Virus record (IMG/VR): IMGVR_UViG_3300029171_000001
Origin: a virus
Length of the DNA: 64,000 nucleotides
Direction: 5' to 3' (one strand)
A model generated the notes under the pieces. The model saw only the letters and a list, made by a program, of their open reading frames with translations. It made no database searches and was not told the DNA's origin. How positions within the stretch are numbered: position 1 is the first letter of the stretch; every line of letters starts with the position of its first letter. Positions 1-64,000 of this stretch are shown here, piece after piece. Both the position numbers and the translations under genes were made by a program.

Positions 1-197
1 ACCATTTTACCCTCTGACATTTTTAATAAATTCAGTTCTCTATTGGGGTTTTTCAAACACCACGCTATATGATTTCCAAATTGTTGGTGTTTTTCATATT
101 GTATCAATTCTTTGCAATGTTTACACTCTTTTTTCATGTTTTTATTTATAAATATAGTGAAAAACTGAAATTGAAGTGTGTTTATTAATATTTTTTG

Positions 198-270
<73 letters not shown>

Positions 271-374
271 ATGGAGCAACCTCAGATAACACATCGAATT
301 TATGTATACTTCATTCAACTCAACTACGAGTTACTGACCGTAGTTTTGGAGTTATCCTCTGGTTGCATTTTTTG

Positions 375-459
375 AGCAGTGAATGGGGCTCGAACCCACG
401 ACATCCGCCTTGGCAAGGCGGTACTCTACGACTTTTGTCTCCAACTGAGCTATCACTGC
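375..459 (-). tRNA. tRNA-Gly(GCC) with D-loop hairpin insert
   Basis: Full cloverleaf, loop TTGCCAA, U73; D-loop carries GAC-AAAA-GTC. Confidence 0.85.
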
Positions 460-466
460 ATATTTG

Positions 467-540
467 AGCAAGTAACGGGGATCGAACCCGCTCTGTTCCA
501 GTTTGGAAGGCTAGCGCACCACCACTTATGCGTCACTTGC
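467..540 (-). tRNA. tRNA-Gly(TCC)
   Basis: GCAAGTG/TACTTGC acceptor, loop CTTCCAA, U73. Confidence 0.88.
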
Positions 541-593
541 ATGGAGAGGGACAGGTTATTTATACCTTTAAAGGACTCCCTCAGACCTTTTTG

Positions 594-666
594 AGCGGAA
601 GACGAGTCTCGAACTCGCCACCCCCTGCTTGGAAGGCAGGCGCTCTACCAAATGAGCTACTTCCGC
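594..666 (-). tRNA. tRNA-Gly(TCC)
   Basis: Canonical cloverleaf, CCTGC-CTTCCAA-GCAGG. Confidence 0.95.
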
Positions 667-765
667 TGGTTCGGGTCGTTTACCTTATCGGAAAGGTAAA
701 TATGAATTGAATTCACTACAAATCACCTTACATGGCTACATGCTTAACACTGACCCTTCTGTTTG

Positions 766-853
766 AGCACCAGATCGGACTCGAACCGATAACCTTTTGA
801 TTGGAAGTCAAACGCTCTAAGACTTTCGTCAAACCATTAGGAGCTACTGATGC
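766..853 (-). tRNA. tRNA-Gly(TCC) with D-loop GAAA hairpin
   Basis: GCATCAG/CTGGTGC acceptor, TTTGA-CTTCCAA-TCAAA, D-loop GAC-GAAA-GTC. Confidence 0.85.
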
Positions 854-1016
854 AGTTTAACCGATTTTTCTTTAATTTTCAGAGGGCGGCAATCGGTTTA
901 GCCTTTCTGCTACTCTTAAATAATTGGTATGGGTATTACATTTCTGCAAAACTACAAACCCATCTTTACAGCGATACACATCTACCCGTAGTTAGGTCAC
1001 AGATATGGCGCAGTAG

Positions 1017-1135
1017 TGGGGAGAGCTAGACTCGAACTAACATAGCCATTTAAGGCAGCGTGGTTACGACCACACAATGCTTACCGTACCGAGCTTCGAT
1101 GATCAGTCGAAAAGCGTGTACATTGCCATCTCCCC
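1017..1135 (-). ncRNA. 119-nt tRNA-Tyr-like RNA with large D-loop insert and 6-nt anticodon loop
   Basis: GGGGAGA/TCTCCCC+A73, T-arm GTTAG-TTCGAGT-CTAGC, GCC/GGC extra arm, loop TCGTAA. Confidence 0.6.
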
Positions 1136-1163
1136 AAATATTTTTTTTGATTTTTTTAGACGT

Positions 1164-1625
1164 TTATTCGTCTTTTTTGCTGTTGGCGTATTTTACACCC
1201 ATGATAGTTCCAATGATACTAAAACTATTTGTAAGAAGTATGCTAAACATATTACTCCATGTTGATTCTATGATTTTTACCTCATAACCTTTTACAAGAG
1301 CCAGAACATATAATCCTGTTGTAATTATTCCAACACCAAGTATAATCCCAAGAGCAACTTTTACAATTTGACCAACTAATTGATTTTGAGTTTTCTTTTG
1401 TAAAACCTCTAATTCGTGAAGTGCATCTTCTTTTTCTTGAGCATTTTTTTGACTTTGTTCAAGATGCCACTTGTTTATTCTACCAACACTTGTACCCAAC
1501 TCACGAGCCACAGAAAATTGGTTTTCAAATTCTTTTCCATTTATTTTACCAGTTCTCAAATATTCCTCATAAAGCTTTATCTTTTCTGGGGTAAATTCTG
1601 AATTTGTCATTTCTTCTTTTGCCAT
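1164..1625 (-). CDS. hypothetical membrane protein
   Basis: 153-aa ORF, two hydrophobic C-terminal segments. Confidence 0.7.
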   Translation of the reverse strand: MAKEEMTNSEFTPEKIKLYEEYLRTGKINGKEFENQFSVARELGTSVGRINKWHLEQSQKNAQEKEDALHELEVLQKKTQNQLVGQIVKVALGIILGVGIITTGLYVLALVKGYEVKIIESTWSNMFSILLTNSFSIIGTIMGVKYANSKKDE

Positions 1626-1696
1626 TGCTTGTGTTTTTTATCAATAATAAATATTTGATAAATTATTCGGGCACTGGTGTTTTGAAAAATTTTTTG

Positions 1697-1772
1697 TGGA
1701 GACGATGAGAATTGAACTCACCTCACGCTGATTGCAAATCAGCATCGCCTAGCCATTGGTACATGCGCCCCC
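1697..1772 (-). tRNA. tRNA-Ala(TGC)
   Basis: GCTGA-TTTGCAA-TCAGC, G3:U70, A73. Confidence 0.92.
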
Positions 1773-1833
1773 AATTAATTTCAAGGCCCCCGCAGTGATG
1801 AGCTGCAAGTTTGGTTATCATCCGACCTTATCG

Positions 1834-1919
1834 TGGAGACGACGGGACTCGAACCCGCATTAGAACTTTCGTCCGTCCTGATTGCAAATCAGGTGCCTAG
1901 CCAATTAGACTACATCCCC
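1834..1919 (-). tRNA. tRNA-Ala(TGC) with extra (variable) arm
   Basis: G3:U70, CCTGA-TTTGCAA-TCAGG, variable region GGAC-GAAA-GTTC. Confidence 0.88.
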
Positions 1920-1924
1920 ATTTG

Positions 1925-1998
1925 TGGAGGTAAACGGATTCGAACCGATGACCCCCTGCTTGCAAAGCAGGTGCTCTAGCCAGCTGAGCTATACCCCC
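1925..1998 (-). tRNA. tRNA-Ala(TGC)
   Basis: Canonical, CCTGC-TTTGCAA-GCAGG, G3:U70. Confidence 0.96.
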
Positions 1999-2119
1999 AA
2001 TTTAAAAATGTGGCCTGGCATTGTGAGGTTTAACCATTGTATGTCTCTTGCATCAATAGCCAAGTTCACCAATTTTGTCACCGTAAAGAGAATGAATAGG
2101 TAACTACCACATTTATTTT

Positions 2120-2524
2120 TTATTTCCACATTCCACCTGAATGTAATTTTTCAATTTCTTTTTCAAGTTTCTTTTGTTTTTTTCTTTGAATAAAGTCATC
2201 AAACTCTTTCATTAAAGGTTCTGGAATTTCAATTCCTTTATCTGAAAACTCTTTTAAAATTTCTTCCTTTGTAAAACTATGTTCAACAATTCCATCTGTC
2301 CACTGATCTCTCCAAAGCCCCCAACCTTTTTTACCAATCAAAACTGACTTCATAATGTTTGGGTGTTTTGTATAAATCTTCTTACCTCCACCATATTGTC
2401 CATTTTCAAACTTTCTGAAACAATTTTTAACCTCTGGACCATTTATATCAAAATAGACTTCTATCGGTGTTCCACAAAACGTTATCAATCCTTTTCGATT
2501 AATGTCGAAGAAAAATTTAAACAT
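2120..2524 (-). CDS. hypothetical protein (true start may be near 2658 via a 1-nt indel)
   Basis: 134-aa ORF; frame stays open upstream to 2677 without an ATG. Confidence 0.7.
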   Translation of the reverse strand: MFKFFFDINRKGLITFCGTPIEVYFDINGPEVKNCFRKFENGQYGGGKKIYTKHPNIMKSVLIGKKGWGLWRDQWTDGIVEHSFTKEEILKEFSDKGIEIPEPLMKEFDDFIQRKKQKKLEKEIEKLHSGGMWK

Positions 2525-2688
2525 CTTATTGAAACTATCAGAATATTTCTGAAGCTTCCTATCTAACTGTGTTCCAATTTCTTTTTTTCTTTGCTCAATT
2601 CTTTTGAGTCTTTCATTGGTTAGCTTCTCGCTCCCCAGCGCTCTTTCTCGCCTTTCATAATTTTTATTTTTAAGTGGTTAATAATTTG

Positions 2689-2803
2689 TCACCAAGAGAG
2701 GACTTGAACCTCTGATCATACGGAATTTTCCGTTACATCCACACGATTTCTTTTTTCTCTCTGGTTACGTTTACCAAATACACTTCAAAGATCTAACTTG
2801 GTG
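2689..2803 (-). ncRNA. tRNA-like RNA (acceptor and T-arm only, irregular middle)
   Basis: CACCAAG/CTTGGTG+A, AGAGG-TTCAAGT-CCTCT; no 7-nt anticodon arm. Confidence 0.5.
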
Positions 2804-2808
2804 TTTTG

Positions 2809-2884
2809 TAGAGTAGACGGGACTCGAACCCGCATTAATCTCCTCATCCCAAATGAGGCGAGACACCAATTCCTCTACTACTCT
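2809..2884 (-). tRNA. tRNA-Pro(TGG)
   Basis: CCTCA-TTTGGGA-TGAGG, T-loop TTCGAGT, A1:U72. Confidence 0.88.
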
Positions 2885-2926
2885 ATATTCTAGGTTTGGT
2901 AATTGACAGACCTAGAAAACTGCACG

Positions 2927-3011
2927 TGGTTGGGGTGATCGGATTCGAACCGACTCAGCCTAAGCAACGGTTTTACAGACCGTCCTAACTCTCCAGCGTT
3001 AGCGCACCCCA
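2927..3011 (-). tRNA. tRNA-Tyr(GTA), CCA encoded
   Basis: ACGGT-CTGTAAA-ACCGT, variable arm, ends ACCA. Confidence 0.9.
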
Positions 3012-3014
3012 ATA

Positions 3015-3092
3015 TGGTGGGATAGAAGGGACTTGAACCCTATGCGGTTGAGTTTTACAGACCCTCCGACTCTATTTCCTTGGCGTTATCCC
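3015..3092 (-). tRNA. tRNA-Tyr(GTA), degenerate
   Basis: Loop CTGTAAA, T-loop TTCAAGT, ACCA end; mismatches in several stems. Confidence 0.6.
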
Positions 3093-3225
3093 AGTTACAA
3101 TTTTTTAATGGATTGTGAACCATTTTTTGTTTAGGAGTAGGTATTAATCTTTACAGACAAGTTACCTTCCCGTGTACTTTAGGTAGTCTTAATTACATCA
3201 CTTCGTAATCTCGACAACTCCCAAG

Positions 3226-3301
3226 CGGTCCTAGAGGGAGTCGAACCCTCGTTCTGCCCAGATAGACAGTCTGGTTCCCATCCCAGTGGGCTCATAGGAC
3301 C
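3226..3301 (-). tRNA. tRNA-Asp(GTC)
   Basis: CCAGA-CTGTCTA-TCTGG, G73. Confidence 0.9.
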
Positions 3302-3327
3302 ATTTGAGTTTTACGTTCTCCAACGAG

Positions 3328-3403
3328 CGGGCTATACGGGATTTGAACCCGTGATCTCTACCGTGACAGGGTAGCAGGGACGGCCAGACTCCCCTAATAG
3401 CCC
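3328..3403 (-). tRNA. tRNA-Asp(GTC)
   Basis: CTACC-CTGTCAC-GGTAG, G73. Confidence 0.95.
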
Positions 3404-3436
3404 AATTTGATTTTTGTCTAGGTTTTCTCCTAGTTG

Positions 3437-3521
3437 CGGGAGTGAAGGGACTCGAACCCTCGACCTCTGCCGTGACAGGGCAGCATTCTAGGCTTGCGCC
3501 AACCAACTGAACTACACCCCC
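3437..3521 (-). tRNA. tRNA-Asp(GTC) with D-loop GCAA hairpin
   Basis: CTGCC-CTGTCAC-GGCAG; D-loop GGC-GCAA-GCC. Confidence 0.88.
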
Positions 3522-3534
3522 ATTTTTATTCTTG

Positions 3535-3603
3535 TCATCAAGACTGGATTTCCACCAGTAACCTCCCTGTGCACGGGGCTCTAAAAATTATAGCTACTTG
3601 ATG
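3535..3603 (-). ncRNA. 69-nt tRNA-like RNA with shortened anticodon arm
   Basis: CATCAAG/CTTGATG+A, D-arm, CCC-GTGCACA-GGG, T-arm ACTGG-TGGAAAT-CCAGT. Confidence 0.55.
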
Positions 3604-3607
3604 AAGT

Positions 3608-3690
3608 ATGATGGTAATTGTGAAGCTATGTTTTTCGATTGGAAGTCAAATGCCCTAACGGGCTAGAAGTAAGCAAACACATGGCCATCA
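3608..3690 (-). pseudogene. degenerate tRNA-Gly(TCC)-like remnant
   Basis: TTTGA-CTTCCAA-TCGAA arm and TGATGG/CCATCA ends, no T-arm. Confidence 0.35.
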
Positions 3691-3696
3691 ATAAGT

Positions 3697-3775
3697 ACAC
3701 TGCAGTGGGATTTTCACCCTCGGTTACATCTCATTCCTAACATGGAATGTATCTTAAAAGTTAGACGACACAGCG
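3697..3775 (-). ncRNA. degenerate tRNA-like RNA
   Basis: Wobble-rich acceptor, D-stem GTCT/AGAT, CATTCC/GGAATG arm with even-sized loop, T-loop TGAAAAT. Confidence 0.4.
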
Positions 3776-3854
3776 ATTTAATTTCCTACGGGGTTGAAAC
3801 TTACGTATGAAGAGCGACTTCACAGAGATAAATAACAACTCACCCGTTTATGTG

Positions 3855-3949
3855 TCAGGAGTGAGGGAGTCGAACCCTCGGCAAGCAACAACTGAGTGCT
3901 CGCACTGGTTTCCAAGACCAGCCGTTTAGACCAACTCACGCAACTCCTG
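3855..3949 (-). tRNA. tRNA-Pro(TGG) with 8-bp extra arm (95 nt)
   Basis: CAGGAGT/ACTCCTG+A73, CTGGT-CTTGGAA-ACCAG, GCGAGCAC/GTGCTTGC arm. Confidence 0.85.
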
Positions 3950-3993
3950 ATATGAAGTTTTTGATTTAAAAACAAAAACAACAAAACAAATCG

Positions 3994-4066
3994 TCAGGGT
4001 GACAGGGGTTGAACCTGCGACCTCCTGGTCCCAAACCAGGCGCTCTCCCAACTGAGCTACACCCTG
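3994..4066 (-). tRNA. tRNA-Pro(TGG)
   Basis: Canonical, CCTGG-TTTGGGA-CCAGG, C1:G72, A73. Confidence 0.95.
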
Positions 4067-4153
4067 AAGTGCTGTGGGTTTTGGAGTACCCACAGCTAAA
4101 TTTCCCAATATGTCAAAGATCTCATGTTATTTTTTACCTGAAATAACCAAAAC

Positions 4154-4184
4154 AAAAAACCCGCTCTTTTTAGGGAGCGGGTTT
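4154..4184 (-). terminator. intrinsic terminator of attenuator 1
   Basis: AAACCCGCTC-CCTAAAAA-GAGCGGGTTT followed by TTTGTTTT, between leader and first tRNA. Confidence 0.9.
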
Positions 4185-4214
4185 GTTAATTCCTTTTGTT
4201 TATATCACTTGTTT

Positions 4215-4346
4215 TTATCCAAGCTTTCTAAAAGTCAAAACATATCCGCTCCCATAGCTATAATCATAAGCTGGGGCATACCCTGCACCGCCCATCATCG
4301 GGGCAATTGCTGGAGTAGTTGCTGAATATGTAGTTACTGTTTTCAC
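4215..4346 (-). CDS. leader peptide MKTVTTYSATTPAIAPMMGGAGYAPAYDYSYGSGYVLTFRKLG (GTG start)
   Basis: Hand-translated 43 aa; Pro/Ala/Gly/Tyr/Asp-rich; contains GGGAGCGG complementary to the terminator arm. Confidence 0.8.
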   Translation of the reverse strand: MKTVTTYSATTPAIAPMMGGAGYAPAYDYSYGSGYVLTFRKLG

Positions 4347-4426
4347 CTGTTTTATTTTCTTTTAATTGTTAAAACCTATTTCTAGGTTCTTTTGATAAAT
4401 AGTAGAAAAAATTGTTTTTCGATAAT

Positions 4427-4455
4427 TTATACGTACAAAGATAGAATAAGTTTCA
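4427..4455 (-). promoter_or_regulatory. promoter TGAAAC-N16-CGTATAA with embedded TATCTTTG
   Basis: Near-identical ~48-bp block repeated at 31109-31156; TAnnTTTG is the Bacteroidetes -7 element. Confidence 0.75.
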
Positions 4456-4516
4456 ACAAGAAACAAGTTTTTTTTGAAAAAATCTTCTAAGTGATTAAAA
4501 ATCAATCCAATTAATT

Positions 4517-4720
4517 TTATTTAGACACATTTTTTGTTTGGATAAATTCGATCAATTTGTTTAATCTACACTCACACATAAAAGCATCATCATGAATGCA
4601 AACTTTTTCAAACTTCATTATAGACTCCTTTGGATATTCCTGACCATAAGAAGTGACACTATATAACATCTGCTTAATCACATCAAGATCCTCGTCTTTT
4701 AATACGTAAATGTTTGCCAT
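4517..4720 (-). CDS. hypothetical protein
   Basis: 67-aa ORF tiling with neighbours. Confidence 0.65.
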   Translation of the reverse strand: MANIYVLKDEDLDVIKQMLYSVTSYGQEYPKESIMKFEKVCIHDDAFMCECRLNKLIEFIQTKNVSK

Positions 4721-4723
4721 TTT

Positions 4724-5176
4724 TTACCAATTAAGTTTTTTAGCAGTGTTTTTAAATATCTCACATACTTGTTCGGAGATTTGAAATCTGTCCTTGTTTA
4801 AAGAGATAGATTTATAAATATCTCCATCTGCATGTCTCTCGGTTGCAGCCTTCCAATCCATCAACATTTCAATTAAATCGAAAATATCAAATCCATTTAT
4901 GCCATTTTCATAATGTTCTGGATGATGAGAATTGTTTGCATAATGATGATCTAAAGCTGGCTTAAGTTCTTTAAGCGATTCTTTATATTCAGGAGAACCA
5001 TAAGTAAGCCCTTTTAATTTTTCTGTAGCTTTATCAAACCACTCCTTTTCTGGATTTTCAAGTTTGGATTGATCATGTTTGTTTGCTCTATTTAAAAGTT
5101 CTATTGAAGCCTCGTTTAAAAGTTGAGCAACTCTTTTTATGTGTTTTAATGTATCAACTGTACTATCGTATGACAT
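4724..5176 (-). CDS. DUF5662-like protein (HD-like)
   Basis: HDQSKLE, HHYANNSHHPEHY, DLIEMLMDW motifs; start re-set to MSYDST. Confidence 0.7.
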   Translation of the reverse strand: MSYDSTVDTLKHIKRVAQLLNEASIELLNRANKHDQSKLENPEKEWFDKATEKLKGLTYGSPEYKESLKELKPALDHHYANNSHHPEHYENGINGFDIFDLIEMLMDWKAATERHADGDIYKSISLNKDRFQISEQVCEIFKNTAKKLNW

Positions 5177-5225
5177 ATTTTTTTGTTTATATAAAAATAT
5201 AAACAAAATATAACAAAAACAAATT

Positions 5226-5771
5226 TTAATTTTTTGTACTCAACATCAAATCCTTCACATTCTGCACACAAAATCCATGACCTTCTCTTCTGATCAATTC
5301 ATAAATCACCCCTGTAAGCTCTGACGGTTTTGTAAACACTTGCTCTAACCCTGGGCACTTCAACGGTTCTGGAGATAAAAATTCACCATACCCCTTATCT
5401 TCCCACTCTTTCATTGTTGCTGCAACATCATCAACCTGAAACGCCATATGGTGAATTCCGCCTACACCATCTCTTGCTTTTACCCAATCTCCGACGATTG
5501 AATTCTCTTCACCATCTGATATGAAAATTTCTGGAGCCACATGATAGACCTGGTTAATATCGCCAAATGGAAAGTTTATTGCCCAAGGCAAATTCTCGCT
5601 CACCTTTTCAGATGGCACAAGCACAAGACAATTGGCCTCTGTACCATCATCAAATTGTAATTTAAAGCCATCTGGAAGATCTTCAGCAATTTTATACCCA
5701 AGGCAATCAACAAAGAATTGGGCTGTTTTATGACGGTTTTTGACCCTGTAGGCCACGTGGTCTAATCTCAT
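5226..5771 (-). CDS. VOC/glyoxalase superfamily protein
   Basis: LDHVAYRV, GIHHMAFQVDDV, C-terminal YELI. Confidence 0.8.
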   Translation of the reverse strand: MRLDHVAYRVKNRHKTAQFFVDCLGYKIAEDLPDGFKLQFDDGTEANCLVLVPSEKVSENLPWAINFPFGDINQVYHVAPEIFISDGEENSIVGDWVKARDGVGGIHHMAFQVDDVAATMKEWEDKGYGEFLSPEPLKCPGLEQVFTKPSELTGVIYELIRREGHGFCVQNVKDLMLSTKN

Positions 5772-5849
5772 TTTTGTAAAGGTTTATTTTTAAATAGTAC
5801 AAAAAAAATCCCCGTGTTTTCACACGAGGAATTCTTTTTTATTGTTTTT

Positions 5850-6539
5850 TTAAAAAGACCTAAACAATTCAAACAACAAAAACTTACAACGTTTTAATTT
5901 TGGAGAAGAAATTTTAGATGTATTAACAAATTGTAAATTTGTGTCAACATCCCTTTGTAATTCTTCTTTATAACACAATAATTCTTCAAAAGTAAACCCA
6001 TCTGTCCAGCGAGTAAAAATTGAGGTTCGATTAGTTTTATAATTTTCTATTGCGGTTTTTATTTCTGGCAATTGGTACTGATTATGATACAAAATACAAA
6101 TCTCATTCAATAATTCTATAAGCGCATTATGGTGCACAACATGTTCTACTAATTTAACTTCATACTTTTTAATATCATTAACTATTTCTTTGCATCTAAT
6201 AATATGGTCTTGATCACGTATTTTATTAACTTGGGGAGGCTCTTTAACAAATAATTTTCCATTTTTTAAAATAACATATTTGTGTAATACAGCATTAACT
6301 ATACCTGTAGCTTTAATCAATTCAACAATACGACTATTAATGAAAAAACAAATTAATCCTATAATTCCAAGCGGCACTTTGAAGTCTGTTTCTGGATTCC
6401 AATTTTTCCAAAATAAACTAAGAAATATTGCAACTGCTAAACATGCTTTATGCCAAGTGAGATAATTATAATAGCGTAAACCCGCAAATCCAAACAACAT
6501 CAAACAAACAATCTCCCATTTATATTGTATGATTTCCAT
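5850..6539 (-). CDS. hypothetical membrane protein
   Basis: 229 aa, hydrophobic N-terminus. Confidence 0.7.
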   Translation of the reverse strand: MEIIQYKWEIVCLMLFGFAGLRYYNYLTWHKACLAVAIFLSLFWKNWNPETDFKVPLGIIGLICFFINSRIVELIKATGIVNAVLHKYVILKNGKLFVKEPPQVNKIRDQDHIIRCKEIVNDIKKYEVKLVEHVVHHNALIELLNEICILYHNQYQLPEIKTAIENYKTNRTSIFTRWTDGFTFEELLCYKEELQRDVDTNLQFVNTSKISSPKLKRCKFLLFELFRSF

Positions 6540-6540
6540 A

Positions 6541-8157
6541 TTATTTCATTTTTATTGCTGTGATATACATAAATTTCTCTCTAATATCAGTAACACCGAG
6601 AATATCAAAGCCAGCTTGGATTAATAAATTTTCTAGTTCTTTCTGTTTTTGTTCAATTAACTCTGCTTCCCCAACAGTTTCCGCTATATATATAATACCT
6701 TTTCGCTTTAAAACTCTATAAGCTTCCTTAAGATAATATTCTTTGTCTTTTTTTGTACCCCAAAGCGATAAAGAAAAAACAGCTATATCATGAGTTTTGT
6801 CTTTTATAAATTTAGATATATCACTCATATCACATTCAATAACTGACTCATCAAAAGCAACATGGTCAATAGAAGTAACTTTATTGTTTGGAATTTCTTT
6901 CTTCAGCTCATTGCCACCACAACCAAAGTCAATTATAACATCAGAAGAATCTGTGATTTTTTTGGCAATCTCTTCATACGGAGCTTCTTTCCAGTAATCC
7001 ATATTCTCTTTTCTGAGTTTATGATATTCAAAAAATTCATTTGGGTTATCTTTGAAAAATTTGCCCATCTTTTTAGCAGAAGTGGTTCGTCCCATCTTAT
7101 TTATTTTTTGGATTTTACTAAGAACAAAATTATTATTCACAACTTGTTCTTCGCAATTTAAATTTCTTGAAAAACTAACCATGCCCCCCTCTAAACCAAA
7201 TGTATTCCAAGGTTCACAAGGCAACTTTTTCTTCTCCTTTTTTTCAATTAACTTGTACTTTTTTATCCAATTATCAGCAGATAAAACACTGTGTTTTTTT
7301 GCCAACGAAATACATTCTTCTATTGAGGATACATCAAAACCATAAGAGGTACCAAGCAAACTTGAAAACGCTGTAATTCCACCATCTAAACCAAATGTAT
7401 TCCAAGGCTCACAAGGCAACTTTTTCTTCTCCACTTGTTGAATTATCTTGTAATTTTTTACCCAATTAAATCCTGTGAAAATTTTATTTTTTTTCGCTAT
7501 TTCAACACATTCTTCTATTGAGGATACATCAAAACTATAAGAGGTACCAAGCAATCTTGAAAATTCAACTTGTCCTCCTTTTAAGTCAAATGTTTTCCAC
7601 GGACTTGATGGCAATTTCTTTTTCTCCTTTTTGCCGATATCTTTGTGTTTTTTTGCCCAAGAAAAAGCGGTAGTAATATCATATTTACTTGCCAGTAAAA
7701 CACATTCTTCGATTGAAGATACATCGAAATCATAATTTTTATCAATCAATCTTGAAAATTCAACTTGTCCTCCTTTTAAGCCAAATGTTTTCCACGGACT
7801 TGATGGCAATTTCTTTTTCTCCTTTTTGCCGATATCTTTGTATTTTTTTGCCCACTCCACTGAAGATATAACACTATATTTTTTTGCCAATTTAACACAT
7901 TCTTCTATTGAGGATACATCAAAACTATAAGAGGTACCAAGCAATCTTGAAAATTCAACTTGTCCCCCTTCTAAGTCAAATGTTTTCCACGGATGAGATG
8001 GGAGTTTTTTTCTTTCATTTTTACCTATGACTTTACAATTCTTTATCCAAGCTTTTGCTGATATAATCTCATATTTCTTTGCCAATGCGACACATTCTTC
8101 GATTGATGTTGCATTAAAATCATAGGAACCATCGAGTAACATTGAAAATTTAGCCAT
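6541..8157 (-). CDS. 65-aa repeat array plus RRP8-like SAM methyltransferase (3' half of split gene)
   Basis: Five repeats, then IIDFGCG, IECDMS, DIAVFSLSLWG, EAYRVLK. Confidence 0.75.
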   Translation of the reverse strand: MAKFSMLLDGSYDFNATSIEECVALAKKYEIISAKAWIKNCKVIGKNERKKLPSHPWKTFDLEGGQVEFSRLLGTSYSFDVSSIEECVKLAKKYSVISSVEWAKKYKDIGKKEKKKLPSSPWKTFGLKGGQVEFSRLIDKNYDFDVSSIEECVLLASKYDITTAFSWAKKHKDIGKKEKKKLPSSPWKTFDLKGGQVEFSRLLGTSYSFDVSSIEECVEIAKKNKIFTGFNWVKNYKIIQQVEKKKLPCEPWNTFGLDGGITAFSSLLGTSYGFDVSSIEECISLAKKHSVLSADNWIKKYKLIEKKEKKKLPCEPWNTFGLEGGMVSFSRNLNCEEQVVNNNFVLSKIQKINKMGRTTSAKKMGKFFKDNPNEFFEYHKLRKENMDYWKEAPYEEIAKKITDSSDVIIDFGCGGNELKKEIPNNKVTSIDHVAFDESVIECDMSDISKFIKDKTHDIAVFSLSLWGTKKDKEYYLKEAYRVLKRKGIIYIAETVGEAELIEQKQKELENLLIQAGFDILGVTDIREKFMYITAIKMK

Positions 8158-8513
8158 TCCCCCTCTAAGTCAAATGTTTTCCAAGGATTAAATGGAAGTT
8201 TTTTTCTTTCTTTCTCACTGATAACTTTACAATTCTTTATCCAGGCTTTTGCTGATATAATCTCATATTTCTTCGCCAATGCAACACATTCTTCGATTGA
8301 TGTTACATCAAAATCACAAAATGTGCCAAGTCTTTTTGAAAATTCAATTTGTCCGCCTTCTAAGTCAAATGTGTTCCAGGGCTCACATGGCAATTTTTTT
8401 TCTTCTTTCCCACCAACGTTTTTATATTTTTTTATCCAATCAGCTGAAGATACAATACCGTATTTTTTTGATAATACAACACATTCTTCGATTGAAGATA
8501 CGTCATACACATC
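7150..8513 (-). repeat. seven tandem 195-bp coding repeats (integrase-repeat-like LPxxPW unit)
   Basis: DVSSIEECV...KKLPxxPWxTFxLxGG unit; span 1364 nt = 7x195-1. Confidence 0.9.
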
Positions 8514-9998
8514 GCCTTTTAGCACATCTAATGCTTCTCCCAAAGTTGTCATCGCATACCGATCATTCCCACAAATCAAATTTTCGTGATCGTCCACAAA
8601 CATCTTCACCAGGTCCATTGCCATAAAACCATTTAATGGCTTCATAGTAATTTGACCATCAGAACCAACTGATTTTACATTTCCACGAACAGATAAATCA
8701 TTTTTTTCACTTTCTTCTATATCTGGAAATGAAATATCTGGCATAACAATACCTCTAAAATTCTTTCCATTAAACTTTTCAAGATTCTCTGTAGCTGCCA
8801 GCATAATTGCCGCAGTCATGATTTGCATTGTATATTTAGGAATACCTTCAGCATTTGATGTGACTTTAAGATATAATTTAGAATTTGGATTATTTTTATC
8901 CTTCCGTGTTGCTCTACAAAACATCTGATAAATCAGATCAATATTATGCGTCAATGTTAAGTCGATGATATTTGCAATAGTTTCATCATCATAACCTTCC
9001 CTAGCCCTATTTACCACACACAAAAACGGAAATTTTCCTTTTTTAAAATCTTCTAAATTTAAAGACTTATCATCATTTTCAGAGTGTGAAACATGAATTT
9101 TACAATGAAATAAATTTTCTAAAATTTTGGCCACCTGGTCAGCTTGTTCCTTTCTACGACACATAATAAGAGTTTTACCAAATTTACTACTCTTAATAAG
9201 TTTTTTCGCTTCTTTAATACAATCTGCAGTCTTTGGCAATGTAATTCCAAGTCTTAGTGCGATATTCCTAACAGCGCCCACAATGACATTGTGCACTGTC
9301 GTTTCAGTCTGAGCAAATGAAAACTTTACATCTTCTGAAATATCATGAGTTCGATTATAATCTTCTGCAGTAAATTTATAGGCTGATTTTATGAGATCAA
9401 ATCTCACATCATGAAAGTGCTCAAACCCAATTTTATCCATACCAATTGCGAGAATTTTATATGGAGGTTCCTGTCCATCTCGTTCAGCAATATTGTTTTT
9501 TAAAATGAATTTTGATGGTGTACCTGTAAGAAACAATTCTAACTTCGGATTTGTAATGTCAAGTATTTGTTGATAGCTGCCGTTATCTACTAAAACATTA
9601 TGTTGAGCCTCATCCACCACCAAAAGATCAAACTCTTCTTGGATATGACGAAGATTCTGAGGTATCATCACTTGAACCATTGCATCAAAATTATGTCTAC
9701 GTTTTCCTTCCATAATTGCAATGTCCTCTTCATGAAAATACTTTTGCAAACGTTCATAAAAGTTTTTCTTGAGAACGTTTGTAAGATGAGCTAATATAAG
9801 CACCTTTTTAACCAAACCCATTTCATAAAGACGAATTATGGCTTCAATAGCCATCTCAGTTTTTCCAGAAGATGGTGCGCTACCCAATACAAAAGGTATG
9901 TAAGAATTGAAATTATTTATTATTTCAGCAACTAACGGTTCCTGATAATTTCTCATCACAGGACGTTGATTTAGTGTTAGTTTATTAAGAGTAGCCAT
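8043..9998 (-). CDS. superfamily-2 DExH helicase plus two repeats (5' half of split gene)
   Basis: GSAPSSGKT, VVDEAQH, LTGTP, QMFCRATR; frame lost at G5 run 8159-8163. Confidence 0.85.
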   Translation of the reverse strand: MATLNKLTLNQRPVMRNYQEPLVAEIINNFNSYIPFVLGSAPSSGKTEMAIEAIIRLYEMGLVKKVLILAHLTNVLKKNFYERLQKYFHEEDIAIMEGKRRHNFDAMVQVMIPQNLRHIQEEFDLLVVDEAQHNVLVDNGSYQQILDITNPKLELFLTGTPSKFILKNNIAERDGQEPPYKILAIGMDKIGFEHFHDVRFDLIKSAYKFTAEDYNRTHDISEDVKFSFAQTETTVHNVIVGAVRNIALRLGITLPKTADCIKEAKKLIKSSKFGKTLIMCRRKEQADQVAKILENLFHCKIHVSHSENDDKSLNLEDFKKGKFPFLCVVNRAREGYDDETIANIIDLTLTHNIDLIYQMFCRATRKDKNNPNSKLYLKVTSNAEGIPKYTMQIMTAAIMLAATENLEKFNGKNFRGIVMPDISFPDIEESEKNDLSVRGNVKSVGSDGQITMKPLNGFMAMDLVKMFVDDHENLICGNDRYAMTTLGEALDVLKGDVYDVSSIEECVVLSKKYGIVSSADWIKKYKNVGGKEEKKLPCEPWNTFDLEGGQIEFSKRLGTFCDFDVTSIEECVALAKKYEIISAKAWIKNCKVISEKERKKLPFNPWKTFDLEGEWLNFQCYSMVPMILMQHQSKNVSHWQRNMRLYQQKLG

Positions 9999-10200
9999 AA
10001 AGTTTTTCTAGTTATTGCAAAGATAAGAATTTTTATACAAACCATTTAAATAACTATACAAACTTGGAATTATGATCAAAAACCTATATATTTCTCACAT
10101 GAGCACTCAAAAAACCTATACAAAGATCAGCATCTTTGTAGCTATAATAACAGATATATAAAAAAAGACAACATTATTTAATGTTGTCTTTTTAAAAATA

Positions 10201-10395
10201 CTACCACCCCTCTTTGGTGGCTGCACCTGCGGCAATCGCTGCTTCCGCAGTCGCTTTACTCATAATTAAGGACATTTTATGTCCTTCAGGAGATGTGCCA
10301 CGACAAATATAGCCGCCTTTAGCTGTTAATCCAATGACTGGATTACTCATAACAGCTTTCGCTTTTAATTTCAAACAATACGCTTCAATAATCAT
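10201..10395 (-). CDS. DUF5679-like small protein
   Basis: EAYCLK...M.NP...KG...GHKM pattern; ends TAG. Confidence 0.55.
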   Translation of the reverse strand: MIIEAYCLKLKAKAVMSNPVIGLTAKGGYICRGTSPEGHKMSLIMSKATAEAAIAAGAATKEGW

Positions 10396-10446
10396 AGTTT
10401 TAAGTTTTAATTGGTTAATAATAAATATTAACCTTTTTCCTTAAAA

Positions 10447-10647
10447 CTACCCTAAAATTTTCACCTCAATATCATTGCCGTAATTAGTCACTTTTATATC
10501 CACAGTTTTATGTGGAATTAATATCAAATTCTTCTTTTGATATTTATCACTCCAACTGCATTGACTTTTTACTTGATCTTCTGTCAAGTCTTTATCAATA
10601 ACGACAAGATTGTCATCACTGGTTATTTCGCAAAGTAAATATTTCAT
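10447..10647 (-). CDS. hypothetical protein
   Basis: 66-aa ORF, ends TAG. Confidence 0.6.
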   Translation of the reverse strand: MKYLLCEITSDDNLVVIDKDLTEDQVKSQCSWSDKYQKKNLILIPHKTVDIKVTNYGNDIEVKILG

Positions 10648-10690
10648 CTTTTAATCCTAATAGTTTTTTACAAAAATATGAATTGAAATA

Positions 10691-10999
10691 TTAATTAGCT
10701 CTCTCCCAGTTCGGCGTATAATTATATTCTGGCGTTTCATAAAATTGTGGCATTCCACTATAATACCCACCTGGATTTTTCATGTGTCCAACATTAAAAA
10801 CCCCAACTTCTTCATCTCCTGGCGGATTAATATTACTATTTTCCACACGAATCTTAAATGAATAATATTCTTCGTCAGAATTATCTTCTAAAATTGTTAC
10901 ATCAGCGAGAAAAACAGACATTGGTCCAATTTCTTCTTTGTATTGATAGGTTTTACCGATTTCAATAAAATCCCATCCTCCATCGTTTGGTCTTGACAT
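10691..10999 (-). CDS. hypothetical protein
   Basis: 102-aa ORF in operon. Confidence 0.7.
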   Translation of the reverse strand: MSRPNDGGWDFIEIGKTYQYKEEIGPMSVFLADVTILEDNSDEEYYSFKIRVENSNINPPGDEEVGVFNVGHMKNPGGYYSGMPQFYETPEYNYTPNWERAN

Positions 11000-11015
11000 T
11001 GTTTATTTGTTTTAG

Positions 11016-11474
11016 TTATTTTGCACCTGTAGATCCAAACCCTCCAGCTCCACGATCAGTAGATTCAAGCTCTTCAACAGAGTTTACTTCTTCAATTTCT
11101 GCAACTTCATGTTTTGCAAAAACCATTTGAGCGATTCTTTCACCATTTTCAATTTTTACATAACTATTTGTGGAATTGTAAAGAATTACTTTTACTTCTC
11201 CACGATAGTCACTATCAATTGTTCCTGGTGTATTCAACACTGTTAACCCCTTTTTTGCAGCCAATCCACTACGTGGCCTAACTTGACCTTCATAACCAAC
11301 AGGTATTTGCATAAACAAACCAGTTGGAACAATTTCTCTTCCAAATGGACCTATTACCAATCCATTTTCATGTTCTTCTAAATCTAAGTTTGCTTTTAAG
11401 TCAAATCCAGCGGCACCTGCAGTTGCATAGGCTGGCATTTCATGTTTGGATTTGTTTACAATTTTTAGTTTCAT
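11016..11474 (-). CDS. dut: trimeric dUTPase
   Basis: AAGFDL, RPRSGLA, GTIDSDYRGE, ERIAQ, RGAGGFGSTG. Confidence 0.97.
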   Translation of the reverse strand: MKLKIVNKSKHEMPAYATAGAAGFDLKANLDLEEHENGLVIGPFGREIVPTGLFMQIPVGYEGQVRPRSGLAAKKGLTVLNTPGTIDSDYRGEVKVILYNSTNSYVKIENGERIAQMVFAKHEVAEIEEVNSVEELESTDRGAGGFGSTGAK

Positions 11475-11489
11475 ATTTGTCTTAGGTTT

Positions 11490-12896
11490 TTAAAAATGTT
11501 TAAAGTTTTGATCATTATTTGTTTTTGGGTGCATAATTTCATTCCAATCAAGAGAGCTTTTCTTATTGCTATTTGAAGTTTCAAAACCAACTGGGTTCAT
11601 TCTCTCTTTGGAAATACTTTCTTCGTCTGCCATTTCATACACTTCTTTTAAATCTCTATTTAGATCTTCCACGAGTTTTACAAGTGTATCAACACTAATT
11701 TTTTCAACCTTTTTGGAAACAGCATATGACATAATTGCTTCAGATAAATTTTTGATTTGCGCACCAGTCATTGTACCGCCCTCTTTATCAACAATCACTT
11801 TTTCATAAACCTGTTTTAAGATTTCTTCAACAGTTTTTTCTCCATCTTTTTTTGAATCAAATAAAATTCCGTCAAAATAATGTTTAACACAAAGAATAGA
11901 ATGAACTTCATCAAGAGCTCCAAACTTTATAATCTTATCAATACGGCCAGGGCGCTTTAAAATACGTGGCTCAATGGCTTTTGGATAATTTGTTGTCATA
12001 ATTGTGTAACAACCTTTCTCTGTTTTTGGTTGATTAATGCCATCCAAAAAATTCAACACACCAGAATCTCTCCAAGGTATTGTTGTCTCAGCATCTTCTA
12101 AAATAATTAGAGTTGGCATTTTTGCTTTTGACACTTTAAATGTATGCATCATAAGTGCTTGTAAATCTGTTGCAACAACGACACACATATGTTTGGAATA
12201 TTCCTGGGCCAATAGCATGGCTGCACTTGTTTTACCACCACCAGGCTCACCAACAAGTAGCATTCTTCTAGAGCCTGGTTGAGAAAAACGTGTATAATAA
12301 CTTACGTTATCAAAAAACTGTTTTACTTCTTCCGAAATCAAAGATTGATTTTGATGAAATACAACATTTTTCTTATAATCTTTTGGTTTAATTGTTTCAT
12401 AATTCAAAACAGCCCCAAGTCCTGGAATATTCCTTACCGTAATTTTATGTAATCCAATTTTTGGTTTTGAATTTACCTTGGCTTGTTTGTGTAGGTATTT
12501 GTAGTATTTATTAATTGTTTCTCTAGAAGAGACACCACAAGTTTCTACAACTGAATTTCTTCCAATTCCAACAATTCTTTGTGCGTAATAAATGTAAGAA
12601 TCGTCATTAAACGTGATTTTAAACATGCCAGATTCAGACTTGAAGTTTAGCATTCTCGTTTTAATATCAAAATCATGATTAAGCACCATGTTTGGAAGAA
12701 GGTCGTTTTTTACTGACTCTAAATTAATAGGTGCAAATTCTTTTGATTTTGTTTTTTTTACAATTTCTTTTCTTAACGCAATTGGGTCTATCGCAAAATC
12801 TAACAAAGCAACTGGAAAATCTTTGTTTCCATCGTCATGAAACTTTCCCCTTAATGCTTTGATAATTTGATCTCGCATGTTTTTTGATTCTGCCAT
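11490..12896 (-). CDS. AAA+ ATPase
   Basis: GEPGGGKT, IILEDAE, TTNYP, RPGRID; start re-set to MAESK. Confidence 0.85.
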   Translation of the reverse strand: MAESKNMRDQIIKALRGKFHDDGNKDFPVALLDFAIDPIALRKEIVKKTKSKEFAPINLESVKNDLLPNMVLNHDFDIKTRMLNFKSESGMFKITFNDDSYIYYAQRIVGIGRNSVVETCGVSSRETINKYYKYLHKQAKVNSKPKIGLHKITVRNIPGLGAVLNYETIKPKDYKKNVVFHQNQSLISEEVKQFFDNVSYYTRFSQPGSRRMLLVGEPGGGKTSAAMLLAQEYSKHMCVVVATDLQALMMHTFKVSKAKMPTLIILEDAETTIPWRDSGVLNFLDGINQPKTEKGCYTIMTTNYPKAIEPRILKRPGRIDKIIKFGALDEVHSILCVKHYFDGILFDSKKDGEKTVEEILKQVYEKVIVDKEGGTMTGAQIKNLSEAIMSYAVSKKVEKISVDTLVKLVEDLNRDLKEVYEMADEESISKERMNPVGFETSNSNKKSSLDWNEIMHPKTNNDQNFKHF

Positions 12897-12999
12897 AATG
12901 TTGTGTTTAGTGTTGTGCGAATATACGGCAAAAAATATAAAAAACAAAAAACCCAGATAGATTTTAACTACCTGGGTTTTAAGTATTTTGATTTAAAAA

Positions 13000-13479
13000 C
13001 TAAAAGCTCTTTGTAAGCCCGATGCTAACATAATTGGTTCTTGACCAATTACTGTACTGAATAAAATAACCAAAACTGTTTGGCATATAACAGAAACCAG
13101 CGCCATATTCAATAAATACTGGTAACCCACTTTCGCCGTAGGCACCAACACCAAACAAACCATATAAACTTGTAACATCAGAAATTGATTTTGACACAGA
13201 TGTTTTAAGTTCAAAAAATGGTCTTGTAGAAGATGAAACAAAAATGTTTTCATAACCAAGCACAAGTCCTAAGCTAACATTTTTACCCATTACACCACCT
13301 TCAATAGACGGGTATGAAGCCTTGTTAAATGTGTTGATTGCGTCGTCGCTAGGATCTACATGTCCAATTGATAAACCGACTGAGAAGTATGGCTTCAATT
13401 TTATTTTTGTCGAATCTGTTTGTGCATATGAGCACAGGCTAATCAGAAGAGCCACCATGATTGTGATCGTTTTTTTCAT
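13000..13479 (-). CDS. secreted, probable outer-membrane beta-barrel-like protein
   Basis: Signal peptide, alternating beta-strand pattern, C-terminal Phe. Confidence 0.55.
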   Translation of the reverse strand: MKKTITIMVALLISLCSYAQTDSTKIKLKPYFSVGLSIGHVDPSDDAINTFNKASYPSIEGGVMGKNVSLGLVLGYENIFVSSSTRPFFELKTSVSKSISDVTSLYGLFGVGAYGESGLPVFIEYGAGFCYMPNSFGYFIQYSNWSRTNYVSIGLTKSF

Positions 13480-13499
13480 TTGTTTTTTATTTTTATTGA

Positions 13500-13898
13500 T
13501 TACTTTTCTTCCCGTATAATAGAGCGCCCAGCTTCCAAAATGGGCATATTTGCCTCTGTAGGAATATACATCACTTTTGGATTTTTATCAATATTGTCAA
13601 TCCAAAGCCAGTGAAGATATTCTGGGTTATTTTTAAGAGAGTGTCCAATAATTTGATTGCTTCTCGCAATTCCATGAGCTCTAACCGTATCAGCACCAGC
13701 ATATTTTGAAGCTGATTCATATACAGCATTTGCTTCTTGAATTTTTATTTGTCTGTTTTGTGTAGCTCTAGCAAGCTCTGCTTCACCCTCCAAATTTTGT
13801 TGATACACACTATACCGTGGGCAGCCCCACATACCAAGCATAGTTAAGAGTAGTACAAAAATAGAAATTTTAATTGCGTTATTTACGATTGTGTTCAT
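13500..13898 (-). CDS. SPFH/band-7-like short membrane protein
   Basis: TM segment, then GEAELARA..., SL..NPEYL.WLWI, YIPTE tail. Confidence 0.55.
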   Translation of the reverse strand: MNTIVNNAIKISIFVLLLTMLGMWGCPRYSVYQQNLEGEAELARATQNRQIKIQEANAVYESASKYAGADTVRAHGIARSNQIIGHSLKNNPEYLHWLWIDNIDKNPKVMYIPTEANMPILEAGRSIIREEK

Positions 13899-13929
13899 GC
13901 CTTTTTTTTAAGATTAACAAATGTACTAT

Positions 13930-14481
13930 TTATTTTTCAATTGAAGAAATCAGTTTAGCAAATTCCAATAAACCGATTTGATCATCTATGTGATAACAAT
14001 CAACATATCTTTCAACTTGCAATTTACCAGAATTGCACAACTCAGCCATTTCACCACGATTTATTGAAATGTATTCTTTTTTCAATAATTCATAATACTC
14101 CTTCTTAAAACCAAGAGCTATTAATTTTTCATCCAACTCCTCATTATAAACAGGTTGAGATACATAATCATCTGGAGAAATACCACCAGCATGACCACCA
14201 GCTCTTACAGTTAAACCCAAAATTTCTTTATTTGTTGGGTGTTTTTTGTTGTGTAATTCAAGAGCCAAGTTAAGAGGCAATCCAACTTCTTCATCAGATA
14301 CACTTGCACTCCAATAATACCAACGCCTTGAAAATGTCCATTTGCCTATTTTGCCAACATAAGAAAACGGGACTTCCCCATTACTTCTTTCAACTTTTAC
14401 TGCTGGTATTCCAGCTAAATATAATTCTTCCAATATGGTAGAATCTGCTTCTTTTATTCCTGCTAAATTTTTCATAATCAA
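13930..14481 (-). CDS. hypothetical protein
   Basis: 183-aa ORF. Confidence 0.75.
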   Translation of the reverse strand: MIMKNLAGIKEADSTILEELYLAGIPAVKVERSNGEVPFSYVGKIGKWTFSRRWYYWSASVSDEEVGLPLNLALELHNKKHPTNKEILGLTVRAGGHAGGISPDDYVSQPVYNEELDEKLIALGFKKEYYELLKKEYISINRGEMAELCNSGKLQVERYVDCYHIDDQIGLLEFAKLISSIEK

Positions 14482-14768
14482 TGTCTAATATTTGAAGGTG
14501 CGTATGAATTTGTGATTTTGTCAGTTAATTGTATACTTTCATATTTTTCTGAATCATATTCAACGGTAGTTTTTATAATTTCAGATATTGTAATTAATTC
14601 CACGCTGGGCTTTCCATCAATTGTCTTCTTTTTTTGTTCTGCAATAAAAATTTGCTTATTCTCAAGAAGCTTTTCTTTAGTATTTGCTTCCACATGCGTA
14701 GAAAAAATACTACCAAAGGAATAATACACACTTATATTCAACCTATATCTAACATGTTTTTTTATCAT
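14478..14768 (-). CDS. hypothetical protein
   Basis: 96-aa ORF overlapping neighbours by 4 nt. Confidence 0.65.
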   Translation of the reverse strand: MIKKHVRYRLNISVYYSFGSIFSTHVEANTKEKLLENKQIFIAEQKKKTIDGKPSVELITISEIIKTTVEYDSEKYESIQLTDKITNSYAPSNIRH

Positions 14769-14771
14769 GAT

Positions 14772-15650
14772 TTAAAGTACTGGGAAAAGTCCATAAATTT
14801 CATCCACAAGAGTTCTAAACACTGGGGATTTATCAATATCTGGTCTCCACGCTAAACCTCTTTCTATAAGGTCATACTCTTTCACAATATTTGCCCCAGG
14901 AATAACTTCACCCTGTTCTGTTCTTTGACGACCCATAACCCAAAGTGTGTCGGAGATCACACAAGTTGCAAAGATATCGTGAGATACAACAATAATTGTG
15001 TTCAACTCATGCATGTTTGCAACTTTCAAAATCAAATTTGATACCTTTTTAATCATTACTGGATCCAACCCAGAAAAAGGTTCATCCATCAACAAGAAAT
15101 TGTTTGAGCACAGAATTTGTTGAGCAATAGCAACCCTTTGTTTTTGACCACCAGATAATTGAGCTGGATAGTAATTTCTCCTCTTATCCATGTCAAACTC
15201 TTGTAAAATGCTTGTGATGCGATCTTCACGCTCTGTTTTGTTTTTGTACTTAATCGCTGCTGCCACATTAAGGTTTCCTTGTACAGTCCTGTGTTCAAAC
15301 AGCGGATAAGATTGTTGAATTACGCCGACTCTTCCAAGTTTCACTGGTTCCTGCTCTTGACCAACAAAAATCTTTCCAAATGCGTGTTCTTTATTATCAA
15401 GTGGCATGATACCAGATAAAAGTTCAAAAAACTTTGTTTTACCAACACCTGATGGACCTAACAATCCCACAATTTGACCCTGGGTAACATCTGGTCTAAC
15501 AATATCTTTAATTTCGATATTAATATCTTTTAGAATAAGATTACCACCCCTTGAAACAAGTTGCCCTTTTTCTTTTACCATCTCATTACCAAGTGTAAGA
15601 GATACGTTCTCTACCTTGAGTATTGTTTCTTTTCTTTCGTAAGTATACAT
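14772..15650 (-). CDS. ABC transporter ATP-binding protein (NitT/TauT type)
   Basis: GPSGVGKT, LSGGQKQR, LLMDEPF, VSHD. Confidence 0.93.
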   Translation of the reverse strand: MYTYERKETILKVENVSLTLGNEMVKEKGQLVSRGGNLILKDINIEIKDIVRPDVTQGQIVGLLGPSGVGKTKFFELLSGIMPLDNKEHAFGKIFVGQEQEPVKLGRVGVIQQSYPLFEHRTVQGNLNVAAAIKYKNKTEREDRITSILQEFDMDKRRNYYPAQLSGGQKQRVAIAQQILCSNNFLLMDEPFSGLDPVMIKKVSNLILKVANMHELNTIIVVSHDIFATCVISDTLWVMGRQRTEQGEVIPGANIVKEYDLIERGLAWRPDIDKSPVFRTLVDEIYGLFPVL

Positions 15651-15652
15651 GT

Positions 15653-16471
15653 TTATGCTTTTTTGTTTTGAAGTTGGCTGTATGGGAAAAATATGTTACC
15701 AAGCACACCAAATAAGTAATCAATAAGAATACCAAATGCGAATAGACTTAATTGTGCCGCAAATAAACCATCAAGTTTTAAATGTTTACTGGCATTTAGC
15801 ATCATCACTCCAATACCACCCTCTGATCTCACAAGACCCTCAACAAATGTGAGCATTGTCCATACAATAGCGAAGTTGTTTTTAATGGCATTCCACATCT
15901 CGTGCGCTTTACCCAACACAACACGTTCAAAAAATATTCTCCACTCAAAACCAAATATGGTTCCTGCGTGGTTATATTCTACCTTAGTTACGCTATTAAC
16001 AACATTTGTCATTGAGTTAACAATAAAAGATGTCATACCAAATACAAGCAACTTTATTTTCAAATCATGCCCAGTGGTAGACATAAGTGTGAATATAAAT
16101 GACAATCCGATCATTGGTAAAAACCTTGTTTTTTCTGTCACAAAAGAGAACGACTTAAAAAAAGAAAGACTACTCAAATAAGACAACAACAACGAAATTA
16201 ATACTGATATTCCAAGAGCCTTAAAACATAGCGTTGCGCTTATAAACAAATCTTGTAATAAACCTTGTGTTCTCACCATATCAACCCAAGCAGAAAGTAT
16301 TTCTCCTGGACGTGGTATTAAAGGTGTTGACACATAAATCCAATACCATAATACCACAATGAGCTGTGCTCCAAACATCATAATCATTGATTGTTTACTT
16401 ATTGTTCGATATGGTGTAAACATATCTACAAATACTTGTAATCCTGGTTTAAGTTTTAATTTTGTTTGCAT
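15653..16471 (-). CDS. ABC transporter permease (NitT/TauT type)
   Basis: Six hydrophobic segments, SEGGIG motif, adjacent to the ATPase. Confidence 0.85.
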   Translation of the reverse strand: MQTKLKLKPGLQVFVDMFTPYRTISKQSMIMMFGAQLIVVLWYWIYVSTPLIPRPGEILSAWVDMVRTQGLLQDLFISATLCFKALGISVLISLLLSYLSSLSFFKSFSFVTEKTRFLPMIGLSFIFTLMSTTGHDLKIKLLVFGMTSFIVNSMTNVVNSVTKVEYNHAGTIFGFEWRIFFERVVLGKAHEMWNAIKNNFAIVWTMLTFVEGLVRSEGGIGVMMLNASKHLKLDGLFAAQLSLFAFGILIDYLFGVLGNIFFPYSQLQNKKA

Positions 16472-16472
16472 A

Positions 16473-16988
16473 TTATTTAATTATAAATTCGTTTAATTTT
16501 TCTACAAAATAGGGTTGCTCTTTTTTTAACCAAGGAACATTTTTAAAAAAATATTCTCCTGATCTCAACTCGACCTGCTCTTGGAATTCTTTTGGTTTTG
16601 CCTCTATAAGAGGCTTTAAGATCTCTGTTCTTTTGGATTGCCAAATGCTATATCTATACGAATACTCTTTATCAATTGATGCGTTGAATTCTTGAATCTC
16701 CTCTTTTTCTTTACGCATTTCCTCTGTTATTTGGTTTTTTCCCAAACCAGATGGCCACGGTTTTCTAGTCTTTCTTTCAGGTAAAATTCCGACATCAAAA
16801 GGATTCTCCTTGTTGTATAATGCAAACATATCATCAAATTCTTTACTCATGTTACGCAATCTATGGTAACGCTCCGTTAGATATTGCACAACACTGTTTG
16901 CCTCTTCCTCGCTTTCTTTAAAACCAATAGCCCTAGGTGATGATTCATAATCACAAGGGTTATTCATAATTAAAAAAACTTCTTTCAT
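16473..16988 (-). CDS. hypothetical protein
   Basis: 171-aa ORF. Confidence 0.7.
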   Translation of the reverse strand: MKEVFLIMNNPCDYESSPRAIGFKESEEEANSVVQYLTERYHRLRNMSKEFDDMFALYNKENPFDVGILPERKTRKPWPSGLGKNQITEEMRKEKEEIQEFNASIDKEYSYRYSIWQSKRTEILKPLIEAKPKEFQEQVELRSGEYFFKNVPWLKKEQPYFVEKLNEFIIK

Positions 16989-17076
16989 GATATATTATAC
17001 GCAAATATGACAAAAAGGTTACAATAAAAAAGGGTTTACAATTTTGTAAACCCTTTTTAAATTCAGCTTTTTAAAA

Positions 17077-18888
17077 TTACTTACCCATCACAATCTCAAC
17101 ACGACGATTTTTCGCACGTCCAGCGTTGGTGTTGTTGTCAGCAATTGGATCTTGTGGCCCCTTACCTAATACTCTCGCAAAACGTGAGCTAGGATAGTTT
17201 TCAGAAGATTTATTTTGTAACCAATTTTTTACTGCATCGGCACGATCTTGTGAAAGTTGACTATTTACATCAGCACTACCAGTATTATCAGTATAACCAA
17301 GAATCTCAATTTGAAGACCGTTTGCAATATTCAATTCATCGAATAAATCGTTAAGAGTTTTTTCTGCTGCAGGTGTAAATCTTGCACTACCAGTTTCAAA
17401 CTCAATCTTCCAAACACGTTTTGCAACAGTTTCCTTGATTTCGCTTGTTTGGTTATACACAATTTTATCAGCAGAAGTAATTGATGTAGCTCTATTTCTT
17501 GCACCTTGCAAATAACTAAGATCAAGAATTTCGTTGATATCTGGGTATGTAGCAACATATTCAGGATACAAACTACTTACAACATCACCGAATTTTTTAT
17601 ACACAGATGCATACACATTTGTTTTGCTTTGACCAATACCAAACAACTCAAGGTTATCTGAAAGGTTATGAACACGTGAACCACCTAGGTCAACAATGTT
17701 ATTATTAGAGTTGTCAATTTGCTTAGCACCTTTGTAGTATTTAACCCAGTAATTTCCATCACCTTCGTTATATACTTTTGCGCTAAGTTCGCCAGCTTTA
17801 TTAAGGGCCTCAGGATAAGTTTTTACTTGATCACCAGCTGCAGACACTGCAAGAATAAAGTTTTCAACAGTCTTACGATTATCTTGTAACCATTTCTTAA
17901 TACCAATCACTACGTTAGGCATTTGAGCACGGTATTCAGCAGTAGATACTATACGAACAAGACCACCTTTTTTCTCAACAACGTTAACGTCACCAGGAGT
18001 CCATGTAGTAGTACAATCTACAGTAATGCGCTTCTTTTCTCCTGTTTTTACAGTCTTTCCAGTTTGTGGGTCAACTTTTACAACAGGTCTTTCCTCAGAG
18101 TAACCAGTGATGTATTTCTCGGCAGCTTCCAAGAAACCTGAACAACCAACGAAGTTCATAGCATCAGGATTGTAGGTTTTTTCGTCAGTGTTGATAGGAA
18201 TACCATTGTCACCGCACCATTTAATAACGATATTCCAATCACCATCACGCAATACTGCAGAACAAACTGCACCTCTTGCTTTTTGAGGATTAGATTTAAT
18301 TTCTGGTGATGCCATAAACGCATCTTCACCTTGAGATTTACCACAAGAGAATACAATTTGCGCAATGTATTCATCACCAAGTTTTCTTAATTCGTTATTA
18401 ATACCAGCGAGTAAAGCAGGGGCACCATCACCCATAATAGCGAACAAATTGGTGCCAACAGCTGTGGCTGGATTGTTTTTGTAATCATTGGCGAACTTAA
18501 TTAAATTTTGACCCATTTGATTACAGTCATCCTGGCGATTTATAGTAAGATTTACACCATTGAGTTGCATTAAACTACCTTCTGTAGTATTTGCACCACC
18601 GTTGGCATAAATTAAACCCATTTGAGAGTTCCAAGCCATGATATCCATATTTACTTTTTGTGAATTTACCGTCGCAATTTGATCTGACGGAAGTGGTACA
18701 AACTTCACAGTTCCTCCAGCAATGTCTTTGGGCGCATCAGGAAGAACCACTGAAGCAACTTGCACCGTTTGTTTTATTTCTTTCGGGAAGAACAACTCTG
18801 TATTCACAACTAAGTGAACGATACAAATTGCAACTGCAACGCATACAGCAATCATGATGAGTTTGAATGATCTTTTTACTTGTGCCAT
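17077..18888 (-). CDS. substrate-binding-like domain fused to C-terminal OmpA domain
   Basis: N-terminal anchor; GYTDNTG, LSQDRADAV, NRRVEI. Confidence 0.85.
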   Translation of the reverse strand: MAQVKRSFKLIMIAVCVAVAICIVHLVVNTELFFPKEIKQTVQVASVVLPDAPKDIAGGTVKFVPLPSDQIATVNSQKVNMDIMAWNSQMGLIYANGGANTTEGSLMQLNGVNLTINRQDDCNQMGQNLIKFANDYKNNPATAVGTNLFAIMGDGAPALLAGINNELRKLGDEYIAQIVFSCGKSQGEDAFMASPEIKSNPQKARGAVCSAVLRDGDWNIVIKWCGDNGIPINTDEKTYNPDAMNFVGCSGFLEAAEKYITGYSEERPVVKVDPQTGKTVKTGEKKRITVDCTTTWTPGDVNVVEKKGGLVRIVSTAEYRAQMPNVVIGIKKWLQDNRKTVENFILAVSAAGDQVKTYPEALNKAGELSAKVYNEGDGNYWVKYYKGAKQIDNSNNNIVDLGGSRVHNLSDNLELFGIGQSKTNVYASVYKKFGDVVSSLYPEYVATYPDINEILDLSYLQGARNRATSITSADKIVYNQTSEIKETVAKRVWKIEFETGSARFTPAAEKTLNDLFDELNIANGLQIEILGYTDNTGSADVNSQLSQDRADAVKNWLQNKSSENYPSSRFARVLGKGPQDPIADNNTNAGRAKNRRVEIVMGK

Positions 18889-18962
18889 TTTTCTTTTTTT
18901 TTAATTGTTTATTGTTTATTTTAGTGTATGTTATACGTTCTTAAATTTAAAAGGTTGCAGTT

Positions 18963-19994
18963 TTAAAAAAACTTTTTTGATTTTTCGCCTTGTTTAACAA
19001 TAGCTTTCAGTTTTTCTGGCTCTGCGGTTCCAGATAGTTTATCAAGGTTTTCGTAAACACTACCAGCATTTAAATTTTTTTGAGCTGGGGTTTCTCCAAA
19101 AATTGTATCGAGACCTTTTTTATCGAACTCTTCAAGCATTTTCATACCTCTTTCTTCAAAGATAGCATTGTCAAGATCCACACTATTAATGAACTCGCTA
19201 GAAGCCTCCAACATTCTTTCCATTTCCCCTACTTTGAATGCGTTGTCATCTACAACGTATTGCATAGCTTGGTCAAATAAAGCCTTCTTGTCTCCATCGC
19301 CTTTGATAATATCAAGAGCAGCGCTCATTGCTGAGTAACCCTTGGTGATGGATTCACGCTCGTCTTTTTTAATTTCAACAATGTTCTCTGTACGCTTAAT
19401 CATAATACCAGAATAGTATTCCATTTTCTTTAAAACTTCATACAAGACTGTGATTTTATTAAACAACACTTCGAGCTTTTTTACATACTCCATTGCTGCT
19501 TCCGCATTTTGAGCATACAATCTAACCTCAACCTCTGGTTTACCCATTTTTCTTGCAGTACTAGCTCTTTCAAGATCGGTTTTATATTTTTCTTGACGAT
19601 CAGATATTTTTTGTTTTAATTTAGAACGCTGTCCATTTAAAGAATTTATTTGCGCATTTACTTTAACTTGTTTTTTTCTCAAATCTTCAATGTGTCCCTC
19701 CAGTATTGCAATTGGATTTAACTCAACTGCCATACTTGCAAAACCACGACACAAAGCTTGAAACATGTAAGAAATTGTTGCTTGAACTTTTCCATTTGTA
19801 ATGAAAGCGATCAAGAAAAACAAAACAGCTCCAGCGATAATCAAATTCACTGTATTCCATGCAATGGCTGTTAAAATTGGAAATAGAGCATAAGCAGCCC
19901 ACCCAAGTAGACCAACCAAAATAGGCATTACAACCCACTTACCCGCTTTACCCTCTGGACGTTGCCAAAAGGATTTAATTGTAGATTCTGACAT
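18963..19994 (-). CDS. PspA/IM30-like membrane-anchored coiled-coil protein
   Basis: Two TM helices, then a long heptad coiled coil. Confidence 0.55.
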   Translation of the reverse strand: MSESTIKSFWQRPEGKAGKWVVMPILVGLLGWAAYALFPILTAIAWNTVNLIIAGAVLFFLIAFITNGKVQATISYMFQALCRGFASMAVELNPIAILEGHIEDLRKKQVKVNAQINSLNGQRSKLKQKISDRQEKYKTDLERASTARKMGKPEVEVRLYAQNAEAAMEYVKKLEVLFNKITVLYEVLKKMEYYSGIMIKRTENIVEIKKDERESITKGYSAMSAALDIIKGDGDKKALFDQAMQYVVDDNAFKVGEMERMLEASSEFINSVDLDNAIFEERGMKMLEEFDKKGLDTIFGETPAQKNLNAGSVYENLDKLSGTAEPEKLKAIVKQGEKSKKFF

Positions 19995-20008
19995 CTTCGT
20001 TTTGTTTT

Positions 20009-20743
20009 TTAGTTAATGTAATTTTTAATGTTTTCTTTGTCCAACATGATTTGAGCCTTAACAACTTCAAGAGTAACATTGAAATTGTTTTCAGTCGCTT
20101 TAATGTTTTGCTCGGCGATTGCCGCAGATTGGTTTAACTCTCCAATACCAGTTTGAAGTTCATTAATCTGCGATTGAATTTTTGCAATTTGCTCTTGTTT
20201 GGAAACAATCTCAGCATTTTTGTTTTCAACCTCTTTGTGACGTTGAGTAACTTCATGCTCGATTTCTCTGCGCATCTCTTCTTCGAATTCAGATTTTTGA
20301 GAATCCAACTCTTTAATATAGAAGTCAGCAGTTTCAAGAAGGCGTTCTTTTGTGATCGAACTGTTTGCTTTTAATGATGCAAAAGCTGATTGATATTTGA
20401 GCGGATCGCTCATACCAGCGATATTGTCAAGACCTTTTTTCGCTTTAGAAAACTCAAGGTAGTCTACACCTTCCAGGTTTTTTTCTTCCATGTGTGCAAC
20501 AAACCCAGCGAAAAGCTTCTCGTCAAATTGCCCCTTGTTAAAAGATGGCATAATTTGATTTGTTGCCACATTTGAATACACAAACTTTGAGGCTTGCGGT
20601 TCGCCAACTGACGTTTGTGGCGCATTTTGTGAAGATGAACTAGACTCTTCAGTGTTTGTTTCTTCTTCTAATGCAATTGATTTTACTTTGTCCCAAAAAC
20701 CCTTTTTCTTTGTGGGTGTTGGTTCTGTTTTTTTCTCTGCCAT
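20009..20743 (-). CDS. coiled-coil protein of the membrane module
   Basis: 244 aa, acidic N-terminus, C-terminal coiled coil. Confidence 0.7.
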   Translation of the reverse strand: MAEKKTEPTPTKKKGFWDKVKSIALEEETNTEESSSSSQNAPQTSVGEPQASKFVYSNVATNQIMPSFNKGQFDEKLFAGFVAHMEEKNLEGVDYLEFSKAKKGLDNIAGMSDPLKYQSAFASLKANSSITKERLLETADFYIKELDSQKSEFEEEMRREIEHEVTQRHKEVENKNAEIVSKQEQIAKIQSQINELQTGIGELNQSAAIAEQNIKATENNFNVTLEVVKAQIMLDKENIKNYIN

Positions 20744-20840
20744 TGTTATTTGGTTTTAATATAAGTGTTAGTTATACGAGCAAAAATAAGAAAAGTTGCA
20801 GAATCCTGCAACTTTTTTTTAAAATAATAAAAAGACTTAT

Positions 20841-21275
20841 TTATTCGTTCCCGAATATCTCTAGTTTTTTGGATAAAACCACTTTACAAGTATCATTCTC
20901 AACCACATACCTCATGGTTTTAAATTTACCAGTAGCAAATTCATTTGTTGTAAATTTTAACACAGAAGTATTTGCATCTACCGATGCCAACTTTAAATTG
21001 TAATTGTATTGATAACCCTTCAAAGCTGATTCAATAGCTTCTTTGCCATAAGTGTCGATTGATTCTTTGGAAACAAACTTCATAGCCATATCGTAGTTTT
21101 GAGTTCTCAACATAGACAAGAAAAATGAACCAAAATCAGACCCAGACATAAAAGCAGGGTTTGCAAATTCAACACCAGATTCAACCTTTGGCGCTGAAAC
21201 CACGGTGTTAGATACCTCTTTGGCACCACAAGACACCAAAAAAACAACAAATAAAGATACAACTAAATTTTTCAT
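20841..21275 (-). CDS. lipoprotein
   Basis: Lipobox LVSC at residue 16. Confidence 0.7.
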   Translation of the reverse strand: MKNLVVSLFVVFLVSCGAKEVSNTVVSAPKVESGVEFANPAFMSGSDFGSFFLSMLRTQNYDMAMKFVSKESIDTYGKEAIESALKGYQYNYNLKLASVDANTSVLKFTTNEFATGKFKTMRYVVENDTCKVVLSKKLEIFGNE

Positions 21276-21328
21276 ATAACTTGTTTTATATAGTTATACG
21301 CCTTTATTTATAAAAGGTTGCAAAAAAC

Positions 21329-21949
21329 TTAAGATTTAACAATTGCGTGTTCAGACCAGAATTGAACTGATTTTGCGTATGCATCTCTGTCAATAGGAAC
21401 ACCAGACCCACCCTCTGACATACCAAGAGCATTTCTCAGCATTGTGGCTGGCGGCATAGGTTCTTCATTGGGATGAGATTGTGCGAGAATTGCAACAACA
21501 CCCCAATCAGCTTCAAATGGTGGTTCTATATGTTCTGGAATAATAGCTGTAGCTTCATTTTCTTTGTTAATTTGCTCTCTAGAATAAACGACAACAATAA
21601 GCCACTCTGCCACAGGAGCAGCTAAAGGTAGTTCAAACCAGCGTGAAAACACAGGGAGTTCATTTGGGGTTCTTGCCGAATAACCAGATCGCAAATATTG
21701 ATAATTGGCCATGTCAATTTTCATGGTGCCAACCCTGGCGTTTGTAAAATTCGGAATAGCAATAAGCTTACAGAATGATGCATAGCCATCCATAAGTTTA
21801 GTCACAGTTGATGCTTCCCCAAGGCCCAAAACTTTTTCATTAATTGTCTGCTCAAACTCCTCTGGGGTCACATCAGTGATCTTGGTTCCTGAAAATTTTT
21901 TGTCGAAATGACGAAGACTAAACGGGGTAAGTTTTATTTTTCCAAACAT
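21329..21949 (-). CDS. DUF3228-family protein
   Basis: DGYA.FCK, LRSGYSARTPNELPV..RWF, YSREQI, RNALG..EGGSGVP. Confidence 0.8.
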   Translation of the reverse strand: MFGKIKLTPFSLRHFDKKFSGTKITDVTPEEFEQTINEKVLGLGEASTVTKLMDGYASFCKLIAIPNFTNARVGTMKIDMANYQYLRSGYSARTPNELPVFSRWFELPLAAPVAEWLIVVVYSREQINKENEATAIIPEHIEPPFEADWGVVAILAQSHPNEEPMPPATMLRNALGMSEGGSGVPIDRDAYAKSVQFWSEHAIVKS

Positions 21950-22115
21950 AGCTATTAATTAATTTTTAATTCTTTTTTTGCTTGATAACGCACTTTTCTT
22001 TTTGAAAGTTTTATATGAGATTTAGATTTTTTACGACCACGTAATTCTCCCATTTTTTTGGCAACATTATTATTCATCACATTTGCTTATACGTGGAAAA
22101 AACAAAAAAGTTACA

Positions 22116-22661
22116 CTACACAATTCCAATTCCAGCTTTTTTTAGCTCTTTTTTTTCTTCTTTTGTTAGTTTTTCTCCATCTCTTATTTTTTCCAGCAAC
22201 TCTATGGCTCGCTCATTAATTTGTCTTTGTTTTTCTATTTTTTTAAACTCAGACGAAGAAACTTTTATAGCTTCTCTTATAGTAAAATGCCACCCAGAAT
22301 TTTCAGCATCTTTAATTAACTCATCATCACTTTCATGTTTATTCATTGGAAAAGGGAAAGCGCCTGCAGAAAATTCTTCACCAGATTTATCTTTATGCAA
22401 TTTTTGAAACCCATTTTCCCTTAGGTGATCATCTTCATCAGTATAATAAATGTGAATAACTGTGTCCTCTGGTAATTCCCTTATTTCTTTAAAAGTTAAT
22501 ATTTTTCCGCTCTTATAATTTACTATTGGTTTTGGAAAATTAGCTTCAAATATTTTATTACCCAGATCTTCTCCAACAATTTTAGTTAAAGATTTTTTTA
22601 TCTCTTTTTTTAGTTTATTCATGATATGCCTATGACGTGTTAACACATCAAAGATAATCAA
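22116..22661 (-). CDS. hypothetical protein
   Basis: 181-aa ORF. Confidence 0.7.
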   Translation of the reverse strand: MIIFDVLTRHRHIMNKLKKEIKKSLTKIVGEDLGNKIFEANFPKPIVNYKSGKILTFKEIRELPEDTVIHIYYTDEDDHLRENGFQKLHKDKSGEEFSAGAFPFPMNKHESDDELIKDAENSGWHFTIREAIKVSSSEFKKIEKQRQINERAIELLEKIRDGEKLTKEEKKELKKAGIGIV

Positions 22662-22682
22662 TAAATTTCAAATAGTATAAAC

Positions 22683-23021
22683 TTATTTTACCACGTAAAC
22701 ATATTTCCCATTATCAAGCTGGGTTAAATGTTGTGGGGCACGATACAAGTTTGGGCCAGAATGTGTTGTGGCCGATACATAAAATGTCAATATTTCGCCA
22801 TCTGTCTTTTGGACCTTGCACATCCAACCACCGTTGTTTGTTTTTTTAGCATCCTCAACAGCTTTTAATTCATAATTTTCACAATCCCTGGAAATGCACT
22901 CGTAAAACACATCCCCCTTTTTCAAGCTTTTCAATTCCAAGTAGTAATCACTAAAATTTTCTCCAAAATTAAACATCTCTGGAGAAAAAATTTTTGTTGT
23001 TTTCTTCATAATTCTCTTCAA
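22683..23021 (-). CDS. hypothetical protein
   Basis: 112-aa ORF. Confidence 0.7.
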   Translation of the reverse strand: MKRIMKKTTKIFSPEMFNFGENFSDYYLELKSLKKGDVFYECISRDCENYELKAVEDAKKTNNGGWMCKVQKTDGEILTFYVSATTHSGPNLYRAPQHLTQLDNGKYVYVVK

Positions 23022-23143
23022 TTAATTATAAGTAAAGAACTTTTGTTTGTCTTTTATAAATATTTACAAGTTTATCAAAAGACAAGAAAACCAATAAAAA
23101 ATGGGCCTTTCAGCCCATTTTATTCAATTTGATAATCAATAGT

Positions 23144-23761
23144 TTACACAACCTGGCTTTCATGTATAGCCTCGTAAAGTTGAACCTGTTTGAACAGGCT
23201 GTATTTTAAATTTTCATAAAAGGCCTCTTGCTCAGGGAACGCCCTTTTAGCCCTTTTCAACATTACAATGACATAATCCCTTGTTTCTTTAATGTACGCC
23301 TTTTGTTTTTCTATTGTCATACCATTTAGCATGGTAGAGATATTATGATCCCTATCAAGAGCCTTTACAACAGAAACAACTGGGTCTTCTGCCATAGCTG
23401 GATAATAAATATCATTTGGTATTTTTACACCAGCACGTACTTTACTTACCTTGTTAACCTTTTCCGCAACAACTTTACCAAACATTTCATTAATAACTTC
23501 AATTGTAACTTCTTCTATATCTTCCACAGTATCGTGAAGAAAAATTACAATAAACGTTAGCTCTGGATATAACAAAGAATCTATTAATGTGCGACAATAC
23601 AAGGCTTGCATAACTTGATGAGAAAATTCAGGCTGACCATCTCTGCGAAGACCATTGTGGTGAATTTCTGCAAAATTCATAGCCTTCACAGCTTGATTAA
23701 ATCCTTTTCCAATCAACCAATACCTAAGGGCGATCTTATTTTTTTCGTAATCTGGTTTCAT
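23144..23761 (-). CDS. RelA/SpoT-type HD hydrolase (small alarmone hydrolase-like)
   Basis: FAEIHHNGLRRDGQPEFSH, LHDTVED, VKALDRDHN. Confidence 0.8.
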   Translation of the reverse strand: MKPDYEKNKIALRYWLIGKGFNQAVKAMNFAEIHHNGLRRDGQPEFSHQVMQALYCRTLIDSLLYPELTFIVIFLHDTVEDIEEVTIEVINEMFGKVVAEKVNKVSKVRAGVKIPNDIYYPAMAEDPVVSVVKALDRDHNISTMLNGMTIEKQKAYIKETRDYVIVMLKRAKRAFPEQEAFYENLKYSLFKQVQLYEAIHESQVV

Positions 23762-23762
23762 A

Positions 23763-24572
23763 TTATTGTTGTCTATAAATTGTTCTTTTTAAATCCCAAC
23801 CATGTGGTAAAAATTGAGGATTTACATGTTCTATAAAATGTGTTCTCCACATTTCTACAAAAGCCTGCAAATCCTTTACTTGTGACATTACAAGTTGAGC
23901 GTGTTCATATTCTGAATTGGTATCTTTCTTGTAATCCAAATTAGAAGCTTTAACCAAATCTTCACTTGTATAATTTTCGTTCCCAAAATACAAAAAAAGA
24001 TTATTGTTCAACACTTCTTTTTTTTCATCTGGAATTGAATTCCACATATTTAATTTCAAATAAGCCGCAGTCTTTGCGTTTTTAAATACAATCTTTTGCT
24101 TGGACATTTTATTATGTAATGGGGCATTGTATTGTTTAGCTATTGAATGCTTGAGCTCATCAGCTTTGGTTTCATAATTAGCGTGATGCTCATGACACAA
24201 AGGCATTATATCTATCGAACTGGACTGTTTTATTTCAATAGGCATAAATTTTCTATACGAATAAGGTACTATGTGATGCTTAGTTAGAACAGAAACATCT
24301 TTGTTACCACATTGGACACATATATTTTCTTTTTGAGATAAATAATACGGATCTCCATTCCACCCCTCTTTTTTTGGCTTAAATGTAAGTTGAATAACAG
24401 GTGGTTCTTCAGAAATAATCTTGGCTAGACTTCTTGTTAAATACCAATCCGCTTTTTTCTTTAAACACCTAAACATTTCGGCCCCAGTATCCGATAATAC
24501 CAAGTAATTGCCATAAATCTCATTCTTGCGTCTGGATTTATCGAAATTTTCAAATCTTTTATCGTGTCCCAT
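23763..24572 (-). CDS. HNH-like protein resembling the EXD2 C-terminal domain
   Basis: KKADWYL, SEEP..I.L.F.P, KENICVQCG, HHIVPYSYRK, LCHEHH. Confidence 0.65.
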   Translation of the reverse strand: MGHDKRFENFDKSRRKNEIYGNYLVLSDTGAEMFRCLKKKADWYLTRSLAKIISEEPPVIQLTFKPKKEGWNGDPYYLSQKENICVQCGNKDVSVLTKHHIVPYSYRKFMPIEIKQSSSIDIMPLCHEHHANYETKADELKHSIAKQYNAPLHNKMSKQKIVFKNAKTAAYLKLNMWNSIPDEKKEVLNNNLFLYFGNENYTSEDLVKASNLDYKKDTNSEYEHAQLVMSQVKDLQAFVEMWRTHFIEHVNPQFLPHGWDLKRTIYRQQ

Positions 24573-24614
24573 CGTATATTTATAATACGAATATACGAAA
24601 AAAAGGTTTCAATT

Positions 24615-25073
24615 TTAATGTAAAATTTTATCTCCTGGCCCAACTTCTCTAATCACACCAGTTACGATCAACTTATCAATAGGTTGCCAGCTTTTTATTT
24701 CCTTACTTGCAGCTGGCTCACTCCATTTAGAAAAGGCTATTGTAATATGCGGCATTTCATTTTTAGAATAATACCCAAACGTACCAAGAGCAATCGCATT
24801 GTTAGATATACCAATAGAGGAAATTGTTAACTCAACCTCTTTATTTAAATCACCTTTAAGTTCCAATGATTGCGGAATTGGTCCCAACGAAATTGTCATA
24901 TGATAATTTCTAGGTTTTTTCCACCCCTGGTTTTTTGGTACATATTGAGCGAACAATTCCTCTATTTTTTGAATTTCTACAGAATCCTCTATGACCACCG
25001 CTGTGTAAACAACCATTTTTGGGCCATATGTTTCAAGTAAAGCGCTCTTTATAATCTCTCTAATCTTTTCCAT
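24615..25073 (-). CDS. 2H phosphoesterase (tRNA-ligase CPDase-like)
   Basis: Two HxT motifs, YHMTI and PHITI. Confidence 0.75.
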   Translation of the reverse strand: MEKIREIIKSALLETYGPKMVVYTAVVIEDSVEIQKIEELFAQYVPKNQGWKKPRNYHMTISLGPIPQSLELKGDLNKEVELTISSIGISNNAIALGTFGYYSKNEMPHITIAFSKWSEPAASKEIKSWQPIDKLIVTGVIREVGPGDKILH

Positions 25074-25076
25074 TTT

Positions 25077-26090
25077 TTACATTGGTATATTACCTGGAGG
25101 AGCAGCTTGAGTTAAAGCATATGCCAACCTTTTTTCATCTGTAAATGTCATATCAATCACCTTTGTTTCTTTAACTCTTCTACCGTCGGTGATCTGATTA
25201 TTTTCAATTACACAAACAAGATTTCCGTCTTTGTTTGTAAATTGATTTTCTATAATAAAATTAGTATCAAAACCATCATTAAATTCTTTCAATACCTCTT
25301 CAAGTTTTATTGTTTCTTTTAATTTTCTTCCACTTGCAAAATCTAAGAACCCATCAGTTATTTTTTCTTCTGATGTCATTGTAACAATGATAGTTTTATC
25401 TTTCCTTCCAAATCTAGAATTTTCAACCACACTGCTGTCTTTTATTTTAAAACTACCAGAGCCTTCTATAAAATACATTGCCCATTCATACAAATATTCT
25501 GGCAACTCTTTTTCATGCTCTCTAGTTATTGTGTGACCTGCATTAAAATTTAATTCGCCAAAAGATTTTCCTCTAAAGTGAGGATCTGGGTTTGACATCC
25601 ACTGCTTACCATTAACACTTTTTTCTGGCATTTTATTCGCATCTGTAAAAACAGCATTGGCTTGCCTTAAAGTTTCCCCAACAGTTGCATCATGATATTT
25701 TTTAAGATCCTCAAGTTTTACTTCTTCTTGTTTTCTACCATATGTGTTTCTAATTGATTTAATATTTGTGAGTGGAATTCCAGTAACTTTTGACGCATAT
25801 GCATAATCTTCTTCTCTCAAAGATTCATATGGATAGTCTACAAACTCACCCAAAAAAGATTTTTGATAATCATTTAGCTTCCACTTCAAATTATCAAATT
25901 GTTTTGGGATTGGTTTAATAATAGCACTACTTTCTGAAATTACATCCGATACAGCTGCATCCATTGCAAATATAGAACCCATAGGCCTCCTAAGTGGAGC
26001 AATTGCAACCACCCCTTTTTTCTTCTTTATCTTTTTAGCTTCAAGCGTAATGATAGAAAGAATTGTATCTATAGCCTTTTTCTTATCCAT
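25077..26090 (-). CDS. hypothetical protein
   Basis: 337-aa ORF, TATTTATA upstream. Confidence 0.75.
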   Translation of the reverse strand: MDKKKAIDTILSIITLEAKKIKKKKGVVAIAPLRRPMGSIFAMDAAVSDVISESSAIIKPIPKQFDNLKWKLNDYQKSFLGEFVDYPYESLREEDYAYASKVTGIPLTNIKSIRNTYGRKQEEVKLEDLKKYHDATVGETLRQANAVFTDANKMPEKSVNGKQWMSNPDPHFRGKSFGELNFNAGHTITREHEKELPEYLYEWAMYFIEGSGSFKIKDSSVVENSRFGRKDKTIIVTMTSEEKITDGFLDFASGRKLKETIKLEEVLKEFNDGFDTNFIIENQFTNKDGNLVCVIENNQITDGRRVKETKVIDMTFTDEKRLAYALTQAAPPGNIPM

Positions 26091-26127
26091 TTTCTACTCT
26101 TATAAATATCTAGAAAAAGGCTTAATT

Positions 26128-26832
26128 CTACCACCACATCCAAGTTGCCCCATGACGATGATTGTAGCGGAGGTCTTCATTTCCAGAATCAAAATCTCCA
26201 GATTCAATCATTTTTTTAATCTCTTGTTTATTATGTCTTCTATCAGCACGGTTAAATGTTGCACAATACCAAGATGGAGCAGATCCCCAATTCCAATAAA
26301 GTTTATGAAATTTTTGACTTCTTAATTCAGTGTTTTTTTCAGCAAGTTCTTTTGAAACATCCACATCACAAACAAGTTCATGAGTGATCCAACGAGGTTT
26401 AATTTTTTCTACAAAATAATACTCAGGAACAGTGGCAGTATATTCTTTACGCCAAGGGTTATAGTGTTTGTCAAAATGATCAACAGGTCTGAAATGTTTC
26501 TTTACCTGAGGTTTAAGGCTAATATAGGTGTTTTCGCTAATATAGCGACGATCAGGACGACGAACTTCGTAATGTCCTTTTTTATACTTAACACGGAAGT
26601 GTTTGTTTTTACCGAAAATTCTTTGAACTGTTATTTTGATAATTTCTTCAAAAACCCAGGCATCATCACGGTTTTTGATGTCTGGTCTAAGTTCATAAGT
26701 TTTGTAGTACCCATTACGATAAGGTACATCAAGCTTAACCCAACGAGTATTTTTTCGTTGAATTTCTTCAAGTTCATAAATTTCTCTTTCGAGTTTAAGT
26801 TTTTCTTTGTAGAGGTCTGTTTTTGTATTCAT
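26128..26832 (-). CDS. basic hypothetical protein
   Basis: 234 aa, Arg/Lys/Trp-rich. Confidence 0.75.
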   Translation of the reverse strand: MNTKTDLYKEKLKLEREIYELEEIQRKNTRWVKLDVPYRNGYYKTYELRPDIKNRDDAWVFEEIIKITVQRIFGKNKHFRVKYKKGHYEVRRPDRRYISENTYISLKPQVKKHFRPVDHFDKHYNPWRKEYTATVPEYYFVEKIKPRWITHELVCDVDVSKELAEKNTELRSQKFHKLYWNWGSAPSWYCATFNRADRRHNKQEIKKMIESGDFDSGNEDLRYNHRHGATWMWW

Positions 26833-26847
26833 GACGATTTAGTTTAC

Positions 26848-26892
26848 TTACCAAAATCGCCATACGCCCCCTACGCTATTTTTTATATTCAT
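26848..26892 (-). CDS. putative leader peptide MNIKNSVGGVWRFW
   Basis: After TATTTATA; 3' end pairs with the start region of the 26832 gene. Confidence 0.5.
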   Translation of the reverse strand: MNIKNSVGGVWRFW

Positions 26893-26960
26893 CACTTTAT
26901 TGACTTATTTTTTATAAATATACAAATTTTATTCCAAATATAAAACCAATTTGTTAAAAT

Positions 26961-27164
26961 TTACATCTCACGATCTGTCATATCTCTCCAGTATTCCCAA
27001 TCGACAGAAACAACTTTCCCCTTTAATGATGGTCTGAAATTATCTATAAAACCAATTATTTCATCTTTTGATGGTTCTGAGTTAATATAGGGCATATTGT
27101 ATTCCTCTTTTTGCCCACCCTGAAGAGTTAGCTTGATTTTATAATATTTCCCAATCAATTTCAT
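26961..27164 (-). CDS. hypothetical protein
   Basis: 67-aa ORF. Confidence 0.6.
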   Translation of the reverse strand: MKLIGKYYKIKLTLQGGQKEEYNMPYINSEPSKDEIIGFIDNFRPSLKGKVVSVDWEYWRDMTDREM

Positions 27165-27444
27165 CCCAAATGTGTTTGTTTAATTCACTTTTCGAAGGAC
27201 GCTTGTATTTATATTCCCCAGAACACATCCAACAATTACAAGGGCAACTCGTAGTTCTTAAAAAGGTATAACACTTTCCCTGTAGCGCTTCTTTGATCAC
27301 ACCCGCTCTTGATTTAATCAAGGGGTAACCAAATTCGTCTCTTTCAATATACCTGGTTGCACCAGGTTTAATCCACATTTTAAGTCTTCTCAAAAACTTA
27401 ACGTGTTGCTTCCAGCGTCTAAACGCTCTGCTACGATTTTCCAT
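27139..27444 (-). CDS. basic hypothetical protein with CxCxxC motif
   Basis: CPCNCWMC, Arg-rich N-terminus. Confidence 0.7.
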   Translation of the reverse strand: MENRSRAFRRWKQHVKFLRRLKMWIKPGATRYIERDEFGYPLIKSRAGVIKEALQGKCYTFLRTTSCPCNCWMCSGEYKYKRPSKSELNKHIWDEIDWEIL

Positions 27445-27474
27445 TTTGCTTCAATGTAGTCATAGCCAGGGTTG

Positions 27475-27531
27475 TTAAAGCTTAAAGCCCCTGGCTTGCT
27501 ACTTGAGCAAATATCGAATTGATAATTTCAT
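27475..27531 (-). CDS. putative leader MKLSIRYLLK-TAG-QARGFKL-TAA
   Basis: After TATTTATA; TAG at the base of an AGCCAGGG/CCCTGGCT hairpin. Confidence 0.45.
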
Positions 27532-27550
27532 GTGTATAAATATTGAAAAA

Positions 27551-27811
27551 TTATTGATAATTTTTGCGATAAATGCAGACATATTTTACATCATTTTTTA
27601 AATGATCAAAAAAATACTTTTCACATTGTTTAAATGTACCAATTTTCACTAATTCATCAGAAAACATCTCATAATATAAACCATATTTCCCATCTTCTCT
27701 TAAACGAATATAGGCATATCCAGAACCATTACTGTCCTTATTTTTTTTAAAACAATAACTAACCTCATTTAAGATTATACTTTCTTCAATTACAATATCT
27801 TTCTTTTTCAT
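27551..27811 (-). CDS. hypothetical protein
   Basis: 86-aa ORF abutting trpS. Confidence 0.65.
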   Translation of the reverse strand: MKKKDIVIEESIILNEVSYCFKKNKDSNGSGYAYIRLREDGKYGLYYEMFSDELVKIGTFKQCEKYFFDHLKNDVKYVCIYRKNYQ

Positions 27812-28551
27812 TAATTTTTATTACCAAACAACTCCACCATTCTACGAGCAATTGCCTCTTTAAGTTGCAAATTTAATGAAAATTCTTGAATATCCAAACC
27901 CAACTCCCTGGCAATCATCTGTATATTTTTCAAACCTTCTTCATTCATGTTTGCTTTTTTTATCTTTCCCATATAATCTTCATCAAAAAGATATAACACA
28001 TGTTTTTCACCATCTGATTTTGACATTTTCTTCGTAGGGTCAATCAACGACATTACCTTATCCACATGTCCAAACTCATATGTATAATCATCTCTACCAC
28101 CAACACGCTTACAAATATCGTTTGCAAGCTCTATATGAGCAACCTGGTCCCTGCCAACAATAATTATGTCTGGATCATTCATCATAATATCAGCTGCCAT
28201 TAAAACTGGGTATAAAAGCAAACCCATGTCGTACTCAACCTTGTCTTTTTTATCTTTATACTGAGGCATCTTTAACAGTGTAGCAATATTTACCTTGCAG
28301 CAAAGTTTGAAAAAAAGTTCTGTATACAAAGGTGTTTGGTGCACAATTTTTTTGCACCCCAAACGAATAAGCTCTTGTTCGGTTTTATCTGAATAACTAT
28401 CGGTTGTCAAAGAATGATAATTGGCAATCAAAAAAGTAACATCATGACCTTGTTCTTGTAACTCAAGACCTTTTTTAAGACAACCTAGATAGTTACCTAT
28501 GTGAAGTTTGTTAGTCGGTTGAATGCCGATTAATATTTTTTTTGTTTTCAT
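27811..28551 (-). CDS. trpS: tryptophanyl-tRNA synthetase, compact (246 aa)
   Basis: GIQPT..LHIGNY, YPVLMAADI, VG.DQ..H.EL, KKMSKS; start re-set to MKTKK because the ORF-track extension lies in a tRNA. Confidence 0.93.
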   Translation of the reverse strand: MKTKKILIGIQPTNKLHIGNYLGCLKKGLELQEQGHDVTFLIANYHSLTTDSYSDKTEQELIRLGCKKIVHQTPLYTELFFKLCCKVNIATLLKMPQYKDKKDKVEYDMGLLLYPVLMAADIMMNDPDIIIVGRDQVAHIELANDICKRVGGRDDYTYEFGHVDKVMSLIDPTKKMSKSDGEKHVLYLFDEDYMGKIKKANMNEEGLKNIQMIARELGLDIQEFSLNLQLKEAIARRMVELFGNKN

Positions 28552-28553
28552 CG

Positions 28554-28638
28554 CACGTCGAAGAGGATTCGAACCCCTGTGAGACCTAAGTCTGCTGGTT
28601 TTGGAGACCAGTGCTATCAACCACTCTGCCATCGACGT
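28554..28638 (-). tRNA. tRNA-Trp(CCA) with long variable arm
   Basis: CTGGT-CTCCAAA-ACCAG, A1:U72, G73, AGAC-TTAG-GTCT arm; ends 2 nt before the trpS ATG. Confidence 0.88.
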
Positions 28639-28716
28639 ATATAGATGTTTAAAATTACGGATTAGAATTTTTAAAGCCTCGGTCTTGTCGCCGCTTCCTT
28701 AATCTATCACATCTTG

Positions 28717-28789
28717 CACGAGAGACAGGAATCGAACCTGCAACCTTCGGTTTTGGAGACCGCCACTCTACCAGTTGAGCTACTCTCGT
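28717..28789 (-). tRNA. tRNA-Trp(CCA)
   Basis: Canonical, loop CTCCAAA, A1:U72, G73. Confidence 0.93.
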
Positions 28790-28792
28790 GTA

Positions 28793-29386
28793 TTATTTGT
28801 TTTTGCTTTTTAAATATCTTGTTTTTCTACTTGAGTTTTTGTTTTTAGACTTATATGTATCAAGTTGAGAATCACAATTAGGACAAACCAGCCTCAAATT
28901 TATTCTAAAATTATTGTAAGCGTTACCATCTATATGATCGAGAATAAAAACCAATCTAATGTTATTCCACTCGTTTTTTATACCACACACAGCGCATTTA
29001 CAATTCTGTTCTAATAAAATGTGCTTTTTAATAAAGCTCATATTCCTATCATGACAATACTCGTGTTGGTTATTTAAATATTTGGCATATATTTCTTTAG
29101 ATTGATTTTCATAATAACAATCACGACTGCAAAAAGTTTGATCTGGGTGGGTGGTTAACTTTATATTTTTATCACACTCCTTACACTTAATTATTTTAGC
29201 TGTTCCTTTATTAGCTGGAACAAAATTATCTTTAAAATTCGCTCTTTTAGGAAGAATTATACCTAATTTTTTAGCCGCTTTTTTTATAGTTTCATCAGTA
29301 ACTCCATACATTTTACCTATCTTTATATAAGATAGTTTTTTATCAAAAATTAATGTTGACAACTCTTCTTTGTTATAATTTTTCAT
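28793..29386 (-). CDS. HNH endonuclease inside tRNA array 2
   Basis: CAVCG...LDHIDGNAYNN...NLRLVCPNC. Confidence 0.9.
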   Translation of the reverse strand: MKNYNKEELSTLIFDKKLSYIKIGKMYGVTDETIKKAAKKLGIILPKRANFKDNFVPANKGTAKIIKCKECDKNIKLTTHPDQTFCSRDCYYENQSKEIYAKYLNNQHEYCHDRNMSFIKKHILLEQNCKCAVCGIKNEWNNIRLVFILDHIDGNAYNNFRINLRLVCPNCDSQLDTYKSKNKNSSRKTRYLKSKNK

Positions 29387-29483
29387 ATTCTTTTATTTAA
29401 ATATAAAGAAAAATAACTCCAATTACTAATCAATTTAAAAAATAATCTATTAGTAATTTAAATAACTATTTCAAAGAACTTTG

Positions 29484-29560
29484 TGATCGCCACGGGAGTC
29501 GAACCCGTATGTGTCCAATTACTCTTTCAACTGCTTAGAAGGCAGAGGAGTTATGCGACC
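29484..29560 (-). tRNA. rearranged tRNA-Arg(TCT)-like RNA
   Basis: GGTCGCA TA ACTC CT CTGC-CTTCTAA-GCAG TTGAAA GAGT AATTGGACACAT, then T-arm and acceptor. Confidence 0.7.
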
Positions 29561-29567
29561 TTTTTTG

Positions 29568-29644
29568 TGACCACCACGGGATTCGAACCCATATGCATCC
29601 ACTTACTCTTTCAACGGTTTAGGAAACCGAGGAGATATGCGGCC
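29568..29644 (-). tRNA. rearranged tRNA-Arg(CCT)-like RNA
   Basis: Same layout with CGGT-TTCCTAA-ACCG. Confidence 0.7.
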
Positions 29645-29647
29645 ATT

Positions 29648-29725
29648 TGTGATTGATAATTGTGGAATCGAACCACTGAGTTTTTACACTCCGACACCTT
29701 GAGCTCAAGTCAATTTACCAATCAC
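29648..29725 (-). ncRNA. degenerate tRNA-like RNA
   Basis: GTGATTG/CAATCAC ends, GTGG-TTCGATT-CCAC arm, no anticodon arm. Confidence 0.4.
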
Positions 29726-29729
29726 TTTG

Positions 29730-29801
29730 TAGTCCCACTAGGAATCGAACCTAGATAATTGGTTTAGAAAACCAAGGCTTTATCCATTAAGCTATGGGAC
29801 C
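29730..29801 (-). tRNA. tRNA-Arg(TCT)
   Basis: TTGGT-TTTCTAA-ACCAA, canonical cloverleaf. Confidence 0.92.
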
Positions 29802-29879
29802 AAATTCTAATTAGTTAAAGTGGTTTTATGATGCCAATTAGTAATGCATCCTCATAACGGATTACCACAATCCTATTCG

Positions 29880-29961
29880 TGTTGAGGGGAGGATTCGAAC
29901 CACCAGATGATCAGTACGTACTTAATCACCTTTTCCAAACGCATGCTTATTTGACCTCAAC
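29880..29961 (-). ncRNA. tRNA-like RNA (acceptor and T-arm)
   Basis: GTTGAGG/CCTCAAC+A, T-loop TTCGAAT; middle lacks an anticodon arm. Confidence 0.5.
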
Positions 29962-29965
29962 ATTG

Positions 29966-30056
29966 CAGAAGTGACGAGATTCGAACTCGTGCGCCGATTT
30001 TCACCGACCTATCAACTTTCCAGGCTGACCCCTTTCATCCACTTGGGTACACTTCT
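29966..30056 (-). tRNA. tRNA-Ser(GGA)
   Basis: TCAGC-CTGGAAA-GTTGA, long variable arm, G73. Confidence 0.93.
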
Positions 30057-30064
30057 ATATTTTG

Positions 30065-30153
30065 CGGAGGCGGTGAGGATCGAACTCACGCAGCGGATTT
30101 CTCCGCCCTAACGGTTTAGCAAACCGTCCCCTTCACCACTTGGGTACGCCTCC
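30065..30153 (-). tRNA. tRNA-Ser(GCT)
   Basis: ACGGT-TTGCTAA-ACCGT, long variable arm, G73. Confidence 0.95.
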
Positions 30154-30158
30154 AATTG

Positions 30159-30247
30159 AGGAGAGCATAGGATTCGAACCTAATGCGGGTCTTCCCCGCA
30201 CCCTTTGTTTAGCAAACAAGGACTAGCCCAAGCCAGCATTACTCTCC
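30159..30247 (-). tRNA. tRNA-Ser(GCT)
   Basis: Loop TTGCTAA, TGCGGG/CCCGCA arm, U73. Confidence 0.85.
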
Positions 30248-30327
30248 AATTTTATCTCCGCATTTTTGCGGAGATTACGATGTTTATTCACCGCACAAAA
30301 ATAAAAAACAATACGTCAAAAAACTTT

Positions 30328-30413
30328 TGGCGGAAGATATAGGAATCGAACCCTGCCCTTGCGGACCGCCCCATGCTTCAAACATGGTTGACCACCGATG
30401 GTCGCTACCTTCC
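30328..30413 (-). tRNA. tRNA-Ser(TGA), CCA encoded
   Basis: CCATG-TTTGAAG-CATGG, variable arm, GCCA end. Confidence 0.88.
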
Positions 30414-30418
30414 AGTTG

Positions 30419-30503
30419 AGGAGAGTGTGAGATTCGAACTCACGGACCCCGAAGGGCCTCCAGTTTTCAAGACTGGTGCAATAGACCACTCTGCCAACTC
30501 TCC
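30419..30503 (-). tRNA. tRNA-Ser(TGA)
   Basis: CCAGT-CTTGAAA-ACTGG, variable arm, U73. Confidence 0.93.
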
Positions 30504-30508
30504 TTATT

Positions 30509-30889
30509 TTAATTCAATTTTGCCCAAGGCTCATAACTCAAAACAAAAGCTGTTCCCCAACCATTAGAACCTTGTCCGCCCAACTCACCCTTCTCACGCA
30601 TATCTGCAAAAATTTCTTTCATACATTTTTTTACATTGAAATTATCGCAAAGTATTTGAAAATCATTGTGGCCAAATTTAAACCCATCAAACTCAATCAC
30701 AATTTCTTTTGGTTTTTCTTTTTCATCTTCAATCAAAAGATAAGTTGTTCCCTGCAAATCGTACATCTTAGAAAAAAGCTTTAAACCATTTTCTTTCATG
30801 ATAGTGATTTGTTCATCAGTGTATTCAGTTACACCTTTGCACCATTCAATCTTGTTGATCATTCCTTGTATTAATTCTTCTTTGTTCAT
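30509..30889 (-). CDS. hypothetical protein, first gene of the array-2 operon
   Basis: 126-aa ORF between terminator and tRNAs. Confidence 0.75.
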   Translation of the reverse strand: MNKEELIQGMINKIEWCKGVTEYTDEQITIMKENGLKLFSKMYDLQGTTYLLIEDEKEKPKEIVIEFDGFKFGHNDFQILCDNFNVKKCMKEIFADMREKGELGGQGSNGWGTAFVLSYEPWAKLN

Positions 30890-30910
30890 TTTTCTTAATT
30901 TACTTTAAAT

Positions 30911-30942
30911 AAAAAACCCTGGCTTTTTGTGAGCCAGGGTTT
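30911..30942 (-). terminator. intrinsic terminator of attenuator 2
   Basis: AAACCCTGGCT-CACAAAA-AGCCAGGGTTT followed by TTTATTT. Confidence 0.9.
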
Positions 30943-30980
30943 AGAGTCCGTTGAATTAAGGGTTAAATATCTTTCTTCAG

Positions 30981-31070
30981 TTATGACAATAAATGGCCTG
31001 GCTCGGTTGCTCTACTTGAGCTCGAACTCCTTCTCCAAGACCATGATCTATTGTTTGTAACTGTTTTCAT
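30981..31070 (-). CDS. leader peptide MKTVTNNRSWSWRRSSSSSRATEPGHLLS
   Basis: Hand-translated 29 aa; codons 8-20 only Arg/Ser/Trp; GAGCCAGG complementary to the terminator arm. Confidence 0.88.
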   Translation of the reverse strand: MKTVTNNRSWSWRRSSSSSRATEPGHLLS

Positions 31071-31108
31071 TTGTTATAAATATGCTAAAAATTCTTTTTT
31101 CTGAAATT

Positions 31109-31137
31109 TTATACGTACAAAGATAGAATAAGTTTCA
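31109..31137 (-). promoter_or_regulatory. promoter TGAAAC-N16-CGTATAA with TATCTTTG
   Basis: Same block as 4427-4455. Confidence 0.75.
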
Positions 31138-31204
31138 ACAAGAAACAAGTTTTTTTACAAAATTTTTTGTTTGTTGCTGATTTTTAGGTAGATAAAATTT
31201 TTAA

Positions 31205-32503
31205 TTACTCTGCCACATTTCCTAAATTTACTGTACCACTCGCTATTTCTTCGTCGATTTTTTTAATAATAAATTCAGATACCTTAGAAATTACTTCCAG
31301 GTTTTTTTGGATTTGCTCTTTATTCGCTTTCCATAATGCCAAATATGTTGCATGATGAGATACTGGTAAATCATAATGTTTTAAAACCACATATGAAACA
31401 CTCTCAGCTTGCAATTCCATAATAGCACTATTTCTTCTCACATCATCCCCTTGATAATAAATAGAAGAAGACCTGTGGTGCATTAATTCATGTGCTATCT
31501 CATGAATCATTGTCGATAATCTTCCAGCCCCAGACACTCCAGTAGAAATATTTATGTGATCTCCAGCACTATACCCTTTCTCTCCTCTTTTTGCGTCGTT
31601 TTGAGTAACATTTATATGCATATCTTTTGCAACTTCTACAACAGCTGCATATAATTTATCAGCTGTTTCTGAAGGAGTGTTTTCACCCCACCATTTTGGT
31701 TCTTCTGGAATTTCACCCCTTTCATCTATCGGCTTGGTATCAGAAATATCAAAAACATTTACCGCCTTAAATCCTCTAATTTCTTTTTCATTACCAAGAG
31801 TACTTCCATCAACTGAACTATCAACATCTTCCACGCCCTTTTGTTTGCTAATTAAAGGAGCAAGTATTGTAATACCCTTAGCACCTTTTTGAACTTGTCT
31901 GAACTTAGACTTCCAAGTATTAAAAGATGCAACACGTGTCGCATCTGGTTTTTGAATATAAATTAAAATTTTATTGAAGAAACTGTAATTATGGAACTTA
32001 GAAAAGAACGTTAAATACCTTCTTATCTCAGCAGAAAGAGCGGCTTCATCAGTTGCGTTTGCTAAATCGCTTATATATTGATCTAGTTTTGTTTTTAACA
32101 AGCTTTTATTATCTGCATCAGCAGCCATTACAGCCCCTTCAACATCTTCGAGTGAATTAATAATGTACTCCACCTTGTTTGCTGTTGAGAGTGTTTTTTT
32201 AGCCATTTCAAATTTGTCTACTGGGATGGCCCAATGATTTCCAGTCCAAATAAATCCATTTTGTTTTAAAAGCGCCTTGTTTTTAAAGGTCTCTTGATTT
32301 GCTGCTTTTCCATCAAGATCAGATACCACGATTAGCCTATTTTGTTCTTTGTCGTGTTGCAATTTTAGCGCTTCACGCATTATACCCTCATTAAGCTCTT
32401 GTGTTATGTGTTGCTTTTCTTCTTTTAAAAGTTCTATTTTGTAAAGCCTTTTGGCCTCAGAAATGATATACTTCTTTAGATCTGAAATGGTGATTTTTGC
32501 CAT
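31205..32503 (-). CDS. ArdC-like ssDNA-binding domain plus HExxH metallopeptidase domain
   Basis: FHNYSFFN.ILI..Q.P.AT.VA.F..W, HEIAHE, ELQAESVSY. Confidence 0.8.
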   Translation of the reverse strand: MAKITISDLKKYIISEAKRLYKIELLKEEKQHITQELNEGIMREALKLQHDKEQNRLIVVSDLDGKAANQETFKNKALLKQNGFIWTGNHWAIPVDKFEMAKKTLSTANKVEYIINSLEDVEGAVMAADADNKSLLKTKLDQYISDLANATDEAALSAEIRRYLTFFSKFHNYSFFNKILIYIQKPDATRVASFNTWKSKFRQVQKGAKGITILAPLISKQKGVEDVDSSVDGSTLGNEKEIRGFKAVNVFDISDTKPIDERGEIPEEPKWWGENTPSETADKLYAAVVEVAKDMHINVTQNDAKRGEKGYSAGDHINISTGVSGAGRLSTMIHEIAHELMHHRSSSIYYQGDDVRRNSAIMELQAESVSYVVLKHYDLPVSHHATYLALWKANKEQIQKNLEVISKVSEFIIKKIDEEIASGTVNLGNVAE

Positions 32504-32542
32504 ATGAAATTAACTTTCATATAAATATGACGTTTTTTTGGT

Positions 32543-32794
32543 TTACTTGGTATTAAACCATTCTTCTCTGGAAGAATTTATAACATATGATTGGTGGACC
32601 TGGAAAAACCTTTTAATACTTGCGCAGACTTCGTATTTTTCTTTACCACAGAAATACCCAAGAGCCTCTTCGATAGCAAATGTTGGTATCAACCACTCAG
32701 ACTCTGTTTTGGAAATTTTATTTTCTGCAAGCGCTGCTATTCCATAGTAAATTTTTACATCTAATTTATCATTTATTTGTCTGCTTATTTTCAT
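32543..32794 (-). CDS. hypothetical protein
   Basis: 83-aa ORF. Confidence 0.6.
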   Translation of the reverse strand: MKISRQINDKLDVKIYYGIAALAENKISKTESEWLIPTFAIEEALGYFCGKEKYEVCASIKRFFQVHQSYVINSSREEWFNTK

Positions 32795-32924
32795 AACATA
32801 TTACTCGACGTGGTCGCAAACCTTTGATATGTGTGGTATTTATTCATTGTGTTGTATATAAATAACCAAGTAATTTGTGTAATCAAGAAGAAAAAAAATT
32901 TTTAAAAATAAAGTTTGTTTCTCT

Positions 32925-33188
32925 TTATTTTATGAATTTTTCTATATATTTAAGAGGCTCTTCATAAGCAACCATTATCTTTAAATGTTCTAGAAAATGC
33001 ATGCTAGACTTGGTACCTGGGACGGCCCAAAACGCCTCAGCAAACTTTAAATCAAAGATAATAGAGTAATAATGTTTTCTATCCAATACATAACCCAATT
33101 CATAATCAATTTCTGGATCTTTATATCCGTTATTTACCGCTTGCCTTATAGCTGCTATTAAAATATCTTTTGTTTTCATGGTATTCAT
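32925..33188 (-). CDS. hypothetical protein
   Basis: 87-aa ORF. Confidence 0.7.
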   Translation of the reverse strand: MNTMKTKDILIAAIRQAVNNGYKDPEIDYELGYVLDRKHYYSIIFDLKFAEAFWAVPGTKSSMHFLEHLKIMVAYEEPLKYIEKFIK

Positions 33189-33661
33189 TACTCTATGACC
33201 AATTTAGCTTTAACTCCAATTGATTTTAATTTTTCAACTGCCTTTTCTGCTTCTTTAGTAAATTTTTTTATTTCCTTTTCTTCGTTTGCGAATGTTAAAT
33301 AATAATGATCATCATGACCACACCCTTCATAATCCCATTCATCATACAAATATTTTAAACCAAGTGGACCAACAGGATTTGATGGTTCTTGACCTATAAT
33401 ATCAGATATCATTGATAAAATGACTTTCTTTTTTTCTGAAACATATTCACCCTCTATACTAACACTGTCAAAACCCTTTAATTCTTTAATAAAAAACTTG
33501 AAGAAATTTTTATCAAATTTTTCTGTGCAATAGGCATCTTTTATTTTTTGAACATCTTCTTCATCGAAGAAATCAAAAATCATTTTTTGTAAAAGTGGTA
33601 AATTTTTTAAGTTTAATTCAACATCTTTGTTAAATGTAAAGTACATTTCTCTTGCTGGCAT
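33188..33661 (-). CDS. hypothetical protein
   Basis: 157-aa ORF. Confidence 0.7.
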   Translation of the reverse strand: MPAREMYFTFNKDVELNLKNLPLLQKMIFDFFDEEDVQKIKDAYCTEKFDKNFFKFFIKELKGFDSVSIEGEYVSEKKKVILSMISDIIGQEPSNPVGPLGLKYLYDEWDYEGCGHDDHYYLTFANEEKEIKKFTKEAEKAVEKLKSIGVKAKLVIE

Positions 33662-33812
33662 AATATTTAAGTTTTATAATACTAAATATAATAAATCCAA
33701 GATAAAAAACAAAACCCCCAATTATAAAACTGAGGGTTTTTTTAAAGACGTGGGTAGGTCTATGTAAATAGCGTCTTTTTAAGGTTATACGAAAATTTTC
33801 AACAAAGGTTGC

Positions 33813-34463
33813 TTATTCTAACAACTTATATTCATAATAATCCCCCATTAACCACTTATCGCATTGTACCTGCTCAAACTTGCCACTGTTTAATATGGGA
33901 TAAGTGTGTGCTAAATTTGCACTTCCAACTTTCTTTGGATCCTTTTTATTAACAAATTTCCATCCATCATAGTAAATCATTTTTCCAACTTCTTTTTTTC
34001 TATAGAATCTGCAACCATCTTTGTAAAGTTGTATTACGTCTTCCAGGTATTTTTTCCAGGTATCAATCTCATATTGATAATACCACTCGAAATGTTCTCT
34101 CACTGATTTTAAAAAACTCTCCTCTCTTTGATTTCTTTGTTCAGCTATAGCATAACCGCCAATTTCAAACACAAACATTTCTCTTACTTTTTTCCATAAT
34201 TCTTCTTTATCTTGTGGCTCATACCATTTTACTGCATGTAACGCATCATCCACCATATCCTCTGGTTCAATACAATAAATATCTACCTTGCTGTTTGCAA
34301 TGGTATATACCCACTTACCTTCTTCATTAATATAACTGTAAGGACCATCCCAATAACCAGCTTTCATTTCTGCAAATCGTGGAATACCACCAGATAATCT
34401 TATGTGAGAAGTTCCTTCTGGATCTTCTTTTTGAAGCATTTCTATAAATTCTTTAGTTGTCAT
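33813..34463 (-). CDS. hypothetical protein
   Basis: 216-aa ORF. Confidence 0.75.
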   Translation of the reverse strand: MTTKEFIEMLQKEDPEGTSHIRLSGGIPRFAEMKAGYWDGPYSYINEEGKWVYTIANSKVDIYCIEPEDMVDDALHAVKWYEPQDKEELWKKVREMFVFEIGGYAIAEQRNQREESFLKSVREHFEWYYQYEIDTWKKYLEDVIQLYKDGCRFYRKKEVGKMIYYDGWKFVNKKDPKKVGSANLAHTYPILNSGKFEQVQCDKWLMGDYYEYKLLE

Positions 34464-34908
34464 ACACAGACTTTTTTTGTTTAAACAATACTTTTGCTTC
34501 TTTGTACTTCAACCTTGCAGCTTCCGTCTCAGATCTAAGAGTTTTATATTTCTCTCTCAGTGCTACAATTTGTTGCTCAAGGATAGATGGTTTAATTGAT
34601 ATTTTTAAATCCTCTCCGATGAACCTTCTTTTTACAAACGAAATCAAAGATCTCATCGTTCTAATATTTTGTTTCTTTTCAAAGTAATAGATTTTCCTCG
34701 CCAGTTTTTTTCGTGAAGAAAGAGTTGATGGGTTGAGATTAAGTTTTTCAAATACCTCATCTAAATTACCATCCACAACATACTCACGTTCTTTGCAAAT
34801 TAATTTAATTTTTTCGATTGCTGATTTTAAATTCTGAGACACAGCTTGCTCAGTAAAAGTTTCCTTAATTTGTTTTAAAGAATTTATTGATTGATTTTTA
34901 GTTTCCAT
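34453..34908 (-). CDS. hypothetical protein
   Basis: 151-aa ORF. Confidence 0.7.
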   Translation of the reverse strand: METKNQSINSLKQIKETFTEQAVSQNLKSAIEKIKLICKEREYVVDGNLDEVFEKLNLNPSTLSSRKKLARKIYYFEKKQNIRTMRSLISFVKRRFIGEDLKISIKPSILEQQIVALREKYKTLRSETEAARLKYKEAKVLFKQKKSVYDN

Positions 34909-35028
34909 AATGTTTAATTTATTTTTGTTTGATTAATAATTTAATTTGTCACTGATTTTTCAGTCTAACATTACGGCGGATTTTCATTTATCTATTTCAT
35001 GACACTTTTGTTTTTAAATTAATTATTG

Positions 35029-35048
35029 AGCGCTTGCGTGGTTTCGAA
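35029..35048 (-). pseudogene. isolated tRNA 3' fragment
   Basis: TTCGAAA-CCACG-CAAGCGC-T(CA) with no 5' half. Confidence 0.45.
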
Positions 35049-35075
35049 AATTTATTTCTATTTATATTAAACTTT

Positions 35076-35735
35076 ATGAAACCATTATATACATTTATTG
35101 AATTTGAAAAAGCTAAAACTTGTGATATGTTACCTTGTGAGTGTTTACAATGTCATGGTGTTTTTAAAAAACAAAAAAGAGCAATAGTAAAAGCACTAAA
35201 AGGTGTTGACAGGCATTGTGGTAATTTTTGTAGTCCAATTTGCGGAAGAATTCACCAAGGTGGATTAAGTCAATCTGTGGTCTGCAAAAATTGCCAGACG
35301 GAATTTCTTAAAAAACCTTCTGAAATACTTAGAAATAAAAATCATTTTTGTTCTAAATCTTGTGCTGCCACTTATAATAACACACATAAAACTCACGGTA
35401 CCAGACGATCTAAACTTGAACAATATCTAGAAGAACAATTAACACTTCTTTATCCAGATCTATTAATCAACTTTAACAAAAAAGATGTAATTAATTCTGA
35501 ACTTGATATTTATATTCCATCACTCAAACTTGCTTTTGAATTAAATGGTATTTATCACTATAAACCAATTCATGGCGATAACAAATTAGAAAAAATAAGA
35601 ATTAATGATACTTTAAAAAAAGAAGCATGTAAAAAACTCAACATTGAACTAAATGTAATAAATACATCAACTAAAGAGCATGAGACAATTTTTTTAAAAA
35701 TAATTGCCGACATTATAAACTATAATTTAGTTTAA
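35076..35735 (+). CDS. Zn-finger plus PD-(D/E)xK-type putative homing endonuclease
   Basis: CxxC/FCSxxC motifs, ELDIYIPSLKLAFELNGIYHY; antisense to the tRNA array; TATTTATA at 35059. Confidence 0.75.
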   Translation: MKPLYTFIEFEKAKTCDMLPCECLQCHGVFKKQKRAIVKALKGVDRHCGNFCSPICGRIHQGGLSQSVVCKNCQTEFLKKPSEILRNKNHFCSKSCAATYNNTHKTHGTRRSKLEQYLEEQLTLLYPDLLINFNKKDVINSELDIYIPSLKLAFELNGIYHYKPIHGDNKLEKIRINDTLKKEACKKLNIELNVINTSTKEHETIFLKIIADIINYNLV

Positions 35736-35761
35736 CTTTTCAAAAATTCAAAGAACAAATG

Positions 35762-35833
35762 AGCGCCCTGACACAATCGAAGTGCCGCATGCAGACATTG
35801 CGTGTCTGTGCCTTTCCCCTTGGCTAAGGGCGC
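35762..35833 (-). tRNA. tRNA-Cys(GCA)-like with A32/C33/U38
   Basis: GCGCCCT/AGGGCGC, U73, CAGAC-ACGCAAT-GTCTG. Confidence 0.7.
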
Positions 35834-35839
35834 TTTTAG

Positions 35840-35887
35840 TGGGAGTGTAGTCATCGAAGACCTTGACCATATTTCAGTCACACTCCC
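35840..35887 (-). ncRNA. mini-tRNA 1 (48 nt)
   Basis: GGGAGTG TGAC-loop-GTCA A GGTC-TTCGAT-GACT A CACTCCC A. Confidence 0.7.
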
Positions 35888-35936
35888 TGGTGGTTAGGAA
35901 AGGATATTATCCTCATACATCACCAAAGACCCAACC
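35888..35936 (-). ncRNA. minihelix-like RNA with CCA
   Basis: GGTTGGG/CCTAACC ACCA with AGGAT/ATCCT hairpin. Confidence 0.5.
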
Positions 35937-35982
35937 TGGTGGAGAGCAGATCACTTAAGACCCTAACTTTACAGCACTCTCC
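35937..35982 (-). ncRNA. mini-tRNA 2 (46 nt, CCA)
   Basis: GGAGAGT GCT-GTAA-AGT TAG GGTC-TTAAGT-GATC T GCTCTCC ACCA. Confidence 0.75.
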
Positions 35983-35986
35983 TTTG

Positions 35987-36112
35987 TGGCTCTTAAAGGA
36001 TTCGAACCTCTGACAAAACAAAAAATGATATCGTTTTTGTTGTGCTAGTCTACCATATTTTCATTTAGTTACTCGTTGCAACATTTCACTAAAATCCAAT
36101 TGACCAAAAGCC
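35987..36112 (-). ncRNA. 126-nt tRNA-like RNA with D-loop insert and extended central stem
   Basis: GGCTTTT/AAGAGCC+A, AGAGG-TTCGAAT-CCTTT, D-stem GTC/GAC. Confidence 0.55.
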
Positions 36113-36117
36113 ATTTG

Positions 36118-36261
36118 TGGACGTAGAAGGAATCGAACCTCCAATCTTCAGCGTTCCGTGTTAACTTGCAGAACTTCGATCATCCCTCACCTTTCATTAT
36201 TGTCTCGCTTTTATTTGCAAATTATTATGCGATATTTTCATTTCCAGTGCGATATACGCCC
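36118..36261 (-). ncRNA. 144-nt tRNA-Ala-like RNA with large inserts
   Basis: GGGCGTA/TACGTCC+A (G3:U70), D-stem TCGC/GCGA, GGAGG-TTCGATT-CCTTC. Confidence 0.55.
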
Positions 36262-36282
36262 ATATTTTAAAGAACATTTTTG

Positions 36283-36354
36283 AGATCCATGTCGGGTTCG
36301 AACCGACGACCTTGGCTTTTAGAGGGCCTTGCTCTGCCGCTGAGCTAATGGATC
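36283..36354 (-). tRNA. amber suppressor tRNA (CTA anticodon)
   Basis: GATCCAT/ATGGATC, U73, GCTC/GAGC D-stem, loop CTCTAAA, 3-bp anticodon stem plus mismatches. Confidence 0.8.
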
Positions 36355-36360
36355 ATTTTG

Positions 36361-36435
36361 AGCAGGAGGATGGAATCGAACCACCGTCCTCTGATATTGC
36401 GTATCAGCGCTTGCAGCCAACTCAGCTACTCCTGC
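36361..36435 (-). tRNA. second tRNA-Cys(GCA)-like with A32/C33/U38
   Basis: GCAGGAG/CTCCTGC, U73, CTGAT-ACGCAAT-ATCAG. Confidence 0.7.
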
Positions 36436-36440
36436 TTTTG

Positions 36441-36511
36441 TGGGGGAAGATGTTAACGAAACATCGACCTTCTCTCTTGCGAAAAACGCTCTTCAACTGA
36501 GCTATTCCCCC
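36441..36511 (-). ncRNA. tRNA-like RNA with CGCAA anticodon region
   Basis: GGGGGAA/TTCCCCC+A, GCTC/GAGC, TTTTC-GCAA-GAGAG, T-loop TTCGTTA. Confidence 0.6.
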
Positions 36512-36557
36512 TGGTGGAGAGCAGATCACTTAAGACCCTAACTTTTCAGCACTCTCC
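36512..36557 (-). ncRNA. mini-tRNA 3 (46 nt, CCA), copy of mini-tRNA 2
   Basis: Differs from 35937-35982 only in the loop (GAAA vs GTAA). Confidence 0.75.
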
Positions 36558-36562
36558 TTGTG

Positions 36563-36606
36563 TGGGGAAGCAGTCATCTAAGACCTTGTTCTTTCGAACC
36601 TTCCCC
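36563..36606 (-). ncRNA. mini-tRNA 4 (44 nt)
   Basis: GGGGAAG GTTC-GAAA-GAAC AA GGTC-TTAGAT-GACT G CTTCCCC A. Confidence 0.75.
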
Positions 36607-36756
36607 AAGTCCTCTTGTTCCCACTTAAGGGACAATGTTTGAGTTTTTGTTTCTTAGCCAAGTCGCAATCCAAGGCCTGTCTTTTTTGGGTCTGCAGAAC
36701 CCAGACTGTTTCCACTCGCTCACTGATTTTTCAATCTGCGCATCAATTGAAAAACT

Positions 36757-36999
36757 TCAAGAGGTTTTTATTTTATAGATGAAGTGATTTGTGTTTGGCA
36801 TATAACCTTTACCACTTCTATCAAAGAACATTTTGTTTTGCTTATTATCTTCTACTACAATTGCTTCATCAGTTAAATCTATTACCACCCACCAATGTTT
36901 CCACTCTACAGTTGGATTTATTTCATCAGTTGCGCAAGATATTGCAAGTAGTTGACTTTTTACTTTATCACCAATTTTAATATTTGTCAAATTAATCAT
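36757..36999 (-). CDS. hypothetical protein
   Basis: 80-aa ORF. Confidence 0.65.
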   Translation of the reverse strand: MINLTNIKIGDKVKSQLLAISCATDEINPTVEWKHWWVVIDLTDEAIVVEDNKQNKMFFDRSGKGYMPNTNHFIYKIKTS

Positions 37000-37262
37000 T
37001 AGTAAATTTGTGCTATTGTTTCATTGTTGTTTTCGTAAATCTCAATTCTTCCCTTGAATTGAATACTGCCCTTTGTTGTTGGATTTTCTGGAGTTTCTTT
37101 TGTTGAGAATCCAATTTGAGAATCAACATGATTAACATAATAGGTTTGACCCTTGTGCTTGATTGTCCACATCGGAATAGAAGGATCCGATAAATGTCCC
37201 TTGTTAAAGTGGAACACAATTCTACTAACTTCTTCAGATTGCATTATGATTTTATTTTCCAT
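36999..37262 (-). CDS. hypothetical protein
   Basis: Start re-set to MENKII. Confidence 0.7.
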   Translation of the reverse strand: MENKIIMQSEEVSRIVFHFNKGHLSDPSIPMWTIKHKGQTYYVNHVDSQIGFSTKETPENPTTKGSIQFKGRIEIYENNNETIAQIY

Positions 37263-37644
37263 CTGCAACCTCCTTTCCATGAAAATTTTGAAAAGCTGAA
37301 GTATACTCTCTAAACGCCAACGGCAAGTTTGAGGTAAGCCTTTTCGCCTCTTCAGATGGCTCCAACGCAATAGCTGTTAAAGCATCGTTAAAGTCTGGCT
37401 CGGTAAACGCAGAACATAAAATGCCCCTTGTTTTAGCTTTAAATAATAATTCTTGTAATGATTTTTCGTTCTCGCAAGAAAGAAGAACGATATGATTGGA
37501 TTTGAAATACCAATCGTTTTGAACAACTTCGTGTTCTTTTTGAAATTGCTTGCCAGCATGGACAAGCTGAGCACCTTGAGCTCCTGGGTGGAGGTCTCTC
37601 CTGGTGATGAGGATCAATTTTGATTTGTCGTTAATCTACAACAT
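37252..37644 (-). CDS. Pth2-like peptidyl-tRNA hydrolase with in-frame TAG at codon 3
   Basis: LITRRDL..GAQGAQ..HA, IVLL, FTEPD, TAIALEP, LT.NLPL; ATG TTG TAG ATT AAC in frame upstream of the TTG at 37617. Confidence 0.75.
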
Positions 37645-37708
37645 AACTTTTCTTTTTTTATTTTTTACTCAGAGTTTATAAATATGAGTAAATTTTGTTT
37701 TTAGTATC

Positions 37709-37738
37709 TTATACGCACAAAGGTAATACAAAGTTTCA
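37709..37738 (-). promoter_or_regulatory. promoter TGAAAC-N17-CGTATAA with TACCTTTG
   Basis: Same architecture as the array-1 and array-2 promoters, followed by TATTTATA at 37677-37684. Confidence 0.7.
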
Positions 37739-37784
37739 TCTAAATGCAAATATTTTTTGAATTTTTATTGTAAGTTATTGGTTA

Positions 37785-38129
37785 TCAATTAGAAAAAATT
37801 CTTTGTAAAACCTTTATCCAAGTATAAACTAAACCTAGAAACAATAAAATTTCAATATTAAACCCAAACCTGTATGTGTAATAAACAATAGCGATCCAAG
37901 TTGTGTTGCAATAAACGCATAGCCCAAAAGGTTTAAGCAGCCATCTTTTCCAACGATCTTTCTTTCTCCAATTGTGAATCCAGTGATAAGTCAACCAAAG
38001 ATAATATCTTCGGAAAATCATTCCTGGTTCCATACATTCTTGAAAAAACAACCCTAAGCTTGCTATCATGAGGCAGAGTAACACCAAGGTCGCACCCCCT
38101 ACGCTTTCCACAATTGTTTCTGATATCAT
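37785..38129 (-). CDS. hypothetical membrane protein
   Basis: 114 aa, three hydrophobic segments. Confidence 0.7.
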   Translation of the reverse strand: MISETIVESVGGATLVLLCLMIASLGLFFQECMEPGMIFRRYYLWLTYHWIHNWRKKDRWKRWLLKPFGLCVYCNTTWIAIVYYTYRFGFNIEILLFLGLVYTWIKVLQRIFSN

Positions 38130-38248
38130 AAGTAGTTTTCATACTTATAAATATGAAAAAAAACTCGCTCCACTACTTAGATGTTTCAGTTCATGGATTC
38201 ACCTGGTTGCTACCACAAATAGCTTATGTGGCTCCCAGATTACGAGCT

Positions 38249-38545
38249 TTATTTCAAAATTTCAATAACTTTTCCATACACATTCTTGGTCCATCCATTT
38301 ACATGACCTTTATTGTTTGCAATTTGACAACCCTTGTTCGGATCTTTTGAGACAACTTTATGTGTATATAATGAACCAGACACTTTGCAATAAACAATGT
38401 CGCCAACTTCAACTTGTTCCCATGTGCATGGCGCAATCTTTACAGGTTGCCTTGATTTAATGGTCGGTAACATTGAATTGCCTGGCTCTTTACTTATAAT
38501 GGTCTCACCAGCTAATAATTTTTCTATTTTCCAATGTTTATTCAC
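38249..38545 (-). CDS. S24/S26 peptidase-like protein
   Basis: GNSMLP, VGDIVYC, HKV. Confidence 0.75.
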   Translation of the reverse strand: MNKHWKIEKLLAGETIISKEPGNSMLPTIKSRQPVKIAPCTWEQVEVGDIVYCKVSGSLYTHKVVSKDPNKGCQIANNKGHVNGWTKNVYGKVIEILK

Positions 38546-39515
38546 TTTTTTCTTTTTTCAACCACAAATAATCGTGATTATTTTTTGTATCATACAAACA
38601 AAATTCAACTTCATGTTTTGGAATTTCAAAACCCAAAGATTTCAATTGAAGTATGTTATTTTTAATATCCTGTTCAAATCCCTCTTTATACGTATTATAG
38701 TCACGGAAAGTTACCATTTGAATATATTTTCCTTCAGAAACTTTTTTAAATACATTTTTTGATAGGTGTCCGCCTTGTGGAGAAATTATGTTTCTAAGCA
38801 TATTTTCTTTGCGCTTAGAACCATCCATTTCTATTGACAAATGAGATTCAAAATAACAACCTTCTGGCATTTTTTCTCCCTCATAAGGAATTGCGTTGTT
38901 TTGTTTTTTTCTGGGTGATCCAGGGTGCCAAGGTACTGTCTCAATTTTTTGTCTTAACACTTTATAACCCCTAAGCATTAATTCATTTTTGATGCGTTGT
39001 GATTCAAAATAAACAGATGTGTTATTTCCATAATGTTTAGAAGATGTCATCACATCAGTCAACACTACACTGCCGCCATTTTCCAAATCAAGAACAATAG
39101 GTTTAACCCCAATAAACCCACAGTCTTCCTTAAACTGAGGAATAAATTTATCGTCAAACAACTGTGTTTCCACTGTCACGTGAATTTCGTATGGTAGTGG
39201 AAATTGTGCCACATCTTCTTTGTCTTGAAGCTCTTGCCAATATCTTGATTTTTGATCCATCATACCCTCAATATCTTCATGAGTAAACCCCAAATCATAA
39301 GCTATGGAAATAGATGCTAGCATTGTATCTGCAACTTCTTCTAGAATTTTATACTTATCTACAAAACGATGATTGGTCGCATAAGCCGAAACATAGGGGA
39401 GTACAGCTTTTGAAAGTTCACCACTTTCTTCTGAGACCTTCAAAGCTTTTTCTGCAAGACTTTTTTTATCACGCAAAGAAAGGGTTTGGATATAGTTTAA
39501 TAATTCTTTATTCAT
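38538..39515 (-). CDS. MazG-like NTP pyrophosphohydrolase fused to an unknown domain
   Basis: KVSEESGEL...EEVAD; C-terminal YEIHVTV/ETVPWHP domain. Confidence 0.75.
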   Translation of the reverse strand: MNKELLNYIQTLSLRDKKSLAEKALKVSEESGELSKAVLPYVSAYATNHRFVDKYKILEEVADTMLASISIAYDLGFTHEDIEGMMDQKSRYWQELQDKEDVAQFPLPYEIHVTVETQLFDDKFIPQFKEDCGFIGVKPIVLDLENGGSVVLTDVMTSSKHYGNNTSVYFESQRIKNELMLRGYKVLRQKIETVPWHPGSPRKKQNNAIPYEGEKMPEGCYFESHLSIEMDGSKRKENMLRNIISPQGGHLSKNVFKKVSEGKYIQMVTFRDYNTYKEGFEQDIKNNILQLKSLGFEIPKHEVEFCLYDTKNNHDYLWLKKEKSE

Positions 39516-39581
39516 ATTATAAAGATAATAAAAAAAGGCACGTGCTTTGTGCCGTGCCTTTCAAAATTAGAAAATTAACAA

Positions 39582-39935
39582 TTAACGTGACATTTTATTG
39601 TAGCGATTAGACAAACTTTGGAAAGTTGTGTAAAGGCTCTTTGGAATGTTTCCGCTTTTGTAGTTTTCTTCAATTCTAGCTTTAATGTCAGAAACATAAT
39701 TTCTGCCATGGCCGTTTGCTTTTGCAGCAGCAGACACTGAGATAGAATTGTTAATTGCTGATCTGAGAACGCTAATACCATTGTTTAAACTGATAATTGA
39801 ACTCTCTCTTCTTTTGTTTGTTTTGTTAGCACTTGAATTTCTGCTTGAAGAAGACTGTTTGCTTGTTCTTGCTGATCTTGAAGATGCTGTTCTTCTAGAA
39901 GTGTTTCTAGATGTTTTTGCTGTGTTTTTAGGCAT
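39582..39935 (-). CDS. Ser/Arg-rich basic protein
   Basis: Low-complexity basic N-terminus. Confidence 0.7.
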   Translation of the reverse strand: MPKNTAKTSRNTSRRTASSRSARTSKQSSSSRNSSANKTNKRRESSIISLNNGISVLRSAINNSISVSAAAKANGHGRNYVSDIKARIEENYKSGNIPKSLYTTFQSLSNRYNKMSR

Positions 39936-40001
39936 AACTTTTAGGTTTATGTTTATAATTGAAGTTGAAATTTACAAAACATTTTTCAAAAAACCAAATT
40001 T

Positions 40002-40265
40002 TTATCTAGGTTTTTTATAATCCCGCTTAAAATAAACATACAAAGCCCAAATAGAAATTATACACCAAGTGCCCTCCAAAACCACAAAAGGCACATATTT
40101 TATCATAATGGACGCTGTACAGGCAAAGGAGCTACCCACAAGGTTCATCACGATATAAAACGGATGATCATTGTGTAACTTATCGGCTATATTCAACAAG
40201 AAAACAATAAGCATCATTGTTACACCTATGGTACCAATAATATCGCTTAACTCCATGATTATCAC
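40002..40265 (-). CDS. small membrane protein (CBU_0592-like)
   Basis: IGTIG...Y..MNL.GS...PF..LE..W pattern. Confidence 0.6.
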   Translation of the reverse strand: MIIMELSDIIGTIGVTMMLIVFLLNIADKLHNDHPFYIVMNLVGSSFACTASIMIKYVPFVVLEGTWCIISIWALYVYFKRDYKKPR

Positions 40266-40786
40266 TTATTTGTAATCAAATACTCTGTTACAACTTCCCA
40301 TGTTGGAAATTTTTCGCTACCATACATTACATGTTCACCTATACCTTCAGCGGCCCCATATTTAAATCTGTCATCAACCAAAAAATGATATAAAAAACTA
40401 TCTTTCCTAAAGGTTAGATCCAACCTTTTTTCTGCCCATTCACCAAAATGGTTTTCAAGCCATAATCTTTTTTCGGTAAAAGAATCTGGATTACCCCAAG
40501 ACGGTGCAGATAAAAACCTTATATAGAAATGCTCGTCAAGTTCCTGAATTGCCTCCTTAGCTCCAGGAATAAGCTCTAACTCAAGATAAAACTTTGGCTT
40601 TCTATACATTTTTTTATCCCTAAATTCTTCAATTGTAATTCCCAACTCTTGTGATTTCACGAGCATTTTTTTGTCAAAATCGGCAATCACACCATCCATG
40701 TCTATAGCCAATGTTTTCTTTCCTTCTCTAGCGTGAATAGCATTAAGAAAGGATTGGATCTGCTCTGTGGTTAGAAACTGCTTCAT
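40262..40786 (-). CDS. 5'(3')-deoxyribonucleotidase (HAD, NT5C type)
   Basis: IDMDGVIADF, EKR.W, LVDD. Confidence 0.85.
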   Translation of the reverse strand: MKQFLTTEQIQSFLNAIHAREGKKTLAIDMDGVIADFDKKMLVKSQELGITIEEFRDKKMYRKPKFYLELELIPGAKEAIQELDEHFYIRFLSAPSWGNPDSFTEKRLWLENHFGEWAEKRLDLTFRKDSFLYHFLVDDRFKYGAAEGIGEHVMYGSEKFPTWEVVTEYLITNK

Positions 40787-41789
40787 TTTTATCTTTGTTT
40801 TGAATTAAATATTCTACTACTGTTTTCCAGTTTGGAAATTTACTGCTTCCAAAATGAATAAATTCACCTTTAAAATCTAATTGGCCAGCTTGTACGGTGT
40901 CATCAATTAAAATATGCCCTTCACCATTTACAATTGATTTATCACAAGCAATTATCAAGTTTTCTAACACGTGAAAACCCAAATGTTTCTTGATCCAAAA
41001 CGCTTTTTCTGTAAAGCAATGTAAGTTATAATTTGAAGGTCTTGTTAAAACATACATGTCATAATAATTTTCTAACATCCTAAAAGAATCTACGGCATCA
41101 TCAATTGGGTCTAAGTCGGCAAAAAAAGCATATTGAGATTGTGGAAACTCAATCTCTGGTCTTTCTTCTTTGTACTGATTGTAAGATTTTAAAAAGTTAC
41201 ACAACACTCCATCCATATCCACATACACCTTTTTTCTTTGCTTTATTCCAAGGCGCTTAAAAACCTCGTCACGTGTTTGAGTTTTTTCGCCCTGCAAGTC
41301 TTTGATAAGATAGTTTTTTGGATATAATGCCACTGTATCAATCTTCAACTTTATTGCTGCTTTTAAGCCAGCTTCATCAAAACCAGTCTGACCACCAGAT
41401 CTTATACCCTTCACTTTTGTTTTTAATTCTGGATTTTTTATGATATGATATAATAATTGATAAGTAAACTCATCGCATTGTTCTTGAGTCATTTCACCTT
41501 TCATGGTATACAAACCATTTCCAGCTACATTAATGACAACAGCATGTTTCATATCTAAAAAATGCTTGTTAATTAAAGAAACGATGTTTTTAGCCTTTTC
41601 TTTCGGATCACCTATTGGAGAAACTGGCACATACAACTTGCCGTGTTTTTTAACCAATTCTTTTGTTAGTTTCTCACCCCTAGATTCAAAATTTAAGGCT
41701 ATAGCTATTGTTATATCGCCCTTTTTTGCATTTTCCTCTGTTCGTCCATGATATCCAGAGTCTTGATTTTCTTCTAATATAAACTGCAT
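40743..41789 (-). CDS. permuted SLOG (MoCo-carrier-like) domain fused to NT5C nucleotidase
   Basis: RTEENA, INVAGN, then RSGGQTG.D; C-terminal VDMDGV. Confidence 0.7.
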   Translation of the reverse strand: MQFILEENQDSGYHGRTEENAKKGDITIAIALNFESRGEKLTKELVKKHGKLYVPVSPIGDPKEKAKNIVSLINKHFLDMKHAVVINVAGNGLYTMKGEMTQEQCDEFTYQLLYHIIKNPELKTKVKGIRSGGQTGFDEAGLKAAIKLKIDTVALYPKNYLIKDLQGEKTQTRDEVFKRLGIKQRKKVYVDMDGVLCNFLKSYNQYKEERPEIEFPQSQYAFFADLDPIDDAVDSFRMLENYYDMYVLTRPSNYNLHCFTEKAFWIKKHLGFHVLENLIIACDKSIVNGEGHILIDDTVQAGQLDFKGEFIHFGSSKFPNWKTVVEYLIQNKDKNEAVSNHRADPILS

Positions 41790-41886
41790 TTTTCTCTTTT
41801 ATAACACACAAATTTACGCAATTTTTACAATTTATCCAAAAGAGGTTGTTTTTACCAATTCGAGCACTATTTATAATCAAAAAACC

Positions 41887-42180
41887 ATGAAAGCTATACT
41901 TAATTTTTTTGCACAATTATTTGGTAAAACGGACACAAAAACACAAGAAACAACAAGTAAACCACTTATTGAAAATTCTGATCCAATTGTTGAAGAATCT
42001 AATATGCCAGAAATAAATACAACACTGGTTTCACCGTCTATATCCATAGAAGTGGAAGACAAAACTGAAGCTACAGAAAAAGCGACAGCATCCACACATA
42101 AAAAAACATCAAAACCAGCTGTGAAAAAAATGAAAAAAGCACCAGTAAAAGCAAAAACCAAAACAAACAAAAAGAAATAA
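41887..42180 (+). CDS. small basic protein
   Basis: TATTTATA upstream; Lys-rich tail. Confidence 0.7.
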   Translation: MKAILNFFAQLFGKTDTKTQETTSKPLIENSDPIVEESNMPEINTTLVSPSISIEVEDKTEATEKATASTHKKTSKPAVKKMKKAPVKAKTKTNKKK

Positions 42181-42182
42181 TA

Positions 42183-42542
42183 ATGAAAAAACTATTCTTC
42201 GGTTGGACAAATTTTAAATGGCTTTGCAAGGAATTACTTGCAATGTATAGTAATGAACCGAGCTATTTTAGTAAAAAAAGATTTGAGAGCTCCGTTGCTT
42301 TTGTTACCGCTATGGCCATTATCATTACACATGTGTATCATGATAGAATGACAATTACCAACTCGGAGATATTAGCTGATGCTACTTTACTGTTTTTAAT
42401 AGCTGGATACACCGTTAATCAAATTCAAAAAGAAAAAACTGGTGTTGAAGTTAATGGTGAAAAAACTACAACGGTAGAAAAACAAACTGAAAAGACTAAA
42501 AATAAACCAGAAGACTTTTCAAAAGATGAAGATGCTGTTTAA
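42183..42542 (+). CDS. two-TM membrane protein (holin-like topology)
   Basis: Two hydrophobic helices, charged tail. Confidence 0.55.
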   Translation: MKKLFFGWTNFKWLCKELLAMYSNEPSYFSKKRFESSVAFVTAMAIIITHVYHDRMTITNSEILADATLLFLIAGYTVNQIQKEKTGVEVNGEKTTTVEKQTEKTKNKPEDFSKDEDAV

Positions 42543-42560
42543 TTTTAAAACAATAAAAAA

Positions 42561-43139
42561 ATGTTAGAAATCACAAATTGCCCGAATTCAGGCCTTGTTA
42601 GAAAATTAGATTACCAATTTTTTTGGTTAAAACTTAATAAAAAAATAATAATCCAATGTCATGTGTCCCACTACAAAAGGGATCAAAGCCTATACGAAGC
42701 ATACCAAGTTGCTTTATCTGCTTACACACAAAATCCATCTGGGGCAACAGTGCCAGTTGAAAATTATGACACCAAGGTAGAAAATTTAGCCATACAAACA
42801 TTTATAAAAGAGTTAGTTGCTAGCGACACGTTTGTTAATCCCACGACTGGTGCAATATTAACACAAGAACAATATACAGATTATTATAACTCCGTAAGTG
42901 CATATCAAACTTATGAGTCAAACTATGCTCAATTCGAAATTCAAACAGTTAATTATAATACTTATCTAACAAATTTAGCCACTTATCAATCAGATTTAGC
43001 TGCATATCAAATAGCTTATAGCGCTTGGACTGCGAACACTGGAAGCACAATGCCTATTCCACCTATAGAGCCCTTAGTGGTTGAAGAGCCAATTGAGCCA
43101 ATTGAGCCCCCCTATTCCAGGTCCTGCGCCAATACATGA
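42561..43139 (+). CDS. hypothetical protein (probably continues to 43232 across a C6 run)
   Basis: Tyr/Gln-rich helix and PIEP repeats; alternative frame gives PIPGPAPIHEYDF... Confidence 0.7.
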   Translation: MLEITNCPNSGLVRKLDYQFFWLKLNKKIIIQCHVSHYKRDQSLYEAYQVALSAYTQNPSGATVPVENYDTKVENLAIQTFIKELVASDTFVNPTTGAILTQEQYTDYYNSVSAYQTYESNYAQFEIQTVNYNTYLTNLATYQSDLAAYQIAYSAWTANTGSTMPIPPIEPLVVEEPIEPIEPPYSRSCANT

Positions 43140-43234
43140 ATACGATTTTTATACAACCGTGCTGGGTGTCACTCCAATTATTTTACCAAATTTAATAGAA
43201 GATATTATAAGAGCAAGAGATTTGGAGGGCAAAT

Positions 43235-44047
43235 TTAACACTTAATAAACGATCTCTTTTTAAGGTTGTTTGAAGCTATGTATGCAAGCAACATATATAC
43301 ACACAACAAAAACATAGAAGTAGATTGTATATATAGTGTCGGTGTTAAATAAATAACATCAGATGTCGGCTTCATTAAAACATAATCATAAAGACCGTGA
43401 GCTAAACTGGCTGTGATTATACCAAAAATATTTAACACAACTTTGGTAGCCAAATTTTGGCCTTTAGCAAGTGCTATAAAATACCCCATGAACACACCAG
43501 AAACCATGTGCATTAACACAGCTGTAAATGTCCTAATAAACAATACCTCTTTTGGTGTAACAAAAAAACCAAACTCACCACGCATTGTTCTATAAGTATA
43601 ATCAATACTTTCCATTATTGCAAACGCACCAGATACCAATGCGCAATAAAACATAATTGCATATGGACTATCTAAATCTTTTCTTCTTTTACCCCTACTA
43701 TAATCATTTAATTTTAACGCAACAAATTTACACATCTCCTCAAATAATGCGACCTGCACAAACGCATAAAACATCACTGTGGCCATAGTTTTTAGATACA
43801 CATCCACTAATACGCCATTTATATATGACCTGCCAATGTAAATATTAAACATGTCGCTCCTTATGTTCGGGAATAAAAGAAATACAAAAGACAATATTGT
43901 TGTAGACAAAAGCCCAGTATACAAGTATGTGATACTTGGTTTCTTTTTAATTGAATCTTTTGGGCCGTGAAAATAAATAATTAATGAGTACAATATCGCT
44001 GGCATTATACACATTAAGAATACAATTAGATTTATGCCATTAAACAT
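43235..44047 (-). CDS. prsW: PrsW-family intramembrane metalloprotease
   Basis: ALFEEMCK, FAIMES, HMVSG, HGLYD across multiple TM helices. Confidence 0.82.
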   Translation of the reverse strand: MFNGINLIVFLMCIMPAILYSLIIYFHGPKDSIKKKPSITYLYTGLLSTTILSFVFLLFPNIRSDMFNIYIGRSYINGVLVDVYLKTMATVMFYAFVQVALFEEMCKFVALKLNDYSRGKRRKDLDSPYAIMFYCALVSGAFAIMESIDYTYRTMRGEFGFFVTPKEVLFIRTFTAVLMHMVSGVFMGYFIALAKGQNLATKVVLNIFGIITASLAHGLYDYVLMKPTSDVIYLTPTLYIQSTSMFLLCVYMLLAYIASNNLKKRSFIKC

Positions 44048-44286
44048 TACTTTATGAACTTTTTAAGTTGTGATTTAAAAGCTTGTTTAATAACATTGTC
44101 CAAATCATCTGGAACCTTATTTTTACTTTCAAGATCAGTGCCTTTTTTCCAGGCTTCACTTGGTTCATCTTCAGAGGATACTTCACAATAATAATCTAGA
44201 ATTGTGTTGATTAAAAAATTAAGTGCATAAACTTCAGAATCTTTTACTTCGCTGTCCAATACTTTGGTTTTGATTTCTTCTTCCAT
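44047..44286 (-). CDS. hypothetical protein
   Basis: 79-aa acidic ORF. Confidence 0.65.
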   Translation of the reverse strand: MEEEIKTKVLDSEVKDSEVYALNFLINTILDYYCEVSSEDEPSEAWKKGTDLESKNKVPDDLDNVIKQAFKSQLKKFIK

Positions 44287-44364
44287 TTTCGAGTGTTTAT
44301 TATAAATATGGGTCTTTTTTCCATAATAACTGAGTTTATAAATTTTAAAAATTATTTATTGAAT

Positions 44365-44715
44365 ATGGATATAATTAAACACCTGGCTCAATCCAGCAAT
44401 AGAGACATAATCATATCACTTCCAAAAAACAAAACCTGGATAGAATATTTGGCGCATTTTGTTGAATTACAGTCAACTAATGGTGTGATTAAGATATTAT
44501 TACACGAAGTTCCTAAGACAGCTTCTGGAAACAAATGTTACGTGGTTTTTGACGGTTTTTTAAGGGGGTGGTTGCCTATTTATAGACTCACAGAGACATA
44601 CAGCAGTGAAATATGTATAGAATTACTCCCAATGATCAATTTAAGTCAACAAAAAGCTCCTATGGTAGAAATAGATGGATTTAAATATTACTTCGATAAT
44701 TTTGAAATGCAATAA
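44365..44715 (+). CDS. hypothetical protein
   Basis: Start re-set to MDIIKH after TATTTATT. Confidence 0.65.
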   Translation: MDIIKHLAQSSNRDIIISLPKNKTWIEYLAHFVELQSTNGVIKILLHEVPKTASGNKCYVVFDGFLRGWLPIYRLTETYSSEICIELLPMINLSQQKAPMVEIDGFKYYFDNFEMQ

Positions 44716-44735
44716 ATATAGTTTATGTTTTAAAT

Positions 44736-45074
44736 GTGAAATACGTCTATTTAATACAACTTGAAAACACGGATATCTACAAGATTGGATACACTAAAAA
44801 TGCGCCTAAGATTCGATTAAAATCACTTCAAACGGCAAGTCCTTATAAACTAGTTTTAGTAGAAGAATTTTTAAGTAAATGGGCCACCAAATTAGAGGGT
44901 ACACTTCACAGAACACTGAAAAGCTACAAAATAGATGAGAATGAATATAAGCTTCAAGGTGAGTTTTTTAAACTAGACCATAAAACCAGAAGTTCATTTA
45001 TTGAAATGTGTGAAAAAATTGAAAACAATTTTGACACCATATCTAAACACAGTACTTTAAAAAAACCATTTTAA
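44736..45074 (+). CDS. GIY-YIG superfamily (T5orf172-like) nuclease
   Basis: YVYLI...YKIGYT...RLKSLQT, GEFF. Confidence 0.85.
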   Translation: MKYVYLIQLENTDIYKIGYTKNAPKIRLKSLQTASPYKLVLVEEFLSKWATKLEGTLHRTLKSYKIDENEYKLQGEFFKLDHKTRSSFIEMCEKIENNFDTISKHSTLKKPF

Positions 45075-45622
45075 TCCCTCAAGGGAATCTCGCTGCTTTT
45101 CAACACATAACTCAACTCTTCAAAAAAACAAGTTAATACATCAAGAAATGTAAACTTGGTTCTTAGTGAAAGCTCAACATCTTTATGTTTTAGTTTTATT
45201 TTATCATCAATTACAATTGGTAGCTCGCTCAATTTTTCAAATCCATCTTCGCCCTCCTCGCACTCAACAAATTCAACCTCTGGTAATACATATAAAAAAT
45301 CAGTATCTTCTTCTAAAAACTCATCGCTTTCCACCTTAAAAGATTTGTATAGTTTTAAACACTTGTATTTTTTATCAAGTTTTGATGTTGATGTGAAGGC
45401 TCTGACTGACTCATACTCTTCTGAAAAATATCCAGCTATAAATTTTTTCAAACCATATACAGAGTGCATAAACTCTTCCACTGTAACACCCTCATCAATA
45501 TTTATATAAAAACCCAACAACTGCATTAGGTAAGTATTTATATCATCTACTCCGTCAGTGGTTACCAAGTTTTCACTTAAATAAAGATTTCCGTTTTTGG
45601 TTATTTTTAAAAGATCGCTCAT
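45071..45622 (-). CDS. hypothetical protein
   Basis: 183-aa acidic ORF. Confidence 0.75.
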   Translation of the reverse strand: MSDLLKITKNGNLYLSENLVTTDGVDDINTYLMQLLGFYINIDEGVTVEEFMHSVYGLKKFIAGYFSEEYESVRAFTSTSKLDKKYKCLKLYKSFKVESDEFLEEDTDFLYVLPEVEFVECEEGEDGFEKLSELPIVIDDKIKLKHKDVELSLRTKFTFLDVLTCFFEELSYVLKSSEIPLRD

Positions 45623-47643
45623 TTAACTACAATTATGTTTTCTTTTTCATCGTATCTTAACTTAATAGTTGCCCCAGGCTTAACTTTTTTTGACAACAAA
45701 TATTTAGCTATTGGTGTTTCTATGTGAGTCATAATTGTTCTCTTAAGTGGTCTTGCGCCGTAATCTTTATCATAACCATTGTCAGCGATAAATTTTTTAA
45801 CAGCATGATCCACATTAATCTTATACCCTTTTTGTTCAACCCTTTCAAGAGTTTTGTTTAGTTCTATTTCAACAATTTTTATGATATCTGCTTCTGATAA
45901 AACGTTAAAAACTATCTTTTCATCAATCCTGTTTATAAGTTCTGGTTTAAACACTTTCTTAAGTTCTGCCATTACTTTATCATTTATATTTTCAGCTTTA
46001 GCTTGAGAAGAAAGAGATCCAAAACCAAGAGCTCTATCTGATACAATTTTTTCTGTACCAATATTTGATGTCATGATTATTATAGCATTTTTAAAGTTTA
46101 CTTCTTTGCCATGGGAATCAGTCAATCTTCCGTCATCAAAAATTTGAAGAAGTATGTTAAAAATATCTGGGTGCGCTTTTTCTATTTCATCAAATAACAA
46201 AATGCAGTAAGGCCTATTTTTAACTCTCTCTGTGAGTTGCCCCTTATCTTCATGTCCAACATAACCTGGGGGTGAACCTATTAATTTGTTTACAGAAAAC
46301 TTTTCACCATATTCAGACATATCAAATCTAATAAAAGAGTCATCTGTGTCAAACATATATTTAGATAAAACTTTTGCGAGTTGTGTTTTACCAACACCAG
46401 TTGCACCAAGAAACAAAAACGAAATTGGTTTATTTGGATCCTGAATACCAAGACGAGATCTTTGTATTGCATCTGTTATTTTGCTTACTGCGCCATCTTG
46501 ACCTATTACTCTACTTTTAAGGTAATCATCAAGTTGTAGCAACTTTTCGTTTTCACTATCGGTTAACTTATTTAAAGGTATTCCTATTTGTTTTGCTACA
46601 ATTCCAGCTACATCTTCTAATTTAACTGGTATTTTAGTTTGTTTGTTTTTTTTCTGCCAACTTATGTTTTCTTCCTCAATTTGAATTGTGAGATCTCTGA
46701 CCATATCTCTATACTTTGCAGCACCTTCGTAATCTTGCAAACTAGCAGCTTCCCTCTTTTTATTTTCTGCTTCTTTTAATGCTGCTTCCAATTTTTTTAT
46801 TTCTTCTGATACAACAGTGTTGCTTAATTTTACACGTGATCCAACCTCGTCTAATAAATCAATAGCTTTATCTGGAAAATTTCTATAAGTAATATATCTA
46901 TCTGAAAGTTCAACACATTTATCAATAATTTCATCAGAATAAATTACGCCATGATAATCTTCATACTTCCCCCTGATTTGTTTAAGTATTTCTATTGTTT
47001 CCTCTTTGCTCGGAACTTTAATATACACCTTTTGAAATCTTCTGTCAAGAGCACTATCATTCTCAATAACTTTTTTGTATTCATCGGTTGTGGTAGCACC
47101 TATACATCTCATCTCACCCCTTGATAGAGCTGGCTTAATAATGTTTGCTGCATCCATTGTTCCAGAAGCACCACCTGCGCCTATAACATTATGAATTTCG
47201 TCTATGAAAATAATAACATCTGGATTTTTTTGAATCTCTTTTATTATTTCTTCCATTCTCTGCTCAAACTCACCTCTATACTTTGTACCAGATACTACGG
47301 AGGTCATATTTAATTCAACTATCCTTTTATTAAACAACCATCTATCCACCTGTTTATTAAATATCCTGATAGCTAAACCTTCTACAATAGCTGTTTTACC
47401 CGCACCAGGTGCACCAACTAAAATAGGATTATTCTTTTTTCTCTTGTTTAATATCTGTATTGTTTGATCAATTTCTTCATCTCTTCCTATTACAGCATCA
47501 AGCTTTCCAAGAGAAGCTAACTTTGTAAGATCTTTGCCAAAATTATCAAGAACTGGTGTTGTAGATTTACTTTTACTTTTTAGTTTATCCAATCTTTGGC
47601 TGTCGTCTTCTTCTTCGTTAAAGGCTTTGTTTTTGTTGTCCAT
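45619..47643 (-). CDS. clpC: ClpC-type AAA+ ATPase lacking the Clp-N domain
   Basis: GAPGAGKT, IFIDE, UVR-like helix, GATGVGKT, LGF loop. Confidence 0.92.
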   Translation of the reverse strand: MDNKNKAFNEEEDDSQRLDKLKSKSKSTTPVLDNFGKDLTKLASLGKLDAVIGRDEEIDQTIQILNKRKKNNPILVGAPGAGKTAIVEGLAIRIFNKQVDRWLFNKRIVELNMTSVVSGTKYRGEFEQRMEEIIKEIQKNPDVIIFIDEIHNVIGAGGASGTMDAANIIKPALSRGEMRCIGATTTDEYKKVIENDSALDRRFQKVYIKVPSKEETIEILKQIRGKYEDYHGVIYSDEIIDKCVELSDRYITYRNFPDKAIDLLDEVGSRVKLSNTVVSEEIKKLEAALKEAENKKREAASLQDYEGAAKYRDMVRDLTIQIEEENISWQKKNKQTKIPVKLEDVAGIVAKQIGIPLNKLTDSENEKLLQLDDYLKSRVIGQDGAVSKITDAIQRSRLGIQDPNKPISFLFLGATGVGKTQLAKVLSKYMFDTDDSFIRFDMSEYGEKFSVNKLIGSPPGYVGHEDKGQLTERVKNRPYCILLFDEIEKAHPDIFNILLQIFDDGRLTDSHGKEVNFKNAIIIMTSNIGTEKIVSDRALGFGSLSSQAKAENINDKVMAELKKVFKPELINRIDEKIVFNVLSEADIIKIVEIELNKTLERVEQKGYKINVDHAVKKFIADNGYDKDYGARPLKRTIMTHIETPIAKYLLSKKVKPGATIKLRYDEKENIIVVK

Positions 47644-47659
47644 ACTTTTTGTTTTATGT

Positions 47660-47866
47660 TTATATTTTTTTAGGAGCTAATTCAATAAAATAAATGTTGT
47701 TGTTACTTTTGTCAGCGGCAATAGAAAGAACATCGTATTTGTGTGCTCCGTGTATGTTTCTAATTTCATCCCACAAAGCATCAAAACCCATCTTCTCTAT
47801 TTCCTTAGAAGTCACGGAATAGACTATTTTTTCCAATGTCTCCTGTATCAACTCCATAACATGCAT
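47660..47866 (-). CDS. hypothetical protein
   Basis: 68-aa ORF. Confidence 0.6.
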   Translation of the reverse strand: MHVMELIQETLEKIVYSVTSKEIEKMGFDALWDEIRNIHGAHKYDVLSIAADKSNNNIYFIELAPKKI

Positions 47867-47967
47867 TTATTTACATAAATAATAGCATAAAATTTTGAAA
47901 TAACCAAGAGTAATAATAAAAAAACCCAACCTACAATAGGCTGGGTTTTTCAGTTGGTTTAAGGAGA

Positions 47968-48870
47968 TTAAAAACTGTATTTTTTATCTAAAGAATCAAT
48001 CAGTCTAATAACTGATATGTTAACTTCAAGTTCTGAAAGTTTTTGCAAACTTATTTTTTTAACACCTTCGTTTAATTCAAATTTAATTTCTTTGAATTTT
48101 GGGTGTTTTCTATTAATACTTGATATGAAACTTGTAATAGCCCCAGCAACACAAGAGTTTAAATTGACCACAACACCCCTTTCTTCCCATTCTTGTTTTG
48201 TGTAGAAAACAACAACCTCGTCAGTATTTACAAATTCATAATATAAAGTAGAAGTGCTGTTGTCACGATTTTTAGTGGTTTCAAGCAAGCGAGTATTTTT
48301 CTTTTTATCATAAACCATGTGTATATGACAATCAGCAAGGTGTTTAATTTCATTTACCCCAGAAAAATCACCATCTTTTTTTACCATACCAATCAATATA
48401 GCAACACCACCAGTTTCATTTTTCCACTTTCTTAACTCGTTAAGTACTCTTAATTGAGCCTTATCTGTTCCTAGACCTTCGCTCAAAACAAAGTCATTAG
48501 CAGCTGTTTGTAAGGAGTCAACGATAATGAATTTGTAGCCACGTTTTCTGATCTCTGACATAAAATCAAGAAAATGAGGATATTCAGTTTCATCGGTGAT
48601 ATAGGCATTATCGTGATTAATCACAATACGTCTTGTTTGTTTAGCGGCAGATTGACTAGATGTCTCCCTTTCATATAATGCACTTGGAGTGTTTCTAAGC
48701 ACTTTTTGAATTAGTTTAGCAAGAGTTGTTTTACCAGCACCTGATGTACCAGTTAAAAAAACAACTGAGCTTTGAAACCCTTTATCGACAGAAAGAATAT
48801 CATCTAATCTTTCAATACCAGTAGTAAGTCCTGGGGTTGGTTTTACGTCGATTGTGCTGTAGTTTTTCAT
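47968..48870 (-). CDS. RadA/Sms-like RecA-fold ATPase
   Basis: TGIERLD, GTSGAGKT, IVDSLQT, KHLADC. Confidence 0.8.
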   Translation of the reverse strand: MKNYSTIDVKPTPGLTTGIERLDDILSVDKGFQSSVVFLTGTSGAGKTTLAKLIQKVLRNTPSALYERETSSQSAAKQTRRIVINHDNAYITDETEYPHFLDFMSEIRKRGYKFIIVDSLQTAANDFVLSEGLGTDKAQLRVLNELRKWKNETGGVAILIGMVKKDGDFSGVNEIKHLADCHIHMVYDKKKNTRLLETTKNRDNSTSTLYYEFVNTDEVVVFYTKQEWEERGVVVNLNSCVAGAITSFISSINRKHPKFKEIKFELNEGVKKISLQKLSELEVNISVIRLIDSLDKKYSF

Positions 48871-48926
48871 TTTCCTTTTGTTTTACAACTTATTATACGT
48901 AACAAGTCAGCAAAAGGTTGCAATTT

Positions 48927-50288
48927 TTAACAAAGTGGTGCAATTATTTTTTTAGATGACTCATAATCCTTCAAAATAAAGGCCTTTTTCTTTGTTTTTA
49001 GCTTTGTCATATCTGTGATTTTAAACAAATTGCAAATTGTTAAAAAATCAGTAACCTGCTTTTCTGTAGCAGATAACCCAGAATCATGAATTGCAGAAAT
49101 AAATGTTTTATAGTCTGGCATAACGTCACCAACACTAACAAACCCATTCTTAAACAACACATCAAGAAAACTCATATAACTTGCATCTTTTAGAGTTACA
49201 CCTTGAGATTTTAGAGAGTCCAGTATATCTTGTTTTGCCTTATCCACTTCTTCTTGCTTAACCAATTCAAATTCCCCATCTTGGTTTGCAATATAATTTA
49301 TCACGTCTTTTTGAACCTCGCTTGGTTCTTTTTCAATAAACTCAGGTTCTGTTTCTTGGCGCACCACTTCTTCATCTACCATTTCATTTGTTCCCTCAGT
49401 TGTTCCCTCAATTGCACCATCAGTTGCACCATCAGTTGCGCCATCATTTACACCATCATTTTTTTCTTCATAGGAGCCTTTTCTTTTACCAAGCTCCTTT
49501 TCAATAGAAATATTTGTTGCTATAATTAAAAGCACAGCAAGAGGATCAAACACAAATATGAGTAATAATATAAAAAAGTTTACGACTTGATCCATGTCTC
49601 TTCCAGTAAGCTTTGCAATATATTTCAAAGGTCCAACATCACCAGCAACATCATTGTTACCCAATTCAAGAACCTCCATATCCATCGCAGTTGTTTCGGC
49701 GTATTTTCTTTGTACCCTGGCGTTCAACGAATCAATTTCAATATTCACACTTACTATCTCTTTGTTTGCTTGTTCAATTTGTGATTCAACTCTTTTCGCA
49801 ACACCAATTTGTCTTCTGTTATATAAACTATCAAGTCTTGACTCCTGTTGAGTTCTAAGAGTTGTTAAAGATTTTACACGTTGGGATTTTAAATCTTTTG
49901 TTTCTTCGAGCCTTTTTATTTCTGATAAAACAATTGTTTTTTTCTGCTCAACCATTTTAGACTGAGCTTCTATGTTTTGCAATTTACCAGATGTAGTTGA
50001 ATATGCGTTAGACAAAAAACCATATATACCAGCACTTGTGATAATCATCACAATGGCAACACCTATTACTAACGGGGTTTTAATTTTTAATTGCAGGGAC
50101 TTCCAATATCTGTGCAAAAATGATGTGGTAATTATTTTTGCAAACTCCAAAGCTGAAGCCATTATAATTACTTCTGTTTTTGCTCCACCAAATAATTTTG
50201 AGAGACCTGTGACAGAAAAAAATGCTGCTGCCCCAGCTAAAGACAATGCTGATAATGCTACTAAAAATGGAAATATGTATTTCTTCAT
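48927..50288 (-). CDS. membrane-anchored coiled-coil protein
   Basis: Three N-terminal TM helices, coiled coil, IFVFDPLA. Confidence 0.75.
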   Translation of the reverse strand: MKKYIFPFLVALSALSLAGAAAFFSVTGLSKLFGGAKTEVIIMASALEFAKIITTSFLHRYWKSLQLKIKTPLVIGVAIVMIITSAGIYGFLSNAYSTTSGKLQNIEAQSKMVEQKKTIVLSEIKRLEETKDLKSQRVKSLTTLRTQQESRLDSLYNRRQIGVAKRVESQIEQANKEIVSVNIEIDSLNARVQRKYAETTAMDMEVLELGNNDVAGDVGPLKYIAKLTGRDMDQVVNFFILLLIFVFDPLAVLLIIATNISIEKELGKRKGSYEEKNDGVNDGATDGATDGAIEGTTEGTNEMVDEEVVRQETEPEFIEKEPSEVQKDVINYIANQDGEFELVKQEEVDKAKQDILDSLKSQGVTLKDASYMSFLDVLFKNGFVSVGDVMPDYKTFISAIHDSGLSATEKQVTDFLTICNLFKITDMTKLKTKKKAFILKDYESSKKIIAPLC

Positions 50289-50324
50289 GGTTTAAAAGAT
50301 AATATTTTTTTTGCAAAAAAACAA

Positions 50325-50756
50325 TTACTTTTCGCCAGGCTGTAAATCTGTGTGTGTGTTGTCTCCGATTTTATGAGCTCTTTTAAAATCGGCTATCATA
50401 GTTTTCAAAAAAGAGGTTGGTCTCCCTTGGGTTTCGTTGTTAGGTTTCAAATCTGCAAGATGTCTCTTTGTCCACTTATTTACTTCTCCCTCTGGTGTGA
50501 TATAATCTTCATAATTATGATACCATATACCATCATACCAAACATAAAGTGGATGTACTTCTCCATAAGAATATGCCACATACATTAAACCTAGATCACC
50601 TAAATCTTCGCCATATGTATGAGAACCAACAAAATTTCTACGATTTGCAACATCTTCAGCGGCCTGCTTATTCGTAATTCTTTCCTCATCTAAGTAAGCC
50701 TCCATAGGAATTTCACTCAATGATTCTATTATTATTTTTCTGATAAGCTCACTCAT
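50325..50756 (-). CDS. hypothetical protein
   Basis: 143-aa ORF. Confidence 0.75.
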   Translation of the reverse strand: MSELIRKIIIESLSEIPMEAYLDEERITNKQAAEDVANRRNFVGSHTYGEDLGDLGLMYVAYSYGEVHPLYVWYDGIWYHNYEDYITPEGEVNKWTKRHLADLKPNNETQGRPTSFLKTMIADFKRAHKIGDNTHTDLQPGEK

Positions 50757-50845
50757 TCAAATTCGTTTTAAATAAATATCCTGAAAAACAAAAAAACCCC
50801 AAGATAATAATCACGGGGCTTTTAATTGTGTTTTAGATAAACCTT

Positions 50846-51316
50846 TTAGAAAGGTAAGTCTTCGTTTACTGGCTCAGAGAAAGTGGCATTACCGTTTGTG
50901 TAAGCGGTTGCTTGCTGCGCAGCTTGAGCTACTGGGTTACTTCCAGCTGCAGAGTTAGAAGCTGGTGAGCTTGATGAAGTAGCTGGTGTTCCTTTTGGAA
51001 ATAAAGTGATTTCATCAGCTTTTATTTTTGTCCAATAAGTTGTTTTTCCATCTTTTTCACTTTTGTCATAACAAATAGGGCCCTCAACATAAACTAGGGT
51101 GCCTTTTTTAATGAATTCTGCTGCAAATTTAGATTTTGCGTTCCAAACTTCAATCCTGTGCCACTCTGTTTTTGTTTGCTTGTTACCATCTTTGTCTTTG
51201 TAGGACGAGTTTGTCGCTAAACTAAAAGTTGTCACTTGATTGTTCTCTTGGAACACTGTTGTTTTTGGGTCTTCCCCTACTGATCCAACTAGGATCGCTT
51301 TGTTTACTCCGTTCAT
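50846..51316 (-). CDS. ssb: single-stranded DNA-binding protein
   Basis: VNKAILVG, TEWHRI, VYVEG, acidic DLPF tail. Confidence 0.95.
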   Translation of the reverse strand: MNGVNKAILVGSVGEDPKTTVFQENNQVTTFSLATNSSYKDKDGNKQTKTEWHRIEVWNAKSKFAAEFIKKGTLVYVEGPICYDKSEKDGKTTYWTKIKADEITLFPKGTPATSSSSPASNSAAGSNPVAQAAQQATAYTNGNATFSEPVNEDLPF

Positions 51317-51424
51317 AATAGTGTAATTTTAATTGTTTATAATACAGTAAAGATACAACATTTTAAACACAAAATCAAGTTTTTTTTGCTATTTATTAAC
51401 AAAACCTAGACAAAACTAGATATT

Positions 51425-53179
51425 ATGCAAATTTCGTTAAAATCAATAATCAGAGAGGCTTTTAACACAGCTTACGATCAATACAAAAGTGGCAAAAACA
51501 CTATTAAAGAAAGCTCTGAGCGTCTAGGCGCTTTATTAACACCTGAACAAAAGTCAAAAGCGGACCAGGTTTTAAATACTATGGTCACACAATCTCCAGG
51601 CTGGGAAAAATACCAATGGAGTCCAGATGCTTCTCAAGGGTTAACTCAAAAAGAATGGAACTATATCATTGAAAAGATTTTCGAACTTTATAAAGCGACT
51701 GGCGATGATAAATACAAGCAAATTATAGGAAATGCTTATACTTTTTCTCCAAAAATTACTGGTGTTGGTGACTCCGAACAAGTAACACAATCAGCATTAT
51801 ATAATGCTATTTTACCAAAATTATCAGCTGACAAATCTTCTCTTGAAAGATTAATTCAAAAGGATCCAGATGCACTTAATAATTTATTAAGTAGAGCTTG
51901 GGGTAGAATATTTGCTGGCGGTAAAATAGATATTCGTGACAAAAAAGACGATCAGGGCAATATCATCAAACAAGGTGAAAAAAATGTTGATGCTTGGGAG
52001 GCTCTTGTTAAAAACTACAACTCTACAGATTCCAATTTTGGTGCTTATTTGTTTACGGTTCTTTTACACGACACCAAGGATTTAATCAACAGTGAAATGG
52101 AAAGAGTTTCTGCCACAAAATCAATAGATGCGCCAAATCAAACAACTGGTAAATCAACAGATCTTGAAGATGATGGTGGTGGCGACATTTCCGACGAAGA
52201 AGAAGATGGAATAGTTGGTGGTACAAAACCAGATCTTGGAGATAACTTCGATGATGAAGCAAGTGATGAAAATGGACAAACATATTTAGCTACACAAAGT
52301 CAATCTGAAGAAGAAAGAAGAAAACAAGATAAAATAATTTCAAATTGGGATAACGCTATTGATGAAATAGTAAATGGTATGAAAACAATACCAAAAATAA
52401 ACGAGAGAGCAGTTGTTGCTTTTGAAGAGATAATGAAAAACTACTTATCATATCAAGAAATCGCACAAAAGCACAAAGATTTATTTGACCCTTCCGAACT
52501 CACTATTTCAATTTTAAACAACAAAAATCTTAAAAATGCAGCAGATGCTGTGTTGGCACCATATGGTTTAGATTATTCTATTTTTCAAAATCCTAATTGG
52601 GATTCTCAATATAAAGGGACCCCAAAAATGGCAGCTGAGTCATTAGATTCAACCACTGAACCATCCGTTGACTCATTTGATCCAAAAGTAATAGTTGATA
52701 AAATAATAAACCTGTTTTCTTCAACAGCAAAACTTAGTACTACGGATAAAAACAAGGTAATAAACACATTTAAAAAATATGCTTTAGAACATAAGTCGGC
52801 GAGAGAGATTGCTGAATCTCTTGGTGAAAGCGGAGAAGCTTTGGTTAAAACTGCAATACTTAACTTGACAAAAGAAGAGACAAAAGCTAGTGATCTAGGT
52901 GGTGTCTCTAAAAAGGATTTATTTTACGAATTATGCTATAAAACACTTTTGAAATACGGCTTTCCAAAATCTGTAGCATATAGAGGCTTTACAAACTTTA
53001 ACTTTGCAGATTATTGGAAAGCTGGCAAAGAAAAACAAAGAGAACAAGAGGAATTTAAAAACTCAATAGCGCCAGAAGATTCAAAATACGTATGGGAAGA
53101 AGTCGATCAACAATTTATCTCAGAAAACTTTGAAACAATTATAAAAAGCGTTTATAAAAGATTAGAAAAACTACTATAA
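51425..53179 (+). CDS. large protein with sigma-factor region-2/4-like segments
   Basis: NFGAYLFTVL...SIDAP; SYQEIAQ and SAREIAESLG HTH-like segments. Confidence 0.4.
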   Translation: MQISLKSIIREAFNTAYDQYKSGKNTIKESSERLGALLTPEQKSKADQVLNTMVTQSPGWEKYQWSPDASQGLTQKEWNYIIEKIFELYKATGDDKYKQIIGNAYTFSPKITGVGDSEQVTQSALYNAILPKLSADKSSLERLIQKDPDALNNLLSRAWGRIFAGGKIDIRDKKDDQGNIIKQGEKNVDAWEALVKNYNSTDSNFGAYLFTVLLHDTKDLINSEMERVSATKSIDAPNQTTGKSTDLEDDGGGDISDEEEDGIVGGTKPDLGDNFDDEASDENGQTYLATQSQSEEERRKQDKIISNWDNAIDEIVNGMKTIPKINERAVVAFEEIMKNYLSYQEIAQKHKDLFDPSELTISILNNKNLKNAADAVLAPYGLDYSIFQNPNWDSQYKGTPKMAAESLDSTTEPSVDSFDPKVIVDKIINLFSSTAKLSTTDKNKVINTFKKYALEHKSAREIAESLGESGEALVKTAILNLTKEETKASDLGGVSKKDLFYELCYKTLLKYGFPKSVAYRGFTNFNFADYWKAGKEKQREQEEFKNSIAPEDSKYVWEEVDQQFISENFETIIKSVYKRLEKLL

Positions 53180-53199
53180 CAAAAGCCCGAAAGGGCTTT

Positions 53200-53397
53200 T
53201 TATTTATCAGTCAACAACATCAGAATGAATGATAATTTATTCTCTAGGTCTTGATTATCGTTATAATGTATTTCAATTTTTTCTTCTTCAGTTTCTAAAG
53301 ATTCTATAAATTTAAAACCAGATTCTTCAAGATATGTTTGAAACTTATCTTGTAAATAATACCCAGTTAATCCTTCGTTTTTAATGTTGATTATCAT
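53200..53397 (-). CDS. hypothetical protein
   Basis: 65-aa ORF. Confidence 0.55.
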   Translation of the reverse strand: MIINIKNEGLTGYYLQDKFQTYLEESGFKFIESLETEEEKIEIHYNDNQDLENKLSFILMLLTDK

Positions 53398-53400
53398 TTT

Positions 53401-53652
53401 TTATTCTTGTTTCATTACAACAGCTTCAAAATTCTCATTTTCAATTCTTATAATCTTTCCATCTTTGTCAATTTTAAAAATGTTAAGATCACAATCAAAA
53501 AACACTTTTGAATAATTCATATCCGTACTGGTCAAAATTTTGTCTTTTGCAATATCTTTTATCCTGATCTGAAGTCTATCTTTTTTTGGAGTCAGTATCT
53601 CCTCAAATAAAAAATTTATCTCTTTATAAAATTGTGTATCGCTCATACACAA
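53401..53652 (-). CDS. hypothetical protein
   Basis: 83-aa ORF. Confidence 0.6.
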   Translation of the reverse strand: MCMSDTQFYKEINFLFEEILTPKKDRLQIRIKDIAKDKILTSTDMNYSKVFFDCDLNIFKIDKDGKIIRIENENFEAVVMKQE

Positions 53653-53658
53653 ATTTAA

Positions 53659-54102
53659 TTATTTTTTAGAGAAAATACAAATTGTTTTTTGAATTACTTC
53701 TAGTTTTTTAGACATTGTGTCTTTAAACCCAGACAAAAGATGTTCTGGCATTTCTTCTGGAAAAAACCAACCATAATCAATTGCCTCCCCTTCACTTTCA
53801 ATATCTGGCGTAAACTCTTCATCAAATACGCCCATAAATGTATAAAAGTCTATATGATTTGTTTTTTGAACATGTAGTGGAGATTTTGATAGCATGTATT
53901 TACCTTTATACCTACTCTCCTCTCTAAACTCACGTTTAGCAGTATCTTTTGGCGTTCTATCTAAATCGTGGTCAAATCCACCCCCAAAACAAGCCCATTC
54001 TCCAGGTTGATCTTGGTCATGACCACGTCTAACAATAAGAATCCTCCCAGTTTTTTTACAAATTGGGAGGACACCTGCAGCTATTTGTTTTTGCGTTTTC
54101 AC
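53659..54102 (-). CDS. NUDIX hydrolase
   Basis: GG.....TAKREFREES; GTG start after TATTTATA. Confidence 0.88.
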   Translation of the reverse strand: MKTQKQIAAGVLPICKKTGRILIVRRGHDQDQPGEWACFGGGFDHDLDRTPKDTAKREFREESRYKGKYMLSKSPLHVQKTNHIDFYTFMGVFDEEFTPDIESEGEAIDYGWFFPEEMPEHLLSGFKDTMSKKLEVIQKTICIFSKK

Positions 54103-54124
54103 TCTTTTATAAATAGAGCAAATT

Positions 54125-55618
54125 TTAAAACAATAATGCCATAAAATAAATTTTGTGCTTAGCCCTAGACACGGCAACGTAATGAATATTCCTTGGCTCT
54201 AAATCTTCTTCATCATTCGGATCAAAAGTCAATTTATCCCTCTGTTTCTTTGTTAATTTTGCTGCGCTTGGATTTGCATCTAGCATATAAGGTGGTATTG
54301 AATTTACTATTACAGTGGTATCAAATTCTCTACCCTTTGATTTATGTATAGTAGTGATAAATTTATTTGATTTTTTATGCATCTCAATAAAATGAATCAG
54401 ATCATTAGGTGTTTCAAAGTCATTTTTAAACATATTGAGCTTTGTTTTCAAACTTTGCTTTATATCTCCAGCATGAAAGTCTTTAATATCTGAAGCTGTT
54501 ATGTAGTTGTGATACCTCATTGGAATTTTCTTTTTTAAAAGTATAATTTCCAATTTTTTTATCACATCATTTGTTCTCACAAGAACAGCAACTTCTTCTG
54601 GGAATTTAAGAACTTCCACTAATTCATCAATAGTCAGCATCAATTTGTCATCAACAAAACCATCTTCTTGACTATTCGCCACAGCTTTTAAACCAGAAAA
54701 TTGATTTGAGTTTTTTACAATGTTTTGATCGCTTCTAAAATTTACAGACAAAGACATCTCTATTGTATCTCTTCTGTCCTTTATCATTTCTTCTAACTTA
54801 GCACAGTTGGCACCACTATAAGAATAAATACTTTGATATCTGTCGCCAATTAAATAATAATAATTAGCATTCAATGCCAAAAGAATTTGTAGTTGTATTG
54901 TACTTGTGTCTTGATATTCGTCAATAAAAATATAATCGTACTTGCCTCTAAATTGCTTTAAGTATTTATCTTCCTTAAACAAATCACGAACCTCAATCAA
55001 CATATCAGAAAAATCTCTGGATTTTGTTTCACGCAAAAAAGCTCTATACTCATTAATGTAGTCTGGAACCTTAGCTTTAATCCCATCTGCTGATTGCAAT
55101 TTAAATGCCGCTATTGCAGAGGATAGATACTCATGCTCATCATAAAGTATGCCTATGGTTTCGTAATAAAATGATTTTGTAGCCTGGTCAGCGCTTGGTT
55201 TTGGCTTATACTTATCTCTGAACCACTCAACGAACTGATAAAAAGTTGCTATTTTTTTAAATTTTCCACACTTTGATAATATACCCATACAAAATGCGTG
55301 AATGGTAGTAACCATAATGTCATCATTACCAATGCGCTTTGTTAATTCTTCAGTGGCAGCTTTAGTGAATGAAAAAAATATAATTCTAGAAGGATCCACT
55401 CCACGTCTAAGCAACTCCTTTAACCTTTTTGTACAAGAATAAGTTTTTCCAGAACCAGCTGTAGCAGCCAGAACAACAGAAGAATTTCCGCTGTAATTTA
55501 TAAAATTCTGTTGTTCTGGTGTGTCTGGTTTATTTTGTACATCTGGGACTTCCGAAAGCAAGCTCAATTGTAAAGAATCCTGCTGTGGTTTTTTTACAAC
55601 AATTCTCTTTTTTGCCAT
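54125..55618 (-). CDS. uvrD: UvrD/Rep superfamily-1 helicase
   Basis: ATAGSGKT, FIDEYQDT, GDRYQSIY, NFRS, TIHKSKGREF, YVAVSRA. Confidence 0.9.
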   Translation of the reverse strand: MAKKRIVVKKPQQDSLQLSLLSEVPDVQNKPDTPEQQNFINYSGNSSVVLAATAGSGKTYSCTKRLKELLRRGVDPSRIIFFSFTKAATEELTKRIGNDDIMVTTIHAFCMGILSKCGKFKKIATFYQFVEWFRDKYKPKPSADQATKSFYYETIGILYDEHEYLSSAIAAFKLQSADGIKAKVPDYINEYRAFLRETKSRDFSDMLIEVRDLFKEDKYLKQFRGKYDYIFIDEYQDTSTIQLQILLALNANYYYLIGDRYQSIYSYSGANCAKLEEMIKDRRDTIEMSLSVNFRSDQNIVKNSNQFSGLKAVANSQEDGFVDDKLMLTIDELVEVLKFPEEVAVLVRTNDVIKKLEIILLKKKIPMRYHNYITASDIKDFHAGDIKQSLKTKLNMFKNDFETPNDLIHFIEMHKKSNKFITTIHKSKGREFDTTVIVNSIPPYMLDANPSAAKLTKKQRDKLTFDPNDEEDLEPRNIHYVAVSRAKHKIYFMALLF

Positions 55619-55622
55619 GATA

Positions 55623-56492
55623 TTACTTTGCTGTTGCTGCAGACTCTACTTTTGCTTTATACTTATTTAAAATTCGTGTGAGCATTAATTTAGTATCAGC
55701 TGGCATTTCAGAGACATTAATCAACCAGTCGTAATATTGCTGATCATTATAAAGAGATTCACCAATTGGTTTTCCTGGAGTTTTTCCATCTTTTGATGGT
55801 CCGTATTTTTGTCCAAAATTAAAAATTGGTATTCCAGCATCATTTAAAACAATATTGCCCTCTATGTCCAAAGCTTTTTTTGCTTTATTAAAAGCTTCAT
55901 TAAGACTTGAGACACTTGGTTCAATTTTATAAACCTTATCTTTGGCTTTATCATGAACCTCTTGTCCTTTATACTTCTCAATCATTTTGTTGAGAATTTC
56001 AGAGTAAATGTGATTAGTTTTTTCTGAAGTGTTAGCCTCATTTTTTTTGCCGCAATAAAACTGATAAGCCGCACTTAAATCACGTGGCTCCATAGTGTGA
56101 TAAATGCTGGCCAAATCAATTATTTCTCTGCCTATAATTGTAAATTCAACCTTTGCTCTATTAAATTCCTCTGATAAGAAACGAAGGTCAAAGTGTTTGA
56201 TATTAAACCCAATGAAATCGCAACCATCAAGAAATGTAGCAAGTGTTTGGGCTACCTCTCCGAATTTTTTTGCATCCTTAACCATATCAGTTGTGATACC
56301 ATTCACTCTTGTTACCTCTGCTGGTATCTCCATTTCTGGATTAATGTAACGACTTCCCGTTACAACTTTACCATCTGGGTTTACTTTAATTATTGACAGT
56401 TCGATAATCCTGTCTGTTCTTGGTTTTAAACCTGTAGTTTGAACTTTTATAAAAGCCAAAGGTTTTGCTAGTGTAAGATTTAATTTTTCCAT
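55623..56492 (-). CDS. DnaQ/DEDDh exonuclease homologue with degenerate active site
   Basis: FIKVQTTG in place of FxDxETTG; FN...FD retained; C-terminal H/D absent. Confidence 0.8.
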   Translation of the reverse strand: MEKLNLTLAKPLAFIKVQTTGLKPRTDRIIELSIIKVNPDGKVVTGSRYINPEMEIPAEVTRVNGITTDMVKDAKKFGEVAQTLATFLDGCDFIGFNIKHFDLRFLSEEFNRAKVEFTIIGREIIDLASIYHTMEPRDLSAAYQFYCGKKNEANTSEKTNHIYSEILNKMIEKYKGQEVHDKAKDKVYKIEPSVSSLNEAFNKAKKALDIEGNIVLNDAGIPIFNFGQKYGPSKDGKTPGKPIGESLYNDQQYYDWLINVSEMPADTKLMLTRILNKYKAKVESAATAK

Positions 56493-56517
56493 GTGTATTT
56501 TTATTATGTTTATTTTT

Positions 56518-56778
56518 TTAAAGCCATTCGCCCGTTTGTTCTTTACTTAGAAGAGCAAGCATTTCATCGCTCCACTCTTCATTTTTTTCTTCTAACAACT
56601 CTATCTCTGTATCATTAACCCAGAACAATCTAACAATGCTTGTGTTATCAATTGTGCGAACCAAATTTTTATTATCTTCGGTACAAAGATACAATAATTT
56701 TTGATTCTTTTCTACAAAATGACCATCTTTCATGTTTTTTTGTTCAAGAAGCTTGAAATACCTAGACAATCTTATCAT
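56518..56778 (-). CDS. hypothetical protein
   Basis: 86-aa ORF. Confidence 0.65.
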   Translation of the reverse strand: MIRLSRYFKLLEQKNMKDGHFVEKNQKLLYLCTEDNKNLVRTIDNTSIVRLFWVNDTEIELLEEKNEEWSDEMLALLSKEQTGEWL

Positions 56779-57668
56779 GAAACCTTACAACTTAAAAATT
56801 CTCTTAATTTTGTACTTTTATTGTATGCTCTCAACTTTTTAAGCGCTATCTCCTTTAATTGACGCACTCTTTCGTTGGTCAAATTCAATTCCTCACCAAT
56901 TTCTTTTAAGCCATATTCCTTGGATCCATTAAGACCAAAAAACATGTTAAGTATCTGACTTTCTCTATCTGTGAGTGTCGTTAAAATTGAATTTATTTCA
57001 TGTTTCAAAGAATCACTATTTAATTTAACGTCGATATCTTCCATTGTTTCACCTGGAATAATATCAACTAATTCAGTTTCAGATTCATCACTAACTTTTT
57101 GATCTATAGAAAAACATCTTGAGTTGTCCAGGTAAGAAGACTTAATTTCATCGGCTGAAAACTCAGTTAACGCCTGCAACTCAGCAGGTGTTGGTTCTCT
57201 ATCTAATTGTTTAAAAAGAGCTTCAGAAGCTTTATTTACCTTACCAATAATATTTATTTTATTGATTGGAATTCTTACCATGCTTCCATTTTCATATATG
57301 TATTGCATAATGGATTGTCTAATCCACCAAACAGCATAAGAAATAAATTTGAAACCTTTGGATGGATCAAATTTGTTTACTGCCTTGATCAATCCAATAT
57401 TTCCTTCATTAATCAAATCCTCAGCTGATACGTTTCCATACTGATACTCTTTAGCTATCGTCAAAACAAATTTGAGATTACACTCAATCAATTCATTCAT
57501 CGCTTTCTGATCTCCAGCTTTTGCTCTGATAGCCAATTTTATTTGGTCATCACCGCTAATGTCTTCAATTTTTCTTAAATCTTTAAAATAATTCTTCAAA
57601 GATGTGCTACTTCCGCTTATGGACAAATCACTATGTCCCATAACCATTTTTTTACTTTTTGTGCTCAT
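56775..57668 (-). CDS. rpoD: sigma70-family factor (Bacteroidetes primary-sigma type)
   Basis: NLKFV, DLINEGNIGL, KFISYAVWWIRQSI, LTNERVRQ; no region 1.1. Confidence 0.93.
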   Translation of the reverse strand: MSTKSKKMVMGHSDLSISGSSTSLKNYFKDLRKIEDISGDDQIKLAIRAKAGDQKAMNELIECNLKFVLTIAKEYQYGNVSAEDLINEGNIGLIKAVNKFDPSKGFKFISYAVWWIRQSIMQYIYENGSMVRIPINKINIIGKVNKASEALFKQLDREPTPAELQALTEFSADEIKSSYLDNSRCFSIDQKVSDESETELVDIIPGETMEDIDVKLNSDSLKHEINSILTTLTDRESQILNMFFGLNGSKEYGLKEIGEELNLTNERVRQLKEIALKKLRAYNKSTKLREFLSCKVS

Positions 57669-57701
57669 GTGTGTTTTTTTGTTTTTTGTGTGTGTTTATT
57701 T

Positions 57702-57989
57702 TTAATCGTTCCAGTTTAGCTTTGAAACAAAGTCCTTAAATTTGTTCCATGTTGCTTCGTCAAGAACGAACATTTCTGTTTTATTAATCTGCTGTTGGTT
57801 GTCCACACCAACAACAGAAATAGAAATATGTCTAGTTTCTTTTCCTTGTTGTTTAAAACTTTGCAAATCTATTTCCAATACTCCAGAATCTTCATTTCCA
57901 AGTTTACAGTAAGTACCATTTTCCTGAAAATTATCACCTGGTGATTGCGTGATGCCAGCGCTCAACTTTTCGTTATTGTTCTCATTCAT
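57702..57989 (-). CDS. hypothetical protein
   Basis: 95-aa ORF. Confidence 0.7.
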   Translation of the reverse strand: MNENNNEKLSAGITQSPGDNFQENGTYCKLGNEDSGVLEIDLQSFKQQGKETRHISISVVGVDNQQQINKTEMFVLDEATWNKFKDFVSKLNWND

Positions 57990-58323
57990 AAAAATTGTTT
58001 TTTTTGTTAAAAATCATTACTAACAAATATAACCATAATTCTGATAATTAACAAATTAATTACCTAGAACTTTGTGGGTTAAAACCCAGACCAAATCAGA
58101 TTATTAATGTAGTTGATTAATACAATGGATAATTTACCATTTAAGCCAAATTTTTGTGGCAATGGTACCTTTTTGTAAACCTTTAAAATTGGGGAGGTGG
58201 ATAGTTCAGATTCCAATCTGAACCCACGGGAGTTTGTTTTTTTCTTCATAACCAAATAAGTGTATTGCAAAACCAAATAAATTTTCCAGGCTTTCCTGGG
58301 CTTCAATAGTGTTGTCTGTTTTT

Positions 58324-58677
58324 TTAAAATCTGTCTTTATACTTTAATATTTTTTGCATTTTAACAGCATCTAATAATAAACCCTGACCATTCTTTAGAG
58401 TAATCGTATACTCTTTAGAAATAGCGGTTTCAAGCTCTTCAAAACTCATTCTAGTGTCTTCAATCTCAAAACCTCTTTCTGAAAAAATAACTTCAAAAGG
58501 TGCTCCAGTACTCTTATCAAACACAACCTTAGTAGGCTTCATAGGTGGTTTAACAGGTGTGGGTTGAGCTAGCGCAGGGGCTTCTGGTGCAGCTGCGGCT
58601 TGCGATTGTTCAGATAAAACACTTTTTACTTGCTCTAAAACTTTAACCAAATCTTTATTAAATGTCTGTTGCTTCAT
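58324..58677 (-). CDS. hypothetical protein
   Basis: 117 aa, TATTTATA upstream. Confidence 0.75.
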   Translation of the reverse strand: MKQQTFNKDLVKVLEQVKSVLSEQSQAAAAPEAPALAQPTPVKPPMKPTKVVFDKSTGAPFEVIFSERGFEIEDTRMSFEELETAISKEYTITLKNGQGLLLDAVKMQKILKYKDRF

Positions 58678-58762
58678 CTTTTATAAATAGTTAGTAATTT
58701 TAAAAAATAAGCCTGTTATATCAATTATAACAGGCTTATTTTCAATTAGATATATCCAGTAT

Positions 58763-58981
58763 TTACTTGGATGCTTTCAGTCTCGATTCCATTAATTTTG
58801 CAATCAAGTCTTGTTGTTTTTTAAGATCAGATTTTTTCTTCAAAGCCAACTTGAGTCTTTTATTCCCCATTTCAGATTTGGTAGCTTTTAATCTATCACT
58901 TCTTTTTTTGCCTCTTTTTGCTTCGGCTTGTCTAGCTTCTTTGCTCTTTGGTTTTTTCATAAAATTTGTTTTTTGAAACAT
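58763..58981 (-). CDS. small basic protein
   Basis: 72-aa Lys/Arg-rich ORF. Confidence 0.6.
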   Translation of the reverse strand: MFQKTNFMKKPKSKEARQAEAKRGKKRSDRLKATKSEMGNKRLKLALKKKSDLKKQQDLIAKLMESRLKASK

Positions 58982-59008
58982 AATTCTATAAAATCAAAAA
59001 ACCAAGAC

Positions 59009-59782
59009 TTATTCGAGTTTTCTTAATTGAGGAATAAGGTGAGCATAAAATTTTACATGCGGAAACTTTTCTCCCACCGATACCTGTACTGCTTGTAACC
59101 AATCTTTTCTATCTTCATAAAAATGAACTTCATCCCAATCGTTTTCTTCAATAGATTTTAGTATTGTATCTACTTTAAATTGCTTTACTGTGCCTTTCCC
59201 ACTAACAAACATAAAAAGTCCAAAATTTGGAAACGGCATCTTCAAATCAAACAATCTTTTAGCCACGTTTTGTCTTAATTCTTCATTTCTTCCAGTCACA
59301 ATCATTCTGTTAGTAGCTTTCATATAATCACTCAATACAGGATCATTTGTATCCCTGCCGATTGTGGAAGGATTTTCATGAAATCCAGAAATATTTGTAA
59401 TTACTAAATGATTATCTTCTTCACCAATTGATCTTTGCAAATCTTTTAATGAATAGCCATTTACACCGTGCATAGAAAGTTTATTTGGTGTTAACTCCTG
59501 TATTTTTTGAGCATAATCTACGCTTAATGGCTTACTCGTTTTTGCATCATGAATCACTATAAAATCTCCAATTACGACATAATAGATATCCTTAAAATAC
59601 ATCGCATAAAAAAACTTTTTTATGTTTTTCAAAACATCTATAAATTTAGAATCATATTGATCAAGTTCTTTATAATGGTTTAAATCAACAACGCCATCAG
59701 AATCTTTTTTTGCAAAATCACCAAACGATGGTGTTACCAACAATGTGTCGTCTAAGTCAAATATATCAATTCTTTTACTCAT
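59009..59782 (-). CDS. HAD phosphatase (RNA-repair Swiss-army-knife-like)
   Basis: IFDLDDTL, VTGR, FYEDR. Confidence 0.75.
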   Translation of the reverse strand: MSKRIDIFDLDDTLLVTPSFGDFAKKDSDGVVDLNHYKELDQYDSKFIDVLKNIKKFFYAMYFKDIYYVVIGDFIVIHDAKTSKPLSVDYAQKIQELTPNKLSMHGVNGYSLKDLQRSIGEEDNHLVITNISGFHENPSTIGRDTNDPVLSDYMKATNRMIVTGRNEELRQNVAKRLFDLKMPFPNFGLFMFVSGKGTVKQFKVDTILKSIEENDWDEVHFYEDRKDWLQAVQVSVGEKFPHVKFYAHLIPQLRKLE

Positions 59783-59864
59783 TATCTATATATATCCTGA
59801 AAAAACAACAAAGGCCAGAGAAATCCCTGGCCCTTATCGTCTGTTTATGTGTTTGTGTGTTTTA

Positions 59865-62438
59865 TTATCCGCATTTACTTGTTCCACAAGAAGCGCATTT
59901 TAAGCACCCCTCTGAGAATATAATGCTATCTTCAGCTCCACAGTTAGAGCAATCCGCCCCTTTCAACTTAGTGCCCTCCAATATGTATTTTTTAATACTA
60001 CGTGTAACACCAGCCTTCCAGGTTGTTAGCGCTTCTTCGCCAAGATTTAAACTATCTACAAGGTTAATTACATAAGGTAGTGGCATACCATGTCTCAAAA
60101 TACCTGAGATCATTTTTGCATAATTGTGATAATCTTGATTAAACGCTTTTGAAAGTCCTTCTACAATCATTACATCGTCTGACTTATGATTAATTATAAA
60201 ATCATATCTTGATTCTCCGTCAATTTTCAATCTTCTAATCACGCCATTATCTACAGATTTTGGAATTTTAAACTCTTCTTCTTTACCAGTAAATATTTCA
60301 TAAGGTCTTCCATCAAATAACCCAACAAATGCAATCCACTTCTCGCCTTTATTTACAAATCTATGAACTTCTGCATCCAAAAATTTTGGTCTTTTAGGGG
60401 CGTGACTATCTTCAAACTGTTTTTGTTTTTCCTTTTCCTTCTTTTCAGACTCACTAATTAAAACACCACTTCTAGAACCTTCTCTGTAAACAGTAACACC
60501 TTTACATCCGCTCTTCCAACCTGTTTCATAAACTTTAGCAACTGTTTCTTCAGAAATATCTTCTGGTAAATTAACAGTGACAGAAATAGAGTGGTCAACA
60601 TGTTTTTGAACCCTCCCTTGCATCTCTACTTTTTTAACCCAATCAACATCGTTGGATGTTGCTTTGTAGTAAGGAGATTTTTTAATAATTTTTTCAATTT
60701 TCTCTTTCTTCATTGAAATAACCTCATCTACGTTATAACCATTTGCTTCAAGATAAATCAAAAACTTATGATGAAACACTGGGTATTCTTGCCAGCAATC
60801 ACCCACGCTATCAGTAAAATCTACTCTTGCGTTTTTGTCGTTAGGGTTAATCTTTCTTCTTCTCATGTACATAATCATAAACGCTGGTTCAATACCAGAT
60901 GTAGTTTGAGTAAGAATAGATACAGAACCAGTTGGGGCAATGGTTAAAATAGCAATATTTCTTCTACCATATTTTACCATGTTTTCATATAATTCAGGAT
61001 CTTCTTTTTTAATTCTAAGAATAAATGGATTATTCTTTTCTTTTTCTGAATTATAAATAGGAAACGAACCTCTTTCTTTTGCTAATTCTACAGAACTAGC
61101 GTAAGCAGCAAGTTTTAAGGTTTTATGAATTTTTTCAGCAAAATTGTTTCCCTCATCAGTTCCATAAGTAATGTTAAGAGCGGCCATCATATCACCCTCA
61201 GCAGTAACACCAAGACCAGTTCTTCTACCTTGAATACATTTATTTTTAATGTTTGTCCAAAGGTTAATTTCTGCCCTCTTAATTTCTTCATCTTCGGGAT
61301 CGCTTTTTATTTTTTCTAAAATCTTATCAATTTTTTCAAGTTCTAACTCAATAAGATCATCCATTAAGCGTTGAGCAATTTTAATGTGTTTTTTGAAAAG
61401 GTCAAAATTAAACTTGGCTTTACTGGTGAAAGGATTTTCAACATATGAATATAGATTCAAAATCAATAAACGACAAGAGTCATTTGGACACAGCGTAATT
61501 TCACCACATGGATTTGTACTTGTGGTTTTAAATCCTAAATCAGCATAACAATCTGGAATTGACTCTCTAATAATTGTGTCCCAAAATAAAACGCCTGGCT
61601 CAGCTCTTTTCCATGCATTATGAATAATTTTGTTCCAAAGAGGTTTAGCATCTATTTCCTTGGTGTACTTTGGCTTATCTGAATCAATTGGGTATTTTTG
61701 AGTAAACTTAGTTTCACTCATTGCTGCTTCCATAAAAGCATCAGCAATTCTCACAGATACATTTGCGCCAGTGACTTTTTTCTCATCCATCTTTGCGTCA
61801 ATAAAGGCTTCAGAGTCTGGGTGTACAATTGAAATAGACTCCATAAGAGCGCCCCTTCTACCATCCTGAGCAACTTCTCTAGTTGAATTAGAAAAACGCT
61901 CCATGAATGGAACCACACCTGTTGATGTGAGTGCTGAATTTTTTACTGGTGTACCCTTTGGTCTAACAAAAGAAAGATCTAAACCCACACCAGCTCTACG
62001 CTTCATAAGTTGCACCAACTCTTGATCTAGTTTTAGAATACCACCATATGAATCAGAATCTTTATCGTTTCCAATTACAAAACAATTCGACAAAGAAACA
62101 TATTGAAAATCGTTTCCGATACCTGCCATAGGACTACCCTGTGGAACAATGTATTTAAAATCTTTTATGAGATCATAAACTTCTTCCTCACTAACAGGAT
62201 TTTCAAACTTAGATTCTGCTCTTGCAAATTCTCTAGCTATTCTTCTATGCATATCGTCTGGGGTAAGTTCAAATATGTTTTCATTTGAATCTTTAAGGGC
62301 GTATTTATTCACCCAAACTTCTGCTGCCAAAGTATCTCCGTTGAAATACTTAACTGAGGCCTCAATCGCCTCTTCTCTTGTGTAAGTCTTTGTTGACTTT
62401 ACTTCTACTGTGTTATTCATCACTATATTTTGCTCCAT
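59865..62438 (-). CDS. nrdJ: class II (B12-dependent) ribonucleotide reductase
   Basis: SNCFV, TNPCGE, IAPTGS, KGVTVYR, C-terminal EGCLKCASCG. Confidence 0.96.
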   Translation of the reverse strand: MEQNIVMNNTVEVKSTKTYTREEAIEASVKYFNGDTLAAEVWVNKYALKDSNENIFELTPDDMHRRIAREFARAESKFENPVSEEEVYDLIKDFKYIVPQGSPMAGIGNDFQYVSLSNCFVIGNDKDSDSYGGILKLDQELVQLMKRRAGVGLDLSFVRPKGTPVKNSALTSTGVVPFMERFSNSTREVAQDGRRGALMESISIVHPDSEAFIDAKMDEKKVTGANVSVRIADAFMEAAMSETKFTQKYPIDSDKPKYTKEIDAKPLWNKIIHNAWKRAEPGVLFWDTIIRESIPDCYADLGFKTTSTNPCGEITLCPNDSCRLLILNLYSYVENPFTSKAKFNFDLFKKHIKIAQRLMDDLIELELEKIDKILEKIKSDPEDEEIKRAEINLWTNIKNKCIQGRRTGLGVTAEGDMMAALNITYGTDEGNNFAEKIHKTLKLAAYASSVELAKERGSFPIYNSEKEKNNPFILRIKKEDPELYENMVKYGRRNIAILTIAPTGSVSILTQTTSGIEPAFMIMYMRRRKINPNDKNARVDFTDSVGDCWQEYPVFHHKFLIYLEANGYNVDEVISMKKEKIEKIIKKSPYYKATSNDVDWVKKVEMQGRVQKHVDHSISVTVNLPEDISEETVAKVYETGWKSGCKGVTVYREGSRSGVLISESEKKEKEKQKQFEDSHAPKRPKFLDAEVHRFVNKGEKWIAFVGLFDGRPYEIFTGKEEEFKIPKSVDNGVIRRLKIDGESRYDFIINHKSDDVMIVEGLSKAFNQDYHNYAKMISGILRHGMPLPYVINLVDSLNLGEEALTTWKAGVTRSIKKYILEGTKLKGADCSNCGAEDSIIFSEGCLKCASCGTSKCG

Positions 62439-62499
62439 GTTTAAAATTTTTTAGGGGTAAAAATAAATAAAAACAAAAATTGGTTTTTTACTATTTTTT

Positions 62500-63933
62500 T
62501 TACTTTACCTTGCTCGTTAACAGTATGTCGTTGATATCTAGGTTAATATTATTTTCAGAATTTTTTTGTTTATCGGTTGCTTTTTTATTTTTCTCATTTT
62601 TTTTCGCCATTATCATACTTGGGTCTAATTGTTTAACCTCGATATGAATTTTTGATGTATTAAATTCAGCAGGTAAATGAAAACCATCCTGACCATTTCT
62701 GTTTTTAAGAATACCAATTGTAGCGGTGTTTTCTATCTTGTCATCTGGTGTTCTTCCTACGCCAACAACAACGTCTGCTGCTCTAGCATTACCCAAAGAT
62801 TCACCTATTGTTCTCAGAGAAATTTCCTCTTGGTCCATACCCTCTCTATTTGTTTGAGCTGCATTCCAAATTGGTACGTTCAATTCCACAGCCATACCAC
62901 GAATAGAAACATAGATACTATCCAAAGAATGTCTTTTTTCACTATAATTATCTGTTGGCTTTAAAAGATCTCCATAATCAATAAAAATGATATCTGGCAC
63001 AAAACCCTCATTTATTTGCAACTGTTTAGCGTGTGCCATTAAATTTGCAACAGTAGCTTGACCAGTTGGAAAACTTTTAATGTATAAGTCACCGCCAGCT
63101 TCCATTAACTCTTGAACTCTTTCTTGAATAATGTCTGTAAATTCCCAAACTTCTTTAATTGGAAGTTGATTTATACATGCGTCAAATCTGTTGCCTACCG
63201 CATTTTCAGATAACTCCAAAGTGTAATACAACACTTTTTTACCATTCATAAATGCGTTTGCTGCAAACTTTACTAGTAACATTGATTTACCTCCGCCAGT
63301 CGGTGCCAACACAATTCCCATTTCACCTGGGGACAAACCATCGCCTATATATTTATCCAAAGATGGCATAGCTGAAATAGGTTTTCTGAAATCACCCTTT
63401 AATCGTTTATGTGCATCCCTAATGTAGTTGTGCCCAGAATCTTTTGGTTCACCAGCTCTCAATGCTTCTTCGAGAGTTGATTTCATTGAATCATAGTTTT
63501 GTTTTTTCCAATCCACAACCATTTTCTTTATACAGTTTTTTATGCTTCTTTCTTTGAAGTATCTGTATATTGAATCTTTGACATGCTGCACATTATCTAC
63601 ACTAGCACTTTCAATGTTATCTATTAATCCAATAAGATGGTCTTTAGTTAAGCCCTTTTCTTTTTCATTTACAATATCTCTAAGAGTTGAGAATCTGGCT
63701 ACCTCTCTGTATTTAGAAAAAAATTTCAATTCATGATCTAACAAAATCCTTTGATAACTGTCAAAGAAATCTGGTTGAACTATATCCATTATTCTTTCAG
63801 TAAAACCACCAGTGTCTGAAATAAAAACTTTTAAAAACTTGTTTTGATAATTAACATCAAATGGCACAAGGTTATCATCTTCCAAAAAAGCATTTATTTC
63901 ATCGACATTATTTACGTGCGAATTATTTGTCAT
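62500..63933 (-). CDS. dnaB: replicative DNA helicase (DnaB/gp41-like)
   Basis: APTGGGKS, TLEL, FIDYGD, QTNREG, KNRNG. Confidence 0.9.
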   Translation of the reverse strand: MTNNSHVNNVDEINAFLEDDNLVPFDVNYQNKFLKVFISDTGGFTERIMDIVQPDFFDSYQRILLDHELKFFSKYREVARFSTLRDIVNEKEKGLTKDHLIGLIDNIESASVDNVQHVKDSIYRYFKERSIKNCIKKMVVDWKKQNYDSMKSTLEEALRAGEPKDSGHNYIRDAHKRLKGDFRKPISAMPSLDKYIGDGLSPGEMGIVLAPTGGGKSMLLVKFAANAFMNGKKVLYYTLELSENAVGNRFDACINQLPIKEVWEFTDIIQERVQELMEAGGDLYIKSFPTGQATVANLMAHAKQLQINEGFVPDIIFIDYGDLLKPTDNYSEKRHSLDSIYVSIRGMAVELNVPIWNAAQTNREGMDQEEISLRTIGESLGNARAADVVVGVGRTPDDKIENTATIGILKNRNGQDGFHLPAEFNTSKIHIEVKQLDPSMIMAKKNEKNKKATDKQKNSENNINLDINDILLTSKVK

Positions 63934-64000
63934 TATTCAAATCCCTCCAAGTTTTGGTTTTATGAACTTCGCTAATTTTTTCTTCCAACTTGACTGCCAT

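Follow-up and report, generated by a model that had tools for sequence, protein, structure and literature searches.

A compact bacterial-type tryptophanyl-tRNA synthetase beside a long-armed tRNA-Trp in a phage tRNA array

Introduction

Bacterial tRNA-Trp is recognized chiefly by its anticodon CCA and by G73, with A1-U72, G5-C68 and A9 as minor identity elements (in part after PMC12135181). In the structure of Escherichia coli tryptophanyl-tRNA synthetase (TrpRS) with its tRNA, Thr225, Asp226 and Lys274 read C35, and Glu155 reads G73 (PMC12135181). Among phages, the TrpRS:tRNA-Trp(UCA) pairs of AP1 and HF2 have been tested experimentally; in both, the tRNA is a UGA suppressor encoded in an operon for code change in a recoded phage (Seki et al. 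2025 preprint, PMC12636597). The locus described here lies in 64,000 nt of viral DNA (IMG/VR record IMGVR_UViG_3300029171_000001; the whole stretch is called the window below). Like AP1 and HF2, it places a phage TrpRS beside a phage tRNA-Trp that carries G73, which is discussed in that preprint as a specificity element, but its anticodon is CCA and its genetic code is standard.

The predicted fold of the window enzyme is that of E. coli TrpS (334 aa) and B. stearothermophilus TrpRS (328 aa), with Z 23. It shares with bacterial TrpRSs a HIGH-like motif, GxDQ, KMSKS and the indole Asp, and it is predicted to retain readers of G73 (a Glu) and of C35 (a Thr/Asp loop and a Lys) and to dimerize through CP1, yet it is ~85 residues shorter and falls below the TIGR00233 cut-off. 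TrpRS Urzymes show that TrpRS chemistry is possible without the C-terminal part; they are, however, engineered, ~130 aa in length and devoid of both CP1 and the helical domain, whereas the window enzyme is natural and keeps CP1 together with a trimmed helical domain. The next-best structural match (Z 19-20) is the archaeal-type tyrosyl-tRNA synthetase of M. jannaschii (306 aa), likewise a small enzyme of class Ic whose helical anticodon domain is compact; it differs in being Tyr-specific and archaeal in type and is only weakly similar in sequence to the window TrpRS.

The adjoining tRNA-Trp has the long arm and Ser-like D-arm of class II tRNAs (Leu, Ser, Tyr), but the identity marks in its acceptor and anticodon are those of Trp and not of Ser. 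An anticodon mismatched to the body class is also found in allo-tRNAs (Mukai et al. 2017, PMC5389517), whose acceptor/T stems of 8/4 or 9/3 differ from the 7/5 seen here. A closer counterpart, in the cultured Brevundimonas phage vB_BgoS-Bajun (ON529858), has the same CCA anticodon, G73, class II D-arm, 4-bp variable stem, tetraloop and three unpaired 3' nucleotides, but encodes its CCA end, starts with G1 and is annotated simply as tRNA-Trp. Full-text literature searches, the coverage of which is incomplete and which do not prove novelty, returned no description of a short TrpRS family or of a class II-like tRNA-Trp in phages.

Results

Organization of the trpS locus

The features of the locus, all on the minus strand and spanning window positions 27,551-29,386, are as follows.

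27551..27811, minus strand: 86-aa open reading frame (ORF), the ATG of which overlaps the trpS stop codon (TAATG) (ORF list)
27811..28551, minus strand: trpS, predicted compact bacterial-type TrpRS of 246 aa (ORF; PF00579; PDB matches; AF2 model; family conservation)
28552..28553, minus strand: 2-nt spacer, CG as read on the minus strand, separating the long tRNA-Trp (G73) from the trpS ATG (read directly)
28554..28638, minus strand: long-armed (class II-like) tRNA-Trp(CCA), 85 nt (ARAGORN and Rfam)
28639..28716, minus strand: 78-nt spacer between the two tRNA-Trp genes (coordinates)
28717..28789, minus strand: ordinary-length tRNA-Trp(CCA), 73 nt (Rfam, 65.4 bits; ARAGORN structure)
28793..29386, minus strand: HNH endonuclease gene, directly upstream of the tRNA-Trp pair and within the tRNA array (PHROG)

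G73 of the long tRNA-Trp, at position 28554, is followed by C, G and the ATG of trpS, which extends from the ATG at 28551 to a TAA stop at 27813-27811 (minus strand; ORF list). A first-pass annotation, made from the letters alone, had described a 246-aa TrpRS with 67 residues past KMSKS, an adjacent tRNA-Trp with a Leu/Ser-like D-loop and a 4-bp variable arm, a G73 followed by CG-ATG, and a canonical tRNA-Trp 78 nt upstream. The ORF and motif position, the ARAGORN fold (in which the D-arm resembles that of tRNA-Ser(UGA)), the sequence itself and the spacer at 28639-28716 bear out this description. Neither tRNA-Trp gene has an encoded CCA end. Among PHROG families, the HNH gene matches those of HNH endonucleases, with a best E of 2.5e-19. 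The genetic code of the window is the standard one: its 48 long ORFs end in TAA (41), TGA (4) or TAG (3). No other synthetase was present among the 20 largest window ORFs tested, and when 20 kb of the window was compared with cultured phages by megablast, trpS alone matched, to LR756502. A promoter and terminator scan of 26.8-31.4 kb gave fewer promoter-like sites than shuffled sequences, with none on the minus strand from 31370 to 27169; the scan used the sigma-70 consensus, which is uninformative for a host that is probably of Bacteroidota type.

Our preferred reading, to which we give a probability of roughly 60% as a whole, is that the locus is a translation-support module in the tRNA operon of a huge, Mahaphage-like phage. 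Its compact TrpRS would charge the two tRNA-Trp species of the phage, and probably that of the host, following the usual anticodon and G73 rules, although it might read positions 34 and 36 less strictly; it would thereby maintain the supply of Trp-tRNA during infection. The long variable arm would not be a private handle for this TrpRS but part of a general habit of adding hairpins. Because the tRNA and trpS genes abut, the trpS message would have to be cut from the tRNA precursor, an excision that we infer would leave a 2-nt leader in this lineage.

A predicted TrpRS of unusually small size

Profiles, motifs and modelling all point to a real, unusually small bacterial-type TrpRS. Pfam tRNA-synt_1b (PF00579) matches with E 3e-39 over profile positions 7-245 of 292, and the best PDB matches are bacterial TrpRSs. 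The top NCBIfam match is TIGR00233 (trpS; 124 bits vs 49 for tyrS), although the score, from a match spanning profile positions 2-219 of 328, lies below the equivalog cut-off of 176.75 bits. The class I motifs HIGN (residues 17-20), GRDQ (133-136) and KMSKS (175-179) are all invariant in the family, and 67 residues follow KMSKS to the C-terminus. The segment YPVLMAADI holds Asp121, the counterpart of E. coli Asp135 that binds the indole N, and Met118; both residues are invariant in 14 of 14 short enzymes and mark the pocket as Trp-type, not Tyr-type.

The AF2 model of the enzyme has a pLDDT of 86. By VIA superposition, model residues 3-246 fall on residues 1-285 of B. stearothermophilus TrpRS (Z 23.0, rmsd 2.6, 243 aligned residues), and residues 2-246 on residues 2-290 of E. 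coli TrpRS. Complex modelling predicts a homodimer through residues 45-117 (CP1, a region that the short family keeps), with 100% contact agreement between runs and a partner pLDDT of at least 89. Its ipSAE of 0.73 (best control, 0.01) passes a mark that was reached by 20 of the 30 homo-pairs and 1 of the 23 single chains of known structure; as solved TrpRS dimers exist, the pass may reflect what the predictor learned from them.

The small size is shared widely. Orthologues at 12 phage loci are 237-246 aa long and end at the identical position; nearly all proteins of the best 120 clusters (69-97% identity) measure 236-264 aa, on contigs of up to 711 kb; and full-length short relatives can be traced down to 39-47% identity, one of them adjoining terminase and portal genes. 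The short TrpRS thus belongs to a deep family, carried mostly by phages, whose members measure 230-257 aa and share one end point. The first-pass annotation had named an assembly frameshift as a possible source of the truncation. This explanation, like that of a recoded stop, was rejected: the gene ends in TAA, the same end recurs in the 12 loci and in more than 100 clusters, and the window uses the standard code. A split gene, with the C-terminus supplied by the 86-aa ORF, was likewise rejected, as this ORF has no Pfam or PHROG match in profile searches and the downstream gene varies among relatives.

Two short TrpRS-like proteins of 258-260 aa (P0169 and P0195) lie on small contigs beside bacterial-looking genes, and we therefore do not claim that such short forms are exclusive to phages.

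A natural TrpRS family of ~240 aa would rank among the smallest working class I synthetases. It would also indicate which parts of TrpRS evolution treats as dispensable, a question that bears on the Urzyme work.

Recognition elements predicted to be lost or kept

Measured against E. coli TrpRS, the window enzyme is ~85 residues shorter in total. Missing are the last ~45 residues (~292-334, the C-terminal helices), a loop at ~227-240 after the Thr/Asp motif that includes Ser227, the reader of A36, and the Tyr270-Gly271 segment that sizes C34; a further 13 residues are trimmed in the first half. The helical C-terminal domain, counted together with the helices leading back to the Rossmann fold (E. 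coli 184-334), is incomplete in the window enzyme. In the alignment, 11-25 residues follow the Lys274 column in the short enzymes vs 55-60 in canonical ones, and the Ser227 and Tyr270/Gly271 columns are gaps.

Much of the recognition apparatus is conserved in the 14 diverse short enzymes. Gln150, Asp135 and KMSKS are found in all of them, as is an acidic residue (E/D) at the Glu155 equivalent; the Lys274 equivalent is K in 13, the Thr225 equivalent is T in 11 (Met in the window), and the Asp226 equivalent is D or N in 9. In the window subfamily the Thr-Asp loop reads Met-Asn, Gln152 is replaced by Ala and Arg158 by Asn; the Gln152 position is variable across the short family. The mapping of Lys274 and of the C-terminal part relies on the predicted structure and a MAFFT alignment instead of a solved complex: the last 40 residues of the window TrpRS gave no alignment to solved TrpRSs in sequence and profile searches, and were placed by structure and the wider alignment.

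On this mapping, the short TrpRS is predicted to retain anticodon-reading parts (the C35 elements) as well as the acidic reader of G73. The earlier proposal that the missing part is the anticodon-binding domain is not supported, since the model covers E. coli residues 2-291 and the readers of C35 and G73 are largely kept family-wide. With the A36- and C34-reading segments deleted, tRNA recognition could nonetheless differ more than we assume. Work on genetic code expansion is turning to phages as a source of synthetase/tRNA pairs (PMC12636597), and a compact TrpRS whose reading of positions 34 and 36 is possibly relaxed would be a candidate.

A further, rather unlikely reading is that the TrpRS gave up its C-terminal helices and its checking loops for positions 34 and 36 in order to charge deviant phage tRNA-Trp, namely long-armed forms, forms with a 4-bp anticodon stem and D-arm variants missed by tRNA finders. 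If the host enzyme charged these poorly, a semi-private channel would result, one that would supply Trp to decorated tRNAs which would themselves be built to escape host tRNA-directed nucleases.

It is also fairly improbable that the protein no longer charges tRNA and acts instead as a decoy that draws off TrpRS-directed toxins or inhibitors of the host, as a regulator, or as a maker of Trp-AMP only. The score under the trpS equivalog cut-off would agree with such a role, as would the absent C-terminal helices of the aminoacylation domain and the replacement of the acceptor-stem contacts Arg158 and Gln152 in the window subfamily. However, the catalytic motifs and Trp pocket are invariant in a family that has diverged to ~40% identity, the gene recurs among tRNA genes, and the tRNA readers Glu155, Thr225 and Lys274 are also kept, which argues against a non-charging protein because it would not need them.

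A class II-like shape on a Trp-type tRNA

In the ARAGORN fold of the long tRNA-Trp, the acceptor stem has 7 bp and the anticodon and T stems 5 bp each, the D-stem is weak and closes a 9-nt loop, and the variable region measures 16 nt (4-bp stem, 4-nt loop and three unpaired nucleotides after it); the Rfam tRNA model scores it at 49.6 bits (E 1.3e-7). In shape it belongs to class II, for which a variable stem-loop of at least 10 nt, a short D-stem and an enlarged D-loop are characteristic, and its D-arm equals that of the window tRNA-Ser(UGA) at 17 of 21 positions. Its anticodon CCA and Trp-type acceptor stem, on the other hand, place it outside the class II amino-acid families (Leu, Ser, Tyr, Sec). 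Both window tRNA-Trp genes have the anticodon loop CUCCAAA, G73 and A1-U72. The other minor identity positions are C5-G68 and G9 in the long tRNA but G5-C68 and A9 in the ordinary one. A check of the 27:43 pairing showed that a G27/A43 mismatch leaves the ordinary tRNA-Trp with a 4-bp anticodon stem.

The long tRNA-Trp is identical in the 95%-identical relative of the window (L013/L131). Other long-armed tRNA-Trp genes retain the hairpin although their sequences differ, so that the long arm is not a chance fold. Extra hairpins are not confined to tRNA-Trp: in the window they occur on the tRNAs for Pro, Ala, Gly and Asp, and in relatives on those for Lys and His, and no matching synthetase accompanies them; in the window this holds for the 20 largest ORFs tested. 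From these comparisons of tRNA genes, the arm is best seen as an instance of a tendency, general among phages, to decorate class I tRNAs with hairpins.

Linkage of trpS to tRNA-Trp genes

In the tRNA arrays of huge phages, genes for TrpRS and tRNA-Trp tend to keep company: at 8 of 13 loci a tRNA-Trp, whether long-armed or ordinary, lies within 3 kb of trpS, and at a ninth it lies at 3.5 kb. The link to the long-armed type specifically holds in only three lineages and fails in three near-complete genomes. The 2-nt junction between tRNA and trpS is identical in L013/L131 and is shared with this closest relative only; in other relatives trpS is preceded by an ORF, intergenic DNA or a tRNA-Lys.

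These patterns bear on the proposal of the first-pass annotation that the two genes form a private (orthogonal) pair, in which the trimmed TrpRS reads the extra arm instead of the anticodon. In a fuller form of this reading, the TrpRS could also recognize the class II body, and host TrpRS would not charge the tRNA. The idea draws on the 2-nt distance between the genes in the window and L013, on a second lineage (G003/L021) with a long-armed tRNA-Trp 1.2 kb upstream of trpS, on the deletion of the A36- and C34-reading segments known from E. coli TrpRS, and on the precedent of phage TrpRS:tRNA-Trp pairs with orthogonality in E. coli (PMC12636597). We nevertheless consider a private arm-reading pair unlikely. 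The readers of C35 and G73 are largely kept, and enzyme and long arm each occur without the other. Three of the five near-complete genomes with the enzyme (LR756501, LR756502 and G002) carry tRNA-Trp of ordinary length only, according to a pattern scan, another (G001) has its long tRNA-Trp 220 kb from trpS, and distant members of the short TrpRS family have no tRNA within 4 kb. In the opposite direction, a TrpRS lies near 1 of 120 long-arm loci among the matches listed, and this one is the window's own relative. Phage Bajun has the long tRNA-Trp but showed no TrpRS match, so that the host enzyme presumably charges this tRNA. Of the earlier interpretation, the miniature enzyme, its conserved truncation and the joint travel of trpS with tRNA-Trp stand, whereas the lost anticodon domain and the private arm-reading pair are not supported.

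Charging of the long tRNA by a synthetase that reads class II tRNAs (SerRS, or TyrRS/LeuRS) through the arm and G73, with the wrong amino acid inserted at UGG, is very improbable: the D-arm is nearly identical to that of the phage's own tRNA-Ser(UGA), and a review (PMC7609411) reports that SerRS makes use of the long arm and of G73, but the acceptor pairs A1-U72/C2-G71 are those of the neighbouring ordinary tRNA-Trp, unlike the window tRNA-Ser genes, the arm has 4 bp and three unpaired 3' nucleotides vs 5-6 bp and 1-2 nt in those genes, the long tRNA adjoins trpS, and the design is conserved in many phages, which proteome-wide Trp-to-Ser errors would harm.

Distribution of long-armed tRNA-Trp genes

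Searches among cultured phages gave no match to the commonest long-arm type of IMG/VR (L023), and in a BLAST search of the window's long tRNA against LR756501 and LR756502 T-arm fragments alone matched. Viral contigs commonly carry long-armed tRNA-Trp genes, prokaryotes rarely do: such genes were found on at least 120 viral contigs, and 22 matches occurred in 185,579 prokaryotic species genomes.

A compact TrpRS gene behind two tRNA-Trp genes

The trpS gene of the window is part of a short minus-strand series that includes two tRNA-Trp genes.

Features around trpS, in minus-strand order
29386-28793, minus: HNH endonuclease gene
28789-28717, minus: tRNA-Trp(CCA), 73 nt, ordinary-length
between the two tRNA-Trp genes, minus: spacer, 78 nt
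28638-28554, minus: tRNA-Trp(CCA), 85 nt, long variable arm (ARAGORN and Rfam)
between long tRNA-Trp and trpS, minus: two bases, CG
28551-27811, minus: trpS, 246 codons, TAA stop (Pfam tRNA-synt_1b)
ATG overlapped by the trpS TAA stop, minus: 86-codon ORF

Reading of the ORF confirmed the first-pass description of a 246-aa TrpRS with 67 residues past KMSKS (175-179), and the coordinates agree with a second, ordinary tRNA-Trp 78 nt upstream of the long one. The long tRNA-Trp, called by both ARAGORN and Rfam (49.6 bits, E 1.3e-7), has a 7-bp acceptor stem with A1-U72 and G73, a 5-bp anticodon stem with the loop CUCCAAA, and a variable arm of a 4-bp stem, a 4-nt loop and 3 unpaired bases, so that the 4-bp variable stem noted earlier stands. 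The D-loop was described as Leu/Ser-like, and the D-arm shares 17 of 21 positions with that of the window tRNA-Ser(UGA). Besides at least 21 tRNA genes, the window carries a ribonucleotide reductase, helicases and a ClpB-like ATPase; tests of its 20 largest ORFs yielded no second synthetase. The window uses the standard code, the 48 long ORFs ending in TAA (41), TGA (4) or TAG (3).

Short length is a family trait

The trpS product matches Pfam tRNA-synt_1b (E 3e-39), and its best solved-structure relatives are bacterial TrpRS. The nearest database relatives (69-73% identity) come from the uncultured phage genomes LR756502 (642 kb) and LR756501/3 (735 kb), which belong to the huge phages of Al-Shayeb et al. 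2020 (PMC7162821). Orthologues of 237-246 aa with a common end point occur in 12 phage loci (2 from GenBank, 10 from IMG/VR), several of them on contigs of 480-520 kb. The best 120 clusters listed in a word-indexed search show 69-97% identity, are nearly all 236-264 aa long and lie on contigs of up to 711 kb. In an exhaustive search of representatives, full-length relatives of short size (230-257 aa) reached down to 39-47% identity. The lower-ranking matches are ordinary TrpRS (320-340 aa), whose alignment is confined to query residues ~4-205. Short length is a family trait, and the same end across 12 loci rules out the assembly frameshift that the first-pass annotation had considered as a source of the truncation. 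A recoded stop was likewise rejected as the cause, as was a split gene with its C-terminus in the downstream ORF; that ORF matches no family and shows no conservation in relatives.

The neighbours of one distant family member are terminase and portal genes, those of another small phage-like ORFs. Because two short TrpRS-like proteins of 258-260 aa have bacterial-looking neighbours, we do not claim the short form as phage-exclusive. Some family members are labelled simply TrpRS in databases, and the literature searched gave no description of a conserved TrpRS of ~240 aa without the C-terminal helices. One member at 81% identity (P0003, 387 aa) also matches Pfam PF18143 and is a fusion variant of the short TrpRS.

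The anticodon-binding domain appears trimmed rather than lost

An AlphaFold2 model built with 30 family members (mean pLDDT 86) places three helices after KMSKS. With VIA-align, model residues 3-246 superpose on residues 1-285 of the 328 of B. stearothermophilus TrpRS (Z 23.0, rmsd 2.6, 243 aligned), and residues 2-246 on 2-290 of the 334 of E. coli TrpRS. The E. coli TrpRS-tRNA structure of 2025 attributes the reading of C35 and A36 to Thr225, Asp226, Ser227 and Lys274, that of C34 to the backbone of Tyr270 and Gly271, and that of G73 to Glu155 with Gln152; Tyr100, Arg106 and Arg158 hold the acceptor backbone, and no tRNA contact is described for residues 292-334 (PMC12135181).

We mapped these contacts by hhalign against Salmonella TrpS carrying E. 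coli numbering, and by aligning 14 diverse short enzymes with 11 canonical ones. In the short enzymes, the Glu155 position is E or D (14/14), Lys274 is K (13/14), Thr225 is T (11/14; Met in the window) and Asp226 is D or N (9/14; Asn in the window). KMSKS and the residues of the Trp pocket (Asp135, Met132) show no variation; the Gln152 position is variable. Gaps fall on Ser227 with the next 13 residues and on the Tyr-Gly segment, and past the Lys274 column 11-25 residues remain, versus 55-60 in canonical enzymes. The C-terminal helices are thus absent from the short TrpRS, as are the two segments with which A36 and C34 are checked. Since the C35 readers map as retained, the anticodon-binding domain, previously taken as lost, appears to be a trimmed helical domain.

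Against TIGR00233 the window TrpRS scores 124 bits, under the cut-off of 176.75, and against tyrS only 49 bits. A two-copy complex model predicts a homodimer through residues 45-117 (ipSAE 0.73 versus 0.01 for the best control). This mark was also attained in 20 of 30 solved homo-pairs and in 1 of 23 single chains, and contacts agreed fully (100%) between runs, with a partner pLDDT of at least 89. Because solved TrpRS dimers exist, the model supports dimerization as a likeness, not as proof.

The long-armed tRNA-Trp is an unlikely private partner

The first-pass annotation had proposed a private pair in which the shrunken TrpRS reads the extra arm instead of the anticodon. Such a pair is unlikely, because the enzyme occurs without the long arm, the long arm occurs without the enzyme, and extra hairpins are not Trp-specific. 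Co-location holds in part: trpS sits in tRNA arrays, and 8 of 13 loci have a tRNA-Trp, long-armed or ordinary, no more than 3 kb from trpS; in a ninth the distance is 3.5 kb. A pattern scan of five near-complete genomes with the short enzyme (fixed anticodon loop and T-loop, which could miss deviant long-armed copies) found only ordinary-length tRNA-Trp in LR756501, LR756502 and G002, and a long-armed one at 220 kb from trpS in G001 and 1.2 kb upstream of it in G003. Near distant family members, no tRNA lies within 4 kb.

Conversely, a narrow long-arm pattern, fixed at the anticodon-stem flank and the T-loop with a gap of 15-30 nt, matched at least 120 IMG/VR contigs. ARAGORN called tRNA-Trp(CCA) in 117 of the 120 listed, giving 82 distinct sequences; together with the long tRNA of L021, a locus belonging with G003, 65 of 83 form a 3-8-bp variable hairpin, with diverse stem sequences and frequent GNRA-type loops. 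Within these listed loci (1.07 Mb in total), tblastn found a TrpRS in 1 of 120 only, the window's own relative. The cultured Brevundimonas phage Bajun carries an annotated 88-nt tRNA-Trp of like design and is missing from the phage records with a TrpRS match. In prokaryotes, the pattern is rare, with 22 matches in 185,579 species (one genome each), mostly on small MAG contigs; a few (among L151-L172) come from isolates (Pelagibius sp., Collinsella aerofaciens) and are possibly prophage.

Other tRNAs of the window and its relatives also carry extra hairpins.

Further tRNA genes with extra hairpins, and weak matches
Window 375-459, minus: tRNA-Gly(GCC), 3-bp hairpin in D-loop, loop AAAA; ARAGORN calls Gly(acc)
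Window 3437-3521, minus: tRNA-Asp(GUC), 3-bp hairpin in D-loop, loop GCAA; ARAGORN calls Ser(aga)
Window 1834-1919, minus: tRNA-Ala(UGC), G3-U70 kept, 4-bp GAAA-capped variable hairpin
Window 3855-3949, minus: tRNA-Pro(UGG), C1-G72 and A73, 7-bp variable arm
L001 (in LR756502) 2402-2488 and 2500-2588, also L017, L018, L019 and L020: long-armed tRNA-Lys(UUU/CUU), 82-93 nt
L021 2191-2280: tRNA-His(GUG), 90 nt, long-armed
Window 467-540, 774-836 and 3226-3301, minus: further weak Rfam tRNA matches, 30-39 bits, no ARAGORN call

The armed tRNA-Ala and tRNA-Pro each adjoin ordinary-length isoacceptors, and no matching synthetase lies near the hairpin-bearing Pro, Ala, Gly, Asp, Lys or His tRNAs. Among the weak matches, 467-540 (minus) folds with a UCC(Gly)-like loop. 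Two Rfam matches in LR756501 (L002 932-1049, 118 nt, and 3985-4095, 111 nt), with no ARAGORN call, would be tRNA-like genes with ~40-nt insertions.

The junction and a possible role of the module

The G73-CG-ATG junction seen earlier is real and identical in L013/L131, a 95%-identical relative of the window. In other relatives, what precedes trpS is an ORF, intergenic DNA, or a tRNA-Lys at a distance of 16 nt, and because the junction differs there, it reflects tight packing in tRNA arrays rather than a conserved regulatory design. In L015 (~3715-3730), trpS ends with a TAG that falls within the opening bases of tRNA-Arg(CCU), the gene that follows; here too, no spacer separates synthetase and tRNA genes. 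In the lineage of the window, it is reasonable to infer that the trpS start codon would be usable only once the tRNA is cut away, and such processing would leave a near-leaderless trpS message.

Phage synthetases beside their tRNAs are known (PMC7162821), and phage TrpRS:tRNA-Trp(UCA) pairs have been tested experimentally (PMC12636597). If active, the compact TrpRS most likely works as a dimer and most likely relies on G73 and C35 in the manner of bacterial TrpRS; positions 34 and 36 may be read less strictly. Its substrates would probably include both phage tRNA-Trp species, and the module probably supplies charged tRNA-Trp during infection, which may benefit the phage.

Ordinary-length tRNA-Trp genes beside trpS

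In five loci, the ordinary-length tRNA-Trp(CCA) gene adjoining the short trpS has a 27:43 mismatch that leaves a 4-bp anticodon stem, versus 5 bp in the long-armed copies.

Mismatches at 27:43
Window 28717-28789, minus: G/A
L013 2533-2606: G/A
L002 826-897: A/C
L020 2856-2927: U/C
L001 2242-2313: C/C

The LR756502 gene among them (L001; 72 nt, 5-nt variable loop, deviant D-arm, 0.7 kb upstream of trpS) escaped ARAGORN as well as Rfam at the gathering threshold, and only the pattern search recovered it. TGA terminates only 4 of the 48 long ORFs in the window. [quoted passage not shown]

What the first reader, a model, noticed from the sequence alone, without database searches (positions are those of the whole stretch)
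29484..29644. Two tRNA-Arg-like RNAs with rearranged topology: anticodon arm nested inside the D-stem
Seen: both 77-nt genes read acceptor-UA-(A/U)CUC-CU-[4-bp stem, 7-nt loop with UCU or CCU]-UUGAAA-GAGU-AA(U/G)UGGA-5 nt-T-arm-acceptor-A. The D-stem halves flank the anticodon arm, and the D-loop-like AAUUGG follows it, where the variable loop normally lies. The anticodon stems covary (CTGC/GCAG vs CGGT/ACCG) and both share an A7:G66 mismatch, which argues for selection rather than decay. Inference: D and anticodon helices form one continuous hairpin and the GG still reaches the T-loop, giving an L-shape by a new route. This differs from circularly permuted or D-armless tRNAs. The CCU copy is the only tRNA in the array specific for the AGG codon used in the leader.
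Basis: partly seen in the sequence, partly recalled or inferred. Interest (0 to 1): 0.86.

Follow-up and report, generated by a model that had tools for sequence, protein, structure and literature searches.

The report
Phage arginine tRNAs with rewired core
These two genes look like working arginine tRNAs from a large, mostly unannotated phage family. In this family the D-arm is threaded in a different order, so the anticodon arm sits inside the D-stem, a non-cloverleaf design I found in no paper.

Summary
On the minus strand, 29644-29568 (anticodon CCU) and 29560-29484 (UCU) each have a normal acceptor stem, T-arm and 7-nt anticodon loop. A short helix (CUC/GAG) encloses the whole anticodon hairpin, and a D-loop-like UAA-NN-GG-A follows it.

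ARAGORN and the Rfam tRNA model both miss them.

They are not a local oddity. Pattern scans of IMG/VR gave 100 distinct 77-mers, window copies included (172 in the pooled set).
- The enclosing helix is Watson-Crick in every member, with 16 different triplet pairs.
- Anticodons are only Arg, Ile or CAU.
- The base after GG is A in all Arg members and U/C in all others, matching the ArgRS A20 rule.
- Positions 42 and 52 covary A:U / G:C like the 15:48 Levitt pair.
- In phage tRNA arrays the rewired gene almost never coexists with a canonical tRNA of the same anticodon.

Best reading, about 0.8: chargeable tRNAs whose D-stem 5' strand plus D-loop has moved to after the anticodon arm. Folding, charging and decoding are inferred, not shown.

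This scan has reported the same family before on other DNA. Five full-text searches found no published description.

The parts
29568..29644 (-). Rewired tRNA-Arg, anticodon CCU at 29623-29621. Nested helix 29634-29632 with 29608-29606. D-loop-like segment 29604-29596. T-arm 29592-29576.
   Evidence: Sequence. Model R1 scores 79.3 bits, but this copy is in the seed alignment. Same layout as 98 further distinct 77-mers from other sources.
29484..29560 (-). Rewired tRNA-Arg, anticodon UCU at 29539-29537. Nested helix 29550-29548 with 29524-29522, plus A10-U40 at 29551/29521. Linker UUGAAA 29530-29525. D-loop-like segment 29520-29512. T-arm 29508-29492. Discriminator A at 29484.
   Evidence: Sequence. 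The minimum-energy fold gives the nested helix. R1 scores 86.6 bits, but this copy is in the seed. Identical element in the related contig G001.
29729..29801 (-). Canonical cloverleaf tRNA-Arg(UCU), the next-but-one gene upstream in the same array. Context only.
   Evidence: ARAGORN. Rfam tRNA 69.3 bits.
28793..29386 (-). HNH endonuclease ORF, 97 nt downstream of copy B. Context only; a possible mobile neighbour.
   Evidence: PHROG 10822, E 2.5e-19. About 70% DNA similarity to crAss-like phage HNH genes.

Best explanation
**What they are.** Both genes encode functional elongator tRNA-Arg (CCU and UCU). They belong to a phage-borne class of Arg and Ile tRNAs whose D-domain is internally permuted.

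**The permuted order.**
- After U8-A9 comes the strand that normally forms the 3' half of the D-stem (equivalent to 22-25).
- That strand runs straight on, through C-U, into the anticodon arm.
- After the anticodon arm and a conserved UUGAAA linker come the 5' half of the D-stem (10-13) and the D-loop: A14, R15, two pyrimidine-rich bases, G18 G19, N20 and A21.
- Three nucleotides ending in Y48 then lead into the T-stem.

**The resulting fold.** The D and anticodon helices form one continuous hairpin of about the normal combined length. The acceptor and T helices stack as usual. The relocated D-loop still offers G18G19 to the T-loop, R15 to Y48 and N20 to the synthetase, so an L-shape is reached by a different strand path.

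**How they would work in this phage.** The RNAs would be cut out of the minus-strand tRNA array transcript. They would receive CCA from a CCA-adding enzyme, because none is encoded. ArgRS would charge them through C35, U36, A20 and A73. They would read AGA/AGG, which make up 75% of arginine codons in this 34% G+C phage.

**Shown:** the secondary structure, two long-range couplings, and mutual exclusion with canonical isoacceptors. **Inferred:** the 3D fold, processing, charging and decoding.
For: 1. **Nested helix.** 103 of 103 distinct IMG/VR elements have a perfectly Watson-Crick 3-nt core. They use 16 different triplet pairs, from a pattern that left both sides free. On alignment A2 the helix is 100% paired, and all 3 pairs show changes on both sides, in 36, 53 and 19 sequences. 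The whole-structure covariation score is 0.967 against 0.227 in shuffles and at most 0.175 when partners are slid.
2. **Unbiased coupling.** All 19 helix pairs fall within the 20 top-ranked couplings by mutual information. The only non-helical pairs among those 20 are anticodon base 35 with the base after GG, and 42 with 52.
3. **Identity rule.**
   - The base after GG is A in 48/48 and 8/8 Arg-anticodon members.
   - It is U or C in all 94 Ile/CAU members.
   - A20 plus C35 is the established ArgRS identity set, and a decoy would not need it.
4. **Tertiary pair.**
   - With A at position 42, position 52 is U in 110 of 115.
   - With G at 42, it is C in 35 of 47.
   - This mirrors A15:U48 / G15:C48.
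5. **Slot filling.**
   - In 94 arrays with at least 8 canonical tRNAs, a canonical tRNA with the same anticodon accompanies the rewired one in only 8 of 106 cases, and 6 of those are CAU.
   - Canonical GAU is present in 2/57 arrays when a rewired GAU is present, against 21/37 when it is absent.
   - The figures are 0/12 against 29/82 for ACG, and 0/17 against 24/77 for UAU.
6. **Anticodons** are restricted to Arg (ACG, UCU, CCU, UCG, GCG), Ile (GAU, UAU) and CAU, with isoacceptor-typical loops.
7. **Encoded CCA** follows the discriminator in 25 of 100 members.
8. **The two window copies** differ at 4 stem pairs on both sides and break none. They form a supported clade with L016.
9. **Demand.** AGA is 20.6 and AGG 6.3 per 1000 codons, against 9.0 for all CGN. 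No other CCU tRNA is found in the window or the related 154-kb contig.
Against: - There is no direct evidence of transcription, end processing, CCA addition, aminoacylation or ribosomal use.
- Both window copies carry an A.G mismatch at the base of the acceptor stem. Copy A also has two G-U pairs there.
- The anticodon stem has only 4 Watson-Crick pairs plus a conserved U.U.
- Unlike most arrays, this phage keeps a canonical tRNA-Arg(UCU) beside the rewired UCU, so that copy is redundant here.
- Most invariant core positions (U8 A9 U10, C14 U15, UUGAAA, U40 A41, GG) were fixed by my search patterns. Their conservation is therefore partly by construction.
- Covariation and Fisher statistics are not corrected for shared ancestry.
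Confidence: 0.8

Rival explanations
1. They are tRNA-shaped decoys or regulators that do not take part in translation. For example, they could soak up a host anticodon nuclease or another tRNA-binding defence protein, or serve as a recognition or integration site.
For: The fold is non-canonical, and standard tRNA models reject it. This phage also carries a redundant canonical tRNA-Arg(UCU) next to them. An HNH endonuclease gene lies 97 nt away.
Against: - The synthetase identity base covaries with the anticodon, 150 of 150. A decoy for an anticodon-loop nuclease would not need this.
- Rewired and canonical genes with the same anticodon are nearly mutually exclusive in arrays. This is expected of a decoder filling a slot, not of an add-on.
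- The acceptor stems, discriminator and occasional encoded CCA are those of chargeable tRNAs.
Confidence: 0.08
2. They are decaying pseudogenes: rearranged remnants of a canonical tRNA-Arg, kept only by recent duplication.
For: Both copies share an A.G mismatch in the acceptor stem. Single-sequence folding energies do not stand out (z -0.8 and -1.2).
Against: - The same layout occurs in hundreds of phage contigs from unrelated groups: Streptomyces, Microbacterium, Vibrio, crAss-like and huge phages.
- Compensatory changes occur in every helix.
- The two copies differ at 17 positions without breaking a pair.
Confidence: 0.02
3. The gene order is permuted but the mature RNA is canonical. RNA-level cutting and rejoining, as in the permuted tRNA genes of red algae or in split archaeal tRNAs, would restore a normal cloverleaf.
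For: Permuted and split tRNA genes that mature to normal tRNAs are known in algae and archaea (PMC3218864).
Against: - The 5' and 3' acceptor strands are at the gene's ends. Circularising and re-opening the whole RNA therefore cannot restore the order.
- Restoring it would need excision and re-insertion of an internal block.
- The conserved, covarying nested helix and the conserved linker argue that the transcribed order is the folded order.
- No bulge-helix-bulge motif is evident by reading the sequence; this was not scanned for formally.
Confidence: 0.03

Closest known systems
Canonical class I bacterial and phage tRNA-Arg and tRNA-Ile (for example the neighbouring tRNA-Arg(UCU) at 29729-29801)
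   Same: - 7-bp acceptor stem with an A/G discriminator.
- 5-bp T-stem with a GUUCRANYC loop.
- 7-nt anticodon loop with U33 and A37.
- U8, A14, R15:Y48, G18G19 and A20-for-Arg equivalents are all present.
- Same overall length (77 nt).
   Different: - The D-stem 5' strand plus D-loop lies after the anticodon arm instead of before it.
- There is no separate D hairpin.
- The variable loop is reduced to about 3 nt, and a new UUGAAA linker is added.
- The anticodon stem has 4 Watson-Crick pairs plus U.U.
- Rfam RF00005 and ARAGORN do not recognise it.
Metazoan mitochondrial D-armless tRNAs, e.g. mt-tRNA-Ser(AGY), and the synthetic D-armless mini HisT (PMC11551756)
   Same: No independent D hairpin. 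The acceptor stem connects to the anticodon branch through a short linker.
   Different: - Those RNAs lose the D-loop and the D/T elbow contact, and adopt a Y-like shape (PMC11551756).
- Here a D-loop with GG, an R15-like base and an N20 identity base is retained, and a D-stem is still formed.
- PMC11551756 states that natural arm-less tRNAs are restricted to mitochondria. It also states that all known bacterial tRNAs are canonical.
Circularly permuted tRNA genes of Cyanidioschyzon merolae and permuted or split archaeal tRNAs (PMC3218864)
   Same: Segments of the tRNA are encoded in a non-standard order.
   Different: There the whole gene is permuted (3' half before 5' half) and RNA processing restores a normal cloverleaf. 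Here the termini are normal, only an internal block (10-21) is displaced, and the covarying helix implies the permuted order is what folds.
tRNA-Sec (RF01852) and other tRNAs with altered stem lengths
   Same: Non-standard core geometry that is still compatible with the ribosome. Copy B gives a weak tRNA-Sec hit.
   Different: tRNA-Sec keeps the cloverleaf order. The hit is 23.8 bits against a gathering score of 47, so it is not a member.

Membership tests
Canonical cloverleaf tRNA (Rfam RF00005) | 7-bp acceptor stem closed by the 5' and 3' ends, plus a discriminator | tested here: met
   6 of 7 pairs in both copies (A7.G70). The family-wide helix is 94.9% paired, and all 7 pairs covary.
Canonical cloverleaf tRNA (Rfam RF00005) | T-arm: 5-bp stem with a 7-nt GUUCRANYC-type loop | tested here: met
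   AUGGG/CCCGU and ACGGG/CCCGU with UUCGA(A/C)U loops. 98.6% paired in the family.
Canonical cloverleaf tRNA (Rfam RF00005) | Anticodon arm with a 7-nt loop, U33 and purine 37 | tested here: met
   Loops UUCCUAA and CUUCUAA. The stem has 4 Watson-Crick pairs (98.8% paired in the family) plus a conserved U.U instead of a fifth pair.
Canonical cloverleaf tRNA (Rfam RF00005) | Independent D hairpin between position 9 and the anticodon arm | tested here: not met
   The only partner of CUC (11-13) is GAG (37-39), across the anticodon arm. There is no RF00005 hit at E<=10. ARAGORN finds none.
Canonical cloverleaf tRNA (Rfam RF00005) | Tertiary elements: R15:Y48 Levitt pair and G18G19 for the T-loop | tested here: inconclusive
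   Positions 42:52 covary A:U / G:C. GG is present but was fixed by the search patterns. 3D contacts were not tested.
Canonical cloverleaf tRNA (Rfam RF00005) | Aminoacylation and use on the ribosome | not testable with these tools
   Indirect evidence only: the A20-like base is tied to Arg anticodons, and the rewired gene is mutually exclusive with canonical isoacceptors.
Rewired phage Arg/Ile tRNA class (unnamed; noted earlier by this scan) | 3-bp covarying helix enclosing the anticodon hairpin, CU before it and UUGAAA after it | tested here: met
   Both copies match the pattern exactly.
Rewired phage Arg/Ile tRNA class (unnamed; noted earlier by this scan) | UAA-NN-GG-N20 segment after the helix, with N20 = A for Arg | tested here: met
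   Copy A has UAAGUGGA and copy B has UAAUUGGA. Both have A after GG together with Arg anticodons.
Rewired phage Arg/Ile tRNA class (unnamed; noted earlier by this scan) | Anticodon of the Arg, Ile or CAU set | tested here: met
   CCU and UCU. Family spectrum.
D-armless mitochondrial-type tRNA | Loss of the D-stem and D-loop, with no D/T elbow elements | tested here: not met
   A D-like helix and a D-loop-like segment with GG are present and conserved. ARAGORN mitochondrial modes find nothing.
Circularly permuted tRNA gene | 3' half encoded before the 5' half, with the acceptor ends joined internally | tested here: not met
   The acceptor strands are at the two ends of each 77-nt gene.
tRNA-Sec (RF01852) | Score above the Rfam gathering threshold | tested here: not met
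   23.8 bits against 47 for copy B. No hit for copy A.

The most novel reading that the evidence does not exclude
The rewired core is an adaptation in a conflict over tRNAs, not a frozen accident. By changing the strand path of the D-domain while keeping the anticodon loop, the elbow and the synthetase determinants, the phage would obtain Arg and Ile decoders that ArgRS, IleRS, EF-Tu and the ribosome still accept. Those decoders would no longer be recognised by a host tRNA-cleaving defence, or by a phage enzyme that destroys host tRNAs. This phage also keeps structurally 'decorated' twins of many other tRNAs, with extra hairpins in the D-loop or variable loop. That hints at a general strategy of diversifying tRNA bodies.
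Probability: 0.18. Interest if true: 0.95.

Novelty: new variant of a known kind. Interest (0 to 1): 0.85.

Why it matters
Textbooks and recent work (PMC11551756) hold that all bacterial-type cytosolic tRNAs are cloverleaves, and that armless or odd folds are confined to mitochondria.

A natural, widespread tRNA class would show that the L-shape can be built with a different strand topology if it:
- works with bacterial synthetases and ribosomes;
- has its D-stem strands swapped around the anticodon arm.

It would also have practical consequences:
- It gives structural biologists and genetic-code engineers a ready-made alternative scaffold whose identity is set by the anticodon plus one D-loop base.
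- It exposes a systematic blind spot of tRNA finders. Phage tRNA repertoires for AGA/AGG/CGN and AUH codons are under-counted, which affects studies of codon usage and host adaptation.

Tried and rejected
- **RNA evidence.** One lay of four wastewater RNA-labelled runs gave only contigs.
  - A 288-nt contig of metatranscriptome X19 covers 29483-29566 with 3 differences.
  - Two 'RNA? probably DNA' runs hold copy B exactly.
  - Contigs cannot show transcription, ends or strand, so this counts for nothing either way.
- **Phage-encoded partners.**
  - No ArgRS core (PF00750) or CCA-adding enzyme (PF01743) was found in the related contig G001.
  - That contig is only about 59% complete and is not the window itself, so absence is not shown.
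  - A class Ia synthetase-like ORF exists there, but I did not pursue it.
- **No whole genome** is held for the window.
- **Literature.**
  - Five valid full-text searches (one search was a syntax error) and three papers read gave no description of this fold.
  - Subscription journals are not covered.
- **Earlier notes by sequence** returned nothing.
- **ARAGORN at a lowered threshold** (-ps80) calls one 92-nt 'tRNA-Arg(cct)' spanning the region with a wrong structure. I did not use it.
- **Single-sequence minimum free energy** does not discriminate.
- **Isotype switching on a 68-column tree.** The labels are clustered, with 17 changes against 68 in shuffles, and at least 2-4 switches are forced by supported branches. 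The tree is too poorly resolved to give an order of events.
- **Promoter and terminator scan** around the array was uninformative.

Full report
**1. What is in the window**

The window has 33.7% G+C. It carries dense minus-strand tRNA arrays, with 21 ARAGORN genes, interspersed with phage genes.

A 154-kb IMG/VR contig is a close relative, estimated 59% complete (G001). It carries the same two elements and about 37 ARAGORN-detected tRNAs. The source is therefore a large environmental phage. Its DNA is held by aquatic, wetland, freshwater and wastewater metagenomes.

The two elements lie on the minus strand at 29644-29568 (A) and 29560-29484 (B). They are 7 nt apart. Upstream lie an odd tRNA-like element and then a canonical tRNA-Arg(UCU) at 29729-29801. 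An HNH endonuclease ORF lies 97 nt downstream.

**2. The observation**

Numbering each gene 1-77:

| Positions | Feature |
|---|---|
| 1-7 with 70-76 | acceptor stem (A7 opposite G70 is a mismatch) |
| 8-9 | U, A |
| 10 | U in A, A in B |
| 11-13 with 37-39 | CUC paired with GAG |
| 14-15 | C, U |
| 16-19 with 27-30 | 4-bp stem around a 7-nt loop |
| 22-24 | anticodon (CCU in A, UCU in B) |
| 31-36 | UUGAAA |
| 40-42 | UAA |
| 43-44 | two bases |
| 45-46 | GG |
| 47 | A |
| 48-52 | NN-CAU |
| 53-57 with 65-69 | T-stem |
| 77 | discriminator A |

The copies differ at 17 positions. Every stem difference keeps pairing.

ARAGORN and Rfam's tRNA model miss both. Copy B gets only a sub-threshold tRNA-Sec hit.

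**3. Homologues**

*Cultured and named phages.*
- A blastn of copy B hit unannotated intergenic DNA in 7 records (6 distinct phages) of Streptomyces phages, in the crAss-like Kehishuvirus 'tikkala', and in a Vibrio phage.
- In Kehishuvirus the element fills an unannotated 77-nt gap in the tRNA array, between tRNA-Trp and tRNA-Met.
- In phage Stanimal the element has a perfect acceptor stem and anticodon CCU.
- Blastn with other members adds about 45 records of Streptomyces BE-cluster phages each, Microbacterium phages and a 462-kb uncultured phage record. These are almost all unannotated.

*IMG/VR scans.*
- Two further scans, with positions 47-56 left free, gave 69 and at least 119 loci.

*Prokaryotic genomes.*
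- The same pattern in one genome for each of 185,579 prokaryotic species gave 26 loci.
- Eight of these are plainly random. They have no stems, and their nested triplets pair at only 1-2 of 3 positions, which makes a useful negative control.
- Eighteen are real, nearly all on MAG contigs. Only two are in isolate genomes: Pedobacter nyackensis and Chryseolinea lacunae.
- The class is therefore essentially phage-borne.

**4. Secondary structure**

The pattern left both triplets of the enclosing helix free. All 103 distinct matches were perfectly Watson-Crick, using 16 different triplet pairs. The commonest were CUC/GAG (35), ACC/GGU (25), CCC/GGG (12) and CGG/CCG (8).

On 100 distinct 77-mers (alignment A2):
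- 97.5% of cells pair, against 59.5% in shuffles.
- All 19 pairs show changes on both sides.
- The nested helix is 100% paired.
- Sliding the partners by 1-3 columns collapses pairing to 38-45%.

The fourth 'pair' (10:40) is U.U in 100 of 103. Copy B's A-U is an exception.

Divergent members found with covariance model R1 keep the nesting but vary the linker. Examples are a 13-nt linker with CCC/GGG in the Vibrio phage, and UAGAAA in others.

**5. Mapping onto the canonical tRNA**

Read as strands of the D/anticodon coaxial stack:
- the 5' triplet continues into the anticodon stem's 5' strand, as positions 22-25 plus 26 do in a normal tRNA;
- the 3' triplet follows the anticodon stem's 3' strand, and is itself followed by U-A-A-N-N-G-G-N.

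That second run is exactly the canonical 10-13 followed by A14, R15, 16, 17, G18, G19, N20. This mapping is my inference. Two independent signals support it.

*Identity base.* The base after GG is A in every Arg-anticodon member (48/48 and 8/8). It is U or C in every Ile or CAU member (55/55 and 39/39). A20 together with C35 is the established identity set of bacterial ArgRS.

*Levitt-like pair.* Position 42 (R15-equivalent) and position 52 (the base before the T-stem, Y48-equivalent) covary.

| Position 42 | Position 52 | Count |
|---|---|---|
| A | U | 110 |
| A | other | 5 |
| G | C | 35 |
| G | other | 12 |

The Fisher test gives 1e-27, not corrected for phylogeny. In the scan that left position 52 free, only about 5 of 119 A42 loci lacked U52.

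A mutual-information scan over 172 distinct members ranks all 19 helix pairs within the 20 strongest couplings. The only non-helical pairs among those 20 are 23:47 (anticodon base 35 with N20) and 42:52. Couplings of both identity positions with the discriminator follow.

**6. Are they used as tRNAs?**

Direct evidence is lacking. Indirect evidence is strong:
- Anticodons are confined to Arg, Ile and CAU, with loops typical of those isoacceptors.
- A quarter of members encode CCA.
- In 94 distinct arrays with at least 8 canonical tRNAs, a canonical gene with the same anticodon accompanies the rewired one in only 8 of 106 cases. Six of those are CAU, where the canonical gene may be tRNA-Met.
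- Arrays without a rewired gene for that anticodon carry the canonical one far more often: GAU 21/37, ACG 29/82, UAU 24/77, UCU 47/93.

The rewired gene therefore occupies the decoder's slot.

In this phage AGA and AGG together make 75% of Arg codons. The CCU copy is the only CCU tRNA found in the window or in the related contig. The UCU copy is redundant with the canonical neighbour, which is unusual for the family.

**7. Relation of the two copies**

On a tree built without the anticodon loop, N20 and the discriminator, the two copies and a UCU element from an 89-kb contig (L016) form a supported clade (97). L016 also has the A7.G mismatch and A10.

The copies are therefore a tandem duplicate pair in which the wobble base changed (U34/C34). 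The shared mismatch is inherited and is not independent evidence of selection.

**8. Why Arg and Ile?**

This part is inference. ArgRS and IleRS are class Ia enzymes that read mainly the anticodon. UCU/UAU and CCU/CAU differ by one base at position 35, and N20 tunes identity.

One ancestral rewired scaffold could thus spread between these two identities. The tree requires at least a few switches.

Whether the topology is a neutral frozen accident or confers an advantage is open. I give the adaptive reading about 0.18.

**9. Known or new**

Five full-text searches and three papers read found no description. PMC11551756 states that all known bacterial tRNAs are canonical, and that arm-less tRNAs occur only in mitochondria.

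This scan's own earlier notes report the same family on other DNA: Felix O1-like, phi92-like and Streptomyces phages. Here I re-derived the nested helix and the phage restriction independently. I added the N20 identity rule, the 42:52 covariation, the mutual-information ranking and the slot-exclusion test.

**10. Verdict**

This is a real, conserved feature and almost certainly a functional tRNA. It is a new structural variant of a known kind of molecule. Interest is high, because it contradicts the assumed universality of the cloverleaf strand order in bacterial-type translation and is directly testable in culturable phage-host pairs.

Noticed in passing
window 29648-29725 (-): A 78-nt tRNA-like element lies between the canonical tRNA-Arg(UCU) and copy A. 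It has a GUGG/CCAC T-arm with a UUCGAUU loop, a possible 7-8-bp acceptor, a palindromic CUUGAGCUCAAG hairpin, and a GAGU...ACUC hairpin with an A-rich loop (G at the U33 position). No tool recognised it. In one metagenome contig, the 163 nt between copy B and the canonical gene are replaced by 82 other letters.
   Followed up: partly
window 374-459, 3436-3521, 1833-1919, 3854-3949, 28553-28638 (all -): Many amino acids have a normal tRNA plus a roughly 85-96-nt 'decorated' twin with the same anticodon.
- Gly(GCC) and Asp(GUC) twins carry an extra small hairpin inside the D-loop. ARAGORN mislabels them Gly(acc) and Ser(aga).
- Ala, Pro and Trp twins carry a long variable arm, which bacteria normally reserve for Leu, Ser and Tyr.
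- The related contig shows the same pattern for Cys, Ile, Lys, Thr, Asn, Met and Asp.

Their identity and purpose are unknown.
   Followed up: partly
window 30159-30248, 30332-30413, 29880-29961 (-): Further tRNA-like genes missed by ARAGORN lie in the Ser cluster. One is a tRNA-Sec-like fold at 44.4 bits (gathering 47) with anticodon GCU. Two are weaker hits, at 24 and 19.6 bits.
   Followed up: no
window 27811-28632 (-): This ORF has a class I Trp/Tyr-tRNA synthetase domain (PF00579, E 4e-39). It lies directly downstream of the two tRNA-Trp genes. Its listed 5' end overlaps the long tRNA-Trp, so the true start is probably further in.
   Followed up: no
window 36282-36354 (-): A tRNA with anticodon CUA (amber suppressor type) sits between two tRNA-Cys genes. 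Most long ORFs end in TAA (41 of 48). Possible TAG reassignment was not examined.
   Followed up: no
window 28793-29386 (-): An HNH endonuclease ORF (PHROG 10822, E 2.5e-19) lies 97 nt downstream of copy B. In several Streptomyces phages the homologous rewired tRNA lies under or beside ORFs annotated as HNH endonuclease or endonuclease VII. Whether the tRNA travels with such genes was not tested.
   Followed up: partly
window 31205-32503 (-): This ORF has an ArdC N-terminal (anti-restriction) domain, PF08401, E 1.6e-10.
   Followed up: no
L041:1487-1570 (+); L071:3297-3371 (-); L081:310-387 (+); L018:4872-4949 and 5086-5165 (+): These are divergent relatives of the rewired class with other linker lengths or partly different cores. 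The Vibrio phage 424E50-1 element has a 13-nt linker. Others have shorter nested helices, or a UUGAAAAU stretch after the GG. The class is therefore broader than my fixed patterns capture.
   Followed up: partly
L154 (Pedobacter nyackensis) and L162 (Chryseolinea lacunae): These are the only isolate bacterial genomes, among 185,579 species, with a true rewired element (anticodons CAU and UAU). They are presumably prophages, but I did not check.
   Followed up: no

Follow-up and report, generated by a model that had tools for sequence, protein, structure and literature searches.

The DNA analysed here, referred to as the window throughout, is a stretch of 64,000 nucleotides from a virus, and in its leader/tRNA part all genes lie on the minus strand (Table 1). 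A gap of 135 nt separates the stop codon of a gene for an ArdC-like protein from a short leader ORF, and a predicted promoter lies between the two. The leader ORF is followed by a strong terminator, one ORF of 126 codons, tRNA genes for Ser, Arg and Trp, and a gene for tryptophanyl-tRNA synthetase (TrpRS). An earlier note on this DNA had proposed the layout from the promoter to TrpRS, with a leader of 29 amino acids, and all of its parts were located, on the minus strand.

Table 1. Features of the leader/tRNA locus, of the second cassette in the window and of the other leader types, as predicted from sequence
Feature	Position	Strand	Remarks
ArdC-like gene	32503-31205	-	432 aa; PF08401
Promoter	31118..31148	-	Bacteroidota sigma-A type; -33 TTG (31148-31146), 20-nt spacer, -7 box TATCTTTG (31125-31118)
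ATATTTATAA motif	31074..31083	-	predicted 5' UTR, 3 nt before leader ATG
Leader ORF	30981..31070	-	29 codons + TAA; translation MKTVTNNRSWSWRRSSSSSRATEPGHLLS
Regulatory run	31011..31049	-	13 consecutive Ser/Arg/Trp codons (codons 8-20); 13/13 readable by tRNAs of the downstream array
P1	30978..31063	-	long hairpin over leader ORF, anti-antiterminator ("protector"); RNAalifold consensus, columns 8-93
Antiterminator, 5' strand	30997..31004	-	GAGCCAGG (codons Glu-Pro-Gly); overlaps P1 3' strand
Antiterminator, 3' strand	30931..30938	-	CCTGGCTC (CCUGGCUC); terminator 5' arm plus first loop base
Intrinsic terminator	30908..30942 (hairpin 30942-30914)	-	GC-rich 11-bp stem AAACCCUGGCU/AGCCAGGGUUU, 7-nt loop, U tract
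126-aa ORF	30509..30889	-	17 homologues
Regulated tRNA array	28553..30503	-	Ser-UGA, Ser-GCU, Ser-GGA, Arg-UCU, two odd Arg-like genes (CCU, UCU), HNH gene, two Trp-CCA
HNH endonuclease gene	28793-29386	-	inside tRNA array
TrpRS gene	27811..28551	-	short; PF00579, E = 4e-39; last recognisable gene of the unit
Second cassette	4151..4466	-	like design; promoter box at 4443-4436 identical to the first
Second leader ORF	4346-4215	-	GTG start, opens with the same MKTVT; run GGAGYAPAYDYSYGSGY at 4292-4242
Second antiterminator	4253-4246 with 4180-4173	-	8 bp, GGGAGCGG with CCGCUCCC; matched by 1/500 shuffles
Second terminator	4184-4157	-	
tRNAs behind second cassette	4066-197	-	Pro, Ser, Asp, Tyr, Ala, Gly
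Leader ...LRSLRALFLVQVLFVLF...			tRNAs Phe, Val, Leu, Arg-ACG
Leader ...QQQQQQ...			four Gln tRNAs
Leader MLMNNLHTTKTTTIKHNICINKT...			tRNAs Asn, His, Thr, Lys, Ile, Met, Leu, Cys
Leader ...RHNGKNNSTTKNTSIGTTR...			tRNAs His, Ser, Ile, Thr, Asn, Arg

In Flavobacterium, sigma-A promoters carry a -7 box, TAnnTTTG, at positions -12 to -5, Shine-Dalgarno sequences are absent, and leader-peptide attenuation has been suspected for amino-acid operons of the family (PMC9723704). The genes in the window likewise lack Shine-Dalgarno sequences, and the pattern TTG-N17-21-TAnnTTTG was found 17 times on the coding strand and five times on the other strand, against a mean of 4.4 in shuffled sequences. The box TATCTTTG ahead of the leader was kept in all relatives. 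Since the Flavobacterium box sits at -12 to -5 (PMC9723704), transcription is predicted to start at about 31113, so that the transcript would have about 43 nt ahead of the leader ATG. There is no room for a further promoter ahead of the 126-aa ORF, which starts 25 nt past the terminator stem, or ahead of the first tRNA gene, 6 nt past that ORF; in the other cassettes described below, the first tRNA begins 12-90 nt past the U tract.

The motif ATATTTATAA belongs to a family of ATATTTATWA sites, which number 13 in the window where 1.5 would be expected; 12 lie on the coding strand, 2-40 nt ahead of start codons (for example 31083-31074, 26109-26100 and 44309-44300). These sites may be translation-initiation elements in a host without Shine-Dalgarno sequences, or they may be a second or phage-specific promoter. 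As the promoter of the leader the motif was rejected: in relatives, all of which keep the ORF, it stands anywhere between 2 and 8 nt ahead of the ATG, and 35 nt upstream there is a canonical Bacteroidota promoter; it would, besides, place the start of transcription at or past the ATG. At two ATATTTATAA sites, near 26850 and 38090 (minus strand), a shared AGCGTAGGGGG motif follows 40-50 nt on and may be another conserved RNA element.

Promoters of the identical type stand before ordinary genes at two other loci (L177 and L178) with neither leader nor terminator, and a third promoter box in the window (37722-37709) was rejected as a cassette, being followed by an ordinary-looking ORF without a leader and terminator. 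At that site (37722-37252, minus strand) the box is followed by ATG-TTG-TAG in frame with the ORF of about 121 aa, which resembles a Pth2-like peptidyl-tRNA hydrolase, by eye only.

The run of 13 consecutive Ser/Arg/Trp codons to which the earlier note had drawn attention is present in the leader ORF and is the only run of eight or more such codons across all six frames of the 64-kb window. In 60 random Markov windows with the same dinucleotide make-up, the longest runs reached maxima of 4-9 codons. We used this empirical count in place of the estimate of (9/61)^13 that had been offered for the run, which is naive and post hoc. As had also been claimed, all Arg codons of the leader are AGA or AGG, and the array supplies Arg-UCU and Arg-CCU.

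Conservation could not be assessed in GenBank phage records, in which the leader/tRNA region has no match. Relatives found through the ArdC-like gene (L003-L010) were unusable for this purpose, having neither the tRNA island nor the cassette; since both are missing together, the cassette travels with the tRNAs. Exact and degenerate leader patterns retrieved from IMG/VR only a contig like the source or chance matches in GC-rich contigs. We therefore relied on relatives of the 126-aa ORF, found in six metagenome loci and 17 protein clusters, 12 of which were looked up (loci L020-L035). About 15 distinct cassettes were obtained in this way; the protein next to them showed 56-98% identity. The Ser/Arg/Trp leader was found in every locus in which the 126-aa ORF is followed by Ser/Arg/Trp tRNAs, in three of them further upstream by one ORF. 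Metagenomes of freshwater, wetlands and wastewater, from many different studies, contain the phage and variants of it.

Across these relatives the leader ORF and its Ser/Arg/Trp codon content were kept, which answers the conservation check that had been suggested for the leader. In an alignment of 12 distinct sequences (A1), the start and stop codons were invariant, and insertions and deletions within the ORF comprised whole codons only (3 and 9 nt); a further DNA variant, from read data, has a 9-nt deletion within the run. Variable columns at the first, second and third codon positions numbered 5, 8 and 15. Codons 10-19 showed synonymous change only (TCT/TCA/TCG, AGG/AGA, AGT/AGC, TCG/TCA), codons 8-9 swapped between Arg-Ser and Ser-Arg, which took several base changes, and neither Trp codon changed in any of the aligned relatives. 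In the spacer past the leader stop, 33 of 39 columns were variable, with indels of any length. On these comparisons, the leader ORF is evolving as a coding sequence.

The leader RNA folded better than all of 200 shuffled sequences (z = -3.66, single-sequence fold), and three helices were predicted in it. The first, P1, spans the leader ORF and contains ATGGTCTTGG (AUGGUCUUGG; 31044-31035) paired with CCAGGCCAT (CCAGGCCAU; 31001-30993). In the second, the antiterminator, GAGCCAGG is perfectly complementary to CCTGGCTC, and the third is the hairpin of the terminator. Both the protector pairing and the antiterminator pairing that the earlier note had pointed out are thus real. The sequence CCAGG is common to P1 and the antiterminator, and CCUGGCU to the antiterminator and the terminator; the helices are mutually exclusive, and promoter, ORF, P1, antiterminator and terminator follow each other in the classical order.

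Covariation, which had been named as a check on these pairings, was found for P1 and the terminator. In the RNAalifold consensus, five pairs had changed on both sides and remained paired, three of them consecutive in the outer stem of P1 and two in the terminator (pairs 133-157 and 139-151). Across the 12 sequences, the 8-bp antiterminator was paired in 95 of 96 cells, with one pair occurring as G-C, G-U or A-U, and it had sharp ends, in that the flanks never paired. When its partner was slid by 1-3 columns as a control, only 15-57 of 96 cells were paired, and the duplex was equalled in 2 of 500 shuffles. Since the relatives are few and closely related, the covariation rests on a handful of events.

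Computed energies were about -26 kcal/mol for P1, -12.5 for the antiterminator with its loop and -17.8 for the terminator. As the antiterminator is weaker than the terminator, it must win by forming first. In a ribosome footprint model, GAGCCAGG remains free while the A site is on codons 2-19 and is masked when it is on codons 20-30; the regulatory run occupies codons 8-20. In equilibrium folding without a ribosome, the partial transcript favoured the antiterminator and not the state that permits termination. Termination in the absence of stalling must therefore rest on kinetics, with P1 forming first, or on masking by the ribosome. This step is inferred. It is plausible, and classical attenuators call for the same argument from kinetics.

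The 126-aa ORF begins 25 nt past the terminator stem and ends 6 nt ahead of tRNA-Ser, and is thus the first gene behind the presumed attenuator. Its protein had no match in Pfam, PHROG, PDB or AlphaFold DB clusters (model pLDDT 77, best E-values about 0.1-0.2). Its linkage to a Ser/Arg/Trp array was constant across the 17 homologues, in which the motifs FGHNDF and GTAFV were invariant. This suggests, by position only, that the protein is tied to tRNA biology.

For the array itself, ARAGORN called Ser-UGA, Ser-GCU, Ser-GGA, Arg-UCU and two Trp-CCA genes. The list of anticodons in the earlier note holds to that extent; its Arg-CCU corresponds in the window only to a tRNA-like gene of non-canonical form at about 29635-29560, which has the loop TTCCTAA and no ARAGORN call. 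A canonical Arg-CCU is present in a relative of 98% identity (L012). Between 29723 and 29485 (minus strand) there are three tRNA-like genes without an ARAGORN call. Two odd ones (about 29635-29485) lack a normal D arm. They have a good acceptor stem and T arm, an anticodon loop with CCU or UCU (Arg) and, past the anticodon arm, a long segment; against Rfam, 29485-29560 gave only a weak tRNA-Sec-like match. At the spot of the HNH gene, relatives have a GIY-YIG/NUMOD3 gene or nothing, and the tRNA arrays are thus targets of mobile endonucleases. TrpRS, counted from the ATG at 28551, has about 246 aa; the longest ORF (27811-28632, minus strand) overlaps the adjoining tRNA-Trp, the body of which is unusually long (86 nt).

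Elsewhere in the window, the stretch 35840-36760 (minus strand) is dense in short tRNA-like minihelices. Two that are nearly identical and end in CCA (GGAGAGTGCTG...CTCTCCACCA, at about 36557-36510 and 35978-35931) sit among Cys tRNAs and a tRNA of the amber-suppressor type (anticodon CUA, 36282-36354). Long genes near the latter nonetheless read normally in code 11.

A second cassette of like design lies near the other end of the window. Its leader contains GGAGYAPAYDYSYGSGY, an uninterrupted series of 17 codons for Gly, Ala, Tyr, Pro, Asp and Ser only, which is the longest run of its kind in the window (next best 11, random maxima 6-10). A search of IMG/VR with the pattern of this leader gave two chance matches only. 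Four more leader types were obtained from a promoter-box search of IMG/VR, in which most of the 120 matches to the short pattern were due to chance, and from two related contigs, G001 (189 kb) and G002 (154 kb), taken whole. A leader precedes both tRNA clusters of G001 and all four of G002. G002 is identical to the window around the first leader; elsewhere, sampled 30-mers were unmatched and the spacing between cassettes differs, and the two are therefore mosaic relatives and not one genome.

Six leaders were then compared with six arrays from the window and contigs G001-G003. The true pairing of leaders with arrays was the unique best of 720 permutations, whether scored by the longest run, by the fraction of matching amino acids or by a strict codon-anticodon wobble match. 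The match extended to synonymous codons: leader Arg codons were AGA/AGG with Arg-UCU/CCU arrays, CGC/CGU with Arg-ACG, and one of each with arrays that have both. A GC-rich terminator hairpin with a U run was present in every cassette. For four of the six leaders, the energy of the antiterminator was reached in 0-2 of 500-1000 shuffles; the Gln leader was moderate, and in the leader of G003 no clear antiterminator was found by a simple duplex test.

We interpret the locus as a working ribosome-mediated (leader-peptide) transcription attenuator that gates a phage tRNA operon, with a probability of roughly 0.8 and without experimental evidence. The features by which such an element can be judged from its sequence are met, namely a conserved short ORF, codons that match the array, a terminator with no later promoter, and an antiterminator and a protector that share strands. 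That stalling raises read-through, and that cleaved or uncharged host tRNA is the natural trigger, are inferences, and coupling of transcription and translation in the host is assumed.

According to this interpretation, transcription would start from the host-type promoter about 43 nt ahead of the leader ATG, and a ribosome would translate the 29 codons close behind the RNA polymerase. With fast decoding of Ser, Arg and Trp, the ribosome would reach the last third of the ORF and the stop codon and cover GAGCCAGG, or P1 would re-form after its release and sequester the same strand. In either case the terminator hairpin could form, and transcription would end about 160 nt from the ATG. Slow decoding at any of the 13 Ser/Arg/Trp codons would instead stall the ribosome on the 5' strand of P1. 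The likely trigger, again by inference, is a shortage of the matching charged tRNA brought about by codon-usage mismatch, host shut-off, starvation or tRNA-cleaving defences of the kind discussed in PMC10264068 and PMC11555353. The stall would free GAGCCAGG to pair with CCUGGCUC once this had been transcribed, no terminator would form, and the polymerase would continue into the 126-aa ORF, the Ser/Arg/Trp tRNA genes and TrpRS. The new tRNAs would then relieve the stall, which amounts to negative feedback on tRNA supply.

Three other explanations were weighed. The one that holds up best, improbable as we consider it, accepts that the leader senses decoding and places the output elsewhere, in processing or stability of a polycistronic precursor, with the hairpin as the element responsible, or in Rho-dependent termination. 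The codon match indicates indeed that decoding is sensed and not how the signal is used; equilibrium folding alone does not favour the terminator-permissive state, and the G003 leader lacks a clear antiterminator. Yet every cassette has what looks like a textbook intrinsic terminator, with a GC-rich stem (11 bp in the first) and a U run, and the complement to it is conserved, with sharp ends and compensatory change. Polarity of the Rho type would, moreover, have the wrong sign for control of supply, since stalling would lower tRNA synthesis.

We regard as quite improbable that the leader region is an independent small gene, for a structured sRNA or for the 29-aa peptide, which has its own promoter and terminator and acts in trans, with the downstream genes served by constitutive leakage through the terminator. 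A promoter, a structured RNA of about 200 nt (z = -3.66) and a strong terminator would be typical of an sRNA gene too, and RNAs derived from attenuators can act in trans, according to the rnTrpL papers. The leader stretch was found in metatranscriptomes from several studies, and in two of these the sole contig on 29900-31400, pieces of tRNA genes aside, spanned 30860-31037 or 30860-31061 and thus took in the leader, the terminator and about 50 nt past it. Two other metatranscriptomes covered a relative of 93% identity evenly across the stretch, which may be DNA. As contigs cannot show 5' or 3' ends, the RNA contigs are weak support at best for transcription of the leader. A gene acting in trans, however, has no reason to spell six peptides in the amino acids and codons of its own downstream tRNAs or to keep a covarying complement to the 5' arm of its terminator, and it would leave the 126-aa ORF and the tRNAs without any other promoter. 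An origin of the leader from a tRNA remnant or a known RNA was rejected, as Rfam gave chance-level sRNA matches only.

The weakest explanation, which can hardly be maintained and is already disfavoured, is that ORF and codons are a side effect of RNA structure, or have arisen by chance in an AG/TC-rich palindrome, with a terminator that merely ends the ArdC-like transcript: stems rich in AG/CT readily give rise to AGN and TCN codons, the ORF does sit within a long hairpin and an open frame of 29 codons is by itself not rare in AT-rich DNA, but this leaves unexplained the whole-codon indels, the invariant start and stop, the third-position change in unpaired columns, a Ser/Arg/Trp run that is unique in the window when random windows reach at most nine, the conserved promoter between the ArdC-like gene and the ORF, the absence of the cassette from ArdC-sharing relatives without the tRNA island, and the match of five other, quite different leaders to their own arrays.

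We thus prefer the attenuator, and, taking the six leaders together, it is probable that a lineage of large phages, with Bacteroidota-like hosts, runs its whole tRNA repertoire as demand-controlled operons, each behind a multivalent attenuator written in its own codons. If so, the phage would gauge host translation codon by codon and top up only those tRNAs that run short, and would treat tRNA supply as a regulated, demand-driven function. The leaders would reveal for which codons the phage anticipates a limitation, which would give an experimental handle, and each cassette would double as an in-built sensor for host defences that cleave tRNA. Leader-peptide attenuation, familiar from textbooks for amino-acid and synthetase genes, would be extended to tRNA genes and to viruses, and compact, codon-specific sensors of translation capacity would become available to synthetic biology.

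The reason for the presence of tRNA genes in phages has been under debate for decades, the main answers offered being codon compensation, host shut-off and evasion of tRNA-cleaving defences. Phage tRNAs have been described as replacing host tRNAs that are scarce or have been cleaved by defence nucleases, which provides a natural reason to sense decoding speed; the papers on this appear to treat the function of phage tRNAs and not the control of their transcription by demand (PMC10264068, PMC11555353, PMC11464382). Neither for phages nor for cells did we find leader-peptide attenuation of tRNA genes described in a full-text literature of large but incomplete coverage. This agrees with the statement of the earlier note that no attenuator of a tRNA array has been described, and cannot prove it.

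Among known elements, T-box riboswitches resemble the phage element in that they sense the state of tRNA and act through a terminator/antiterminator switch ahead of genes for aminoacylation or amino-acid supply. T-boxes, however, bind uncharged tRNA directly through a specifier loop, without translation, whereas the phage element has a conserved translated ORF; the T-box covariance model had no match at E <= 10 on 27000-33000. Nor was any of the Rfam leader families matched on the same stretch at this threshold, and the second cassette scored 19-25 bits with the Thr, Trp, Phe and Leu leader models (including RF00513 and RF00506), against thresholds of 41-55.

In all leader-peptide attenuators that are described, to our knowledge, the cargo consists of enzymes of amino-acid biosynthesis or of an aminoacyl-tRNA synthetase. 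The phage unit does not meet this criterion, having at least six tRNA genes, an unknown ORF, an HNH endonuclease gene and TrpRS. The tRNA cargo is the point of novelty and not a requirement of the mechanism. E. coli pheST has a leader-peptide attenuator that controls a synthetase only and senses one amino acid. Like it, the phage unit controls a component of the translation apparatus, having TrpRS behind a leader with Trp codons, but its main cargo is a tRNA array for three amino acids.

The enterobacterial attenuators of ilvGMEDA (Ile/Leu/Val), thr (Thr/Ile), trpL, hisL, pheL and leuL share with the phage leader a short translated ORF with a run of regulatory codons, three alternative hairpins (protector 1:2, antiterminator 2:3, terminator 3:4) and an intrinsic terminator directly ahead of the regulated genes. 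The multivalent ilv and thr leaders are the closest in logic, since one leader senses several amino acids, as in the phage. In sequence, no relationship between the phage leader and the enterobacterial attenuators was detected. Their cargo is biosynthetic enzymes, whereas that of the phage is tRNA genes, one synthetase and the unknown ORF, and the feedback would therefore act on tRNA supply itself. Unlike the enterobacterial attenuators, the phage leaders address up to eight amino acids each, and their synonymous codons follow the anticodons that the arrays supply.
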